From assembly GCA_963813715.1 (NCBI GenBank), contig CAWFAK010000018.1, forward strand, positions 35,526-99,525: DNA of 64,000 nucleotides, written 5' to 3'. The position numbers and the translations under genes are program-made. Source of the DNA: an uncultured Planctomycetaceae bacterium (GTDB lineage Bacteria > Planctomycetota > Planctomycetia > Planctomycetales > Planctomycetaceae). This document shows, one piece after another, positions 1 to 64,000 of this stretch (the stretch's first letter is position 1; the number at the start of each line of letters is the position of its first letter). A model generated the notes under the pieces. It was not told the DNA's origin. It saw only the letters and a list, made by a program, of their open reading frames with translations, and made no database searches.

Positions 1-634
1 TTGCTCCGCTTCGGGGGACGCGTCGGCCGCGATCCCCGGCGCCCGCAGGCGCGGTTGAGACGATGACCGTGGCTGGCCGGACAACCCGGTCCTTGAGCGT
101 GAAGCCGCGTTCGACTTCCTGCACAACCGTCATCGGCGGGTGTTCGTCGCTCGGCACTTGCTGAATCGCCTGGTGCAGATTGGGGTCAAAGGGTTTGCCG
201 GCCGAATCGATCGGCACGATGTCGTGGCGTCCCAGGGCCGCCTCGATCTGCTTGGCGACGAGCTTGACGCCGTTGACCAGATCCTTGACGTTGCCGGAGC
301 TTTCGGCCGCGGCGAGCGCCCGGTGCAGATTGTCGAGCGCGGGCAACAGGTCGCGGGCGACGGGCAGCGCCTGGTACTGCCGCATTTCTTCGGCTTCTTT
401 TTGCGCCCGCTTGCGGTAGTTCTGCAGCTCGGCCTGACTCCGCAGGTACAGGTCGTAGTTGACGTCGCGCTCGGCGCGGGCCGCCTCGAGCTGATCCATG
501 AGCGAGATCGAGCCGGCCGCATCGCCGTCTGCCGATTCGGCGCCCGCGGCCTGCGACTGCGCCGCGTTCAGCGCCTTGTCGTCCGGTCGACCGGCGTCGT
601 CTGGTGTTTTGCGTGAGTTAGATTTATCCGCCAT
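1..634 (-). CDS. grpE: Nucleotide exchange factor GrpE (3' end at or beyond window edge; apparent frameshift near 130)
   Basis: Minus-strand translation from ATG 634 gives ...YDLYLRSQAELQNYRKRA...GKPFDPNLHQAIQQV... and ...EVERGFTLKDRVVRPATVIVS; lies directly downstream of dnaJ. Confidence 0.9.
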   Translation of the reverse strand, partial: MADKSNSRKTPDDAGRPDDKALNAAQSQAAGAESADGDAAGSISLMDQLEAARAERDVNYDLYLRSQAELQNYRKRAQKEAEEMRQYQALPVARDLLPALDNLHRALAAAESSGNVKDLVNGVKLVAKQIEAALGRHDIVPIDSAGKPFDPNLHQAIQQVPSDEHPPMTVVQEVERGFTLKDRVVRPATVIVSTAPAGAGDRGRRVPRSGA

Positions 635-649
635 GGGTTTGATCCGCGC

Positions 650-1793
650 TCAGTTTGGCCGCCCGCCGGCGGGATCCTCGTCGGCCGGGGCGAAGTAGTC
701 CTTGAGCTTGTCGAAAAACGACTTGCGGTGGGGAGTGACCTCGACTTTTTCCAGCTCGGCCAGCTCCCGCAGGACTCGTTCCTGTCCTTCGCTCAGATTT
801 TTGGGAACCTCGACTTGGACTTCCACGTACAAGTCTCCGCGGCGTCCGCCGTGCGGATCGGGCATGCCCAGCCCGTTCAGCTTGAGCAGTTCGCCCGGCT
901 GCGTGCCTTGCGGAATCGTCAACCGCCGGCGGCCGTCCAGCAGGGGAATCTCGATCTCGGTGCCGAGCGTCGCCTGCGTGAAGGAGACCGGCACCTTGCA
1001 CGACAAGGTTCCGCTCGTGCCGCTCGAAGAACGGGTGTGGCCTGACCTGAATGTCGACGTACAAGTCGCCCGAGGGCCCGCCGCCCGGACCGCCTTCGCC
1101 CTCACCGCGCAGGCAGAGCTGCATGCCGTTATCGACGCCGCTGGGGACTTTCACTTCCAGCCGCACGGACCGCTGCTGCAGCCCCGAACCCGAACAGTCG
1201 GCACAGCGATCGCGAATTACACGGCCGGAGCCGTGGCAGCCCGGACACGTGGTCTGCACGCGGAAGAATCCCTGCGAATGCATGACGCGCCCGCGGCCGC
1301 CGCAATAGTCGCAAGTGAGCGGCTTGCTGCCCGGCTTGGCCCCCGTGCCTTGGCACGTGCCGCAGCTGACGTGGCGCCGCAGTTCGAGCGTGCGCGTGCA
1401 GCCCTGGGCCGCTTCCAAGAGATCGATGGTGATGGAGCTGCGGAGATGTCCGCCCCGCTGGACGCGGGTGCCGCGACGTCCCTCGCCGAAGAGCCCGTCG
1501 CCAAACAGGTCGCCGAATGTCTCGAAGATGTCCGAAATGTCGGAAAACTGCGGTCCGCCGTTGCCCGACACGCCCGCGTGGCCGAAGCGATCGTAGCGGG
1601 CCCGCTTATTGTCGTCGCCGAGCACGTCGAAGGCTTCGGCGGCCTCCTTGAAGCGGACGACGGCCCCATCGTCCCCGGGATTGCGGTCGGGATGATTGGC
1701 GATCGCGGCCTTTTTGTAGGCCTTCTTAATTTGGTCGGGACTGGCGTCCTTGGCGACGCCCAACACTTCGTAGTAGTCCCTTTTCGAAGCCAT
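650..1793 (-). CDS. dnaJ: Chaperone DnaJ (frameshift near 1000)
   Basis: J-domain KRDYYEVLGV...HPDRN, four CxxCxGxG repeats; C-terminal domain continues in ORF 650..1105. Confidence 0.97.
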
Positions 1794-1878
1794 CGAAACC
1801 ATATTTGAGTGGAATCACGGTGGATTCCGCAAGATCGGTTAGCGGCGCGACACGCCACCGTCGAGCGGTGGGACGTGA

Positions 1879-1907
1879 CACGGGCCACCGTTAACGGGTG
1901 GCCCGTG
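1879..1907. terminator. GC-rich hairpin between groEL and dnaJ (stabiliser, terminator or REP-like)
   Basis: CACGGGCCACC-GTTAACG-GGTGGCCCGTG inverted repeat. Confidence 0.4.
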
Positions 1908-1983
1908 GTTTCAATCGAATTCTACGCCACCGTGTCCACCCCCGCGGGCGAACTAGCGGATACTTCCCTCCCTCGAGGGAGGG

Positions 1984-3602
1984 CTAACGAATACTGCCCT
2001 CGACCTTCGGCTTGTCGCCGCCGCCCGTTTCGTCGGTCCGGGTGACGAGGACCTGCGTGGTCAGCATTAATCCGGCGATCGAAGCGGCATTGAGCAGGGC
2101 GTTCTTGACGACCTTGGTCGGGTCGACAATCCCCTTCTTGAACATGTCGACGTATTCGCCCGTGTTGGCGTCGTAGCCGATGTTGCCCGACTTCTGGCGG
2201 ACTTCGTCGGCGACGACCGAGCCATCCGCACCGCCGTTGGAAGCGATCTGGCGAATGGGGGCTTCGAGTCGCCCGGGCGATGATCTCGATGCCGATCTTC
2301 TCGTCGCCCTTCGCCTTCACCTCGCGCACGGCCTCGATGGCCCGCAACAGGGCCACGCCGCCGCCGGGGAGAATGCCCTCTTCGACGGCCGCCCGCGTGG
2401 CGTGCAGCGCGTCTTCCATGCGGGCCTTGGTCTGCTTCATTTCGGCTTCGGTGGCCGCACCAACCGAGATCACGGCGACGCCGCCGGTCAGCTTGGCGAG
2501 CCGTTCCTGGAACTTCTCGCGGTCGTACTCGCTGTCGGTCTGCTCGATCTGCGTGCGGATCTGCTGGATGCGGGCCTGGATGGCCTTCTTATCCCCAGCA
2601 CCCTCGATCAGCGTGCAGACGGTCCTTGGTCACTTCGATCTTCTTCGCCTGGCCCAGGTGCTTGACCTCGACGTTCTCGAGCTTGATCCCCAGGTCTTCC
2701 GACAGGAGCATGCCGCCGGTCAGCACGGCAATATCGCCCAGCATGGCCTTGCGGCGATCGCCGAAGCCCGGCGCCTTGACGGCGCAGATGTTGAGCACGC
2801 CCCGCAGCCGGTTGACGACCAGCGCCGTGAGCGCCTCGCCCTCGACGTCTTCGGCAATAACCAACAGGGGCCGGCCGGAGTGGGCGACTTTTTCGAGCAC
2901 GGGGACAAAGTCCCGCAGGTTCGAGATTTTCTTCTCGTAGATCAGGATCAGGCTGTTTTCCAACAGGCAGGTCATGTTCGTCGGGTTATTGACGAAGTAG
3001 GGCGAAATGTAGCCCTTGTCGAACTGCATGCCTTCGGCGAATTCGAGCGTCGTCTCGTTGCCTTTGCCTTCCTCGACGGTAATCACGCCGTCGCGGCCCA
3101 CTCGCTCCATCGCCTCGGCGATGAGGTTGCCGATAGTTTGGTCGTTGTTGGCCGAGATCGCGCCGACCTGGGCGATCTCCGTCTTCGACCCGACCGGCTT
3201 CGACGCCTTGGTGATGTGCTCGATGGCCGCCTCGACGGCCTTGTCGATGCCGCGGCGAACGACCATCGGATTGGAGCCGAGCGAAATGCTCCGCAGCCCC
3301 TCGTCGTAGATGGCGCGGGCGAGGACCGTGGCGGTCGTCGTGCCGTCGCCGGCGACGTCGCTGGTCTTCGAGGCGACTTCGTTGACGAGCTTGGCCCCCA
3401 TGTGCTCGTAGGGGTCTTCCAGCTCGACCTCTTTGCTGACGGTCACGCCGTCCTTGGTCACGAGCGGGTTGCCAAAGCTCTTATCGATGATCACATTTCG
3501 GCCGGTGGGCCCCATGGTGACGGCCACCGCGTCGGCCAGGATCTTAACGCCGCGCTGCAGCTTGATTCGGGCCCGGTCGTCGAACAACAGTTGCTTCGCC
3601 AC
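1984..3602 (-). CDS. groEL: Chaperonin GroEL paralogue 2 (frameshifts near 2620 and 2270)
   Basis: [44 protein letters not shown] motifs across ORFs 2589..3602 and 1922..2473. Confidence 0.95.
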
Positions 3603-3691
3603 TTCTGGAGACTCCTTGATTCGCGTTCTGCCTGATATCCGCTAATCGCCGGACTGGAGTCGCAGCTGATCGCGACGCCGGCGTGATCGAT

Positions 3692-3982
3692 CTACTTCAC
3701 GACCTTGGCCAGGATGTCGCTCTCGCGGAGGATCTTCGAATCCTTCCCTTCGACCTCGATATCGGTCCCGCCGTACTTGCCGAAGAGCACTTCGTCGCCG
3801 ACTTCGACCGCAACCGACGCCCGCTTGCCGCCATCGAGGATGCGGCCGGGGCCGACGGCGATCACTTTGCCGCGCTGCGATCTCTCTTGAGCTGCGTCGG
3901 GCAGCACAATGCCGCCGGCCGTCTTCTCTTCCGCACTCGTGGGCTCGACAACAACGCGATCATCCAAAGGTTTGAGGGCCAT
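3692..3982 (-). CDS. groES: Co-chaperonin GroES
   Basis: [10 protein letters not shown]...TAGGIVLPD...KYGGT...ILRESDILA. Confidence 0.98.
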
Positions 3983-4136
3983 ATCTTCCTCTGACTCCGC
4001 TTCGATTAAATGAGATTCTTGTTTGTTGAATTTGGCCGCGGATCAACTTGTCAGGTGCGGCACGTTTCCTTATTTTTCTGTGCGTCAAACCGTCCCCGCG
4101 TGCACGGCAGACTTCTTCCTCGCAGGCGCGGACGCC

Positions 4137-5849
<1,713 letters not shown>

Positions 5850-6058
5850 TCAGCGTTGATGACAGCATTTGTTCCGGCACAGCGTTGATCTGGCAGCTTG
5901 AGTGTGGGCAGCGTTAAATCTGACCGTGCGATACGATCGGAGACCGTCATCGGTCCGCCCCACGCCTCCTGCCTGCTCACGCCATCGCTTGCTTCGGCCT
6001 GGTCCTTAGTGCGCGACTGCCAAGTCAGTCGAAAGTATGTCCGCGGCGCTTTCCAAAA

Positions 6059-6073
6059 GCAATCAACGTGCCG
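6059..6073 (-). promoter_or_regulatory. Putative sigma-54 (-24/-12) promoter upstream of the groEL operon
   Basis: Minus strand reads CGGCAC-GTTGA-TTGC, matching consensus TGGCAC-N5-TTGC with correct GG/GC spacing, about 220 bp upstream of groEL. Confidence 0.5.
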
Positions 6074-6152
6074 GGAACTGCCTTTGTGTCGCAACTCATT
6101 AGTGGAATTAACCTTGCGATAGACGACAGCCGTTGGGCAAAATGTCGGGCTG

Positions 6153-8611
6153 TCAAGTTGGCAGGCGATTGGTGACGAGCGGTCCGCTGCCGGGCACGAG
6201 AATCGGCTCCAGTCGCGGCTCTCGCGGCCGCTTCCAGAGGACGGCCACACAGGCGGGCAGTAAGAAGAGACGCCAATCAGGGCCCCCGTCAGCGTCACGA
6301 TCGACAGCTCGGCGAACCGCCGCGTTGGCAGGAAGTCCGAAAACAAAAGCACAGCCAGGCCGACCACGGTGAGGAACGTCGACAGGCACATCGGCTGGCC
6401 TTTGCCGATCAGCGTCTTCCAGGTGGCGCGGTCTATGTCGGGGTCGCGGGCGAACTCCTCGCGGAAGCGAAGGATGTAGTGAATCGTGTTGTCGACCGCG
6501 ATCCCCAGACTGATCGTAAAGACAATCACGTTGCCGGCATTCAAATCGAAATGCCGCAGCCCCATGTAGCCGAAGGTGACGCCCAGCGGAATCACGTTGG
6601 GCGGAATTGTGATCAGGCCGATCCGTAGCGAGCGGAACAGGACGGCGATCAGGCCGAAGATCACGAGGGCCGCGGTCAGGATCGAAACCAACAACTCGTG
6701 AATCATCTGCGTGAGGCCCAGCGCGCTCACGTAGGCGTCGCCCGTCGGCCGGTAGGTGATGCCTGAGCCTTCGGGAAACAGTTCCGCCATTTTGGCTTCG
6801 AGCGTGGCGACGAGGGCCAGCGTGTCCCGCGTGCCGACGTCACGGATCTTGAGCAGTAACCGGGCGTGAGTGTCGTCGGGCGACATGAATTCGTGGTACC
6901 GCATCTCCCCGGCGACTTTGCCGAGAAAGTTACGACCCCGCTCGATGCGGCGAACGCCCTCTTCGTCGGTCCGCGGCAACTCGTCCGAGAGTTTTTCGTC
7001 CGTTACGAAGCGGCTGTTGATCTCGTTGAAGTAGTCGATGTAAGACCGGGCGAAGAGCACGGCCTTTTGCTGGCGGGCGAATTGCTGCAGCTCGGCCACC
7101 TTGCGGAAGACGTCGGGACGATAAAACAGCCCCGGCTCGTTCGCATGGAGGCTGATCTCCAGCGGCAACAATCCCGAGAGATGCTCCTCGAGCGCGTGCA
7201 ACGTCTGGATAGTCGGGTGATTCTCGTCGTAGGTCTCCAGCGTTGTCGAATTGACCCTGACGTTCCGCGCGAACCCCAGCGACACGCCTCCCAAGACCAG
7301 AAAGACGCCGATCGTCGCCCAGCGCCACTTGACGAGCGCCCGGCCGATGTGCGCCAGCCCCACCGACAGCCATTGCCAGACGCGAACTTCCTGGAACGCG
7401 GGCGGGCGGAAGTAGGGCAGCAGAGAGCCGAGCGTGAGGATCACGGCGAAATACAGGAACAACAGGCCCATCGCCGCCTGCGTGCCGAACTCCTGCAGCA
7501 CGGGGGAGCTGGCGGTGATCAGCACGTAAAAGCCGACGGCCGCCGTCGTGAAAGCGCCCAGGCAAGCGACGAGCATCTGGCGAATCGTGGCGCGGCCCGC
7601 GTCGCGGCGGGAGACGCCGGGGCGGGCTTCCTCCGAGTAGCGTGTGAGCACGTGAATCGAGTTCGAGACGCCGTTGATCAACAACATGCACGGCAGGATG
7701 TTGCTCACGATGTTGAGCGGCTGCGCCCAGAACGCGATCACGCCGAACGTCCAAATCAGCCCCTGCCCGACGGCAAACAGCGGCAGCAGGCTGCCGGAGA
7801 TGCTGCGGAAGGCCAGCGCGAGCGTAATTAAATAGAGCACGCCCGCCAGCGGCATCAGCCGTACCTGGTCCTTTTGCAAGTCGTTCACGATGCCGACGCG
7901 GAGCACGGGCAGGCCGCTGACCAGCACCTTGTAGCCCGTCGGCGGCGCGTGCTTGGCCAGCGTGTCGTCGACTTGCCGCACCATCGTCCGCATGGCGTCG
8001 AAGTTGGATTCGGTCGCGTCGAAGACGACCAACAGCGCGGCCATCTTGTAGTCGCGGCTGACCAGGGAGCCAAACGGCAGTTCCGTGTCGGCCAGCCGTT
8101 CGCGGAGCACTTCGGCCGTTTCCTCGCTGACGGGCGTTTCGTCGATGATCGGCTCGTAGGACAGCTTAGGATCAAGCCCCAGGCTGACTCGCGGCGTCTG
8201 CATCGAAATCAGGCTCTCGACCCGCTTCACGTTGGGCAGATGCAAGAGGTCGCGGACCATCTCGGCTTGCCACGTGAGCGCGGCCGCACTCACCACGTTG
8301 TCTTTCCCCTGCGCCTCCAGGCCGAGGATGATCACCGTGTCGTCGTAGTTGAACTCGCGGCGGAACTGGGCCGCGTATTCAATCTCGGGGTTCTTGCTGC
8401 TGAAGACTGCTTCGGGATTGAAGTCGAACCGCAGGTTGCGCGCCGAATAGCCGGCGACCGCCGTGAGCGCGAGCAGAATGGCCAGCACGAACAGCGGGTG
8501 ACCGACGATCAGGTCGGCCAGCCGAACGGGGAACGACTCCAGACGTCTCGACAGTTTCACACGTGTCTCCGAACGCGATGGGGTCCCGCGCTCACGCTTC
8601 GGTTTGGGCAA
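6153..8611 (-). CDS. MMPL/RND family transporter (3' frameshift near 6270)
   Basis: Two repeats of soluble domain plus TM bundle; GIAVDNTIH motif. Confidence 0.88.
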
Positions 8612-10185
8612 TTACCGCGCCGTGGCCGGCTCGAGCAACGAGCGACCCGTCATTTCGGCCGGCTGCGGGATGCCCAACAGGTGCAGCATGGTCGGGGCGA
8701 CGTCCGCCAAAATGCCCGGATGCAGCTTCCACTGGTTCTGGTCGGCGCCGACGTAAAAGATTTCGACCGGGAACGTGGTGTGCGCGGTGTGCGGCTGGCC
8801 GTTGGCCTCGCGCATTTTTTCGGCGTTGCCGTGATCGGCCGTGATCAGGGCGACGCCGCCGATCGCGCGGAGCACGTCGACCACCTCGCCCACGCACGCA
8901 TCGGTCGTCTCCACCGCCTTGATGGCGGCCGGAATGCTCCCCGTGTGTCCGACCATGTCCGGATTGGCATAATTGCAGATCACGACGTCATATTGCCGCG
9001 TTTCGAGGCGGCGGATCAGCTCGGCGGTCAACTCGGCCGCGCTCATCTCGGGCTTGAGATCGTAGGTCGCCACTTTGGGCGACGGGATGAGCGCGCGATC
9101 CTCGCCCGAGTTCGGTTCTTCCACGCCGCCGTTAAAGAAGAAGGTGACGTGTGCGTATTTTTCGGTCTCGGCAATTCGCAGTTGCTTGAGACCGATCGCG
9201 GCGACCACCTGGCCCAGGAGGTTCTGCATCGATTCGGGCGGAAAAACCGTCGGCAGGTGAAACGTGTCCTTATATTCGGTCATGCAGACGAACTCGACCT
9301 TGGGCCGCCGCGCCGGGCGAAGCCGGTGAAGTCGTCCTGCATGAAGGCCTGCGTCAACTCGCGGGCCCGGTCGGCGCGAAAGTTGTAGAACAAGATCCCG
9401 TCACCGTCACGAACGAGCGGTTGGTTCGCGTCGCCGCCCGGCGAGCGAATTACCGTGGGCAGGATGAATTCGTCGGTCTTGCCGTTGGTGTACGACTCTT
9501 CGATCGCCTGCACGGCGTCGGGTCGTGCGACGCCCTCGCCCGCGACCATCGCGTTGTAAGCGGCTGCGATGCGGTCCCAGCGGTTATCGCGGTCCATCGC
9601 ATAGTAGCGGCCCATGACGGTGGCGATCGTCCCCACGCCGAGCTGCGTCATTCGCTGTTCGAGCTGTTGCAGATATCGCACACCCGCCGTTGGCGACGTG
9701 TCGCGGCCGTCGATAAAGCAGTGGACGTAAACCTCCGCGATGCCGTTGCGCTTGGCCAGTTCGAGACAGGCGTACAAGTGATCGATATGGCTGTGCACGC
9801 CCCCGTCGGAGCACAACCCCATCACATGCAGCCGTCCGCCGCGCGACTTCAAATTGCCGACGAGCGTTTTGAGCACGGGGGCTTCGAAGAATTGGCCCTC
9901 GCGGATCGACTTAGAGATGCGGGTGAGGCTCTGGTAGACGATGCGGCCCGCCCCGAGGTTCAAATGCCCGACCTCGGAATTCCCCATTTGACCGGCCGGC
10001 AGTCCGACTGCTTCGCCACCGGGGTCGAGCGTGGTGTGCGGGCACGCGGCACGCAGGCCGTCGTTCACCGGCGTACGGGCCATCAGCGTGGCGTCGGCCT
10101 CTTTCTCGATCCCCGCGCGGCCGGCCGGGTTGAGCCCCCAACCGTCCCGAATGATGAGCACCACCGGCCGATGCGCCAATTTCAC
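8612..10185 (-). CDS. gpmI: 2,3-bisphosphoglycerate-independent phosphoglycerate mutase (frameshift near 9300)
   Basis: [58 protein letters not shown]. Confidence 0.96.
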
Positions 10186-10560
10186 CGCACACACTCCCCA
10201 AACCCAGACAGATGAAACTCAGACCGGGCCGTGCCCCGTTCGGATTGTAGAATTCCAGACCAGCGCGGCCAACGCACCGCGGCCGGCCAAAAGATTACAG
10301 TTTTCGAGTGGTTGCCGCGGCAACGCGCAGTTTCGGCCGGTTTCCTGTTGACGAATCGGCGGGGTCGCGGTATCACACGCCCCTCTCTCCTCTCTCTCGT
10401 CCTTCTCCAACTCGAATTCCTCAAGTTTTCGCAGACGAATCGCCCGAACCCGGCGCGATCCGAACAAGTCACCGCCGCGCGAACGCTTCGCGCCTCGGCA
10501 TGTTGTTCGCTCGCTTCGTGACTTCGTGGCGATCCTCGCTGCGTCCCACTTCACTTCTCC

Positions 10561-13251
10561 ATGGCCGACCCAGCAGCAAAACCTGGCGAGCGCAAACCGG
10601 CGGGCGACAAAGTCCCCGCGGCGCCTCATTCGCCGAGCCTGCTCACCAAGGCGCGGGCCCTCTTCACGGCCTTCAAGTGGCCGGTGATCGGCGCCAGCGG
10701 GGCGATCGTGGTGTTGGGGGCCGGAGCGTCCTGGTATTTCTTGCACGACACGCGGCCCGAACCGCCCGTCCTCTTGGCGCGGGCCCTCGAATGCCTCAAA
10801 GACCGCGATAACGCCGAAGCCACCGTCGAGGCCCGCCGCATCACTTCCGAGCTGGACGCGCTCCACTATCGCGATCCCGATTTCATGGGCGCGATTCCAT
10901 ACATCCTGGGAGTCATCGACTTCCGCAAGGCCCAGCAACAGATCGATCGCGAACGGGTCGAATCGATGCGCTCCGCCGCCGCCCACCTGGAGCGGGCCGC
11001 CGACGGGCTCGACGCCGCCCATCGTCTCGACGGCCTGTTCACGCTCGGCATGGCCCTTTCCGCGGTCGGCGACGTGGCCGGTGCGCAAGAGCCGCTGCGA
11101 AAAGCCGTGCAAGACTTCCAAACGGAGAAAACTCCGACCCCGCCGCCGGAATTCTTCCAGGCGGCCGCGGCCCTGCAGGACGGGTATCTCGACGTTCACA
11201 CGCCGGCCGCGCTGATGGCGGCCGTCAAATTGAACGAAGCCGTCCTTGCCAAAACGAACCTCGAACCGGGCGAACGTGACATCACGCTGCTCCGTCGGGC
11301 GCAGGCCTTTGTGGCGCTGCACGACGGCGAGCAGGCCCGCGCAGCGATGATCCAGGTCTCGAACGAGGCGTCGGCCCGTCACGGGGCCGTGCTGATCCGC
11401 GCCCAGGTCTACATGGCCGAACGCCGCTTCAAGGAGGCGCGCGTCGATCTGGAAGCCCTGTCCAACGAATCGGGTCTCGACAGCTTATATCCCCGGCAGG
11501 CCCTCTACCTGCTCGGCGTTTCCTTCGAGGCCGATCACGATTACGAAAACGCCCTGCGCCGCTACGGAGACCTCGTTCGCCGCTACCCGGACCGGCAGGA
11601 AGGCCTGGCTGGCAATGTCCGCCGCGCGGAGTTGTTGCGCAAGGCCCAGCGCTGGGAGGAAGCGCTCGACGCTTACGTGAAATCGCTGGAACGCGTGCCG
11701 CCCAAAGGTTTCACCAACCGCTGGCTGCAGCTGGACGATCTGCGACGGTTCGTGCTGGCCGCGTTCGATGACTTCATGCGGACGCGGGCGTACGAATTCG
11801 CAATCGAGCTGGCGCGCCACATGCGACCGCTGTTCCCGCCCAAAGACGCCTTCGAAGCGCTCGAACGCGTTGCCACGGCCAACGAATTGTGGGCCGCGCA
11901 GCTCGATTCTGAAATCGCCAAGAGCCCGTTCGTCGTCCGCGAGGCGCGGATGCCCGAGCTGCTCGAACGCTGGAAGACTAGCGGCAAGGCCTACGCCGAT
12001 CTTGCCGAGGCGCTCCACGAATCGCCGAAATATGCCGACGTGCTCTGGATCAGCTCCGAGCACTATCGCAAAGGGCACGACTTTCAGAACGCTCTCGTGC
12101 AGGTCACTCGCTATATCAACACCCAGCCCAAGCAGCGGCTGCCGATGGCTTACGTCCGCCGCGGCGAAGTCCTGATGGACCTGGGCCGCTTCGATGAGGC
12201 GCTCGATCACTTCGAGCGCATGCTCGCCGAGTTTCCCACTGACATCGCCGCGTTCGCCGCCATGTACCTGGTCGGCGTCTGCGAAGTGGAACGCAACAAG
12301 CCCGACAAGGCGGTCGCCGCCTGGCAGCGCGTCCTGCACGAGCCGCATCTCGATCCGTCGGCCAACGAGTGGCAGGTGTCGCTCTTCGCCCTGGGCCGCA
12401 TCCAGTTCGAGATCGCCATGACCATGAAACCCGAGCCGGCGCCGGAAGGTGCTACGGCCACCGGACCGACGCAAGAACTGCGGCCGCGCTCCCCCGCCGC
12501 CTACGAACGGCTCGACGACGCGATCAATCGTCTCGAAGAGTTCGTCGCCCGTTACCCGAATCGCCTCGAATGCCCCGAAGCCCGGTATCTGCTGGCCAAC
12601 GCCCTCCGCGAACGGGCCGTGCTGCCTCGCGTCAAACTCAAAAAGGCCGAGACCGACAACGCCCGCAAAGAACTGCAGACGGAAATTCAACGGCAGCTCA
12701 ACGAGGCGCAGAACCAGCTCGAACTGTTGATCGAGAGCCTGCAAGCCAAGGAATCGGCCGGACTGCTCGACCTGCTGGGCCAGCGAATGCTTCGCGACGC
12801 CTACTTCGAGCGGGCCCACAACCTGTACGCGATGGACAAGTTCGAGCGGGCCATCGAGGCCTACACGAGCGCGGCCAACCGCTATGCCGAAGACCCCAAC
12901 GTCGTGCTGGCCTACATCCAAATGGCCAACTGCTACGACCGGCTGGGCAAACCGCTCGACGCCCGCGGCGTCGCCATCCAGGCGATGCTCATCCACAAGA
13001 ACCTGTCGGAAAAAATCTTCACGCAGGACAAGACCCTGATGAATCGCGACGAATGGCGGAGCTGGCTCGAATGGGCCGGCGCCCTGCGGGACTCCCCGCG
13101 GCACCGGGCGTCCCCGTCTCCCGCCACGAGCGCCGCAGTCAGCCCGTCGTCGATTCGTCTAGGCCAGGCCCGCATCCAGCCCGGTAGTAGCCTCGCATCC
13201 GTGTCCGATCCAAACCTGTCTTCCCCGAGGCCGGTTTCCACGAGATTCTAA
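10561..13251 (+). CDS. Membrane-anchored tetratricopeptide repeat protein heading the flagellar cluster
   Basis: N-terminal TM helix and many TPR-like helical repeats; exact 3' end uncertain. Confidence 0.8.
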   Translation: MADPAAKPGERKPAGDKVPAAPHSPSLLTKARALFTAFKWPVIGASGAIVVLGAGASWYFLHDTRPEPPVLLARALECLKDRDNAEATVEARRITSELDALHYRDPDFMGAIPYILGVIDFRKAQQQIDRERVESMRSAAAHLERAADGLDAAHRLDGLFTLGMALSAVGDVAGAQEPLRKAVQDFQTEKTPTPPPEFFQAAAALQDGYLDVHTPAALMAAVKLNEAVLAKTNLEPGERDITLLRRAQAFVALHDGEQARAAMIQVSNEASARHGAVLIRAQVYMAERRFKEARVDLEALSNESGLDSLYPRQALYLLGVSFEADHDYENALRRYGDLVRRYPDRQEGLAGNVRRAELLRKAQRWEEALDAYVKSLERVPPKGFTNRWLQLDDLRRFVLAAFDDFMRTRAYEFAIELARHMRPLFPPKDAFEALERVATANELWAAQLDSEIAKSPFVVREARMPELLERWKTSGKAYADLAEALHESPKYADVLWISSEHYRKGHDFQNALVQVTRYINTQPKQRLPMAYVRRGEVLMDLGRFDEALDHFERMLAEFPTDIAAFAAMYLVGVCEVERNKPDKAVAAWQRVLHEPHLDPSANEWQVSLFALGRIQFEIAMTMKPEPAPEGATATGPTQELRPRSPAAYERLDDAINRLEEFVARYPNRLECPEARYLLANALRERAVLPRVKLKKAETDNARKELQTEIQRQLNEAQNQLELLIESLQAKESAGLLDLLGQRMLRDAYFERAHNLYAMDKFERAIEAYTSAANRYAEDPNVVLAYIQMANCYDRLGKPLDARGVAIQAMLIHKNLSEKIFTQDKTLMNRDEWRSWLEWAGALRDSPRHRASPSPATSAAVSPSSIRLGQARIQPGSSLASVSDPNLSSPRPVSTRF

Positions 13252-13704
13252 ATGCCTCTCTCCACCCTCGAAGAAATCCGCGACGTCCTCCAGCATCGCC
13301 GCAAACACTGCCGCGACCTGCTGGAGCTTTCGCGGCGACAAATCCAGTTCATCGAATCGAACGACTTCACGCAGCTGATGGCCACGTTGGCCCAGAAGCA
13401 GCGGATTTTGGGTCGGCTCGATGAAGTGAAACGGCGCTATCCGGAATTGAGCCGGCAGTGGGTCGCCTTGCGCGACTCGGGCATGCCGGCCGTCCGGAAC
13501 GACTGCGAGTCGCTGATCGCCGACACCGAGTCGATTCTGGCCGAGCTCTTGGAGTCGGAGAAAGAAGGAACCACGCAACTGACCGAGCGCCGCGACGCCA
13601 CGCGCCGCCAGCTCGAAGCCGTTTCTCAGGGAGTCCACGTCAACCAGAGTTATGCTGATACCACGCCCGTCCTCAATCATCGCTTCTTGAATACGAACCG
13701 CTAG
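13252..13704 (+). CDS. flgN: Flagellar export chaperone FlgN-like protein
   Basis: 150 aa helical protein (LLELSRRQ...LAQKQRIL); flagellar context. Confidence 0.6.
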   Translation: MPLSTLEEIRDVLQHRRKHCRDLLELSRRQIQFIESNDFTQLMATLAQKQRILGRLDEVKRRYPELSRQWVALRDSGMPAVRNDCESLIADTESILAELLESEKEGTTQLTERRDATRRQLEAVSQGVHVNQSYADTTPVLNHRFLNTNR

Positions 13705-13985
13705 ACGCCTCTCACGACATATCTGCTCTCACGCTTTCTGCTCTCAGTCCGTTGCTCTCACGCAATTCTCCGCTGCGGACGATTTCGTCCGACGCCACTC
13801 AAAAGCTCAGTCAATTCGGAAAAACAAGTAGAACCGGTGGCACCCGTGGCTCGCCACGGGTACCCGCACCCACCGCTCGCCTGGAATCTGCGCTTCCACG
13901 TCTCACTGCACACGGCCTTTGCTCTCGCCCTTCTGTTGTCTCGTCACCTCTTGTTCCTCCCCCACCATTCGACGGATCGATTGCC

Positions 13986-15401
13986 ATGTCTGTAATTGCT
14001 CCTGCCACCCCCCGGCCCTCCGCGCCGACCGCTCGGCTGTTGGTTTGCAGCGGCTCGCCGGCCCTCCTGACCGAAATGATCGCGAACGCCGACGACACGG
14101 CGTTCGAGCTCGACGTGGCCGCCGACCAGGCCACGGCACTCAAGCGGCTCGCCGAACGGCAGTTTGAAATCTGCCTCGTCGACGTAACGTGGGACGATGC
14201 GGCCGTGGCCGAGCTGTGTACGGGCATTCAAAATCGCAGCGGAGCAACGCAGGTCGTGCGTTTGTCGGCGACAGCCGAGGCGTCCGCCACCGCGGGCCCC
14301 TGGACGGTCGACGCGGTGCCGCTCGACACGCCGCCGGCCCTCTTCGGCAAATTGCTGTTAGCCGCGGCGCAAAAGGCCCGACTGCAGGCCGAGAACCGTT
14401 CGCTCAAGCGCCAACTGCAGTCACGGGTGCTCAACGAGATCGCCGGACAGTCCGAGACGACCGTGGCCCTGCGCGAGAGCGTCCGCTACGCAGCCGACGC
14501 GGACGGGCACGTGCTCATTCAGGGAGAAGCCGGCTCGGGAACGCAACAGGTGGCCCGGCTGGTGCACCTGGCCAGCCGCCGCGCCACGCGCCCCTTCATC
14601 GTGCTCGATTGTCGCGTCCACTCGGCCGAGAGTCTCGAGTGCGAACTCTTGGGCGAAGCGTCGGCCGACAACTTCGATCCGACCGAAGTCGGCGCTCCCG
14701 GCCGCCTGGCCACGTGCGCTGGCGGCAGTCTCTTGCTCAAGAACGTCGAGCTGCTGCCGGTCGCCATCCAGAAGAAGCTGGCCGGCATTCTGTCGCGGCA
14801 ATCGTACACCTGCCAGGCCACCGGCAAGCAACGACCCGTCGACGTGCGGGTCATGGCCGCCACGCACGCCGACCTGGCCGTCCTGGCGCAGGAAGGAAAA
14901 TTCTCGGCGACGCTCTATGAACTGCTTAGTGGCTGCACGTTGCACGTCTCCTCGCTGCGGGAGCGTTCGGCCGACATCGGGATTCTGGCCGAGAACATTC
15001 TCAATCACCTCGCCGTGGTCGAAGGCAAGCCGGTGAAGCGGCTGAGCGTGGAAGGGCTCAACGTGCTGCGGACGCACGATTGGCCGGGCAACCTCCGCGA
15101 GCTGGAAAACGTCATCGAGCGGGCTTGCTCGCTGCACGACGAAGGTCTGCTGACCGCCGAGATGCTGCAGCCCTGGATCGCGCGACCGGTCAGCGAGCAG
15201 GCGGAATCGTCGGCACTCTCACTGCGGGAGATGGAACGCAAGCTGATCGAAACGACCTTCGCCCGCTGCCAGGGGAACCGCGAACACACGGCCCGGCTGC
15301 TCAAGATCGGCATCCGAACACTTTCGGGAAAATTGCGGGAATACGGCTATCCGCCCCGCGGCGGCCCCGGCTCGAATCGCCGGCTCACGCGGGCCGCCTG
15401 A
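13986..15401 (+). CDS. NtrC-like regulator (REC-AAA+-Fis HTH) with degenerate ATPase motifs
   Basis: VLIQGEAGSG, DVRVMAATH, WPGNLRELENVIERA, C-terminal GNREHTARLLKIGIRTL. Confidence 0.9.
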   Translation: MSVIAPATPRPSAPTARLLVCSGSPALLTEMIANADDTAFELDVAADQATALKRLAERQFEICLVDVTWDDAAVAELCTGIQNRSGATQVVRLSATAEASATAGPWTVDAVPLDTPPALFGKLLLAAAQKARLQAENRSLKRQLQSRVLNEIAGQSETTVALRESVRYAADADGHVLIQGEAGSGTQQVARLVHLASRRATRPFIVLDCRVHSAESLECELLGEASADNFDPTEVGAPGRLATCAGGSLLLKNVELLPVAIQKKLAGILSRQSYTCQATGKQRPVDVRVMAATHADLAVLAQEGKFSATLYELLSGCTLHVSSLRERSADIGILAENILNHLAVVEGKPVKRLSVEGLNVLRTHDWPGNLRELENVIERACSLHDEGLLTAEMLQPWIARPVSEQAESSALSLREMERKLIETTFARCQGNREHTARLLKIGIRTLSGKLREYGYPPRGGPGSNRRLTRAA

Positions 15402-15507
15402 TCGGGCTGATTTTCGTTGGACTGCTTTTCAGAACATCGCCATGAAATCTTCGACCGCGAGAAATCGAGAGGGAGGGTCAGCCAGCGGGCATCACGAAGC
15501 GAGAAGA

Positions 15508-15913
15508 ATGTCTTCGATCGTTGACGGGACCACGATTCCGTTGTTGGAAAAAGTCGCCGCGTTCGGTGAGCGTCGCAGCACGGTGCTGGCGAGCAACGTC
15601 GCCAATATCGACACGCCCAACTATCACCGCCGCGACCTGCCCGTGCAGGAGTTTGAACGGTCGCTCCGCGAGGCCATTCAGGGCGGGGCGTCCCGCAACG
15701 ATCTCTCGACCGGCCCGGCCGGATTGCCGGCAGAGCTGATTCACGGACGCGAGATCGCATCGCCCAGCTTGACCTATCAGAGACAACAGCAACCGCAGCA
15801 TCGAGCACGAAATGATGGAGATGACCAAGAACCTGTCGATGCAGAGTTTCGCCGTCACCCTGCTGACCACGCAGATGGGCATGCTGCAAGCGGCCATCCG
15901 CGAACAGGCCTGA
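15508..15913 (+). CDS. flgB: Flagellar basal-body rod protein FlgB (frameshift near 15780)
   Basis: VLASNVANIDTPNY motif; upstream of flgC. Confidence 0.88.
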
Positions 15914-15936
15914 GACCTCTTTGAGGACCGTACGCG

Positions 15937-16347
15937 ATGTTCAATCCCATCGACGTCAACACGACCGCGCTGATCGCCGAGCGACAGCGGATGAACACCA
16001 TCGCCGACAACCTGGCCAACGTCAACACCACGCGCAACGCCGATGGCAAAAGCTCGCCGTTCCAGCGGCGGTTCGTCACCTTCGCGTCGAGCGAGATCGA
16101 AGGTGCACCCGCGGGAACGGCCGGCGTCACCTACCAGGTCAACGTCGACACCAGCACGCCACCCCGCCGCGTCTATCAGCCCGGCCATCCGGACGCGGAC
16201 AAGGAAGGCTACGTCTCCTATCCGAACATCGATTTCATGACCGAATTCGTCAACGCGATGGACGCCAGCCGGGCGTACCAGGCGAACCTCGTCGCGATTG
16301 ATATGGACAAGCAGATCGACAACCTCAGCCTGAAGATCTTGGCCTAG
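15937..16347 (+). CDS. flgC: Flagellar basal-body rod protein FlgC
   Basis: IADNLANVNTTR, YQPGHPDADKEGYVSYPN, ASRAYQANL. Confidence 0.96.
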   Translation: MFNPIDVNTTALIAERQRMNTIADNLANVNTTRNADGKSSPFQRRFVTFASSEIEGAPAGTAGVTYQVNVDTSTPPRRVYQPGHPDADKEGYVSYPNIDFMTEFVNAMDASRAYQANLVAIDMDKQIDNLSLKILA

Positions 16348-16376
16348 CAAAGACCTGAACCTGTGGGAGCGATGCG

Positions 16377-16688
16377 ATGACGGGACCGATCAGCGCCTTC
16401 ACTACGCCGGTAACGACCAATTCGCTGTTGGGGTCGCTCGCGGGAACTTCCGCAACGCCCAGCCAGAACCCCATGTTCTCCGACATGCTCTTGGAGCAGC
16501 TCGGTCAGGTCAACGCCCTCGATCAATCGGCCCACGCGGCCGTGGAAAAGAGCCTCTCGGGCGGCGACATCACGCAGGTCGAAGTCTTCACTGAAATGAA
16601 AAAAGCCGACCTGGCCCTGCGGATGATGATCCAGATGCACAACAAGATCTTCGACGCGTACAGCGAAATCAAACAGATGCAAATGTAA
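16377..16688 (+). CDS. fliE: Flagellar hook-basal body protein FliE
   Basis: KADLALRMMIQMHNKIFDAYSEIKQMQM C-terminal motif. Confidence 0.93.
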   Translation: MTGPISAFTTPVTTNSLLGSLAGTSATPSQNPMFSDMLLEQLGQVNALDQSAHAAVEKSLSGGDITQVEVFTEMKKADLALRMMIQMHNKIFDAYSEIKQMQM

Positions 16689-16694
16689 GGATGA

Positions 16695-16792
16695 GTCCAA
16701 GGTCCAAAGTCCAAGGTCCAAGGTCAGAATTCAAAAAAGCGCCCGTGGCCTGCCTGTCTACGACTTTGGACCTTGGACCTTGGGCTTTGGAC
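16695..16792. repeat. Inverted pair of heptamer tandem arrays (GTCCAAG)n / (CTTGGAC)n
   Basis: gtccaaggtccaaagtccaaggtccaaggtc at 16695-16725 and gactttggaccttggaccttgggctttggac at 16762-16792; related array near 33460-33491. Confidence 0.8.
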
Positions 16793-16823
16793 AAGAACTT
16801 AACTCCCCGATCTGAGACCCGAG

Positions 16824-18480
16824 ATGCGTCGGACGCTTGAACAATTTCTGGCCGTGTTCAATTCGCTGGCCCCCAGCCAGCGGATCACGTTTGCCGTCAT
16901 TGCCGTGTTGATTCCCGCGGGCTTCCTGTTCTTCGCCTGGAACGGGAACTCGTCGACGATGGTGCCGCTGTCGTACGGAAAAGTCTTTTCCAACGACGAG
17001 CTGCGGAATGCCGAGCAGGCGCTCAAGGAAGCGGGATTCTCGAAGTTTCATAGCGAAGGGCGGCAGATCCTGGCGCCCGCCAGCGAGGTCGAAAAATACA
17101 ACGCGACCCTGTTGCAATCAGGCAGCCTGCCGACGCACTGGGCCGAAGAACTCGAGAAGAAGCTCGAGAGCACGAACCCGTTCATGTCTTCGGCCGAAAG
17201 CATGAAGCAAACGCGCGAAGCCCTCCTGACCAAGCACCTGGTGCAGATGATCCTGGGCAGCCCGGACTTCGAAGACGCCGACGTGCTGTGGTCGCCGGCC
17301 AGTAGCGGCAAGTCGCGGTTCTCCCGCGATGCCCGCATGAAGGCGACCGTCGTGGTCAAGCCGCGGGCCGGTCACGACCTGACGACGCGTCAAATCCAAG
17401 CCCTTCGCGACGCGGTCACCTTCGCCATTCCCGATCTCAAGTCGACCGACGTCACCGTCTACGACCAGCGCGAAAGGCGAGGCGTACACGCCCGAATCGG
17501 AGAACGATCCGCTCAACGGCAAGCAGTTCGCGCTCTTGCGGGAAGCGTCGCAGCTCTACGAATCGAAGATCAAGAACGCCCTCACGCACATCTCGCCCGA
17601 GATCGTCGTGACGGTGAACGTCGAGCTCGACCCGATTCAAGAGTCGACGACGCAGACCGTCAAATACGACCTGAAGCGAAGCATCGAGCAGCAGACCAGC
17701 GAGCAAAAACGCACCGAAAGCTTTCGCCAACAGCCCATGCAGGCCGAGCCCGGCCTTCGCTCGAACCAGCCGCGCTCGCTCGCGAACGCCCCCTCCAACG
17801 CGACGAACCGCCAGGTGACCGAAGAGAACAACTCGATGACGCGCAGTCCCGGCGGTGAGGCGACGTACATCAAGAGCCTGGCCGCCATGCCCAAGGTGGT
17901 CACCGTCTCCGTGCTGATTCCCGAAGACTATTACGCCAAGGCGCTCGACGCTCAGAAGAACGCACCCGGCCAGAAATCGGGCGCGAAGACAATCGAGAAG
18001 GTCAAGGAGGAGACCGAGCAGGCGGTGAAGAACATTGTCGCGGGCGCAATCCCCAATCCCGATCCGAAGTCGATCACGGTCAGCTCGTTCGTGCCGGTGC
18101 ACGACGCGCCGCCCACGATCACGCCGTCGTCGCTCAACACGGTGACGTCACTGGTAAGCCAGTGGGGCGGGGCGGTCGCTCTCGGCCTCTTTGCGGTGTG
18201 GGCGCTGTGGATGCTGCGATCGACGACGGCTTCGCGGGCCGCCACGTTCGATCCGCCGACAGAAGCCTCGATCAACGTTCCCGCTCCGTCCAGCTCCGGC
18301 ACCGGCGCCGCCGCGACGCTCGGACAACCGGCGGCCGCCAAGAAAGAAAAAGAGCCGGTCGTCATCGAGGAGGAGCCGATGCCGACGCTCAACGACCGCG
18401 ACCTCGTCCAGACCATGGTCCGCGACAATCCGGAGATGGCCGTCGCCATCATCGGTAAATGGCTGCAAGGGGCTCGCTAA
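16824..18480 (+). CDS. fliF: Flagellar M-ring protein FliF (frameshift near 17475)
   Basis: Two TM segments, KATVVVK, LKSTDVTVYD, C-terminal VRDNPEMAVAIIGKWL; position between fliE and fliG. Confidence 0.88.
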
Positions 18481-19472
18481 TGGACGCCGTACGCAAGGCC
18501 GCCATTTTATTGCTCAGCCTGGAGAAGCCGATCGCGGCCGAGGTTCTCAGCCAGCTCCCCAAGGGCATGGTTGAGTCGGTCATGCTCGAGATCGCCAAGA
18601 TCGACGACATCACCAAGGACCAGGTCGAGTCGGTGCTCCGCGAATTCCGCGGGCTGGTGCGGGAACGTGTGCCGATCGAGCAGGGCGGCATCGAGTTCGC
18701 CAACGACCTCTTGAAGCAGTCCCTCGGCACCGAGGGGGCCGGCGAAATCCTGGAAAACGTCCGCAACTCGATGAACTCGGTCCCGTTCGGCTTTTTGCAC
18801 AAGACGGGCGCCGAGAACATTCTCACCTTCATCGTCGAAGAGCATCCGCAGACGATCGCCCTCATCATGTCTCACCTGCCGACCAACATCGCGGCCGAAG
18901 TGCTGTCGGGGCTGCCGTCGAACAAGCAGATCGAAGTCATCCGCCGCGTCGCCAACATGGAGCAGACCAACCCCGAAGTCGTCAAGGACGTCGAGGCCAG
19001 CCTCGAGCGGCGGATGAAGTCGATGTTCAACCAGCAGCTCGAAAAAGCGGGCGGCGTGCGGCTGGTCGCGCAGATCTTGAACGTCACCGACCGCATGACC
19101 AACAAGGGCGTGCTGGAGAACCTCGAACAGGAAGACGCCGACCTGGTGGGCGAGATCAAGCGGCTGATGTTCGTGTTCGACGACCTGCTCAAGCTCGACG
19201 ACAAGGCCATCCAGTCCGTGCTCAAGGAAGTCGACAACAACCAGTGGGCCATCGCCCTCAAGGGCGCTTCCGACGAGCTCAAGCAAAAAATCCTGGGCAA
19301 CCTGTCCGAGCGGGCGGCCGAGCTGCTCAAGGAAGAAATGCAATACGCCGGCCCGCAACGCGTCAGCGACGTCGAGGCGATGCAGGCGCAGATCGTCGAA
19401 GTCGTCCGCCGCCTCGAAGATTCGGGCCAGATCACGGTGGCCAGCGGCGAGCAGGAAGAGTTCATCGCCTGA
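18480..19472 (+). CDS. fliG: Flagellar motor switch protein FliG
   Basis: KAAILLLSL, EHPQTIALIMSHL, MFVFDDL, ALKGAS. Confidence 0.97.
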   Translation: MDAVRKAAILLLSLEKPIAAEVLSQLPKGMVESVMLEIAKIDDITKDQVESVLREFRGLVRERVPIEQGGIEFANDLLKQSLGTEGAGEILENVRNSMNSVPFGFLHKTGAENILTFIVEEHPQTIALIMSHLPTNIAAEVLSGLPSNKQIEVIRRVANMEQTNPEVVKDVEASLERRMKSMFNQQLEKAGGVRLVAQILNVTDRMTNKGVLENLEQEDADLVGEIKRLMFVFDDLLKLDDKAIQSVLKEVDNNQWAIALKGASDELKQKILGNLSERAAELLKEEMQYAGPQRVSDVEAMQAQIVEVVRRLEDSGQITVASGEQEEFIA

Positions 19473-19559
19473 CGAAACGTGTCTGCCGCAGAGAACAGCA
19501 CGACGTAGAACAAGCACGGGTAAGACCAGAGCACCCCTCCGATTCAGACCGAAACTGCA

Positions 19560-20281
19560 ATGCCGACCGACACCGCTTCCCAAACTCGATTGCTCAAGGC
19601 CAACGACGTCCGCGGCCTGGGCTCGAAAGTCGTCTTCAATTTCGACGACTTGCGGCAGCGCGGCGACGACTACGTTGAGTCGATCAAAAAGCAGGTCGAG
19701 CAGATGTTGACGAGCGCCAGGCGGAAGTTGTGACACTCCGCCAGGCCGCGCACGACGTCGGGCTGCAAGAGGGCCGCGCGGAAGGGCTGAAGCAGGCCAA
19801 CACGGCGATCGAGCAGCGGGCCCGCGAAATCGCGGAAAAGACCGCCGCCGACGCCCTCGCTACCGCGCTGCCGGCGCTCAATTCCGTGGCCGAATCGCTG
19901 GCGCTGGAGCGGGACCGCTGGATCGGCGACTGGGAAACGATGGGCGTCCAACTGGCCGCCGCCATTGCCTCGCGGCTGGTGGTTCACGAACTGCGACTCA
20001 ACCCGAACGGGGCGCGGGAGATGATCCGCGAAGCGCTCCAGATGGCGGTCGGCGCTCCGCGCGTTCGCGTCCGCCTCCACGGCGACGACGCGGCCCTTCT
20101 GGGACCGCAAGCCCGCGACGTCGTCCGCGCCTTTGCCGCCTGCGGCGAAGCCGAGATCGTCCCCGACAACTCGCTCACCCGCGGCGGCTGCCTGATCGAA
20201 ACACAACACGGCCAGATCGACGCTCGCATCGAAACCGTCCTCGACCGCATCGTCGCCCAACTGGTGGAAAACCAAGACTAA
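19560..20281 (+). CDS. fliH: Flagellar assembly protein FliH (frameshift near 19710)
   Basis: GLQEGRAEG repeats, VRVRLHGDD, LTRGGCLIETQHGQIDARIE. Confidence 0.88.
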
Positions 20282-20360
20282 GAGCCGCGCCACGAAGTCA
20301 GCGGTGCCTTTATTTTTTCCTAGTCCAAGACGACCCCAAGCCACACACCAGGACCCGCTC

Positions 20361-21797
20361 ATGCTCTCGGTCGTCGACCAGGTCAAACATCTGCTGCCGT
20401 TCGGACTGTCCGGCACGATCACGCGGATCGTCGGCCTGACGGTCTCGGTCGCCGGCTTTCCCGCGCCGCTCGGCGCGGTGTGCCGGATTCTTCGCGAGCA
20501 GGGCCAACCGATCGACGCCTCGGTCGTGGGCTTTCAGGGCGACGAAACGTTGCTCTTGGCCTACGGTGATCTCGAGGGTGTCCGGCGCGGCAACCGCGTG
20601 TTGCTGCGGCAATCGGTTCCGGGCGCCCGCGTGGGCGAACGCCTGCTCGGCCGTGTGCTCGATGGTCGCGGCCGATTTCTCGATCGACTGCCGCCCGCCG
20701 CTCGCCCGCATCGCATCCCCCTGTTCGGCACTCTGACGCCACCGCTCGACCGCCCGCGGATCGACGCGCCGTTGGCGACCGGCATCCGCGTGATCGATTC
20801 GCTGCTCACGTGCGGCAAGGGGCAGCGCCTGGGAATCTTCTCGGGCAGCGGAGTTGGCAAAAGCACGCTGCTTGGGCAAATGGCAAAGACCAGCTCTGCC
20901 GACGTCAACGTCATCGTCCTGGTCGGCGAGCGAGGCCGCGAAGTCCGCGAATTCCTGGAACGCGACTTGGGCTCGGAAGGGCTCCGCCGCTCGGTCGTCG
21001 TGGTTGCCACCAGCGACGAACCGGCCCTGATCCGCCTCAAAGCGGCTTTCCTAGGCACCGCAATCGCCGAATATTTCCGCGACACCCACCGCGACGTGCT
21101 CTTGATGATGGACAGCGTGACCCGCGTCGCCCTCGCCCAACGAGAGATCGGCCTTGCCAGCGGCGAGCCCCCCGCCACCCGCGGCTATCCACCCAGCGTC
21201 TTCGCTCTCTTGCCGAAATTGCTCGAACGCAGCGGACGAACCGTAAGTGGAAGCATTACCGGTTTTTACAGCGTCTTGGTTGAAGCCGACGACACCAACG
21301 AGCCGATCTCAGATACGGTGCGCGGCACGTTGGACGGCCACATCATGCTCTCTCGCAAGCTCGCGCATCAGGCCCATTGGCCGGCCATTGATCCGCTGGC
21401 CAGCATCAGCCGATCGATGAACGACATCGTCAGCCGCGAACATCGGGCCGCCGCCGACAGCATCAAACAACTCCTAGCCGCCTATCAGCAATCCGAAGAT
21501 TTGATCACCATCGGAGCCTATCAGATGGGGTCGAACCAACTGGTCGACCAGGCGATCAAGCTGCGTGATCCGATCGACGCGTTCTTGCGACAGACGTCGA
21601 CCGATCGCGTCACGCTGGACGTCGCCGTCAATGAGCTGATGAAGCTGGCGCGGCTCCGCGCGGGATTGGTGCACGAGGCCGCCTCGGTGCAGAGCGCTCC
21701 GAAAACTCCGCAGCGCCGCGTTATCGGCCGACCGGCCGCTCCCGGGGCGGCAGCCCCCAACGCTCAGCCCGCCGCCGTGGCCGGAGGTAAATCGTGA
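20361..21797 (+). CDS. fliI: Flagellar export ATPase FliI
   Basis: GQRLGIFSGSGVGKSTLL, GERGREVREF, RGYPPSVF, LDGHIMLSR. Confidence 0.96.
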   Translation: MLSVVDQVKHLLPFGLSGTITRIVGLTVSVAGFPAPLGAVCRILREQGQPIDASVVGFQGDETLLLAYGDLEGVRRGNRVLLRQSVPGARVGERLLGRVLDGRGRFLDRLPPAARPHRIPLFGTLTPPLDRPRIDAPLATGIRVIDSLLTCGKGQRLGIFSGSGVGKSTLLGQMAKTSSADVNVIVLVGERGREVREFLERDLGSEGLRRSVVVVATSDEPALIRLKAAFLGTAIAEYFRDTHRDVLLMMDSVTRVALAQREIGLASGEPPATRGYPPSVFALLPKLLERSGRTVSGSITGFYSVLVEADDTNEPISDTVRGTLDGHIMLSRKLAHQAHWPAIDPLASISRSMNDIVSREHRAAADSIKQLLAAYQQSEDLITIGAYQMGSNQLVDQAIKLRDPIDAFLRQTSTDRVTLDVAVNELMKLARLRAGLVHEAASVQSAPKTPQRRVIGRPAAPGAAAPNAQPAAVAGGKS

Positions 21798-22246
21798 GCG
21801 GTTTCGTCTTCACGCTGCGGCCGCTGCTCGAGTTTCGGCGACATCGCCGGGACGCGTGCCGGCAGCTCTTGGCGCAGGTGCTCGCCGACGAAGCCGCGCT
21901 GCTCGCCGAAAAGCAGACCGTGCTGGCGTCGCGTCAGCGGCAGTTCGACGAAATTCGCGATCTGAGCCGCAGCGGCCCGGTCGCCGTCGAGCGAGCGGTT
22001 GCTCGGCGTTATCACAGCGGACAATTGCTGGGTTTGGTCCGGGCCCTCGACGAACGACGCCGGATCGTCGGTCAGCAGCTGCAGCTGTGTCGAGACGCGC
22101 TGGTGAAGGCCGATCAGGAAGTCAAAGTGCTCGAACGCGTGCAAGAGCGACAGCGGATCGAATACGACTATCGGGCCGAACGCGTGAGCCAGTTCGAGCG
22201 GGAAGACGCCTGGATGACTCGTAAGCTCGTGGAGGCGGCCCGATGA
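21794..22246 (+). CDS. fliJ: Flagellar export protein FliJ
   Basis: FVFTLRPLLEFR start, coiled coil, follows fliI. Confidence 0.8.
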   Translation: MSGFVFTLRPLLEFRRHRRDACRQLLAQVLADEAALLAEKQTVLASRQRQFDEIRDLSRSGPVAVERAVARRYHSGQLLGLVRALDERRRIVGQQLQLCRDALVKADQEVKVLERVQERQRIEYDYRAERVSQFEREDAWMTRKLVEAAR

Positions 22247-22998
22247 TGCGCACGCTCTGGATCGTGCTCAGCGTCTGCTGCGTCGCGGTCATCGTCTCCG
22301 AGATGTCCGGCGCCGCCATCCTTTGGTCGCGCGGCTTCCTCACCGCGCGGCACCTGCGGGAAGTCCGCGAAGTCTTCGAGCCGCAGGAAAAAGAAGCCGT
22401 CGCGCTCGACGCCGAGTCGCAGCCGGTCATGCCCTCGTCGCAGGACGTGCTCCGCGAACGCAGCATGCGGGTGCTGTCGCTGACGTCGCTCGAGTCGGAC
22501 GTCGGCTTGCTCAAAGCGATGCTCGACACCGAACGGACCAGCCTGAGCGCTCAGAGCGCGGCCTTTCAGCAAGAGCGGGCCGCCTTCAAGGCCCAACTGC
22601 AGCAGCTCTCTGACGAGACGGCCGTCGCGGCCCGCGACCAGGCCCGCGGCGTGCTCCTGGCGCTGCCACCCAACGAGGCGGTCGAGCGGCTGATGCAACT
22701 CACGGTGAACGACGACGTCCTGCTGCTGCGGGAAATGCCCGAAAACAAGATCGCCCTCCTGCTCAAGGAATTTGTCTCGACGCCGGAAGGCGAGACCGTC
22801 AGCGCCAACACCCGCGGTGTATCCGAGCGACGTCAGCGCGCCCAGGAGATTTTCAAGAGCATCAACAACGGCGAGCCGCGCAACTCGATCATTCGTTCGG
22901 CCCTCTCGAACCTGCAACAAGCCGAAGGCGAACGACCAGCGTCGCCGGCCAACGGAGCTACGGCGTCCAGCAACGCACCGGCCACGACCACGCGATAA
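22243..22998 (+). CDS. MotE/YlxF-like flagellar protein
   Basis: N-terminal TM, coiled coil, MgtE-N-like C-terminus; between fliJ and fliK. Confidence 0.6.
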   Translation: MMRTLWIVLSVCCVAVIVSEMSGAAILWSRGFLTARHLREVREVFEPQEKEAVALDAESQPVMPSSQDVLRERSMRVLSLTSLESDVGLLKAMLDTERTSLSAQSAAFQQERAAFKAQLQQLSDETAVAARDQARGVLLALPPNEAVERLMQLTVNDDVLLLREMPENKIALLLKEFVSTPEGETVSANTRGVSERRQRAQEIFKSINNGEPRNSIIRSALSNLQQAEGERPASPANGATASSNAPATTTR

Positions 22999-23059
22999 GA
23001 ACCAGGCGAAGAGCCAAACGACGAAATGACGCAGTTCGATCAATGACACACTTCTATAA

Positions 23060-24959
23060 ATGACACAGATCAATACCACGATCGCACCCTTCTTGCCGCC
23101 GAGCTCGGCCAGCTCGGACGCGAGTTCCACTGCGCCCGAATGGGCCACTTCGCAGGTCGACTCCAGCTCGTTCCTCCAATCGCTCACCGCCAACGGGAAC
23201 TCGAACGCGTTCGCACCGCCGGCCTCCGGCACGAACGTGACGGGACAGCCGGCCACGTCGCCGGGCTTCGCGCCCGTCAACGGTGCGCCGCCGGGATTCG
23301 GGAATTCGAGCACGGGGAACTTGACCGCTGGGAACTCGACCGCCGGGAACCCCGCCGCCGCCAACTCGAACGGCGCCACCTCGAATGCCGGGGGCTCCAG
23401 CGGTCCGTCGAATCCCTTTGCCGCTAATTCGAGCGACAATTCGTCGACGGCGGCGGCGGCGGCGAATTCTGCGAATCAGAACGGCGCAGGCGCCGGCAAG
23501 AAGACACAGTCGAGCCAGAACAGTTCCTCGTCCGCGAGCCAGTCGGCCCAAAGCCAGTCAACCCAGAATCAATCGACGAATTCCTCGTCGACCTCCGCGA
23601 CGAACTCGTCATCGTCGGCCGATGGAACGTCCGGTCAGACGAATTCACCAAGCCAGGCCACGAACCAGGCGAACGCCTCGGGACAATCGACCGACGGCAC
23701 AGCAGCGCCGAGCACAGCGGCGAACGCCAGTCAAAGCGCTACCGCGAGCCCGACCACCCCGTCCGGCTTGGCCCAATTGCTGCAGTCCACCTCGGACGCG
23801 GGCAATTCAACAACGAATCTCAAGGCAAGCGGCTCGTCGTCGGGCGCCGACCCGAGTCAACCGCTCGTGGCTCCCCCCGCACTCGCGCAAGTTTTGACAC
23901 GCACGCCGCGTCAGATCGGAGACGCGGGCGGGAACAAATCCGCTGCGAAGTCGGCGAGTGCGACCACGGCTCCGAGTTCTTCGTCGACTCAAACGGCCAA
24001 CGCCTCGAACTCTCACGGCGACACTCGACGCATCGAGCGCGCTGGCCGGGGCGGCGACCGCGACAACGCTGACAACCGAACCCGCGACCGTCACGCCTTC
24101 GGCGGCTCCGCAAGCTTCCACTGCCAATTCCGTCGGACCGCTGGGCGTCGATATCACGGGCGTTGGCCTGACGGGTGCCAGCGCGGCTGCCGCCAGCGAT
24201 TTGGACGCATTAAGCGAGGCGGCCGACCAGTTGGCGACCGGGACGGCGGCCGATCTCGACGGCGAGATTGCCGCCAACAGCACTGCCGCGACGCCGACCA
24301 CGTCTCCGACAACTTCGAGCGCGTCGCAACCGGACGCCGATTCGTCCGCCGCGAAATTATTAACCGACAAAAACACTGCGAGCGCAACCGTGGCGCCGAC
24401 GGCGAACGACGCCCCAGCCGCGACGGCGGTCGCAACCGTCACGACCTCCGCGAGTGTGACGGGCACATCGACGAGCGCCGCGCATGGGGCCGGCGCGACG
24501 AATGCGCCGACCGCGCAATCGGCGCAAGAAATGGCCGATCGCGTGGCGAGTGCGCTCAATAACGGCTTCTCCAGTGGCGGCGAGCTGCGGGTACGGGTCG
24601 AACCGCCGGCGCTCGGCAAAGTGCAAATCCAAGTGCAGGCGGACGCCGGCTCGATCTCGGCCCGAATCGAAGTGCAGACTCCGGCCGCGCAAAAAACGCT
24701 GCTGGACAACATCTCGATGTTGCACGACGCGATCGGCCAGACGGGAGCGACCGTCGGGCGTATCGAGATTGAGGTTGCGCCGCAGCAGCAAAACGCCAAC
24801 GACGCCAACCAGCGCGACGGCGGCTCGGGACGGGAGCAACAAGACTCGGGCAACGCGAATTCGCAGAATCAGTCGAATCAGAGCGGGGGCGGGAACCAGC
24901 AGCAAAATTCCGGTGGGCGCACAAACGCCACCATCGATGAGATCGATATCGATATCTAA
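23060..24959 (+). CDS. fliK: Flagellar hook-length control protein FliK (frameshift near 24010)
   Basis: Long S/T/A/N-rich region plus C-terminal LRVRVEPPALGKVQIQV domain. Confidence 0.85.
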
Positions 24960-24989
24960 TTCCCCCGTCGTCGGGGCAAGGAGGCCAAG

Positions 24990-25427
24990 ATGAGTGCCAT
25001 AACCAATCCGACCGCCGCCGCTCAAACGCAGACCTCGCAGGCGGCCGCCAACTCCAACACGAACGCGGGCGGGTTCAACAACCTGACCACGGCGGACTTC
25101 ATGCAGATGTTGATTGCCGAGCTGGAGAACCAGGATCCGACGAACCCGATGAGCAACGAGGACCTGATGACACAGCTCGCGACGATGAGCCAGCTGCAGT
25201 CGACGCAGGACCTGGACTCCGCGCTAACGGCCAACACCAACAACCAGCAGTTGTCGATTGCCTCGTCCTTCATCGGCGCCAACGTGACCGGGACCGACAG
25301 CAACAACAAAGCGGTCAACGGCGTCGCCACGCAGGCCCTCTTGCAAAACGGCACCGCCTACGTCGCCGTTGGCAGCTCGCTGGTGCCGCTGGCCAACATC
25401 ACGGGAGTCGCCCCGGTATCGGCCTAA
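24990..25427 (+). CDS. flgD: Flagellar hook capping protein FlgD
   Basis: DFMQMLIAELENQDPTNPM...QLATMSQL. Confidence 0.95.
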   Translation: MSAITNPTAAAQTQTSQAAANSNTNAGGFNNLTTADFMQMLIAELENQDPTNPMSNEDLMTQLATMSQLQSTQDLDSALTANTNNQQLSIASSFIGANVTGTDSNNKAVNGVATQALLQNGTAYVAVGSSLVPLANITGVAPVSA

Positions 25428-25576
25428 GTGGCGGCCTAATCCACACAACGTAAGCGCTCCACGAACCGCATGTGGTTGGGACGCTGCGCGCCTGCGAAGG
25501 TGTGACGAATCCGTTCTGGCGGAAATCAAGACGAAGGTCGCCCGCAGCGGAATGAACCAGAACGGGCTGGTGTTCT

Positions 25577-26846
25577 TCACTCGATCTTTGTGGCTTGCTT
25601 CGGCACATATTCTCCCCCATCGCTGCGGAAGAGCTGCCCTGTGGGGGCGTCATGAACCGACATCTTGCCTTTCGCGAGATCCCAGACGAAGACAGTAACG
25701 GCCTCGTCGGGGACGCGATGGCGAGCCTTGGGGCTCATGAAATCGTTCGTGCCGAAGAACGCGATGCGAGTGGGTTTTTCGAGCAATTGGATGCGATCCG
25801 GCATGACGAGACCCCATTCCGAGCGATCGAGCGGGGGCGCAATCTCGTAGCGCGGGCCGTCGGAAAATGGCACCAGTGTCGCTGACGGTGCTTCATTCGA
25901 GAAGACGCCCCCGGTGCGGGACTGAAAGTACAGCCGCCCATCCAACGAGAGGCCCGCAGCCATGGCGGCGGGGGTTCCGATGGTTTCCTTCTTGGGCTTC
26001 TTGACCAGGATCGGCTCGGGCCGTGGGCGCTGCCACACGAGGGCGTATTCGCCGCGGTTGTAAGTTTTGCCGCCGAGTGTAAACGTCTCGTAAAGCCCGC
26101 CCCGACTGTTAAGAATCGCCTCGGGGGTGGATACGAGGTACTTCAAATCATCTGTGAGCCAGGTCCTGACGTTTTCGAAGTGTTCGATCGAACGGCAGGC
26201 CGTGAATGCGGCTTCCAGCCATGGATCGTCAATGCGCTTGCCCGTCAAACGTTCGTGCAGCGTTGTCTTTCCGCCCGAGAGCTGCAGGTGGTAACGACCA
26301 GAGAGGGTGGTCACCGTCTCTTCGTTCATCGGCGGCCCCGGAGGAGGCAGCGGCAGAAACGGACCGTCCTTTTTCCAATAAGGTTTGGCGTCAAGGACGA
26401 GGTGTTCGCGAACCATTGCTCGGGCACCGTTCCCCTCGGCTCGAATCCTGACAACGGCGCCGTCCCACGCCAGATCGATGAACGGCGTGGCCTGCCTGGC
26501 AGCCGCGTCTTCCTTTGTGAAGATCGGCCCCGCGTCAAAGCTGAGTGACGAGCGCTCGTTGGGCACATCCCACAGCGGTCCGATGACGCGCGCCACGACT
26601 CTCGATGGGGCCGTCTTTCGACAAATCGACCGTGATCAGCCAACCCTTGGCGTTTGAAGCTTTGGAGCTGTGCGACCCGAAAGGCCGGTGTCTGCTGGCA
26701 GTCTCCAGGATGACTCGTAATTCGTCTCCCGCCATGCGAACCGATCGGATCCTGAACTCGGGAGAGCCGCTCGCGCTGCCGCATCCGAGAATCGTGGCAG
26801 CGAAGAGGGCAAGAAACAGGATGGCAGTCCGGGAACGACGTTGCAT
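25577..26846 (-). CDS. Hypothetical lipoprotein (frameshift near 26595)
   Basis: Signal MQRRSRTAILFLALFAATILG-C in ORF 26535..26846 joins 339 aa ORF 25577..26596. Confidence 0.55.
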
Positions 26847-27431
26847 TTCAGAGCATGCCTCGCACGACTATGGGGCGCAGGAGAAATCCTCCAAATTAGG
26901 AATCGTTGTCCGAGACATGTTCGGACCGTCCTGGACACGACAGCACGAGCAGCATGACGATCACGGCATGGTGGACGAATCCGTCGGTAGTGGGTCAGTT
27001 TGAAATTCGGTCCCGATCGATGACGACCCCCGAGTCTTGACGAGCCTCGCGCAGCTCAGCGATAAGTTCGCGTAGCAACCGGTTATTTTCGTTTAGAAGG
27101 CTGATTGCCTTTTCTTGCTCGACGTTTTTAGAGTAACGCAGCATAAACGAAACGCGACACAATCGCTGCCACGAGGAATAAAGGGTTCCAAAGGTCCTGC
27201 ATTATCGCGCTCCAGCTGACGGGCTCAGCCGTTCGGGTGACACTTGCAGTATGCAGAAACGCCCAGCTAAGAAAAAGCTCCCCCGCGACGTGAACGCCCG
27301 GGGCCGTAACCCGCGAACGGGCTGCCGTGACAGTTGATCTTGTGTGAATAGGCGTTCTGGTAAAATAGAGGTACCGGACGCAGTGCGCAGTGGCGGTGCG
27401 GCCAGAAGACCGAGCTGGAATGATGGGTGTC

Positions 27432-27552
27432 CATGCCCACAGCTTTGTGTGGGCATGTCCTGCAATGCATGCCCACGCCGAGCCGTGAGACTGTTCGGGA
27501 ATTCAAAGGGAAGATTTGCCTTGGGTGCCACGGTTGAGCTTGCTCAACCGTG
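27432..27552. repeat. REP-like palindrome cluster (related copy at 28897-28919)
   Basis: CATGCCCACA-N6-TGTGGGCATG, GCATGCCCACGCCGAGCCGTG, CACGGTTGAGC-TT-GCTCAACCGTG. Confidence 0.65.
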
Positions 27553-27612
27553 CTCCTAATGGGTCAGCCGTCAACAGCAGCCGGAAAGAGCACGGCTGAG
27601 CCGAAGCGTCTC
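27536..27612 (+). repeat. 77 bp direct repeat, left copy (IS target duplication)
   Basis: Identical to 28783-28859. Confidence 0.92.
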
Positions 27613-28782
27613 GAGGGGATCCGGGAATTCAGAGGCCGTCGAGGATCCAGCGAACTGAGCCGTTGTGTTTGTGTTTTCGGCGGTTGTAGCGAACGAGTAG
27701 CTGGTAGGCGAACAGGCGCCGAGAACTTGGGTGCGGTTGTTGTCCAAGCCACGGTGCCAGGCTCGCTCGTGAAGTTGGAATGTGGATTTGAACCATTCGT
27801 GGAACGGCTCGGCGGTTCTGCCTCGCCGCGAATAGTGAAGCCGGGCTGTCTTCGTCTGGAAGTACTGATATCGCGCCTCCCGGCGAGTGCGGACTTCTCT
27901 TCGAGCACGATGTGCGTCGTGAAATGGTCCCGGCTGGCGACGATGTCCTCCTCGGTAGATTTGAGGGCATAAAAACCGCCGGCCTGTCGGGTTGCCACGC
28001 GAATCTCGCTCGATGGCGTCAGCGTGGTCATTGCCGTCGTAGCCGCTATCCGCCAAGACGTACTTGGTGGGTCGAGGCAAGTGTGGAATCTTTTCGGGGA
28101 ATGACCGGTGCTCACTCCAGTGAGCCTGATTCACCGACGCCAAGAGGGGCACAACAAGTCCCTTTTTCCCCGCAGAAAGTAGGACTTCGTAGGAGTAGCC
28201 CTGGACCCAACCATGGTGCTTGCAATAGCCCCACGTGCTCTCACGGTCCACACCCCGCAAAAGCTTTCCTTGGATGCGCAGCCGTTTTGGCCACTTCGGA
28301 CCCAACGACCGAATCAGGCTTTTGTCGACAGCCACACAACGTGCGTCGCCGACTTGATGCTTCAACAGACACCTGCCTTGAAGACGAACGGCAACCTGAA
28401 ACAGGCGATGGGCCCTTCGATAACGCTCACAGTACGTGCTGCGTGACGGGAACCGGGTGGTCCCGATCCATTCCAAAAGCTTGGCTCGGTTTTGACTGAG
28501 AAATCGGTATTGGGCGGATTTGTTCCGACGGTATTTGAGAATCGCGACGGTTACGAGCACGAGCATGACCCAACAGCAATCTCCGGTGGTCGTCCCGGAC
28601 CGCGACGCGGGTGCTCTCTCTCAGCACGTGGCACACAGGAATCATCAACTTCACCAACGCATGCAGGCTTGCTGAGGCGGGAGAATGTCCATCTGGGTCT
28701 CCCGTGGGGCCAATGTTCTTTGTGACAAAAAAACATTAACCCACGGAGACCCTTTCTCTTAGAGCGCCTAATCCCGGATCTC
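27613..28782 (-). mobile_element. Insertion sequence of 1,170 bp with short imperfect terminal inverted repeats
   Basis: Ends GAGGGGATCCGGGAATT and (reverse complement) GAGATCCGGGATTA; encloses a transposase; flanked by a 77 bp direct repeat. Confidence 0.88.
27629..28692 (-). CDS. DDE transposase (IS4/IS5/IS982-like clan; frameshifted)
   Basis: VAVDKS, WGY...GWVQGY, VLADSGYD, YSRRGRTAEPFHEWFK give a D-D-E pattern. Confidence 0.85.
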
Positions 28783-28859
28783 GAGCTTGCTCAACCGTGC
28801 TCCTAATGGGTCAGCCGTCAACAGCAGCCGGAAAGAGCACGGCTGAGCCGAAGCGTCTC
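28783..28859 (+). repeat. 77 bp direct repeat, right copy
   Basis: Identical to 27536-27612. Confidence 0.92.
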
Positions 28860-29435
28860 AGCCGCGGCGGCACCCGAATTATCGGACGGCCTCATCGCCG
28901 AGCCGTGGGCATGGCACCCAACCTGCGAATTCAAAGCGGTCGCACAACTGGGCACGTGTCGGCGGTTCTGTCAGCGTCATCTGGCGAAATCGAGCGCAAA
29001 ATCGCTCGCAAAAAGGCGCAAAAACGGTGGGACCAGTTTTTGGTCGAAAACACGAAAGTGGACCCACCGTAACATGCACTCTGGCAGCGGTTTACTTCTG
29101 TAAGAACGGTGGGACCCTCACATATTTAATATAAGGGGGGGTGAAGTTGTCCCACCGCCGCCCGCCTGCTCGGAAACGTGACAAACTGTCCGAATTCGAG
29201 CAACTTCCCCACCCTTGGACAACTGGGCGCGAATCCAGCCCGACGCGGCCGTCTTTGACGGTAAAGCAAGTTTTGCCGCGCATCGGGGTTCGGATTTATC
29301 GGTCGTCCGGCCGATAACCAATGGAAGAGGGACCGTGGCGGTCGCTGCGCGTGCGGATTGGAGCCGCGCACAAGTTCGCCCCCGGTCCGGTCGCGTCCGA
29401 CAAGCTATTCGCGCTATTCGGGAGGGGGGAAACCG

Positions 29436-31148
29436 ATGGGTCTGACATCGGCGCTGAACACGTCCGTCAACGGACTGTCGCTCAACGAGACGGCCATCGC
29501 CGTCGTCGGCAACAACATCGCCAACGCCGACACCAACGGCTTCAAAGCGGCCGATGTTCTGTTCTCGACGCAGCTCTCGCAGACGCTGTCGATCGGGTCG
29601 GCCCCGACGGCTACCAACGGCGGCACCAACCCGGAGCAGATCGGCCTGGGCGCGCAAATCGCCGCCATCCAGACCAACTTCAGCGAAGGCAGCATCACCA
29701 ACACCAGCAGCCCGTCGGACCTGGCGATTCAGGGAAACGGGTTTTTCGTCCTCAACAGCCCTCAAGGCCAGGTCTACACGCGTGACGGGAACTTCACGCT
29801 CAGCTCGAGCAACGAGCTGGTGAACGCGCAAGGATTCGCCGTCCAGGGATTCGGCGTCGACAACAATTTCAACCTGGTCACGTCGCAACTGCAAAACCTG
29901 ACGATCCCGCTCGGGCAGCTCAACGTCGCCCAGCAGACGTCCAAGGTCACGATGAACGGCGCGCTCTTGCCGACCGGGCAGGTCGCCACGCAAGGCGCAC
30001 ACATTCTGAGCGATACGCTGGGCGACGCGGGCAATGCCGGGGCCGACGCCACGGCGAGCACGCTCTTGACCAACCTCGAGGATCCGCCGGGGACCAGCCT
30101 GGGCCTGCATGCGGGCGACGTGCTCAACTTCACGCCCCAGGTCGGCGGCGTCACGCTGCCGGAGCAGAGCCTGACGGTGACGGCCACTTCGACGCTCGGC
30201 GATCTGACCTCGATGATGGACGGGGCGCTGGGCATTCAGTCCGGCAGCGGCGTGCCGAACGATCCGAACGAGCTGCCGGCGGCCGGCCAGCCCGGCGTCA
30301 ATATCGTCAACGGCCAGATCCAAATCACGGGCGACATGGGCACCGACAACAACATCACCATGTCGGTCGGCGACCTCACCGAAAACGGCGCCGCGCTGCC
30401 GATCAACTTCACCCAGGATGCGCAGGCCAACGGCGAAAGCGCGACCACGAACTTTGTGGTCTACGACTCGCTGGGCACACCGCTCACGGTGACGATGACC
30501 GCGGTGCTGCAATCGACGGCCCCCGACGCCACGACCTATCGCTACTACTTCAACAGCGAAGACAACGACGGCGGCACGACGGGCCTGGGGACGGGGACGA
30601 TCACGTTCAACAGCACCGGACAAGTCATCGACGGCGGCACGGGAAGCTTCTCGATCAATCGTAGCCAGACGGCCGCCATCAGCCCGATGGTGGTCAGCGT
30701 CGACATGAGCGGCATCTCGGGCATCTCGACGACCACGGCCGGCAGCACGCTGTCGATGGCATCGCAGAACGGCTCGGCCCCGGGAACTCTCAGCAGCTTC
30801 ACGATCTCTACGGACGGCGTGATCAACGGCGTGTTCTCCAACGGCGACACGCGGACCCTGGGCCAGGTGATGCTGGCCACGTTTGCCAACCAGCAGGGCC
30901 TGGTCGAGAACGGCAACGGCACGTTCACCGACGGCGTGAGCGCCGGGCCGGCGAACATCGCAGCTCCCAACAGCTCCGGGGCCGGTGCGCTCGAGTCGGG
31001 GGCCGTCGAAGCCTCCAACACCGACATCGGCACCAGCCTGGTGCAGTTGATCACCGTTTCCACCAACTACCAGGGCGACGCCCGCGTGATCAGCGTGGTC
31101 GACCAGCTGATCAACGACTTGCTGACCCTGGCCCAGCAGACGACCTGA
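29436..31148 (+). CDS. flgE: Flagellar hook protein FlgE
   Basis: VVGNNIANADTNGFK, DLAIQGNGFF, YTRDGNF, SGAVEASNTD. Confidence 0.95.
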   Translation: MGLTSALNTSVNGLSLNETAIAVVGNNIANADTNGFKAADVLFSTQLSQTLSIGSAPTATNGGTNPEQIGLGAQIAAIQTNFSEGSITNTSSPSDLAIQGNGFFVLNSPQGQVYTRDGNFTLSSSNELVNAQGFAVQGFGVDNNFNLVTSQLQNLTIPLGQLNVAQQTSKVTMNGALLPTGQVATQGAHILSDTLGDAGNAGADATASTLLTNLEDPPGTSLGLHAGDVLNFTPQVGGVTLPEQSLTVTATSTLGDLTSMMDGALGIQSGSGVPNDPNELPAAGQPGVNIVNGQIQITGDMGTDNNITMSVGDLTENGAALPINFTQDAQANGESATTNFVVYDSLGTPLTVTMTAVLQSTAPDATTYRYYFNSEDNDGGTTGLGTGTITFNSTGQVIDGGTGSFSINRSQTAAISPMVVSVDMSGISGISTTTAGSTLSMASQNGSAPGTLSSFTISTDGVINGVFSNGDTRTLGQVMLATFANQQGLVENGNGTFTDGVSAGPANIAAPNSSGAGALESGAVEASNTDIGTSLVQLITVSTNYQGDARVISVVDQLINDLLTLAQQTT

Positions 31149-31168
31149 CCGCGTGAGGGGACGCCGCC

Positions 31169-31609
31169 ATGATCAAGTTGACGCGGCTGAACGGTGAAGA
31201 ATTCGTGGTGAACGCGGAGCTGATTCGCTATGTCGAAGGCCGCCCGGATACGTACGTCACGCTGACATCCACCGAACGCTTCGTCGTCAAAGAGCCGGTG
31301 GCCGAGGTGGTGCGCCGGGCCATCGCTTATGCCCGAGCCGTCCGCGCCTGCCCGCGGTCGTGTGACGTTTGGGCGTTTGACATTTGTACGTCTGACGATT
31401 GGGCAGTTTCGGCGGACTCTACCGCGACGTTGCCGCCTGCGGCCGATCGGGTAGGACAAAACGGGCCGACGGTCAAATCGCCCGTAGCGGACGTGCGGAC
31501 GGAGCGACTGGACGAATCGGCGTTCCCTGTCAGCTCCGGCGAATTCGCTCCAGCGCTCAAAACCGATACGCCGAAGATGATGAGGGCCAGCGCGGGTTCG
31601 CACTGTTGA
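31169..31609 (+). CDS. flbD: Flagellar FlbD family protein (C-terminal extension doubtful)
   Basis: MIKLTRLNGEEFVVNAELIRYVEGRPDT. Confidence 0.88.
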   Translation: MIKLTRLNGEEFVVNAELIRYVEGRPDTYVTLTSTERFVVKEPVAEVVRRAIAYARAVRACPRSCDVWAFDICTSDDWAVSADSTATLPPAADRVGQNGPTVKSPVADVRTERLDESAFPVSSGEFAPALKTDTPKMMRASAGSHC

Positions 31610-31707
31610 CGGTCGCCGTCCGCCTCGGGGTCCGTCCCGGTCAGGGCCCGCGCCGTTGCCAAACGACGATTTGCTCCAAACTTTCAGAGAATCTGGCACC
31701 AACCTCC

Positions 31708-32565
31708 ATGATTGTCCTCGTCGGTGTCGCCGTCGTCATGGGCGCTGTCCTCGCCGGATTCATGATGTCCGGCGGCCAACTCGGCGCCTTGATGCACCCG
31801 TCCGAGTTGCTGACGATCGGCGGCGCGGCGATGGGCGCCATGATCATGATGTCGCCGATCAGCGTGCTCAAGAACCTCGGAATCGCTTTGATCGGCACGC
31901 TCAAAGGGAGCCAGTACGACAAGGCCACCTATCGCGAACTCTTCAAGCTGATGTACGACCTCTTGCGCATCGCCCGCCGCGACGGCCTGTTGATGCTCGA
32001 GCGGCACGTCAGCGATCCGCATCACAGCGAGGTCATCAATCGCTACCCGCGGATCGCCAAGAACCACCACGCGATGGAGTTCATCTGCAACGGGCTGTCT
32101 CCCTTGGTCGACGGGGCGACACCCGAACAGGTCTCCGGGCTGCTCGAAGCCGAGCTCAAGATCATCGAGGAAGAACACCACGCGCCGATCAGCGTGATGA
32201 CGAAGACGGCCGACGGGCTGCCGGGATTCGGCATCGTCGCGGCCGTGTTGGGTATCGTGATCACGATGGGTGCCATCGACGGGCCGGTGCAGGAAGTCGG
32301 TCACAAGGTCGGTGCGGCCCTCGTCGGAACGTTTCTGGGGATTTTGCTGTCGTACGGCTTCTTCGGGCCCTTGGCATCGCGGATGGAATTCATGGGCGTC
32401 GTCGAACTGGGCTTCTTCCGCGCCATCGCCTCGATCGTGATGGGGGCCGCGCAAAGTCAGAGCCCCAAGGTGGTAATCGAACAGGCCCGCCGGGGCATCG
32501 GCACCGAATTCCGACCCAGCCGCACCGAAATGGAAGCCCTGTTCAAGGAAGTCGACGCGACGTAA
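31708..32565 (+). CDS. motA: Flagellar stator MotA
   Basis: RRDGLLMLE, DGLPGFGIVAAVLGIV, ALVGTFLGILLSYG. Confidence 0.96.
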   Translation: MIVLVGVAVVMGAVLAGFMMSGGQLGALMHPSELLTIGGAAMGAMIMMSPISVLKNLGIALIGTLKGSQYDKATYRELFKLMYDLLRIARRDGLLMLERHVSDPHHSEVINRYPRIAKNHHAMEFICNGLSPLVDGATPEQVSGLLEAELKIIEEEHHAPISVMTKTADGLPGFGIVAAVLGIVITMGAIDGPVQEVGHKVGAALVGTFLGILLSYGFFGPLASRMEFMGVVELGFFRAIASIVMGAAQSQSPKVVIEQARRGIGTEFRPSRTEMEALFKEVDAT

Positions 32566-32636
32566 GCGAAGCCTGATGACGGTCGACGCGGGCGGCCGGT
32601 TCGCCCGTCGGTATTTGCTCGAGAGGGACGGCGTCG

Positions 32637-33437
32637 ATGGCGGGTAAAGGCGGCGGCGCGTGGAAGGTCGCTTACGCGGACTTCGTCACCGCGATGATGG
32701 CCTTCTTCCTGGTGATGTGGATCGTCGGGCAGGACAAGCCCGTCAAGCAGGCCGTCGCCAAGTACTTCGAAGACCCGCTGGGCATGGACAAGGGCTCGCG
32801 GTCGACGTCGCTGCAGGGGCCGGAAGACTCGACCACCATCGGCATGTTTGAGAGCGGCTTGGGGCCCGCCCGCGGCATCGCCATGGCCCAGAACAAGGTG
32901 GTCGGCCGCCGCAGCATGGTGGGCGTCGCTGCCAAGAAGCCGCCGCAAATTGTGATCTTCCGGCATTTCAATCGGACCTACAGCGTCGGCTCGGTGATCG
33001 TCTTCAATCAGGATTCGGCCGTGATGGACGCGGCGGCCAAGGAGCGGCTCGACTCGCTCTTGCCGCTGCTCTTGGGCAAGCCGAACAAAATCGAAGTCCG
33101 CGTCTACGCTCCCCGCCAGGCGCTGCCCAAGGGGGGAGCATTCGGCGAGGCGTGGCAGCTCGCGCGCGATCGGGCGCTGGCCACGATGAAGTATCTGACC
33201 GATCACGGCATTTCCACCGACCGCCTGCGACTGACGCAGGACGGCGCGCTCGAACCCGACACGCTTTACACCGGCGAGAAGAAGCCGGTTCCCAGTGCTC
33301 GGGTCGAAATCTTCGCCCTCGACGAATACGTCGACAAGGAGCGCAACCCCACGCCGCTTCCCGTGGCCGGCAGCAACGATCCGACCGATACGGCCGCCAT
33401 ACCCGAACTCGCAGCACCCGAAGCGAAGGTGCAATAG
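32637..33437 (+). CDS. motB: Flagellar stator MotB
   Basis: GGAWKVAYADFVTAMMAFFLVMW plus OmpA-like domain. Confidence 0.94.
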   Translation: MAGKGGGAWKVAYADFVTAMMAFFLVMWIVGQDKPVKQAVAKYFEDPLGMDKGSRSTSLQGPEDSTTIGMFESGLGPARGIAMAQNKVVGRRSMVGVAAKKPPQIVIFRHFNRTYSVGSVIVFNQDSAVMDAAAKERLDSLLPLLLGKPNKIEVRVYAPRQALPKGGAFGEAWQLARDRALATMKYLTDHGISTDRLRLTQDGALEPDTLYTGEKKPVPSARVEIFALDEYVDKERNPTPLPVAGSNDPTDTAAIPELAAPEAKVQ

Positions 33438-33767
33438 GACGGCCGGACGCTCCGGCACGGCCCAAGGTCCAATGTCTAAAGTCCAAGGTCCCCGAATAAA
33501 CACGGGGCTTGGATGGCCGCGCAGAGCGTACGGACTTTGCCTGTCGCCCGCGAACTGAGCCGCTCGGTCTCGAATCCAGTGGGGCGGCAAAGATTCGTGT
33601 TGGTCGGGTTGTAGGCGTCCGCCAAACCGTAGCGGTCGGATGGCAGTCTGGCGCCGTCGCGAACCTTTACGCGGTTTTGGTCGATATCCTTCTCCGCCCT
33701 ACAACACGGCTGACGACGAGATTCCAGGGACGGCATTCGTGACGCTTCCAAGACGAACACCAATCCA

Positions 33768-34070
33768 ATGCACGCGACCGTTGACGACGTCCGGACGTTG
33801 GACGAACTTCGACGCTTCATCCACCGGACTCTCTGCCAGAAAGAAAACCTGCTCGACGACCAATACCGCACCTCCGAGTTCCGCCTGATTTCCGGCGAAC
33901 GCATCTGCGGACTCGAGTTCTGCCTCCGCGGGCCCCGTAGCGTTCGGCTGGCCGCCGTCTGGGTGGCCGACCTCAACGTGATTTACCTCTACGATGCTCG
34001 TGGGCAGCGCTATTCCAAGCTCCGGCTGAAAAACCCGGTTCCGCTGCCGGCTCAAACGCCGGCCGCGTGA
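33768..34070 (+). CDS. Small hypothetical protein
   Basis: 100 aa ORF with protein-like composition (CGLEFCLRGPRSVRLAAVW). Confidence 0.6.
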   Translation: MHATVDDVRTLDELRRFIHRTLCQKENLLDDQYRTSEFRLISGERICGLEFCLRGPRSVRLAAVWVADLNVIYLYDARGQRYSKLRLKNPVPLPAQTPAA

Positions 34071-34334
34071 ACGGCAGTCGGAGAGGTGGGCGGGCGCGGT
34101 CCGTTGGGGAAAGGGGCCGCGCCCGAGTCGGCGACAGTTGCCGCCGCCATCAGGGTTGTTAAGAATTGACCTGCTCCGTGCCGGCCGTGCAGCGTTGTTC
34201 GTTGTTGCACTTCCGGCGCTCCGAGCAGCGCGAGGCGACGGACGTCTGCCAAATTCGGCTGGACCGGCCGGTCCGGCGACAGCTCAGGCAGATGTCGGGA
34301 CAGTCGCCTCGCATCAATTCGAGGAACGGCCCTG

Positions 34335-36395
34335 ATGGTGATGCGACGAGTCGGCGGTTTCGCGGTCGCGGCAATCGTTGGTTTGAGCGTTTGCGGCTGC
34401 TTCGCGCCGGCCGAGTCGGAAAAGTCGCCACCAGCCTCCGCCAGTTCCGAGCACGCGGCCGCGCCCTCGTCGAACGCCGCACTGGCCAGCAGGGGCGAGA
34501 CGCAAGTCGCCTCGATCGCCAGGCCCCTCGGAAAGGCACCGGCCGCGCCCGCCAAGAACGAATCGAAGAGCGAGCCCGACACGTACAGCGCGGGCGTCCA
34601 GCCGTTCCAGGCTCCGCCGCTAGCCGAGATCGACGCGAGGGCCCAGTGGGAGCCTCAGCCGGTGCTTGACGCGTTGGAGCTGATGCGGGCGCGACAGGCG
34701 AAAGAAAAGCAGTTGGCCACGGTCGACGAAGCCTTGGCGCTCCGCAACACCGACGCCGAGGCCAATCGCAAGATTACGAACGCCCTGGGCCGCATGCCGG
34801 CCAAGGAATCGGACGTCGATTGGAACGCTTCGCTGATTCGCTCGCTCGCCGCCGACGTCCGCTCGACCAACCCCGTGATGATGAGCTCGACCTATGAATT
34901 CGAGGTGGCCGGCCTGACGGGACTGAATCTGTTCGGCTTCGACTGGACCTTTCTGCCGTTCGCTTTGAAATCCACGGTCAAATCATGGGAGACGAGCAAG
35001 GACCGGATGTACGACAAGGTGGTGTTGCGGGACGACCTGGTCTGGTCCGACGGCAAGCCGATCACCGCGCACGACGTCGCTTTCTCGTTCAAGCTGATTC
35101 TCGATCCGAAAGTGCCGGTCCCTGCGGTTCGCTCGGGCGTCGACCAACTCCGCTGGATTGAGGCCTACGACGATCACACGCTGGTTTATTTCCACAAGCA
35201 GTCCGCAGCCACCAACGTATGGAATCTGAATTTCCCCATCGTGCCCAAACACGTCTACGAAAATTACGACGACGATCCGACCCTGCAAAATAGCGCCCGC
35301 TTCGTGAAGTACGAGAATGAACCGGTCGTGGGCGGGGAATACGCGATCAAGGAACGCCGACGGAACGAAGAGATCGTGCTCGAACGGCGCGAGAGCTACT
35401 ACATGCACGGTGGGAAGCAGGTCCGGCCCAAACCCTATTTTAAGACGGTCCGCTTCCGGATCATTCCCGACGCGAACACGGCCCTCTTGGCCCTCAAGAA
35501 CGGCGACATCGACGAAATGCAGTTGATTCCGCTCTCCCTCTGGCGAACGCAGACGGTCGGCGACGATTTCTACAAGCTCAACACCAAGGCGCAGGCGGTC
35601 GAGTGGACCGAGTTCCATATCATTTGGAATTGCCAGAACCCGCTCTTCTCGGACAAGCGGGTCCGCACGGCCATGTCGTACGCGATGGATTACGACGAGA
35701 TGCTGAATACCGTGCTCGGCGGACTGGCGGCGCCCTGCGCGGGCGTGTTCCACCCCGACGGGTGGATGTCGGCCAAGCCGTCACCCCAGCCGTTCAAGCA
35801 GGACCTCGACAAGGCCGAGACGCTGCTCAAGGAAGCCGGCTGGGAAGACCACGACGGTGACGGCATTCGCGATAAGGAGATCGACGGCAAGACGATGAAA
35901 TTCGAGTTCGACCTGACCGTCACCAGCGCCAATCCGGACGCCATTCGCATCTGCACGCTGTTGAAGGAGAGCCTCGACAAGCTGGGCATCTCGTGCACGG
36001 TGCGGCCCATGGAATATACGGTGCTGCAGCAGCGCGACCTGGAGCACAAGTTCCAGGCGACCTTTGCCGGCTGGGGCACCGGCAGCGATCCCGACACGAC
36101 CGAAAACATCTATTCCACGCGGGCGGCCGAGCACGGCCGCAACTACGGCCTGTACTCGAATCCGGAAGTCGACGAGCTGTATCGCCAGGGAAAGACCGAG
36201 TTCAATCGCCAGAAACGGGCCGAAATCTACGGCAAGATTCATCGCATCATGTGGGAAGAACAGCCCTACACGTGGCTCTATTGCCGGAATTCGCTCTACG
36301 GCTTTAACAAGAGGCTCCGCGGGTATGTCTTCAGTCCCCGCGGCCCGTACAACTACTCTCCCGGCGTCGAGAACATCTGGAAGCCCGCGCCCTGA
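34335..36395 (+). CDS. Peptide ABC transporter substrate-binding lipoprotein (SBP family 5)
   Basis: Lipobox-like Cys, WSDGKPITAHDVAFS, AETLLKEAGW. Confidence 0.93.
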   Translation: MVMRRVGGFAVAAIVGLSVCGCFAPAESEKSPPASASSEHAAAPSSNAALASRGETQVASIARPLGKAPAAPAKNESKSEPDTYSAGVQPFQAPPLAEIDARAQWEPQPVLDALELMRARQAKEKQLATVDEALALRNTDAEANRKITNALGRMPAKESDVDWNASLIRSLAADVRSTNPVMMSSTYEFEVAGLTGLNLFGFDWTFLPFALKSTVKSWETSKDRMYDKVVLRDDLVWSDGKPITAHDVAFSFKLILDPKVPVPAVRSGVDQLRWIEAYDDHTLVYFHKQSAATNVWNLNFPIVPKHVYENYDDDPTLQNSARFVKYENEPVVGGEYAIKERRRNEEIVLERRESYYMHGGKQVRPKPYFKTVRFRIIPDANTALLALKNGDIDEMQLIPLSLWRTQTVGDDFYKLNTKAQAVEWTEFHIIWNCQNPLFSDKRVRTAMSYAMDYDEMLNTVLGGLAAPCAGVFHPDGWMSAKPSPQPFKQDLDKAETLLKEAGWEDHDGDGIRDKEIDGKTMKFEFDLTVTSANPDAIRICTLLKESLDKLGISCTVRPMEYTVLQQRDLEHKFQATFAGWGTGSDPDTTENIYSTRAAEHGRNYGLYSNPEVDELYRQGKTEFNRQKRAEIYGKIHRIMWEEQPYTWLYCRNSLYGFNKRLRGYVFSPRGPYNYSPGVENIWKPAP

Positions 36396-36425
36396 ACCTG
36401 GGAACGGAGCGGACTCCTTCTCCTC

Positions 36426-37409
36426 ATGCTCGCCTTCCTTGTTCGCCGCCTGCTGATCGGCGCCGTCACGCTGCTGTTGATCACGTTCATCCTCTATGGA
36501 CTGATCCGCAAGATGCCGGGCACGCCCCTGACCGTGAACATGGCGGAGGTCGACCCCAGCAAGCGGCTCTCGCCGGAGGATCTCGAGCGGCTGAACAAGG
36601 CCTACGGCCTCGACAAACCCTGGACGACGGCCTACGTCTACTGGCTCGGCAACGTCTTCCGACTCGACCTGGGTTCGTCGTTCACGTTCAAACAGCCCGT
36701 GTTGAAAGTGATCGTCGACCGGTTGCCAGCCACGCTCGTTCTTTCGATCACGTCAATCACGATGAGCTACCTCGTCTCGATTGTGCTGGGCCTGTTCTCC
36801 GCGGCCCGCAACGGCCGGGTCGAAGAACGGGCCCTCAGCGGCGGGCTCTATCTGCTCTATTCGTTTCCAGTGGTCGTGGCGGCCGTTTTCCTGCAGTACT
36901 GGTTCGCCGTCCAGCTGAAGTGGCTGCCCATCTACGGCATGCGGTCGACCGAGATTTACAACAACCTGAGCACATTCGAACGCGTCCGCGACATCCTCTG
37001 GCACTCGGTGCTGCCGATCGTCTGCGAAACGTACGGCGTGCTGGCGTATTACACCCGCTTCGTCCATACGAACCTGCAGGAGGTCATTCGGCAGGATTAC
37101 GTGCGGACGGCTAAGGCCAAGGGAGTCGGTCCGGTGCGAGTGCTGGTGCACCACGCCTTTCGCAATACGCTGATTCCGCTGGTAACGATGCTGGGCCTGA
37201 CGCTGCCGGCCCTGTTGAGCGGAGCGATCATTGTTGAGCGGATCTTTGCCTGGCCGGGGATGGGGCAGCTCTTCTTCAATTCGATCACCGAACGTGATTA
37301 CCCGGTCATCATGGGGCTGGTGCTGATGTTCTCGATGTTGACGCTGGCCGGGCAGTTGCTCGCCGACGTCCTCTATGCGATCGTCGACCCCCGAGTGAGG
37401 CTGTCGTGA
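36426..37409 (+). CDS. Peptide ABC transporter permease (OppB/DppB-like)
   Basis: DYVRTAKAKG, HAFRNTLIP, DPRVR. Confidence 0.94.
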   Translation: MLAFLVRRLLIGAVTLLLITFILYGLIRKMPGTPLTVNMAEVDPSKRLSPEDLERLNKAYGLDKPWTTAYVYWLGNVFRLDLGSSFTFKQPVLKVIVDRLPATLVLSITSITMSYLVSIVLGLFSAARNGRVEERALSGGLYLLYSFPVVVAAVFLQYWFAVQLKWLPIYGMRSTEIYNNLSTFERVRDILWHSVLPIVCETYGVLAYYTRFVHTNLQEVIRQDYVRTAKAKGVGPVRVLVHHAFRNTLIPLVTMLGLTLPALLSGAIIVERIFAWPGMGQLFFNSITERDYPVIMGLVLMFSMLTLAGQLLADVLYAIVDPRVRLS

Positions 37410-38485
37410 GCGCACGCGTCCGCAAGTCGCCTGGATTCTGGCGCGAGACATGGACTCGCTTCCGGCGGCAATGGCTCGCCTCGTCGGCACTGATCTACAT
37501 CATCTTTTTGGGACTCGTCGCCCTGTTTGCACCGGCCATTGCCGGGACCAAGCCCATCGTCTGTCGCTACAAGGGACACATCTATTTCCCCTGCCTGGGC
37601 TACTTCGAGAGCAGCTGGGAGAACCCGATCTTTCAGCGCGACGGCTTTCGCAAGGAGTACACACCCAAGCGATTTCACGCCAAAGATCCCCAAAGTTGGC
37701 AGATCTGGCCGCTGGTCTACCAGGATCCTTATCGCCGAGTGCGGGCCGACGAATGGCCGGGCCAGCCGGCCAATCCGACGCACGAGGACGGGCGGCCCAG
37801 CCGCTACAACTGGTTCGGCACGAACGAGGACGGTGTCGACGTTTTCGCTCAGATGGTGCACGGGACCACGATCGCGCTCTTGGTCGGGTTCGTCTCGATG
37901 GGCATCGCGACAGCCCTGGGCATCACGCTGGGGGCGATTGGCGGGTTCGCCGGCGGCACCGTAGACATGCTCATCAGCCGCATCACTGAGGTCGTGCTCT
38001 GCATTCCGACGCTCGTGCTAATCCTGGCGCTTTTGGCGGTCGTCGAGCATCCGAGCATCTGGCACATGATGGTGGTGATCGGCTGCACGGGTTGGACTAA
38101 CATCGCCCGTCTCACCCGGGCCGAGTTTCTGCGGCTGAAGCAAATGGATTTCGTGGCGGCGGCGCGTGCACTCGGTCTCGGATGGCCGCGGATCGTCTTT
38201 CGCCACATCCTGCCCAACGCGCTCACGCCCGTGCTTGTGCCGATTGCCTTCGGCGTCGCGTCGGCCATTCTGATCGAGGCCAGCCTGAGCTTCCTCGGAT
38301 TCGGCACGCCGCCTCCCAACCCGAGTTGGGGAACGCTGCTCAACCAGGGGCGCGAGGACCGCGACCTCTGGTGGCTGATCTTCTTTCCCGGCACCGCCAT
38401 CTTTCTGGTCGTGCTGGCCTATAACCTGATCGGCGAGGGGCTGCAGCGGGCCATCGATCCGCACTTGCGAAAGAGCGAAGGCTAA
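37406..38485 (+). CDS. Peptide ABC transporter permease (OppC/DppC-like)
   Basis: [29 protein letters not shown]. Confidence 0.94.
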
Positions 38486-38491
38486 AGCGCG

Positions 38492-40375
<1,884 letters not shown>

Positions 40376-40518
40376 GCGTCGGCCGACGGTACGAGCGGCC
40401 GAGCCTACCAAAGCGGATGGTGACCAACTAAACGCCGCAAGAGGCCGATCTGGCCGGCGTCGCGGCGAGCAGATGATTGGTATAGTCGCGGGCGTGGCCG
40501 GTCGATTCCGCCAGTTGC

Positions 40519-42939
40519 TCAGCGCGTCGCATTCGAGGCGTTCCCAGGGGCTCGGCGGCGCGGATCGCGCAGCGCCCCTTCGAGGGAAGTCAGATCGCGA
40601 TCCAGCTCCTCGACCACGGACGGCGAGAGATCTTCCTCGCCAAACCGCACTCGATAGAAGAACTCGACCAGTCGCGGCGGGAGCTCGGGCAGACCATCGG
40701 CGCTCACGACCACTTCGCGAATGCGGTTGCGGACCGACCCGGCAAACTCGCGCTGCGTTTCGTGGCTGGGGCGGACGAGTCCCAGTTGCCGGCAGAGCGC
40801 CTCGAACCGCTCGTAAAAGGCGACGCGAATCTCGCGGGCCGTCTTCCGCGGTTTCCACAGACTGAGGAACCACCGCCAGATCCGCTTCCGCATGCGAAAC
40901 AGAAGCGTGAGCACGGTGATGATGGCTCCCAGGCTGACGGCGACGGCGATTCCTTTCAGAGTGAACCACTGCGTGGGATCGGTGGCAAAATCGATCAGTC
41001 CGTAATACAGCAACGCCAGTAAGGGACGCTCGCCGCTCTTCGGGTTCCACCAGTTCTGCACGGCATCGCGAATCGGAACATAGAGCGAGGTCTGCTGCTC
41101 GTTGATGTTCATGTTCATGAGCTGCGACCAGGTGGCGTCGACGACCGAGGCCAGCTCGTGCACGGTTTTCACCGGAGCGGCAAAGCTGGCCACACTGACG
41201 TCGCGGGCCGCGGGCGTCGGGTCGATCGTCATCCAGCGATCGGGCTCGACGAGGGCCTCCACCCAAACGTGGGCGTGGCGCTGCTCGACCTCGTAGGCGC
41301 CCGAGATCGCGTTGATGGTGCCCCCCTTAAAGCCGGAGACAAGCCGCGTCGGCACCCCGACCGACCGCAGCATCAATGCCAGGGCGGAGGCGAAGTATTC
41401 GCAATGGCCGGTCTTGCGATTGACGAGAAAATCCTCCAACGGATCGACCTTCGGATCCCGGGGCGACGTATCGAGCGAGTAAGCGTATTGGCCGCTGTCG
41501 CGCAAGAAACTGGACAGGCGCGCGATCAAGCGACGAGCAAGCTCGGCCGCCTGTGCGTCGTTCAACGACTCAGTGACCTGCTCGTTCCCGGTCACTTTCA
41601 GGGCGAGAGCCTTCAAACGCGGCAAATCGGGCACCGCCAGCAGCGGATCGTGGGGGCGCAGTCGAATGGGGAAGTGCATCTTGCCCAGGTCCTGAGCCGC
41701 TTGGTCCGCGGGCGGGGAGTAAACGTCGTACAGCAGCGATTTGTCCGAGGCGACTGTATCGGGGCGGAGCAACTCCTGCGTGAACCGAATCGTCTGCACT
41801 AGGTCCTGCGGGTTCGCTAGTCGCACGGATTGGACCGGATGGATGGCGAACAGCAGGGAGGTGCCAATTGGCTCCATCAGGATCTGTTGGCGGACGGCGC
41901 CCGCCGGCCGACGGCGTGACTTCGTCTCCGCCGAACTCAGGTGTCCGTTGCCCTTCCAGGTCGACTCCTCGTATTTTTCGAGCGTGGTGCCGCGGAACAG
42001 GGGCTCGGCATAGCCGGCTTGCGCGCAATACTCCTCGACGTCGAGCGGATTGCCGTCGTTGTCGAACAGGCGGACCTGCAGCACGCGCTTGGAATTCTCC
42101 AACAGCGGCACCATGTCGCCCAGCCGCACTTCGTTGCTGAAACCGGTTGCGCCGATTGCGTCGGACTTGCGCTCATTCTTGCCCCATTCGTTCCGCCCGG
42201 CCCAGAGCCGGGGAATGAACAGGAAGAACGCGGCGGCAACCACCAGGGCCGCCATCCCCAGCGCCAGGATCGACCGCGCGTAGCGGAGCCCCAGCCAGCG
42301 CTCATCGGGATTGAGCTGGAACGCGCCGCGCGCGGCGCTCGGACGCATCCACAGAGACCGCGCCCGCTCAGCGGCCGCTTTACGTCCCATCCGCCAGCCG
42401 CCGGTTGAGCGGGCGACCGTGACGGGCCGCACGGCGAAATCGCCCGGTCCGCCGGCCTCGTATTGCAGGTAGGCTTCGTACAGCGACATCAGCGACAGGG
42501 TCCAGATCGAAACGAACATGAATCCGACCAGCATGCCGCCGTACGAGGTTTCGATCGTCAGAATCGAGCCGACGGCCACCTGCAAGACAGCCAGCGCGCA
42601 CATCCACCAGTACTGGGTCAGATTCTTTTTCTGGAAGAGCACGATCCAGGTGAGATAAACGAGCAAGTGAGAGGCGATGAGCACTCGTTGCTCGAGCGTT
42701 TGGTGTCGCATCTGCCAACCGGCCAGCACGAAGACAGCGACGCCCAGCGTGTTGGCCCACAACACTGGCAGATGGACAGTCCGCGCCCGATCGGTGAGCA
42801 CGTAGGCGATGATCGCCAGTGCCGGCGTGAGAATCTGGGGGAACGGGCTTCCTTCGGCGAAAGCCAGCATCAGGCCGGCCAGCGCCACCAACCCATAGAT
42901 GCTGATGAAAAAGGCGGTCGGAATCCGGGACACGCGCAC
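40519..42939 (-). CDS. DUF3488 / transglutaminase-like (TgpA family) membrane protein
   Basis: Multi-TM N-terminus, GHCEYFASALALMLR, HAHVWVE, DPTP. Confidence 0.92.
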   Translation of the reverse strand: MRVSRIPTAFFISIYGLVALAGLMLAFAEGSPFPQILTPALAIIAYVLTDRARTVHLPVLWANTLGVAVFVLAGWQMRHQTLEQRVLIASHLLVYLTWIVLFQKKNLTQYWWMCALAVLQVAVGSILTIETSYGGMLVGFMFVSIWTLSLMSLYEAYLQYEAGGPGDFAVRPVTVARSTGGWRMGRKAAAERARSLWMRPSAARGAFQLNPDERWLGLRYARSILALGMAALVVAAAFFLFIPRLWAGRNEWGKNERKSDAIGATGFSNEVRLGDMVPLLENSKRVLQVRLFDNDGNPLDVEEYCAQAGYAEPLFRGTTLEKYEESTWKGNGHLSSAETKSRRRPAGAVRQQILMEPIGTSLLFAIHPVQSVRLANPQDLVQTIRFTQELLRPDTVASDKSLLYDVYSPPADQAAQDLGKMHFPIRLRPHDPLLAVPDLPRLKALALKVTGNEQVTESLNDAQAAELARRLIARLSSFLRDSGQYAYSLDTSPRDPKVDPLEDFLVNRKTGHCEYFASALALMLRSVGVPTRLVSGFKGGTINAISGAYEVEQRHAHVWVEALVEPDRWMTIDPTPAARDVSVASFAAPVKTVHELASVVDATWSQLMNMNINEQQTSLYVPIRDAVQNWWNPKSGERPLLALLYYGLIDFATDPTQWFTLKGIAVAVSLGAIITVLTLLFRMRKRIWRWFLSLWKPRKTAREIRVAFYERFEALCRQLGLVRPSHETQREFAGSVRNRIREVVVSADGLPELPPRLVEFFYRVRFGEEDLSPSVVEELDRDLTSLEGALRDPRRRAPGNASNATR

Positions 42940-43109
42940 TCCTGGGTTGTCAGTCAGCCAAAATGTTTGGCGGTCGGAAAAGTTTGGCGGCCGCCAGCCT
43001 CTGGCAATTCAGTCTCTGGCAATGACGAGCATCGGCTTTCGAGCCGACCAGGCGCTTGCCCGCTGTTCGTTAGACGCATTCTGTGGAGGAACCGTTCAGA
43101 AGTTTTGGG

Positions 43110-44508
43110 CTAAACGAATTCAAAAATTGAGGCCAGGCGATCGTAATCGGCCTCCACGATCTCGAGCGGACCGGCAGCGTCATGGACCGTCTCTTGCGAA
43201 ACGATGCGTTCGAGATCCTGCCGCCCCGCCGAGCTGAGCGCACGCGGGGTCACGAGCACGATCCGCGCGCCCGCAGTCGCTTCGAGGCGGCCTGCTGCAA
43301 CATCGCAGCCACCGCGGGTTGGGGTGCGCCTTCCGCCGTGGCGTAGAGGTCCATCAGCGGGTCGACGTTGGACATCCGCGATTCGCCGTTCCAGCGCGCA
43401 GCTGCTTGCCCGCCAGCGCCACCTGCAGCGTCGAGTCGCGGCTTTCCTTCATGTGCGAGACGCACATCGTCGCCGCCACGCAAAGGGCCAGCTCCATCCG
43501 TTCCCGGTCCTGCGGTTCGGGCCGGGCCGGAAGCCACAAGTCCACCATCACCACCAGGTTCAAGTCGCGGCTCTGGTGATATTCGCGAATCATCAGGGAG
43601 TTGTGCCGGGCCGAACTCCGCCAATGAATGGCCCGCGGGTTGTCGCCCCAGCGATATTCGCGGATGCGATGGAACTCGTCGTCGAAAGCGCCCTGGCGCA
43701 GCTCGCGGCGCTCGACCAGGTCGGAGGCGAGGAAATGCTCGCGCATCCAACGCGATGAAAGCCGTCCCAGCCGCGGATAAACCAGGATTTCCCCCGGCAG
43801 CGCATACATGTGGCCGCGTTCGACAATTCCCAGAGGAAAACGGGCCGTGAGCCGGGCCGGACCGAGCCGGTAGCGCCCCCGCCGATTGAGCCGCGCCTGG
43901 TAGTGCCCCGATTGCCGCTCGCCGGCTGGAACCCGGGCGAAGAGCAGGCTCGGTTCTAGCTGTTCTTCGTTATTCTCGATCGTGTCTCGCACCGACATCA
44001 GCCAGCAGCTCATCAGCCGCTTTTTGTTGGCCAGGATCAATTCGACCGTCATCGGTTCGCCGGCCATCACCCGGGCGGGGGCCACGCGTTCCACGGCCGT
44101 CCGTTTAAGCATCGAATACGTGATCCAGCCATTGATCACGAACGGGCCGGCCATCATCGAAAAGACCAGCATCAACATGTTCGACCGACCCAGCAGCGAT
44201 CCGGAAAAAATCAGGATCATGATCACCAGGTAAAACTGCCCGGTCCGCGGCAGCGACACCCGGTTCCAGCTGAGCTGGAACCGCCGCGGCAGGGCCAGGG
44301 GGATATCGGTGAACGCCCGCGCCACGCCCCAGACGAGCGCGGCAATGGCGCCGCCATACATTAGCAGCCGCTCAGTCTCGCCGAGATCGTAAAAGACGAA
44401 GTCGAACTTCCAGAACACGAACAGCGCGCCGCCGCCGAGCAAGATGGCCAGCATAGCCGGGAGGGGGAGCATCAATCCGGAGGATCGCTGTCGGTCCGAA
44501 GAGCTCAT
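43110..44508 (-). CDS. DUF58 domain protein (3' frameshifts)
   Basis: RRGRYRLG, FPLG, EFHRIREYRWGDNPRAIHWRSSAR. Confidence 0.88.
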
Positions 44509-44700
44509 AGCGGTCGCTTGGGGGGCCGCGGACGAAAGGGGGCCGCGTCGACCCACCGGCGCGGTCCCCGCATGGTAACAGATTTCGTGCGGGCGGCGAA
44601 CGAGGTGCCGAAACTTTTGCACTTGGGAAGCACCAAGAAACGCACGACCGCGCCGAGGCAGCTTCACGGCAGCGGCCGAGCGACGGCCGGCGCGAGCGCG

Positions 44701-46216
44701 TTACGCAAGCATCTCCGCCACGGGCGATGCGTCGTCCGGCAAGAGACCGATCGGACGGCCCGCGCGGTCCGGCAAGCGAGTCCGCTGATCGATGCCGAGC
44801 AAGTGATAGGCGGTGGCCAGCAGATCTTTGGGCGAAACGGGCCGGTCCTTCACGTCGCCCGCAACATCGTCGGTCGAACCGACCACGCGGCCGCGGGCGA
44901 TGCCGCCGCCGGCAAACAGGGCCGAATAGGCGCGCGACCAGTGATCGCGACCGCCTCCCTCGACGTTGGCCAGCTTGGGCGTGCGTCCGTGTTCGCTGAG
45001 ACAGATCACGAGCGTGTCGTCTAACATCCCGCGGCGTTCCAGGTCGAGGATCAATCCCGAGTACGCGAGATCGAAGTTGGGCAGCAGCTGGTCGATCATC
45101 CGCGGAAAGTGATTGAAATGCGTGTCCCAGGCGTCGCCCGCCAGGCCGTATTCGTCCCAAAAGACAGAGACGAACCGTGTGCCGGCTTCGACCAGTCGAC
45201 GCGCCGCCAGGCACGACTGGCCGAAGAGCGTCATGCCGTACAGGTCGCGCGTGGCCGCCGGCTCACGCCGAACATCCAGCGCCTGGGCGACCTTTGGCGA
45301 AGTTAGCATGGAGAACGCCGTCTGTTGAAACCGCGTGAGCGGACGAACCGCCGTGGAGCTGCTCGAGGTCGCTCCGCATCGCGTCGAACTGGGCGAGCAG
45401 GGACCGCCGCCGATCCATGCGATCGAGCGACATGCCCGGCAGCACGCCGGTATTCGACATGCGGAACGTGCTGTCGCGCGTGCAGCCCAGATAGGGCTCT
45501 TTGCCATGGAAGGAAAAGCCGCCGGCTCGCGCCTTGACGATGGACTTGGTTCCTTCGCCAACGAACTCGGTCCACTTGGGACAGTATTCGCCTCCCAGAT
45601 AGGCCGCATAAGGACCGGCTCGGTGCGATTCGTCCGTCCGCTGGCTGCTAAACGGGAATGGCAGGAACACGTTATCGACGGCGTTGACGCTGTGCCCGCC
45701 TGCGCGGCGCTGCAAGTATTCGACGATCGATCCGATGTACGGCTGGTGCCGCGGATCGCTGGGGCTCAACTCCATCGCGACGTCGATCGCGGGGGTGCCG
45801 GTGGTGGCGAAGGCGACGCCGTGGATCGGATACGGATGCGTGACCGATCGGACGACGGTCACCCGGTCCATCACCCGGGCGGTGTGGGGCAGGTGTTCGA
45901 CGACGTCGAGTCCGGGCAGCGACGACGGAATCGGCTTCATCGTTCCCCGGATCTCGACCGGGGCGTTCGGCTTCATGTCGAACGTTTCGAGCTGGCTTGG
46001 CGATCCGTAGAGAAAGAGCAGAATGCAGTGCTTGGCGCGGCCGAAGCTCGCTGCGAGGTCGCCGCGCACGGCGGGCTGCGCTTCTGCAGCGTGACTTTGT
46101 GCCGCCAGCAGCCGCGGCAGCGTCAACCCGAGCAAACCAGCTCCGCCGACGTGCAAGAGATCGCGTCGGCTGATTCCATCGCACAGGTGTTTGCGGTTGC
46201 CCAGGATTCGCAGCAT
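44701..46216 (-). CDS. DUF1501 domain protein with Tat-like signal (frameshift near 45330)
   Basis: SRRDLLHVG, GSPSQLETFDMKP, FGQSCLAARRLVEAG, WDTH, EHGRTPK, GRDHW. Confidence 0.92.
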
Positions 46217-46291
46217 CGATCCCGATTCTAGCGTCAACGAGCGCGCGCCCTCAAGACGGAGCCCCTTGGCCTCGCTTACTCGTGCGAATCT

Positions 46292-47125
46292 TCAGTCGTG
46301 CGAATGTTCAGGGCCGGGATACGAACCGTTCCGCACTTCGGACGTGTACTGCGTCGCCGCGCGAATGGCTTCCTCGCGCAAATTGGCGAAGCGCTTGAGG
46401 AATCGTGGGTGAAAGTCGGTCACGCCCAGCATGTCGTATCCCACCAGCACCTGTCCGTCGCACGCGGGTCCCGCACCGATGCCGATCGTCGGGATCGACA
46501 GCTCGCTCGTGATCCGGGCGGCAACTGCCTGCGGAATCAGTTCGAGCACGATCGAAAAGGCACCTGCCTGCTCGGCCGCCCGCGCATCGACAATCAGCGT
46601 CTCTTCGTCGCGCTGAATCTTCCCCATCCCGCCCAGCGAACGGACCGATTGGGGCTTCATGCCTTCATGGGCCATGACGGGAATGCCCGCGACCGTCAGC
46701 GCGCGGATTGTGTCCGCCTGCGCCTGCCCACCTTCGACCTTGACGGCCGACGCCCCGGACTCCTTCAGGATCCGCCCGGCGTTCCGCACGGCCTCCTTCG
46801 GACTCACCTGATAAGACATAAAGGGCATATCGACGATCACCAGGGCCCGACGGGTACCGCGGACCACAAGCTTGGCGTGGTAGATGATTTCGTCGAGGGT
46901 CACTGGCAGCGTCGTGGCGTGCCCCTGGACGACCATGGCAACCGAATCGCCCACCAGGAGGGCATCGACCCCTGCGGCGTCGAAGATGCCGGCCCAGGAG
47001 AAGTCGTAAGCCGTTAGGACAGAAAGTTTTGTGCCGCTCGCCTTGGCGGCCACAAACCGCGGAACGGTCATCACCGCAGACGAAGTCGGGGTATCGGCGG
47101 GCGTTTTCTTGGGTTTGGCGGACAT
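46292..47125 (-). CDS. panB: 3-methyl-2-oxobutanoate hydroxymethyltransferase
   Basis: LTAYD, LLVGDS, DMPFMSY, VKVEGG, PTIGIGAG, DGQVLV. Confidence 0.96.
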   Translation of the reverse strand: MSAKPKKTPADTPTSSAVMTVPRFVAAKASGTKLSVLTAYDFSWAGIFDAAGVDALLVGDSVAMVVQGHATTLPVTLDEIIYHAKLVVRGTRRALVIVDMPFMSYQVSPKEAVRNAGRILKESGASAVKVEGGQAQADTIRALTVAGIPVMAHEGMKPQSVRSLGGMGKIQRDEETLIVDARAAEQAGAFSIVLELIPQAVAARITSELSIPTIGIGAGPACDGQVLVGYDMLGVTDFHPRFLKRFANLREEAIRAATQYTSEVRNGSYPGPEHSHD

Positions 47126-47688
47126 TGTAAACGAGTATCCCATTCGGCTCTTCCACCTGACAAGGGTCCGCCGTCGAGTAGGGTCTCGACCGCTTTTTGG
47201 CCGGGTGTAGCAAAAATGCGCGCCCATTTTGTGTACGATTGTTGGAAAACACTACACCCCTGGACGATGTGTCTCTCATGCTTCAAGAACATTTCTTTTG
47301 CCGTAAAACAATACTCCGAAATGTGTTGAGGAAATCCGCCCTCCAGAATCGTAATTCGGCACGAAGAGTGCATTTACTTGTAGATCGCCGGGAAGCAAGC
47401 GTTGGCCCGCACTTGCAACCTGGATTATTCGGAAGGCCTTCCGACCAACCGTGTTGGTCGGAAGGCCTTTTTTCTTGCGCGACTGCTCTCCCGGACAGCT
47501 GACACCGGGTCGAGACGAAGTGTCCGCAGAGCTCGCCTGCGGCTGCGTCCCGTCGGTTGCGACCCGGTGACTGCTCCGCTATCGTCGCTGGGCTTACAAT
47601 TTTCTGACCGCGGAGGCAGCCCTCGCGCAACCGCACGAGCGGTGGCGCCTGTCCGCGTGAAGAATGCCGCAACCAATAGGTCGCCAGC

Positions 47689-48776
<1,088 letters not shown>

Positions 48777-48870
48777 ACTGGCCTGATTCAAATTGGCCGG
48801 GTGCAAACTGGCCGAACGCCCAAAGCGGCTTCGTTCCCTTCACGCACGACCAACGACAGGGATCGTTTGG

Positions 48871-50027
48871 ATGTTGACCAAAGACGGTTGCCTGTCGCGA
48901 CGGCGGCGCCTCTGGGAGGCGGTCGACTCGCAGATCGAGTGGCTGTTGATCGCCGATCCGCGACACGTCAACTATCTGGCCAACTTTTGGATCCATCCGC
49001 TCAGTTTTTCCGCCGGCGAGCGTGGCCTGCTCCTGTTGGAGCGCGATAACGGCGCCACGTTGCTCTGCGACAACTTCGCGCTGGGCTCGAAATCCGCCGA
49101 GCCGCACGTCGATCGGCAAGTGGTCGAGACCTGGTACGACCATCAACACTCGCCGGTGAACCGCGACCACGCGCTCCTCCAGGCATTGCAGCGGGTCGCC
49201 GGACAGCTCGAGGGCCGCCGCGGATTGGTCGAATCCGAATGGCTGCCGCTGGCCGCGTGGGAGATTCTTCCGACCGGCCGACGTGCAGAATCGACCGCAG
49301 AGCGAACACCCGACGAGCCTGGGCACGATCCTCCGCCAGTTGCGTCGCCGCAAAGACGCGGACGAGCTCACGCTGCTGCGGCAGTGCATGCGGGCCGGAG
49401 ATGCCGGGCACGCCGCGGGCCTGGGACGTCATCCGCGCGGGCGTCTCCGAAATGGACGTCTTTCGCGAGGTTCAGAACGCGGCCATCTCCGCCGCCGCCC
49501 GTCCCGGCCAGATCTACGGCGACTTCCGGGCGACGACGAACAAGCAACCACACCTGGGCGGCCTGCCGACGGCCTATCGCCTGCAGCTGGGCGATTTGTT
49601 CATTCTGGACTTCTCGGTCGTGCTCAACGGCTATCGCAGCGACTTCACGAACACGATCGCCGTCGGCGTCCCGACCATTCGCCAACAAGAGATGTTCCAG
49701 ATTTGTGCGGCGGCCCTGCGGAGCGGTGAATCGGTGCTCCGCGCCGGCACGCGCGCAGCAGACGTCTACGCCGCCGTTTCGCAGCCGTTCGTCGACGCCG
49801 GCAAGCCGCGGCTGCCGCACCACGCCGGACACGGCATCGGCTTGGCCCATCCGGAGCCTCCCATCTTCGTCCCAGAAAGCCAAGATGTGCTGTTGGCGGG
49901 CGACGTCGTGACGCTCGAGCCCGGTTCGTATGAGCTCGGCATCGGCGGGATGCGGTTCGAGCACAACTACTTGATTACCGAAACCGGGGCCGAGCGTTTG
50001 AGCAATCATCGCATCACGTTGACCTGA
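48871..50027 (+). CDS. M24 family (Xaa-Pro) peptidase (frameshifted)
   Basis: [37 protein letters not shown]. Confidence 0.88.
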
Positions 50028-50059
50028 TCCGTTCCTCTTTTCTTGCTCATCGGTGTCGC

Positions 50060-51241
50060 ATGCCCGCCCCCTTTCCTTGGATAGCGGAAGAGCTGGAAAC
50101 GCTTGCCGAGCAGGGCTTGCTGCGGCGACGACGGACGGCTCGTCGGCTCGCCGGCGGGTGGTGCGAAATCGATGGACGCAAACTGGTCGACTTTGCCTCC
50201 AACGATTATCTCGGCCTGTCGCACCATCCCCACGTGGTGGCGGCGGCTCAGCGTGCAATCGCGGAATGCGGCACCGGTTCGGGCGCGAGCGCTCTCGTCG
50301 TGGGCCGCTCGATCTGGCACGAGCGATTGGAACGTCGCCTGGCCCACTTTGAAGGGCAGGAAGCCGCGATCCTGTTCCCCACCGGTTACGCAGCGAACGT
50401 GGGCACGATTGCCGCGCTCGTGGGGAACGACGATGCCATCTATTCAGACAGCCTCAATCATGCGAGTCTGATCGACGGTTGCCGGCTCAGCGGCGCGACC
50501 GTGCACGTTTACAATCATCACGCACTCGTGAGCCTGGAAGGTCGCCTGTCAGCCGGTCGCAACTTTCGCCGCCGGCTGATCGTCACTGACGGCATCTTCA
50601 GCATGGACGGCGTGCCCGCGCCGCTGCCCGACTTGTGTGCCCTGGCACGCCGGCACGACGCGCAGGTCCTGGTCGACGAGGCGCACGCGACGGGCGTCTT
50701 CGGCCGTCACGGACGGGGAACGTCCGAACTGCTCGACGTCGAAAAATCGGTCGCCGTCCGCGTCGGCACGTTGAGTAAGGCGATCGGTGCCGTGGGTGGA
50801 TTTGTCAGTGGCAGCCGCACGCTGATCGACTGGCTCTGGAACCGCGCTCGCCCGCAGATTTTTTCGACCGCAGCTCCCCCGGCCGGGTGCGCCGCGGCCT
50901 GCGCCGCCTTGGACATCATCGAAACTCAGCCCGCGCTCCGCGAACGACTGCTGGTGTTGAGCCAGCAACTGCGCGACGGCATTCGCCAGTTGGGCCTGGA
51001 GACGATTGCCGGCGGCAGCGGCCCGATCGTTCCCGTCCTGCTTAACGACGCGCCGCTGGCGGTCCGCGTCGCCGAAGCGCTCGAGCAGCAGGGGTTCTTC
51101 GTCGGCGTCATGCGTCCACCGTCGGTGCCGAACGAGTCGCCACGGTTGCGAATCACGGTTTCGGCCGCGCATGAGCCGCAAATGATCGAGCGGCTGCTCG
51201 GCGCGCTCAAGATTGTCGCGGCTGCCGAGCAGGCGGTTTAA
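50060..51241 (+). CDS. bioF: 8-amino-7-oxononanoate synthase
   Basis: [39 protein letters not shown]. Confidence 0.92.
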
Positions 51242-51246
51242 TCGCC

Positions 51247-52153
51247 ATGTTTCCCGCTCGCACCGGCTTCGAGCAGGAATACCCATTCGCGTCGCATGAA
51301 TTAAAGTTCGACGGGCTGCGCTATCACTACGTTGACGAAGGCTCCGGCCCGACGTTGCTCTTCGTCCATGGCAACCCGACCTGGAGCTTCGCCTTTCGCA
51401 ACCTGATCAAGGCGCTCTCGCCCAGCTACCGGGTGCTGGCCGTCGACCATATCGGCTGCGGTTTTTCCGACAAACCGCAGAACTATCCGTACCGACCTGG
51501 CGCAACACGTCGCCAACCTCGAACGGTTTGTCACCGAACTGGACCTCCGCGACATCACGCTCTTCGCCCACGATTGGGGCGGAGCCATTGGGATGGGAGT
51601 GGCCACGCGACTGCCCGAGCGATTCTCGCGGTTCGTGCTCTTCAATACGGCCGCCTTTCGTTCGCAGCGGATCCCGCTCCGGATCGCCGTCTGCCGCATT
51701 CCGGGGCTCGGCGCGATCGGCGTGCGCGGTCTCAACCTGTTTTCGCGGGCCGCGCTGCGAATGGCGGTCGCTCGACCTGATCGGCTGACGCCGGCGGTCC
51801 GCCGCGGATACCTGGCTCCTTATGGCAACTGGCACGATCGCGTCGCCGTGCTTCGCTTTGTTGCAGGACATTCCGCTCTCACCCACGCATCCGAGTTACG
51901 ACACGCTCGTCGCGATCGAAGAAGGACTTCCCAAGCTGCGCGATCGACCCATGCTTTTTGTCTGGGGCGAACGCGACTGGTGCTTCACGACGGAATTCCT
52001 GGACGAATTCCTGCGACGATTTCCCAACGCCGAAACGCTCCGGTTGCCGGACGCGGGACATTACGTGTTCGAGGACGCGGTTGAGCCGATTCTGCGCGCG
52101 TCCAGGAATTTCTCACGCGGCACACGGCGACGGTGGGAATCGCGCCGGAATGA
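51247..52153 (+). CDS. Alpha/beta hydrolase, haloalkane dehalogenase/OleB-like (frameshifted)
   Basis: [40 protein letters not shown]. Confidence 0.85.
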
Positions 52154-52387
52154 TCCGCGCAACACGCGGCGCGCGAAGCATTTTCGCTCGAAATTCTCCG
52201 CGGTTCGCCGCAAGACGCTGGGAGTGTTCATTTTGGACTCCACTTGATACATTCGCGCTCTTCTCGTGCGGCTTGCCATCGACGGCCGCGTTGCCTAGAG
52301 TTTTTCACGTCGCCTCTCGGCGGTCTTGTCGCTCACATGTCGGGTGGCCGATCCATGTCACCGCCGGCCGCGTCTTCGGGCGTTCGG

Positions 52388-54157
52388 ATGTCCAATTCCT
52401 CTCTTCGCGCGTGGGTGCATGAGGTGGCGGCCCTCACTCGGCCGCAACACGTCCACTGGTGCGACGGCTCGCAGGCCGAAATCGATCGGCTCTGCGTCGA
52501 AATGGTCGACGACGGCACGCTGATCCCGCTCGATCCCGTCAAGCACCCCGGCTGTTTCTATGCTCGCAGCCATGTCAACGACGTCGCTCGCGTCGAAGAC
52601 CGCACGTTCATCTGCAGCTCCGAAAAATCCGACGCCGGTCCGACCAACAACTGGTCGGACCCGTCCGCCATGCACACCTTGCTCAAGCAGATTCTCGACG
52701 GCTGCATGACCGGGCGCACGATGTACGTGCTGCCGTACCTGATGGGGCCGCCCAACAGCCCCATGGCGCGGGTCGGCATCGAGATCACCGACAGCCCTTA
52801 CGTCGTGGCCAACATGCGGATCATGACGCGAATGGGGCAGATCGCGCTCGACGAGCTCGGTGACCGCGACGACTTCGTGAAAGGCATTCACAGCGTCGCC
52901 CATCTCAACCCGGCCGAGCGCTACATCAGTCATTTCCCCGCCGAGAACCTGGTGATCAGCGTCAATTCCAACTATGGCGGCAACGCGCTCTTGGGCAAGA
53001 AGTGCTTTGCTCTGCGGCTCGCCAGCGTGCTGGCCCGCGACGAAGGTTGGATGGCCGAGCACATGCTGATCATCGGCATCACGGATCCGACCGGCCGCAA
53101 GACGTACGTGGCGGCCGCGTTCCCGTCGGCATGCGGCAAGACGAACCTCGCGATGCTCGTTCCGCCCCCCGAAGACTTGGAAGCCGGCTGGAAAGTCGAG
53201 ACGATCGGCGACGATATCGCCTGGCTCAAATTCGGCGCTGACGGTCGATTGCACGGCATCAATCCGGAGCACGGCTTTTTCGGCGTGGCACCTGGGACGA
53301 GCTTGGCGACGAATCCGAATGCCATGCTTTCGTGTCGGACCAACACGATCTTCACCAACGTCGCCCTGCTGAGCGACCACACCGTGTGGTGGGAGGGAAT
53401 GGACGGACCGCCGCCGACGCAGGCGTTCGACTGGCGGGGCAACTTGTGGACGCCGCAATCACCCACGCCGGCCGCCCATCCGAACAGCCGCTTCACGGCG
53501 CCCGCCTCGCAGTGCCCTTCGATCTCGCCCGATTGGGAAAAGCCGGAAGGCGTACCGATTCACGCCATCCTCTTCGGCGGTCGCCGCACTACGACGATTC
53601 CTCTCGTCTATCAGGCGTTTCACTGGCGGCACGGAACGTTCGTCGGCGCGTCGATGACCAGCGAGAAGACAGCGGCCGCCGAGGGCAAGGTCGGCGAGCT
53701 GCGGCACGATCCGATGGCCATGCTTCCCTTTTGCGGCTATCACATGGCTGATTACTGGCGGCACTGGATCGCGATGGGCGAGCGCGGCGGCAACCGCATG
53801 CCGTCGGTTTTCCACGTCAACTGGTTCCGCAAAGACACGAACGGCCGCTGGCTATGGCCCGGCTTTCGCCAGAACATGCGAGTCCTTAAGTGGATGGTCC
53901 GCCGGGTGCACGGCGAGGTCGACGCGGAGAAGACGGCCATCGGCCTCGTCCCCCGCGCGGACGATCTCGGCCTGAACGAGTTGGGCATCACCGGCAACGC
54001 GGCCGAACAGCTCTTGGGCGTGGACCGTGCCGCCTGGATGGCCGAGACGGAGGAGCGCGACCGCTTCTTCCAGCGGTTCGAAGATCGGCTGCCGCCGGAG
54101 ATCTTCTTCGAGAACGCGGCGCTGCGCTTCCGCCTGGTGATGCGCCGCTCTGCGTAA
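52388..54157 (+). CDS. pckG: Phosphoenolpyruvate carboxykinase (GTP)
   Basis: YGGNALLGKKCFALR, AAFPSACGKTNLAM, IGDDIAW, DPMAMLPFCGY. Confidence 0.97.
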   Translation: MSNSSLRAWVHEVAALTRPQHVHWCDGSQAEIDRLCVEMVDDGTLIPLDPVKHPGCFYARSHVNDVARVEDRTFICSSEKSDAGPTNNWSDPSAMHTLLKQILDGCMTGRTMYVLPYLMGPPNSPMARVGIEITDSPYVVANMRIMTRMGQIALDELGDRDDFVKGIHSVAHLNPAERYISHFPAENLVISVNSNYGGNALLGKKCFALRLASVLARDEGWMAEHMLIIGITDPTGRKTYVAAAFPSACGKTNLAMLVPPPEDLEAGWKVETIGDDIAWLKFGADGRLHGINPEHGFFGVAPGTSLATNPNAMLSCRTNTIFTNVALLSDHTVWWEGMDGPPPTQAFDWRGNLWTPQSPTPAAHPNSRFTAPASQCPSISPDWEKPEGVPIHAILFGGRRTTTIPLVYQAFHWRHGTFVGASMTSEKTAAAEGKVGELRHDPMAMLPFCGYHMADYWRHWIAMGERGGNRMPSVFHVNWFRKDTNGRWLWPGFRQNMRVLKWMVRRVHGEVDAEKTAIGLVPRADDLGLNELGITGNAAEQLLGVDRAAWMAETEERDRFFQRFEDRLPPEIFFENAALRFRLVMRRSA

Positions 54158-54189
54158 GCTACTCCTGGCGAGCGGCGGGTGTCAGCCCG

Positions 54190-54377
54190 CCGGTGGGTCA
54201 AGTCTGTAAGAAGCTATAGACCCGCCGTCGATTTTACGCGGATTTACAGTCCGCGAGGGAAGCTCTGGCCGCTTTCGTCGTCCCTCCGCAGCGTTGGCAC
54301 TCCAAAAACAAAAAAACCAGACTGAGCAGATGCCCTGTCTGGTTCCAAAATTTCGCGGTGTGCCGGGTCGTTACGGA
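54190..54377 (+). repeat. Direct repeat copy 1 (element end / att region)
   Basis: Near-identical to 63809-64000, starting CCGGTGGGTCAAGTCTGTAAGAAGCTATAGACC. Confidence 0.95.
54304..54344 (-). terminator. Intrinsic terminator downstream of the recombinase gene
   Basis: Minus strand CCAGACAGGGCA-TC-TGCTCAGTCTGG followed by TTTTTTTGTTTTT; conserved in repeat copy 2. Confidence 0.75.
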
Positions 54378-55484
54378 GTAACCGGCTGAGCCTTGTGGGT
54401 CACAGCGGAGCGTGGGCAACGCGGCAGTTTGATTCCCGCGTAAAAATCTCTCTTCGTTGAATGTCGGGAACGGGTTAATCCCGTGACCGACTGGAATGCC
54501 TTAGAGAACTCAACGCGAGACAGGGCAGCGTGTCCGTTGGCTTGGCAGAATGCGAAGTAAGCCAGATAGAGAGGCCGAGCAAAAACGCGGCAGGTCGCGT
54601 CTCGTTGCATCTCCACGCTCGCAGAGCGTGTCAACAAACCGCTCAATTGACTGAGGTTTGGTTGGGCGTTGTTCCCTGCCGGAGTTTTTCCCTTTGTCCT
54701 TCATGTACGCGAGCAACAGCGAGCGTATGTTGTGTTCCTTCACTGCTCGCCCGCGATTTAATTCCGTGTGTCCCTCCGCACGAATCGTGCGGCAGATGTC
54801 CCGGTAACTGTGTCCGCTTTCGTGCAGAGCGAGGATTCGAGTTTTGGTGGCGTCGCTCACAACGAACCGATTAACCATGCCTCCTCGTCGCCCATTATGT
54901 TTTGCAGTGAAGCAAGTCATCACGGCCATCACATCGTAGGCGAGTTCCTCGCTTTCGGTGCGTTCCTTGTCCTCATCGGTGAGACCTTCGGTTGGTCGAG
55001 TCTCCACAATTTCCACTCCCATTCTTCAGCAAAGCCTATAAACAAGAGAACGACAATTCCTGCTGATGCGGTCTCCAAACTCACAAAGGACTCGCTTGCA
55101 CTCGTCCTTCCAAAATGGAGTCAATAGTCGCACAAAGCCTTTGCGTTCGTGGTTGAGCCCCGATCCCTGTTTCCTGAATGGTCACAGTGGTTCGCCGGGG
55201 ATAGTGCTCGCCGCGAAGCGTTCCAACCGTTCAACCTGTCGAGTGAGATTTCCCTCTTTGCGTTGTTTGTCTGTGCTCACCCGAGCATAAATCACGGTCT
55301 GGCGTTCGCCGGCTCCCGCGTCGTCAGTCGCGTCATCGACGTTGAGACCAAGAGCACGCACCAAGGAATCGCGTTTAACGAGCCGATGCCCGCCGACGGT
55401 TCGCTCAGTCTCCACGGTGCCGCTGTTGCAGTAGTACCGCAGCAACTCGACGCTCACGCCTGCTAAGCGTGCCGCATCTTTCAT
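54371..55484 (-). CDS. IS607-TnpA-like serine recombinase with C-terminal extension (frameshifted)
   Basis: MerR-like HTH (AARLAGVSVELLRYY...TVGGHR), VIYARVSTDKQ catalytic motif, GSGLNHERKG, DRISR, EELAYDVMAVMTCFTAKHNGRR, then two extra domains. Confidence 0.85.
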
Positions 55485-56379
55485 TCGGAGCAGCGGCCGC
55501 TGAAGGGACAGAAGCAACAGAATTGCAGACCGGGCGTGCGGAGGCAAGAATGGGAGCCAGCATGACCCGTACCTTAGTACGGGGTTGTGTGAGGCTCGCC
55601 GTTGTGGTATCAACACTTCGGTCAGGCGTTTTCTCCCTTCCGGGAGAGCGGGCGATAGCCCAGCTATTTATAGATTAAATCGGTCCGGTTCCTAACAGTC
55701 AATACCCTCCGCACTATTTTTATAAATATCTATACCAGCACTCGCGTTATGTTCCAGGCGTTGGGCTCAACAGCGGCCGGCTTGCTATAACTAGAACAGT
55801 ACCACTATGGCATAGCACGTAAGTCGAACACGCCTAAAGGGCATGAATGGTTCGCAATATTTGGCAGATGTAGGCGTTCGCCCACAATCATCTGTTTTAT
55901 AGTTCATCATACGGCTCCATTCCCTCTCTTCATCTCTTCGCCATGCGGCCTCTATTAGCGTTTAAGGTGCCGCCGTTTTTTTGTCAGGCCACGATAACCG
56001 AAGGTATACTCATCAACACGAGCCGCACGGCGCTTGACCCCCACCTGAAGGCCATATGCCATGCCTATATGCTTTTCCAGTCTGGCTCAACAAAACGAGC
56101 GTGCTCACGCACGCCTAAAATGGGAAAACCTAAGAGTGAGTTGTCTAGGGAGTCCAACGGCTGATTGCGTTGGCTCTGTTCTTGCAGCGGCAACAGCGAG
56201 TAATTTTGCCGGCTGCAACGTTGTGCAGCAGCGCGTGAACCACTCGCCGCCCGCATTTGCAGCACTTGTAAGAACAGCACCGTTTGCCGTTCACTGTCAG
56301 AATGGCGATTATCTTAATCAGTGCCCGCCCATCACGGTCACAGACCGTGTGTCCGGAGGCAAAATGCTTGGTTGGATAC

Positions 56380-56607
56380 TTAATCATGTCGGCACCGTCG
56401 CTTTCGCTTCAAACGCGGGAGCCTGAGTCGCACGTCCAGCTCCTCCAGCATGTCGAGTACGCTGTATTCCTCAAGCACGCACTCACACTCCATCCGCCCC
56501 TTCGTTGCCCTGCTTATTAAGAGAGCCAAGCCACCACGGATTTGCCGAATGTCTCCGCTTCGCAGCAATGCAGCAAGCGGAGGCGTTAAATGTTGTCTTA
56601 TCCTCAC
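56380..56607 (-). CDS. Small hypothetical protein
   Basis: 75 aa ORF abutting the upstream ORF. Confidence 0.4.
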   Translation of the reverse strand: MRIRQHLTPPLAALLRSGDIRQIRGGLALLISRATKGRMECECVLEEYSVLDMLEELDVRLRLPRLKRKRRCRHD

Positions 56608-56978
56608 TAGCGTGCCCCCTTCACAACACCGTTATTGCGTCCCAACATTGACGCGAACGAGGAGCTAACCAAATCTGCAACCGCCGGAAAGGTCTCCAAT
56701 ACGGTCAGGTCGTGTTCAGCGGCGTTTACAAAGTCGATGTCGTCTAACAGACTGAATGAGTCGTTGTCATTGAGTTTGCAGCGCCTGCATCCAAGCACGG
56801 CGCCGTCATTGTAGAGCTTCGCAACAACCGCAAAATACAGCTTGCCGTTCAGCTTGTAAGAGACCTTGGAATCAACCGGCGGGTTCATGCCCTCATAACA
56901 ATCTGTCGCTTCCCGCACGTATTCGTCGGCGGCCTGCTCCGCAGGCAGCGGTACACGTCGCACCGTTCCCATCGGCAC
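56607..56978 (-). CDS. Hypothetical protein (5' end uncertain)
   Basis: 123 aa ORF in the minus-strand gene run. Confidence 0.5.
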   Translation of the reverse strand: MPMGTVRRVPLPAEQAADEYVREATDCYEGMNPPVDSKVSYKLNGKLYFAVVAKLYNDGAVLGCRRCKLNDNDSFSLLDDIDFVNAAEHDLTVLETFPAVADLVSSSFASMLGRNNGVVKGAR

Positions 56979-57108
56979 GAACTTGCGTTTAGCGCGACCT
57001 TTGGTTTCGGCTGGGCGGGTTGAGTTTAGCCAATTGCCTGACTGCTCGCTTGCGTCAGATTGCCCTCTGCTTGCCTTAGCCTGCTGCGCCTCTGGTCCAG
57101 CCGTACCG

Positions 57109-57483
57109 TTAAGCCAACGGCTGGCCTCGAAGCCTGCGTCCGAAATCGGATAAAACTTTTGTTGTGCTTTCCGCCAAGGTTACGAGCTCAGCGGTGCTGC
57201 GGGCCGGCTTTTCGACAGGCTTACGGTCTGGTTTGTCGTATACGGAATACACGTCGAATTCGGTGCCCCACGAAGATTCTTTGCCAGTCATTAAGGTTGT
57301 TGCCCCTTTGTGAATAAGTTGAATGATTTCATCGCCGCTGAGTCTTCTGCTCAGAGCACATTGTTCCTCTGCCGCGAAAGCCTTGTAATATTCATCCGGC
57401 GAAGCCCAATGAACAAGGTCATCGGTGCCAGGTGTTGTGCGGCGAGAGAGTAAGGACATAAGCGCGTCATCTATTGATGGCAT
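57109..57483 (-). CDS. Hypothetical protein
   Basis: 124 aa ATG ORF preceded by GGAGG RBS. Confidence 0.6.
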   Translation of the reverse strand: MPSIDDALMSLLSRRTTPGTDDLVHWASPDEYYKAFAAEEQCALSRRLSGDEIIQLIHKGATTLMTGKESSWGTEFDVYSVYDKPDRKPVEKPARSTAELVTLAESTTKVLSDFGRRLRGQPLA

Positions 57484-57502
57484 TTAGCCTCCGATGTATT
57501 GT

Positions 57503-57742
57503 GGCCGCTGGACGGATAATGTGACATCCAGCGGCCTATTGTGGTGGAAACCCAAGACATTCCACCAAACGTCGTTTGTGTAAAGCCCGGCCAGAAGCCC
57601 TATGAGACGTCAAAACCTTCTGACCGGGAAGGGAGCGTCCGCGAAGTAGTTCGCGGTGCCACAGTACCCCGGCTTTGGGAGATTACATGACAAAAGAACC
57701 ACAGCCGGTTTCTGTAAGTTAGGTGCGGGACAACAGTCCCGC
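57503..57742 (-). other. Cluster of six consecutive hairpins (structured RNA or origin candidate)
   Basis: Inverted repeats at 57503-57536, 57542-57567, 57586-57628, 57639-57656, 57669-57708, 57725-57742. Confidence 0.6.
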
Positions 57743-58217
57743 TATATAGTCATACACCTTTTGCGAGAATCGGCGGGCGATAAAAGGCCATCCTCATTGG
57801 GCTGATTCAGCAAATACATTCGCCCAACCGTGTGAGGACCAAAGCCTCAATGCTCTCGTAAGTGTGTCCGGGCAGACCGCAGTAAAGATTGAGTGCGTCC
57901 GCGAAGACAGCCTGGCGCGTCCGTTCGCCGATTGAGTGCGAGCCGCACGCGTCCTCCTAAATACGATTTATAATCGCGGGCATCATCGGTCAGGTTTATA
58001 TTCTCGTTAACAGCGGGGGCACCCTATCCTGCTCAGAATGAATGAATGGTTAGAAGTGAGATTGTAGGAGAGTGCTCAACTCCGCCGGATTTGAGTGTGT
58101 TTGGTTTTTACATTTTTCTCAGCCGAAGGCTGAGTGCCTTTCAATGCAAGTCTCCGGTCGCCAGACCAATAGGTTTCATTCTCTTTAGTAGGTAACTCAT
58201 TCTTATAGTAGGTCGCC

Positions 58218-58281
58218 CCGGAAATTCCGGGTCTAAAGCTCCGGAAAATCCGGGTCTAATCAGCCGGTGTTTCCGGGTCTA
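58218..58281. repeat. Three iteron-like repeats with 23 bp period
   Basis: CCGGAAATTCCGGGTCTA, CCGGAAAATCCGGGTCTA, CCGGTGTTTCCGGGTCTA at 58218, 58241, 58264. Confidence 0.85.
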
Positions 58282-58740
58282 TTATTTGGGAAATAGACGC
58301 AAGTCCCCTTTACGCTGCCATTCCCTGAGTTGAGCAGCACCCCAGCGGAGCTTGTCTACCATGTACACGTCGTCGGCCAACTCCCAAGCGACCTGTTCGG
58401 CAATGTCAAGGAACGCCAGCGAGTAAAGCTGATACCGTGCCGGTTTCCTGCCTTTGCCTCCGCTCGTGCGAGTCGCCAGACCACATTTGTTCAAGGCTTT
58501 AATAGACTCAGTGATTGTGTCGTGGCTGCATCCGCTCATCGGTCCTAAGCTGTCGCTCACGAACTTGGCTTTGTAGTTCTCTTTAGATGTGCAAGCGAAC
58601 GCCAGCGCCGCATAAACCTTTGCGGCCGATGCGTTGCAGCGATTGTTTGCGACCATGCCCGCAACGTGCTGTGCGATGGTCTGTTCAAGTAGCGGCGTGC
58701 GTTTAACGAACGTCATTCCGTGCGTCGTGCGTTTCGTCAC
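58282..58740 (-). CDS. Winged-helix protein, putative replication initiator
   Basis: AAKVYAAL...SLGPMSGCSHDTITESIKALNKCGLATR...GRKPARYQL resembles phage/plasmid initiator wHTH; adjacent iterons. Confidence 0.65.
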   Translation of the reverse strand: MTKRTTHGMTFVKRTPLLEQTIAQHVAGMVANNRCNASAAKVYAALAFACTSKENYKAKFVSDSLGPMSGCSHDTITESIKALNKCGLATRTSGGKGRKPARYQLYSLAFLDIAEQVAWELADDVYMVDKLRWGAAQLREWQRKGDLRLFPK

Positions 58741-58973
58741 TAAAAAGAGCGACGCGAACAGTCGTGCCGCCCGCTTGTTGAACTTCGCCGCATAGGTCTC
58801 CGGCGAGATGCCCCATTGGTCCCAGTAATGCGTTTGTCCGCGAGTGCGTCCCGCGTCGTCTCAACGCTGTCTTTGGTTAAGCCTTCGCCGTGAGCGTCAA
58901 AGTTGAGTTCGTCCGCGAACATCTCGTCAAGGAACTCGTCTACGTCTCTGGTAATGCCTGAAATAACTGCCAT
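58740..58973 (-). CDS. Small hypothetical protein
   Basis: 77 aa ORF abutting the wHTH gene. Confidence 0.45.
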   Translation of the reverse strand: MAVISGITRDVDEFLDEMFADELNFDAHGEGLTKDSVETTRDALADKRITGTNGASRRRPMRRSSTSGRHDCSRRSF

Positions 58974-59298
58974 ATGTCACCGTTTCTAATTTCTCGTTTC
59001 ATAGCCCTTGTCGTGTCCTCCTAAAATGTTCCCCAGTACAAACGACAACACCTCGTGAACCGATGCTGCGGCTCAAAAGGTGTGGTCGCGAAACTAGTTG
59101 TTATGGTGAAATAACAGCCTGTATTGATTTACAACCCTTTCGTCTCAGCATCGACGAATGTGTGCGTGTATTATCATCCACCCTATTATACGCGCGTTTC
59201 CGGGTTTTTTCTCGCCCGGCGGCACATTTTCCAAGAAATAGTTAAGCGGGCAACTTTAGCTAATCCGTGCTAAGCAGGCAGGTTTGGCTGGTACGCGT

Positions 59299-59907
59299 TT
59301 ATCGCCAGCACTCGTCTGCTCGTCCAATCCCAAGCCCCTCTGGACCGCTTGTCGTCCAACCGCATGGAAGCAAATCAAGCCGGCTGAAGACTGAGCCAAT
59401 CGTGTAAACGTCCATAAAGCCGTGATGCACGATGAAGGGCAGATAGCCGTTGAACAGCATGACGCAATTCTGTCGGGCCTCAGTGAGCATGAAATCTGCG
59501 GCCCTTTCCTTCAGTTGCTCGCTCCGGCGGAGCGAGTAGAGCGAAAAGTCGCCCATGTATCGCACAACGTCGGTGCCCGGTTCAATTGCGGCGACGAAAG
59601 TGTGCCGGTCACTCGAAAAGATGAAGCAGTCCAGCTCGGGGAAGAGATTCCGCATGATGTAAAGCATTGGGCAAGCGAGCTGCTTGCACATTAGGTCGCA
59701 CGACGTCTGCCAATAATCCAGCTTCCGAATGTCGCCGAACGGAAGGCCACGCTGCGGGTCAACGAGCTGGCACGACCAGTTGAGCAGCCATTCCAGGCGC
59801 GGGAACGGGATGACGTCGCGTTCGATGAGTGCTTTAACGTCCGCAAAGCGAACAGACCAATCAACCAGCTCGCACTTATCGAAGACAAGGTTTTGTCGTT
59901 TTCTCAT
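59299..59907 (-). CDS. Hypothetical protein
   Basis: 202 aa ATG ORF overlapping the upstream stop (ATGA). Confidence 0.6.
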   Translation of the reverse strand: MRKRQNLVFDKCELVDWSVRFADVKALIERDVIPFPRLEWLLNWSCQLVDPQRGLPFGDIRKLDYWQTSCDLMCKQLACPMLYIMRNLFPELDCFIFSSDRHTFVAAIEPGTDVVRYMGDFSLYSLRRSEQLKERAADFMLTEARQNCVMLFNGYLPFIVHHGFMDVYTIGSVFSRLDLLPCGWTTSGPEGLGIGRADECWR

Positions 59908-60441
59908 CGGGGAGCGTACTCGCGACCCAACAGGAATTGCCCCAGATAGCGGAGCTGCAAATAGGCGACGTCCAAATAAGACTTGCCAGCGGTCTCCGCG
60001 TCGGCCAGCAACCAGTCAACCGGATAAAGCTCCTCCCAAAGCGTGTGCCACTTCTCTATGTCCGTGGCGCTCACTTGTCGGAACCACGCTGAACAACTGG
60101 CCGCGTCGGTTGGATGAAGCCCATGTGATTGACGAGCGAATCCGCGATTTCGCACTTCATGTAGCCGTGCTGTTTAACAAAGCGCCGATTTGCTCGAAAG
60201 AGGGCTGCGGTGGCTCGTTAAGCGATACTGCGACGACCCGATAGGTGTCCGCGCCACAATCTCAACGAGCTTTTCACGGACAAGCTCTTTTATCGCGGCC
60301 GTAATCTCAGTCAGCTTTAAAGGCGTGTGCTGCACAATGGTGGAGTGGTCGGCCACAAGCTCGCACCTGTCATCGCATGCCAATAATGAGCCAAGCCAGC
60401 AAGCTGGCTGCGTTCTTGGATAGTCTGTGTATAGTTAGCAT
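59904..60441 (-). CDS. Hypothetical winged-helix-like protein (probably one frameshifted gene)
   Basis: Fragments 60174..60383 (TPLKLTEITAAIKELVREKLVE...SSQYRL) and 59904..60155; ATG at 60441 with RBS. Confidence 0.4.
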
Positions 60442-60470
60442 AGTGTCTCTCCGCTCGAATAGATGTCGCC

Positions 60471-60525
60471 ATAGTATTATACACCAAATCTGACGAAATT
60501 CGTTAAATCTGGTGTATAAGACTAT
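60471..60525. promoter_or_regulatory. 55 bp imperfect palindrome between divergent genes
   Basis: ATAGTATTATACACCAAATCTGACGAA-A-TTCGTTAAATCTGGTGTATAAGACTAT; TATAAT on minus and TATAAG on plus in the arms. Confidence 0.7.
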
Positions 60526-60564
60526 GTACCCTTCACGTGCGTTCTATTCGGAGAAACAAGCAAT

Positions 60565-60783
60565 ATGCACACTTTAAAGATGGTCAAGTTCAGGGGCAGT
60601 ATGTGGACTGTCGCCGATTTAACTAAGTCGGTGTTCAACGTCCACGGTCTCGCTTCTCACACTGTGTTCGCCAGGTTGTTCAGAATGAAATGGACACCTT
60701 TGCAGGCAATCGCCTTGCCGCTTCGCGTCGGGCCACGACCAGAGATACAGCCCCTTGGAGCTGGCGTTGATTTGCAGCAATAA
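60565..60783 (+). CDS. Small putative DNA-binding protein
   Basis: VKFRGSMWTVADL...TVFARLFRMKWTPLQAIALP resembles the small HTH module appended to phage HNH endonucleases; GGAG RBS. Confidence 0.55.
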   Translation: MHTLKMVKFRGSMWTVADLTKSVFNVHGLASHTVFARLFRMKWTPLQAIALPLRVGPRPEIQPLGAGVDLQQ

Positions 60784-61258
60784 GCATCTGACCAGTCAGG
60801 AACTCAGCGCGTTAACCAACATGACGCCGGATGAGCGGAAAGCGACTTTATCTGCCGCCGGCGTGGGCCAATGACGATGCCGACATACGAAATAAATAAG
60901 AGGAGAAGCCACAAAATGATTCGGATTTCAAATGGCCTGCGGCACATAAACACGGACGTGCGTTTCAGACGTCCGAATAAAAGCGATTCAACACAGGTCA
61001 TCCTGTGCGTGCTGAGAGGGTCATCTGCCGACCTGCTCCAAGGCCACACGGAAGCCTAAGGTGAAGAGGCGGGTGCCTGGTCGAACTAGCGGAGCTGAGG
61101 AAGGTGAGTTCGGGGGACCGCAGATGCGCCTGGGGAGCCCGAGAACGAAACAAGAGACCGTTGGAGGATGACGAACAGACCAGCAAGGCTTGAAAGGTGC
61201 CTCGGAATCCTGTCAAATGGCGGTACGGCTCGCCGGGCTTTCGGCAAGGGGAGAATAA

Positions 61259-62164
61259 GTGAGAGTTGCGCTCGCCTTTCTATTGCTTTCACATCTCGCC
61301 CTCGCGGCCGATTCGAGGCAGGTTGCTCCCGAAAGCGATTCGCGACTTGCAAAACTCTCGGGCGAGCAGTCGCAGCAAATCGCCGTCAATGGCGTGACGC
61401 TCACGTATTACGCGAACAAGGGAGGCGGCTATACGTTTTTGAATGCTGACCAAATCCTGTTTTACTCACTGCCGTACTCTCCGACGACTTATAAATTTGA
61501 ACACGTAGTCGCATCCCCATTCGGCCTGCGCTCTATCACGTTGGAAAACGGACGTTCCAATTATTGGGTCGGATAGAATGCCGTTGGGCGAGCAAACGGT
61601 GTATCTTACGCGAATGAACGAGGTTGGCGATATTACGCATACCATATTGCGAGAGGATATCCAAATTGCCGTCTTATCTGCCAACACGTTCGTTACGTGC
61701 AACAACGGGCGAGAGCCCAAATTCGACGCCTTGTTAAAGGCAGTCCGGCCGATATTGGAAAAGCCGACGAATGCCAAGCCGCTCGTGCCGGCAGAGCAGC
61801 ATTTGTCCGAGCTATTTAAAAACGCCCCGGAACCGATTCAAGGCTTGCCGCAAGGTAATAATCTGGGCGGGATGGGCATGGGCGGCCGCGGCGGGGTCCT
61901 TCCGCGGCCGGTAGGCGAGCACGCAAGGCAGGCGGTGCCCCCAAACAGGCCCCGGCGCCGAAACCAGCCGCGAGGCAAGACCCTGAACGCAAATTCGCCG
62001 GCGTACTGTCGAACGCGAAGAATCTTATCAACGCCAAACTCTATGCAGCCGCGGGCAAGAGTCTTAAGCGAATCGTCGACGAAATGCCCGGAACGAAAGT
62101 CGCGGAAGAGGCCAAGACACTCCTGGATTCGCTTCCGCCGCAAAAGAGCGCCGCGTTTGAATGA
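61259..62164 (+). CDS. Secreted hypothetical protein with TPR-like C-terminus (frameshifted)
   Basis: Signal MRVALAFLLLSHLALA; last frame LSNAKNLINAKLYAAAGKSLKRIVDEMPGTKVAEEAKTLL. Confidence 0.5.
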
Positions 62165-62455
62165 CCCTTCGCGGCGAGGCACCAAAACCCGAGCTCCGGG
62201 TGCAAAGTGTCGACTCTGGTGGGCTGCGAGTGTCGGGCTTTCCGTTAGTGCGGCAACGCCGCAGTCCCTTGCGATACATCGAGGCAAAGGACAAGACATG
62301 CTCTTCGATGACATAGTTGCTAAGGTTCGGGCCGGCGCTCTGACTGAAATTCCTGGGAAGTACTTGCGGAAAAAACGGGGTATTGCGGTTGAGCCGAAGG
62401 AAATACGAGATGAACGTCGAACCGCGAGAACCCGCCCAGAATTGAGAGCGGAGGA

Positions 62456-62656
62456 TTAAGCCCCTCCGCGTTTTCTTTTTATAGGGGTCTGATTCGCGAC
62501 TCCTATAACATCCTTGCTCGCGCCTGGTACTCCGGTTCCGGTCGTGGGGCCTTGCTTTCCCTTCGCCGTCGCCTTGCTCTTGGTTTGTTTTGCCAATTGT
62601 TTCTTCACGGTCTTCACAATCTTCTTATCAATTGCCTTCCTGATTTCGTCTGCCAT
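62456..62656 (-). CDS. Small Lys-rich protein
   Basis: MADEIRKAIDKKIVKTVKKQLAK with purine-rich RBS. Confidence 0.5.
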   Translation of the reverse strand: MADEIRKAIDKKIVKTVKKQLAKQTKSKATAKGKQGPTTGTGVPGASKDVIGVANQTPIKRKRGGA

Positions 62657-62775
62657 CCTTTTCTCCCGAGGTTTGGTCACGGAACGCGCTCATTAACGCT
62701 CCTGCGCCGATGTAACGCAACGTGGGCGGCAAGTCCGAGCGGGAAGAATGAGACGCGGAACAGAGGAACGAAATG

Positions 62776-63474
62776 TTAAATGCTTTTAGTGCTCGATGCC
62801 TGGGCATTTCGGCCGGACACCATACGTCGCAGTCCGAAGCAGGCAATCCCGCCTGTCAGCAGCATCACAATACTTGACGGTTCCGGCGTGACGCTAAACG
62901 GTCCATCGTACTCAACAAAGTAACCGTAAGCGTTGTTGTTCTGCGTCACCTGAAAACCGGAGTCCTGGTCATTGTTCCATGTGAAGGTCGGCCCGTTTCC
63001 GAAATCACGAGTCCAGTAGTGGACGTACTGCCAAAGCGGGGTTCCTTGAAAGTTCGGCTCTCCCGGAGCCCAATTCGTGTAAGAAACTGGGGCTCCGTTC
63101 ACCCACTGAAAATCGGAAGTCTGAGTGGGGGCCGACAGTCCAATCCAGGCGTATTTGGAATTCGTGGGGCCGACGCCGTTGGCGGCTGGGGCGTTCCCAT
63201 TGTCGAAAAGCTGGCTCGCAAAATTGGCCTGGAGAAAATTGTTGATGTCCGCCGACGTCACTACAGCCAAGTGCCCCTGGACGCCCATGTAAGTCGAAGC
63301 GTTGGCCGCGGCGTTCGCTGCCGTCCACGAAAAACTGTTCGCAGACGAGGTCGGCATAACTAAGTCGTAGTAGTCACCGTTTCCACTGTCCAGAATCGGT
63401 GTTGCGTCTGCACGCTTCGCGGAAACGAAACACAATGACAGTGCCATGCCGCAAAAAATCGCCGACTGTCTCAT
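62776..63474 (-). CDS. PEP-CTERM surface protein with C-type lectin-like domain
   Basis: Signal peptide; FSWTAANAAA...GHLAVVTS...AWIGLS...FQWVNG...YTNWAPGEPN...WND...GYFVEY; C-terminal TPEPSS-TM-RR. Confidence 0.9.
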   Translation of the reverse strand: MRQSAIFCGMALSLCFVSAKRADATPILDSGNGDYYDLVMPTSSANSFSWTAANAAANASTYMGVQGHLAVVTSADINNFLQANFASQLFDNGNAPAANGVGPTNSKYAWIGLSAPTQTSDFQWVNGAPVSYTNWAPGEPNFQGTPLWQYVHYWTRDFGNGPTFTWNNDQDSGFQVTQNNNAYGYFVEYDGPFSVTPEPSSIVMLLTGGIACFGLRRMVSGRNAQASSTKSI

Positions 63475-63808
63475 TGCGCGGCTCTCCTCTTCGCATTGCC
63501 CTCTGGCCTGGAAGCGCCATTTGAGCTCCAGTACCAACGAAATGCAACACTTTTTGTCGGCTGGGCGACGAGATTGGACGAGAAAACGATAGTTATGGAT
63601 AGTTCAGAATAGTGACTAAATTCACCAAATACCTATTTTTATAGGCCGACGGGCGGTTTTCCGCCAGCAGTGTCCGCGAAAAAATGCCGACTACCGAAAG
63701 AAATCCTCAGTCTCACACTGGCCGCTCGCTGTCGGGGGCCAACAGCATTGATTTCAGCAGGAAAACCCGTCAGCCGGAACGGCCGAAGGATTCTAGGATT
63801 GTACGCAC

Positions 63809-64000
63809 CCGGTGGGTCAAGTCTGTAAGAAGCTATAGACCGTCCGTCGATTTTCGATCGGATTTCATCAGTCCGCGAGGGAAGCTCTGGCCGCTTTCGT
63901 CGTCCCTCCGCAGCGTTGGCACTCCAAAAAACAAAAAAACCAGACTGAGCAGGTGCCCTGTCTGGTTCCAAAATTTCGCGGTGTGCCGGCTCGTTACGGA
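63809..64000 (+). repeat. Direct repeat copy 2 (runs off window end; probable start of a second related element)
   Basis: Near-identical to 54190-54377, including the terminator and the recombinase stop codon. Confidence 0.93.

Follow-up and report, generated by a model that had tools for sequence, protein, structure and literature searches.

The locus 3' of pckG in an uncultured Planctomycetaceae bacterium raises the question of what has moved into this site, and by means of which enzyme. From sequence alone, the right part of a 64,000-nt stretch of DNA (the window) had been read as a tandem array of compositionally distinct 9.6-kb elements, bounded by a direct repeat of about 190 bp and mobilized by an IS607-type serine recombinase. 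The cargo does differ in composition (GC content of 53.8% vs 63.4% for the host DNA of the window) and the repeat does start at 54190 and 63809, with a spacing of 9,619–9,623 bp, but it is about 1.5 kb long and constitutes an insertion sequence (IS), present in two copies that are 89% identical. Instead of a tandem array, the locus has the order REP-[IS]-8.1 kb cargo-[IS]-REP, 11,132 bp overall, in one REP site. The insertion target is a host REP palindrome (54167..54194, + strand; core CCGGT at 54190–54194), the left one of an inverted pair of REPs 3' of pckG, recognized by REP-core matches. IS copy A (54190..55689, - strand) measures 1,495 bp core to core, with ACCGG at each end, where homology with L002, L003 and copy B stops. 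The cargo (55690..63808, 8,119 bp) has the same ACCGG core at each end and is followed by the right end of IS copy B (63809..64000, - strand).

The end of the window is also the end of contig C18. The reverse strand of contig C16 carries on copy B from the next base for the remaining 1,326 bp, which include the whole second recombinase gene, and then enters host DNA, with the remainder of the REP pair followed by an SDR-like gene. This join is based on synteny, not on reads; an SDR-like gene lies 3' of pckG in 6 of 11 congeners, the same as beyond copy B. The sequence-only reading had placed the start of a sibling element at 63809 and proposed a search past 64000 for a recombinase paralogue; the paralogue is present on C16, but the sibling consists of the IS only and lacks cargo. 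The comparison of the region 3' of pckG in relatives, also proposed there, yielded an exact empty site in the congener G002, in which the REP is uninterrupted at base resolution; this site contains a single core, vs one core at each junction of the locus. Frame-disrupting indels are numerous in the assembly and hit recombinase genes A and B more densely than the host flanks. Those in the two recombinase genes may be assembly errors; since both genes are interrupted, and more densely than the host flanks, the locus may also be dead.

We consider it probable that the mobile unit is a 1.3–1.5-kb IS resembling IS607, without TnpB and with two DNA-binding domains added at the C-terminus of its recombinase, and that a plasmid-like circle was cointegrated at this REP-targeting element. 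The IS has defined ends, contains one gene and is found inserted, repeatedly, at a short core whose position in host REP palindromes is fixed. Cargo-free copies of 1,469–1,478 bp with the same ends are present at L002, L003, L004 and L030, the units range from 1.30 to 1.50 kb, each with the recombinase as the only ORF, and at 7 of the 9 sites found in the genus a single copy occurs with neither a second IS nor enclosed cargo. Of 12 copies, 11 have ACCGG or CCGG as the crossover core, and that of G227 has CA; the G129 member was left out of end mapping. Insertion causes no target duplication, the termini lack inverted repeats (no shared 7-mer nearby), and copy A has only three repeated 6-mers in its first 160 bp. 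Aligned over 1,494 columns, copies A and B show 166 differences (88.9% identity), and the leader and N-terminus of copy B are unlike those of copy A and resemble other natural variants.

The REP core has 51 matches in the genome. The close subfamily has 5 mapped sites, and all lie at one and the same ACCGG within a single REP family, a position represented by 60 of the 23,251 ACCGG sites of the genome (0.26%). A subfamily sharing 33% identity occupies sites of a second REP family (G003, G009 and G000:C17), and the most distant mapped member, in G227, has its CA core inside a gene and not in a REP, as read by eye. The G000:C17 copy is followed by low-GC DNA, which was considered as its cargo and rejected, being other transposase DNA.

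The recombinase gene (54371..55563, - strand; several frame-disrupting indels) encodes a long IS607-type serine recombinase, and domain, structure and family evidence bears out its earlier description as TnpA-like. The protein consists of a MerR/Xis-like wHTH, the catalytic domain, a three-helix HTH (residues 205–267, in place after helix E) and an RFX/P4-OBD-like wHTH; a winged helix therefore comes before the catalytic domain; helix E is split with a GRRG-type turn. Catalytic residues R68 and S70 are invariant across 51 aligned proteins, and YARVST is found in both copies of this genome. Against NCBIfam NF033518 (cut-off 110 bits), P0001, P0006 and the G003 protein scored 119.6, 109.6 and 93 bits, respectively. 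In a confident structure model (pLDDT 91), the catalytic domain is closest to IS607 TnpA (Z 18.0, rmsd 3.5, 129 aligned) and the last domain to the RFX winged helix (Z 9.5, rmsd 2.0, 72 aligned). The added C-terminal domains presumably read the REP target. Neither the C-terminal extension of the enzyme nor its REP specificity formed part of the sequence-only reading.

The long form is widespread: intact relatives measure 365–391 aa, all 7 close relatives fall within 360–392 aa, and 103 of the best 150 representative matches, each a separate 50%-identity cluster, reach at least 330 aa. No match to Pfam Recombinase or zinc-ribbon domains was found in 54 proteins among the best 5 matches per protein. 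As had been noted for the element, TnpB is absent: the genome, at 82.6% completeness, gave 0 matches to PF07282 (the control was detected in 8 of 14). Full-length relatives were found in 0 of 130 matching plasmid records, and 0 of 34 matching phage records reached 80% coverage; the viral contigs searched contained no relatives of the recombinase, the wHTH protein of the cargo, the IS right end or the iteron. A metagenome scan gave one full-length relative among 80 kept loci. Matches from a phylum search (9 of 401 genomes) were discarded as long recombinases, being mostly ordinary short IS607 proteins.

The right end of the IS has a -35-like box, TTGACC (54196..54201, - strand), which would form a promoter with the left end only once the ends are joined. 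Joined ends form a sigma-70-like promoter scoring at least 9/12 in 10 of 12 copies; this score is reached by 220 of 20,000 junctions drawn at random and by 3 of the 12 left junctions as integrated. The 12 copies are related, so that the count overstates independence. Judging from these junctions, the joined ends probably act as a promoter for the recombinase, and the IS would excise as a circle. A conserved leader hairpin lies 5' of the recombinase start (55594..55627, - strand) and is supported by covariation, with double changes in 12 of 13 pairs across the 12 copies (0 of 500 shuffles); in copy A itself it is weak (z 0.28). A guide-RNA role for this hairpin was not supported, as its loops, compared by eye, do not track the targets. 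Past the recombinase stop, a terminator-like hairpin and T-run (54304..54343, - strand) was read in the sequence, at a position kept in 5 aligned copies; it is absent from the list of a promoter/terminator scan of the region, which performed at chance level. The contigs of one soil run contained no circle junction or end joint, but at their low depth this says nothing against circles; in this run, from one study, 24 of 30 bins were covered and pieces of the cargo occurred, unlinked, at 0, 8 and 16 differences.

In iteron-type theta plasmids, direct repeats and an AT-rich stretch come after a winged-helix gene, and the cargo resembles them in having a wHTH gene with adjoining direct repeats and an AT-rich stretch. 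Its 230-aa winged-helix protein, a candidate replication initiator, is encoded by a single gene (58282..58973, - strand) with one frame change near 58824, and has near-identical intact relatives, P0158 and P0159. Directly past the stop lie an AT-rich stretch and three iteron-like 23-bp direct repeats (58165..58286; the repeat at 58218 was given by 0 of 30 shuffles). The protein has weak matches to PHROG replication initiators (E 0.003–0.03), matches Atlas HTH_36-type clusters at 0.96, has no match in Pfam, NCBIfam or 72,556 plasmid records, and was not found in 300 class genomes; these similarities hint that it could be a Rep. Unlike iteron-type theta plasmids, the cargo has no recognized Rep family, and no partition or relaxase gene was found in it. 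A non-coding hairpin block (57560..58000; structure z -3.91, 0 of 100 shuffles) is a candidate origin or single-strand-origin region; neither it nor the leader hairpin matched Rfam.

The remaining cargo comprises three small ORFs of 75, 121–123 and 124 aa (56380..57483, - strand) with no useful Pfam or PHROG match; a gene for a 258-aa protein (59299..60074, - strand) with one frame change and a transglutaminase-like lead only; a 72-aa ORF (60565..60783, + strand) with no relative in 150 family genomes; a secreted-protein gene in pieces (61259..62164, + strand), whose family often occurs in low-GC patches in the genus; a 66-aa lysine-rich ORF (62456..62656, - strand); and a gene for a C-type lectin (Lectin_C) and PEP-CTERM surface protein (62776..63474, - strand). 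A palindrome with 28-nt arms between divergent ORFs (60470..60526) is a candidate operator. The wHTH gene with iterons, the hairpin block, the palindrome and the surface-protein gene had all been picked out in the sequence-only reading and stand. The core genes of the cargo have 90–96% relatives in other assemblies. No capsid, conjugation or packaging-interference gene was found among the cargo ORFs scanned, most of which lack an assignment and some of which are split, and no tyrosine integrase is present on contig C18.

The cargo ends also complete a promoter. In the integrated state, a -35 box, TTGACT (55697..55702, - strand), pairs with a -10-like box within copy A's left end; in a closed cargo it would be spaced 17 bp from the -10 box TACAAT of the other end (63798..63803, - strand), which faces the lectin gene. 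This junction scores 10/12, a level to be set against 30 of 20,000 junctions drawn at random; when one of the real arms is retained, chance gives 114 or 769 of 20,000, and the promoter was noticed after the fact. Since the joined ends make a promoter aimed at the lectin/PEP-CTERM gene, the cargo was probably once a circle, as far as its sequence indicates.

These features suggest how the locus could have arisen. Two IS variants would occupy a single REP site, and between them would lie an iteron-type, plasmid-like circle of 8.1 kb that had been opened at its own ACCGG. Either (a) a second IS circle would insert at the REP hairpin surviving beside the first copy, and the resulting right-end/left-end joint would be an active donor joint that recombines with the incoming circle, or (b) an IS-carrying circle would fuse with the resident IS copy by homologous recombination. 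As all variants are mosaic, the course of identity along A and B does not distinguish homologous recombination from site-specific fusion. The four cores would permit release of either IS alone, of the whole 11.1 kb with restoration of the REP, or of a recombinase-free cargo circle, rebuilding the promoter that faces the lectin gene; replication, excision and enzyme activity are each presumed in this account. The proposal that an IS607-type enzyme serves as the integrase of the element thus holds in part: a TnpB-less enzyme is tied to plasmid-like integration, but the recombinase belongs to its own two-ended 1.5-kb IS. More speculatively, tandem insertion at a surviving REP hairpin might create a REP-anchored capture platform, a chromosomal donor joint that takes up and releases recombinase-free, core-only circles in an integron-like manner; the cargo would then be a replicating circle relying on the joint for integration, with its surface-lectin gene on only when excised, and the enzyme a compact site-selective serine integrase bridging IS607 transposases and large serine recombinases. 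We put this forward tentatively.

A similar layout is found in the one-contig genome G003, in which two copies of the 33%-identical subfamily, 99.8% identical to each other, flank 16 kb in one site of the second REP family. This cargo has phage-like and nuclease genes, and no junction promoter or iterons. Kinship with the 8.1-kb cargo through the small ORFs was considered, but the likeness failed; the only significant gene in common is from a family widespread in the genus and gives no support for kinship either.

It seems improbable that the cargo and copy A form one 9.6-kb integrative element using its own recombinase, in tandem beside a cargo-less sibling B, with the solo 1.5-kb copies as minimal derivatives. 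The cargo-end -35 box gives integrated copy A a 10/12 promoter, the contig carries no other integrase, copies A and B are different variants, and the records of a close recombinase (P0002) and of a relative of a cargo gene (P0164) each point to an ENA contig of 124,499 bp, so that they are probably on the same contig. However, copy A has a complete left end and a core exactly where solo-copy homology stops, most genus sites hold single copies, a single recombinase with this cargo behind it was found at no site, and the G003 cargo is unrelated save for the one common gene family. A composite transposon, in which the 8.1 kb was caught between two independent IS insertions in a larger plasmid or phage and the outer ends then moved the 11.1 kb into the REP, appears less probable still. 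The two direct copies flanking the cargo and the fit of the outer ends to the clean empty site agree with it, and the features of the G003 cargo suggest that it may be right for G003; it requires, however, two non-REP insertions 8 kb apart, against the REP location of every mapped chromosomal site of the close subfamily, and leaves unexplained why both cargo ends complete one promoter. Only one site of the 11.1-kb unit is known. That copy B is a mis-assembled duplicate of A, as the contig break inside copy B and the many indels might suggest, is very improbable given the divergence of A and B, the resemblance of B to natural variants, the fit of the outer junctions to G002 and the same layout in G003.

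Returning to the cointegrated circle and its REP-targeting IS, the enzyme can be compared with two known groups. In the IS607 family (IS607, IS1535, ISC1926, ISC1904), as here, a MerR-type winged helix precedes the serine catalytic domain, and PMC6188088 and PMC4058570 describe the split helix E with GRRG-type turn, the lack of terminal inverted repeats and exchange at a short GG-containing core; the closest structures are 3lhk, 3ilx, 6dgc and 6dgb. The same papers report almost no target choice by IS607 enzymes and treat target picking as an open question. Family members usually have tnpB after tnpA, although it is not needed for transposition, show minimal target specificity and encode a protein of about 200 aa ending past helix E, whereas the IS described here lacks tnpB, is REP-specific at all close-subfamily sites (not in G227) and encodes a far longer protein. 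Large serine recombinases (Bxb1, phiC31, SPbeta, TnpX of Tn4451) likewise have a helical DNA-binding domain after helix E and insert site-selectively, and 9dxd, 9iu2 and 4bqq align across model residues 60–270, with an rmsd above 10 Å; however, their catalytic domain is N-terminal, while our enzyme starts with a winged helix and differs in its RFX/P4-OBD-type last domain. In Tn4451, a promoter forms at the circle joint.

Other ISs (IS621, ISPpu9, ISPpu10, ISPa11, IS1397 and ISKpn1) also use a fixed REP position, whereas the present one does so with a serine recombinase; the portion of PMC1525189 covered assigns REP-targeting ISs to the IS3, IS110, IS4, IS256 and IS5 families, with 0 occurrences of 'IS607' or 'serine' in that portion. 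The two-end joint of IS30 reacts with targets to give cointegrates, and IS30 inserts beside its own ends (PMC9333248), so that its tandem dimers and cointegrates resemble the end-joint reaction and self-adjacent insertion considered here. IS30, however, uses DDE chemistry and inverted repeats, whereas conservative serine exchange at a core could make each step scarless and reversible. The TIGER class 'S-Core_IS607' counts islands with an IS607-like enzyme as sole integrase and is presented as a site-promiscuous clade mobilizing transposon-like elements; in the part of PMC12424338 covered, neither a long form nor targeting of REPs nor a paired layout is described. A long TnpB-less IS607-type clade was not described in the literature searched, which omits most subscription journals and ISfinder, and this is apparently a jumping gene of an undescribed kind.

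A broad IS607-type clade has thus gained two DNA-binding domains and lost TnpB. As two subfamilies of 33% identity each use a different host repeat, target recognition is directly testable, and with ends, core, targets and junction promoter mapped, assays can be built at once. If the explanation is true, a 365-aa protein would be a scarless, site-selective integrase, and Planctomycetota chromosomes would have a route for the uptake of small circles. The data suggest that paired IS copies offer bacteria a way to capture and release foreign DNA circles.

Contig C18 stops at the last base of the window. On the reverse strand, contig C16 opens at the base next in line according to the first copy of the direct repeat, and it matches 54378–55689 at 89% identity. 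The repeat starts at 54190 and 63809 and the distinct composition of the insert (53.8% GC in the enclosed DNA against 63.4% in the window's host DNA) are borne out. Since the C16 match continues the second copy, however, the repeat is not ~190 bp long, as the sequence-only reading had it, but ~1.5 kb, with the entire recombinase gene included. Each copy is an insertion sequence (IS): copy A at 54190–55689 (minus strand) and copy B from 63809 onto C16. The recombinase paralogue expected beyond 64000 is therefore present, as part of copy B, but no second 9.6-kb element follows it. On C16, an inverted copy of a short palindromic host repeat (REP) lies about 110 bp past the IS match and is followed by host DNA (62–69% GC), with an SDR-like gene that directly follows pckG in 6 of 11 congeners. 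The predicted empty site was found in G002 (92% identical), which retains an intact REP pair after pckG where the left and right junctions overlap at CCGGTG. By arithmetic across the two contigs, the insertion totals 11,132 bp (9,811 + 1,321), and the 9.6-kb unit proposed earlier is only one possible excision product, not a demonstrated mobile unit.

Cargo-free IS copies of 1,469–1,478 bp with the identical pair of ends occur at four loci (L002, L003, L004 and L030), each starting and ending with ACCGG. A second subfamily, with 30–33% protein identity to this close subfamily, has units of 1.30–1.38 kb and a CCGG core and was found in G003, G007, G009 and another place in the present genome (G000). 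A profile search placed the family in 6 of the 12 genus genomes at 9 sites, comprising 2 pairs, 6 complete single copies and 1 truncated copy; it is rare beyond the genus (3 of 401 class genomes, G000 counted among them). The additional G000 element (C17:676929–678270; L027:9929–11275) is intact, lies inside the second repeat family and is followed by other transposase genes. The truncated copy (L208, G009:C214), of the second subfamily, is interrupted by another transposase, and its right end again adjoins a CCGG-containing, repeat-like stretch.

All five mapped sites of the close subfamily fall at the identical position of one REP family, a position that accounts for 60 of the 23,251 ACCGG sites in G000, which serves as a proxy for the other genomes. 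Three of the four mapped second-subfamily sites lie inside another repeat (16 matches in G000), and the fourth, in G007, is a palindromic stretch; these counts cover mapped ends only, with the G129 member left out. The site of the distant G227 member, read by eye, is a CA core within a gene and not a REP, which counts against the generality of REP targeting. G000 also has eight Y1_Tnp matches, some of which may be REP-associated tyrosine transposases maintaining the target repeats.

The recombinase genes of both G000 copies are broken by several indels, some of them compensating pairs. Since the host flanks also carry indels (~2 gaps per kb relative to G002), as do two cargo genes (one frame change each relative to intact relatives of 90–96% identity), assembly error is plausible from these comparisons. 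The IS copies are more affected than either, and the recombinase genes of copies A and B may have decayed. Elsewhere in the window, a host alpha/beta-hydrolase-like gene (51247–52247) is spread over three frames, a sign of assembly indel errors.

Intact recombinase relatives have 360–392 aa, of which the IS607-transposase profile match covers the first 200 residues, and R68 and S70 are invariant in the alignment. A structure model built from 51 sequences (pLDDT 91) contains four modules: i) a Xis/MerR-like head (Z 6.9), ii) an IS607 catalytic domain (3lhk, Z 18.0), iii) a three-helix domain (residues 205–267) placed where large serine integrases have their recombinase domain, and iv) a winged helix of the RFX/P4-origin-binding type (residues 278–353; 1dp7, Z 9.5, rmsd 2.0 over 72). 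Long forms (at least 330 aa) make up 103 of the best 150 representative matches. In a quick tree built on residues 1–250, 21 of 26 short forms share a clade (support 0.986) that contains no long member. Some still longer proteins of 420–480 aa (P0039, P0045, P0053, P0059 and others) apparently contain the last winged-helix domain twice. No TnpB match was found in G000.

Canonical IS607 is described, in the passages concerned, as having only a (G)GG preference at the target (PMC6188088) and minimal target specificity (PMC4058570), and a passage on islands with IS607-like integrases counts them as site-promiscuous in TIGER (PMC12424338). The present element works in a similar way but differs in the absence of TnpB, the long protein and its non-promiscuous targeting; since it departs in these three tested features, we do not count it among the canonical IS607 elements. 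Nor is it a large serine recombinase: those enzymes carry the catalytic domain at the N-terminus, and this one does not. REP-targeting ISs are recorded from five families in a passage of PMC1525189, IS607 not being one of them, and the long recombinase is not described in the main-text passages of two surveys whose supplements may bear on it (PMC8989519, PMC10083194). In the literature searched, we found no description of a long, TnpB-less, REP-targeting IS607-like form.

When the right and left IS ends are joined, a TTGAC/TTGCC-type -35 box and a -10-like box come to lie 17–18 bp apart. This promoter-like pair, a sign that the IS may pass through a circular intermediate, scores at least 9/12 in 10 of 12 IS copies, which are related and so not 12 independent trials, compared with 220 of 20,000 random junctions and 3 of 12 integrated left junctions; it occurs in both subfamilies and in the G227 member, each with different sequences. 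Upstream of the recombinase start codon, a leader hairpin is conserved across all 12 copies. Of its 13 pairs, 12 show changes on both sides, a covariation exceeding all 500 shuffles and every slid control. In copy A itself the predicted fold is no stronger than that of shuffled sequence. The leader hairpin most probably regulates expression of the recombinase in cis.

Between the two copies lies a cargo of 8,119 bp (55690–63808) with the identical core at either boundary. It encodes a 230-aa winged-helix protein with weak replication-initiator matches and no match to any Rep family or plasmid record. Three 23-bp repeats follow the gene (0/30 shuffles), and an AT-rich stretch and a structured block (z -3.9) adjoin them. 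The gene, repeats and AT-rich stretch resemble an iteron-type origin in layout. Each repeat (58218–58281) contains CCGG, the tetramer of the recombination core, twice in a near-palindrome in two of the three, which may be chance. Closing the cargo at its core creates TTGACT, 17 bp and TACAAT, directed at the lectin/PEP-CTERM gene, a score reached by 30 of 20,000 random junctions, or by 114 or 769 of 20,000 when one of the two arms is the real one. Because the promoter was spotted after the fact, this is moderate evidence that the two cargo ends were formerly joined.

The winged-helix gene and that for a 258-aa protein recur in other assemblies at 90–96% identity, both on one ENA contig of 18,859 bp, and a relative of one cargo gene and a close recombinase are each recorded on an ENA contig of 124,499 bp. 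Four other cargo genes are singletons at 90%, and four further look-ups have no entry in the collection. On these sequence matches, the cargo core is common to several assemblies and its surface genes appear variable. The 258-aa protein (59299–60074) has a weak language-model likeness (0.88–0.90) to viral DUF553/transglutaminase-like clusters. The gene at 61259–61576 belongs to a genus-wide secreted-protein family found as cassette-like tandem arrays of ~550-bp units with recurring flanking sequence in low-GC patches (L134–L140, L142), and an 80-bp stretch (61001–61080) matches G000:C3:73123–73202 and one place in G006 at 79–83%, with no Rfam match.

Going beyond what is observed, namely the IS ends, core, targets, empty site, domain layout and paired structure, we propose that the IS is excised as a circle, that its recombinase would be expressed from the joined ends, that the added C-terminal domains would recognise the REP, and that a circular cargo would have fused at the IS site. 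The REP hairpin remains beside the right end after insertion, so a second IS could insert there, producing a right-end/left-end joint identical to that of the circle. By analogy with IS30 dimers, which form cointegrates according to a passage of PMC9333248, such a chromosomal joint could react with any circle that has the core. The same product would arise if a cargo-borne copy and a resident copy underwent homologous recombination. Copies A and B are 88.9% identical (66–73% over the first 300 columns, 90–99% beyond), and because all IS variants are mosaic, the site-specific and homologous routes are indistinguishable.

The other pair is in G003, a one-contig genome, where two second-subfamily copies (99.8% identical) surround 16 kb of low-GC DNA in one repeat site. 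This cargo encodes a GIY-YIG nuclease and gives a few phage-family matches; neither iterons nor a junction promoter were found in it, and the comparisons made do not support its kinship with the G000 cargo. It also contains (L026:1–6821, L025:11450–20000) a GYF_2/zinc-ribbon protein, many unassigned ORFs and a 326-aa ORF that is SIR2-like by eye with no Pfam match. Since two pairs occur among the 9 sites despite a copy number of only one to three per genome, these data suggest that this IS family regularly gives rise to the IS-cargo-IS layout.

Follow-up and report, generated by a model that had tools for sequence, protein, structure and literature searches.

Can a transposase of the IS607 type come to serve a fixed target, and which part of the protein would then read it? 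Among serine recombinases the IS607 transposases are treated as an exception with almost no choice of target, and how they engage it is left open (accessible parts of PMC4058570 and PMC6188088). Published IS607 insertions have only (G)GG in common (accessible part of PMC6188088), and the clade was termed "site-promiscuous" in an island database of 2025 (PMC12424338). The locus that raises the question lies in a 64,000-nucleotide stretch of DNA from an uncultured Planctomycetaceae bacterium (hereafter the window), where an earlier note had read an IS607-like TnpA extended by a recombinase-like domain and a winged helix. It had guessed that the added modules could give site specificity and make the protein an intermediate between IS607 transposases and large serine integrases. 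In our reading the locus is probably a compact site-specific integrative element that derives from IS607 or shares an ancestor with it (Table 1).

Table 1. Features of the element, its target and its cargo (window positions unless a contig is named)
Feature	Position	Strand	Remarks
Host REP (target)	54167..54193	+	crossover core: the inner CCGG, 54190-54193
Element copy A, core to core	54190..55688	-	carries one gene; length 1,495 bp and one core
Right end	54190..54370	-	hairpin and T run after the stop, subterminal repeat, TTGACC just inside the core
Recombinase gene	54371..55563	-	about 390 codons when intact; indels near 55495, 55210-55030 and 54603
RFX / P4-D5 primase-type winged helix	54425..54650	-	includes the frameshift near 54603
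Three-helix DNA-binding-type module and small hairpin	54696..54869	-	weakly like the recombinase domain (front half) found in large serine recombinases
IS607-type serine catalytic domain and helix E	54885..55304	-	NF033518; structure searches
MerR-type winged HTH, N-terminal	55350..55484	-	PF00376, E 2.7e-6
Left end	55564..55688	-	core, -10-like hexamer, subterminal repeat, leader hairpin before the ribosome-binding site
Cargo, 8.1 kb	55689..63808		GC 0.54 vs 0.63 in the host; short ORFs, most of them unassigned
C-type lectin/PEP-CTERM gene in cargo	62776-63537	-	
Copy B, right end	63809..64000	-	remainder at the end of contig C16 (522743-524068, ~1.3 kb)
Partner REP and spacer	contig C16, 522601-522747		

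Translation of the window recovers all three peptides quoted in the earlier note on the minus strand, where it had placed them. FTAKHNGRR is at about 54911-54885, in a frame that runs on into TKTRILALHESGHSYRDICRTIRAEG, and LYLAYFAFCQ...FYAGIKL follows in a different frame, downstream of one extra base near 54603 that accounts for the frameshift suspected near 54600. The window copy is more damaged than that note stated, with several one-base indels, two in-frame stops (55182-55184 and 55026-55028) that result from local compensating indels, a shift near 55495 that severs an N-terminal piece of about 26 codons, and the net shift at about 54603; the start is likely the ATG at 55563, which matches homologues of 391-392 aa. 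These breaks are most likely assembly errors, because other genes of the window show splits of the same kind, for example one near 47.7-48.9 kb that we take to be thioredoxin-reductase-like. A second copy of the gene on contig C16 is broken at different places, and a relative's contig aligned to the window has four compensating one-base differences at 55168-55209. Unbroken single-frame homologues of 365-392 aa (P0001, P0003, P0004, P0006, P0008, P0009) and a homologous open frame of 426 codons in genome G002 were found; intact homologues are 66-88% identical to the window protein over its middle part, and all four domains are under purifying selection (dN/dS 0.07-0.20 in the first pair, 0.05-0.24 in the second). 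Separate ORFs or a chance read-through are thereby ruled out, and the fusion is a real single protein. A search of 1.84 billion representative sequences gave 2,107 matches, of which the best 150 were taken; at least 98 of the database proteins compared have the catalytic domain with both extra domains, a count that is partly circular, because 87 of the proteins compared also supplied the profiles.

The domain order is a MerR-type HTH, an IS607-type serine catalytic domain, a three-helix module and a winged helix of RFX/P4-primase type, and the 365-residue AlphaFold2 model built on the 87-sequence alignment (mean pLDDT 91.7) consists wholly of these four domains, leaving neither a zinc ribbon nor a coiled coil. 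The front half is that of an IS607 TnpA, as had been claimed: Pfam and NCBIfam find the MerR HTH and the resolvase domain in the homologues, five of six intact homologues pass the NF033518 (IS607 TnpA) cut-off, the sixth scoring 109.6 against 110, and structures of ISC1904, ISC1926 and IS1535 rank first in both searches with the catalytic domain. The catalytic Ser, within YARVS, lies near 55275-55277 (minus strand), and S70, R139 and R142 are invariant across the 87 sequences. An ordinary TnpA (about 200 aa) ends after the catalytic domain plus helix E, where this protein continues for about 165 more residues in two folded domains. The last of these is confirmed as an RFX-like winged helix by profile and predicted fold (RFX1, 1dp7: Z 9.7, rmsd 1.9, 72 of 76 residues aligned, profile E 5e-5; origin-binding domain of P4, 1ka8: Z 7.7; a D5-type primase encoded in the same genome: profile E 4e-11), in line with the earlier assignment. 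Fold and profile are thus shared with the RFX1 DNA-binding domain, the phage P4 origin-binding domain and the C-terminal winged helix of D5 primases, the difference being that the winged helix is here joined to a recombinase.

The assignment of the middle module to the recombinase domain of large serine recombinases survives only for the front half of PF07508, and is weakly supported. PF07508 matches 7 of the 87 members at E ≤ 0.05 (best 6e-4), the five inspected covering at most profile positions 4-65 of 102, all under the cut-off; comparison with recombinase-domain cores of large serine recombinases gave E values of 4e-4 to 0.1 with most of the module aligned; and whole-model alignments to 9iu2, 9dxd and 4bqq extend through the module (Z 11.2-11.7, rmsd 9-11). 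Folded alone, however, it falls among generic three-helix HTH domains (best Z 7.0, VIA), the top 50 of that fold search contain no PF07508-type recombinase, Foldseek gives no match at E ≤ 0.001, and scores of 0.76-0.77 in the ESM Atlas, where the whole protein has no match, are leads only; a recombinase domain stays compatible with these fold results. The only match of the module profile in 400 genomes of the class is to a comparable module, which belongs to a large serine recombinase; the profile also matches the HTHs of small resolvases and failed to single out the large recombinases of the host genome (G000) itself. As a separate observation, one large serine recombinase (L083, G468:C1:3517690-3520815) has an extra recombinase-like HTH and a Xis-like HTH after its zinc ribbon.

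The recombinase gene is the sole gene of a unit of 1.3-1.5 kb with a CCGG core at each end. Measured elements are 1,301-1,513 bp long and therefore have no space for tnpB, and PF07282 was not found in the G000 assembly, which is 83% complete. Five related copies, together with empty sites, served as the comparison that fixes the ends of copy A. Members of two clades occur in 6 of 12 genomes of the genus: the close clade, to which the window copy belongs, and a distant clade with a paralogue on contig C17 of G000 (31% identical to the close clade) and relatives in G003, G007 and G009, whose elements are 1,301-1,379 bp long.

The target of the close clade, REP-1, is an intergenic palindrome of 27 bp that often forms inverted doublets, with copy counts in G000 of 49-55 and 55-123, against 69,164 CCGG sites. 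We regard it as a REP because a Y1 (RAYT-like) transposase gene (L088, G000:C7:397900-399200) lies between two doublets of its family, the only one of eight Y1 matches so flanked, and this gene is likely the source of the family. All five distinct close-clade sites (window, L013, L016, L017, which is the same as L024, and L023) lie at the inner CCGG of REP-1, all in the same orientation and flanked by a core at either end; orthologous empty sites were found for three of them. The flanks of L016 are contiguous in G000 at C8:310468/310467; G002 has an intact empty doublet in the intergenic region of the window site, and a contig of run X3 is an empty allele of that site with no difference over 70 bases of flank. 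G002 in turn carries two solo copies of 1,469 bp at doublets that are empty in G000, the G000 orthologue of the L017 site lacks the REP, and two further close-clade sites were found in G010 and on one metagenome contig. The distant clade inserts elsewhere: its four complete sites all lie in a second palindromic repeat family, as does a lone right end (L022), and unoccupied repeat copies in G007 fix the junction there. This family has 38 copies in G000 by pattern (e.g., C5:445777, C17:620623), none within 1.5 kb of the eight Y1 matches there. In the L022 locus (9112-10083, G009:C214) the distant-clade copy is broken by another transposase gene, which we take to be IS1595-like. Judged by comparison of sites, then, insertion is shown to be specific, five of five and four of four sites being at a fixed repeat position, which bears out the guess made from the protein; these data cover two clades of one genus, the approximately 90 other long proteins having neither genomic context nor taxon. 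In sequencing runs no more than 0.19 of the query words were present, and the contigs there, from other samples, hardly extend over the element.

Relative to an empty site, a filled one gains the element and exactly one core, with no target duplication. The part of the core common to all copies is CGG, and CG is likelier than GG to be the crossover dinucleotide, because its distance from the TTGAC of the right end is in the same register in L012 as in the other copies, where GG is 3 bases off. The subterminal repeats of the two ends are mutually inverted and imperfect. When right and left ends are joined, TTGAC(C/T) comes to stand 17-18 bp ahead of a -10-like hexamer in most copies, and the joined ends of 8 of the 11 copies (related and non-independent) reach 9 or more of 12 against the sigma-70 consensus, a score attained at 0.14% of random positions. 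The fit is good in the distant clade; the close clade has TATAAA at an 18-bp spacer without the final T that the promoter scan tool demands. The hairpin and T run of the right end were spotted by eye, and the promoter/terminator scan called no terminator. The window contains no tRNA or tmRNA gene that could provide an attachment site.

The promoter-like joined ends, the inverted subterminal repeats and the scarless insertion together point to a circular excised form and to integration of the serine type, the route proposed for IS607 (accessible part of PMC4058570). The recombinase would bind the subterminal repeats at both ends and cut out a circle of the element, which leaves a restored REP; joining of the ends would put the -35 of the right end before the -10 of the left end and give a burst of expression; and a staggered exchange of 2 bp, probably at the CG of the core, would put the circle into another copy of the repeat. 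The two added C-terminal domains would make contacts to the target that ordinary TnpA does not have, such that random insertion and TnpB may have been replaced by homing to harmless intergenic repeats. We infer that the added domains are the simplest cause of the new specificity, because neither protein clade strays from its own repeat.

An unlikely alternative is that an extruded hairpin is what the enzyme or a host factor (e.g., a RAYT protein) reads, with the extra domains binding the element's own ends or regulating direction. Both target families are palindromic, the core lies at the base of the REP stem, the stem letters differ between targets, and the subterminal repeats would offer the extra domains another task. 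On the other hand, AGAAC/AGCAC on the non-hairpin side of the core is kept at all five close-clade sites, and the two clades choose different repeats within the same genome, with no cross-over in nine sites.

The second alternative is suggested by what surrounds the window copy. A stretch of 193 bases 3′ of the gene recurs at the end of the window, where contig C18 stops, and a gene 89% identical to that of copy A stands at the end of contig C16; the flanks on the two contigs are continuous across the empty site in G002. Copies A and B thus enclose low-GC cargo within one REP doublet, copy B spanning the contig break, and the REP copies outside them face inward. The first ~300 bases of copy A are 89-96% like the G002 copies and differ from B, and the A and B bodies are 88-100% alike, a mosaic that suggests recombination between copies. 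In G003, two copies of the distant clade, 99.8% identical, stand around 16,080 bp of lower-GC cargo. Such blocks, found in two separate clades, could mean that the larger island of gene and cargo is the original unit, with this recombinase as its integrase, and that the 1.5-kb solos are derivatives cut at an internal core. The cargo end next to copy A has GAACCGG, with TTGACT 17 bp from TTTAAT, although the promoter scan called no cargo-side promoter, and the read-through tail of P0010 suggests, indirectly, the same right-end/cargo junction in another assembly. We consider an original island improbable: seven of the nine complete sites are solo without cargo, the G003 cargo end has no good -35, between the two cargos there is no match in DNA and protein matches number only two, both marginal, and a domain search of the window cargo recognised no replication or transfer genes. 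The four element/cargo junctions have core-like sequence only and no repeats. Under the preferred reading, a solo element as the unit, the simplest view is that copy-cargo-copy is a cointegrate of a foreign circle bearing one copy with a resident copy, and its outer ends could mobilise the entire block.

A search of 11 other genomes of the genus gave no long match to the window cargo; the C-type lectin gene of this cargo has a relative in G009 (80% over 135 bases). An ORF of 152 aa (58282-58740, minus strand) gives a weak winged-helix match (Cdc6_C, E 0.05) and adjoins a low-complexity repeat at ~58215-58280, a region that could be a small replication module. The G003 cargo holds a GIY-YIG gene beside a 326-aa ORF that is SIR2-like by eye with no Pfam match (L019, 4218-6407), possibly defence genes.

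Two further alternatives concern how the target is chosen. After an A-run, a leader hairpin (about 55585-55630 in the window, minus strand) stands in the same place in all copies of both clades, with two-sided changes in five of nine predicted pairs, and is probably regulatory. It might instead belong to a leader or trailer RNA that directs the recombinase to its target repeat, in the manner of the IS110/IS1111 elements, REP-targeting members of which use such RNAs (accessible part of PMC11187229). This we consider very improbable: the longest words common to ends and targets measure 5-8 bases and show no clade specificity, the distant-clade leader fits REP-1 no less well than the repeat which that clade targets, and an Rfam scan of window positions 54100-64000 gave no match at E ≤ 1. 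Near-random IS607 insertion followed by selection, which would purge genic insertions and which could be favoured by drawing sites from related genomes, is scarcely credible, being contradicted by the site data in that it leaves unexplained both the same base and orientation of the same repeat at five of five sites and the clade-specific choice of repeat.

As for descent, the IS607-type catalytic domains of long and short forms fall into a single clade (support 100/99) against an outgroup of 22 large and small serine recombinases, and the proposal of an intermediate between IS607 and large serine integrases gains no support, the catalytic domain grouping with IS607 TnpA apart from the large serine recombinases. 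By these alignments and sites the protein is of IS607 descent and appears to act like a small site-specific integrase. The trees rest on 137-141 columns and on short TnpA rows picked by likeness to the long form, the careful one using 72 of 160 rows plus outgroup, subsampled by hand. The long forms are not one clade in any of three trees, and 16 short forms are nested among them in the careful tree (95/94), likewise in the fast one; AU tests reject neither arrangement in which either group is held together (p-AU 0.43 and 0.41). A rather doubtful but possible scenario is that the long site-specific form is ancestral, and that ordinary TnpA lost the two C-terminal domains, turned promiscuous and gained TnpB.

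More widely, 6 other genomes matched in a search of 400 genomes of the phylum (five candidates scored per genome), all with frames of 178-239 aa, i.e., ordinary TnpA. None of 157 matching plasmid records covers 80% of the full-length protein, none of 34 phage matches is a full-length homologue, and none of 29 pattern matches in viral contigs was confirmed.

With the IS607 family (IS607, IS1535, ISC1904, ISC1926) the element shares the MerR-type HTH that precedes the serine catalytic domain, the catalytic clade, the lack of target duplication and a short shared core containing GG. It differs in the two extra C-terminal domains, the missing tnpB (usual in that family, not required), the inverted subterminal repeats, a crossover register that fits CG better than GG, and a fixed repeat target rather than any (G)GG (accessible parts of PMC6188088 and PMC4058570). 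Like the large serine recombinases (Bxb1, phiC31; PF00239, PF07508 and PF13408) it would integrate conservatively and site-specifically, and a three-helix module weakly resembling the front half of PF07508 directly follows helix E. In theirs, by contrast, the catalytic domain is N-terminal, without an HTH ahead of it, and of another clade, a zinc ribbon and coiled coil stand where the RFX winged helix is found here, and the target is no multicopy repeat. Insertion into REPs is shared with IS621, ISPa11 and ISPpu10 (IS110/IS1111) and with IS1397 and ISKpn1 (IS3), which use a different chemistry; in IS110/IS1111 a circle with a promoter formed by the joined ends is also described (accessible part of PMC11187229). 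The families known to target REPs are IS3, IS110, IS4, IS256 and IS5 (PMC1525189; see also the accessible parts of PMC3733652 and PMC11187229), and the accessible main text of PMC1525189 has no occurrence of "IS607" or "serine". Among the papers that literature searches brought up, no title or abstract reports such an architecture or an IS607 element in REPs, and supplements of large surveys of TnpB and serine recombinases (e.g., PMC10691335) may contain such proteins; the element is a variant of IS607-type elements that is apparently undescribed in the literature searched.

In this element a member of the promiscuous catalytic clade would be strictly site-specific, with two related clades selecting different repeats in one genome, a system that allows a direct test of how target specificity is gained or lost. 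Serine chemistry would join the list of REP-homing elements, REPs would be a route of entry for 8-16 kb of foreign DNA, and the proteins point to compact integrases with natural multicopy landing sites. If the long form is indeed ancestral, the roughly 100 long proteins would form a library of compact serine integrases (350-470 aa), each with a swappable C-terminal module that determines its target. Seven proteins of 434-466 aa (P0048, P0050, P0056, P0068, P0072, P0112, P0123) have a second winged-helix match at the C-terminus.
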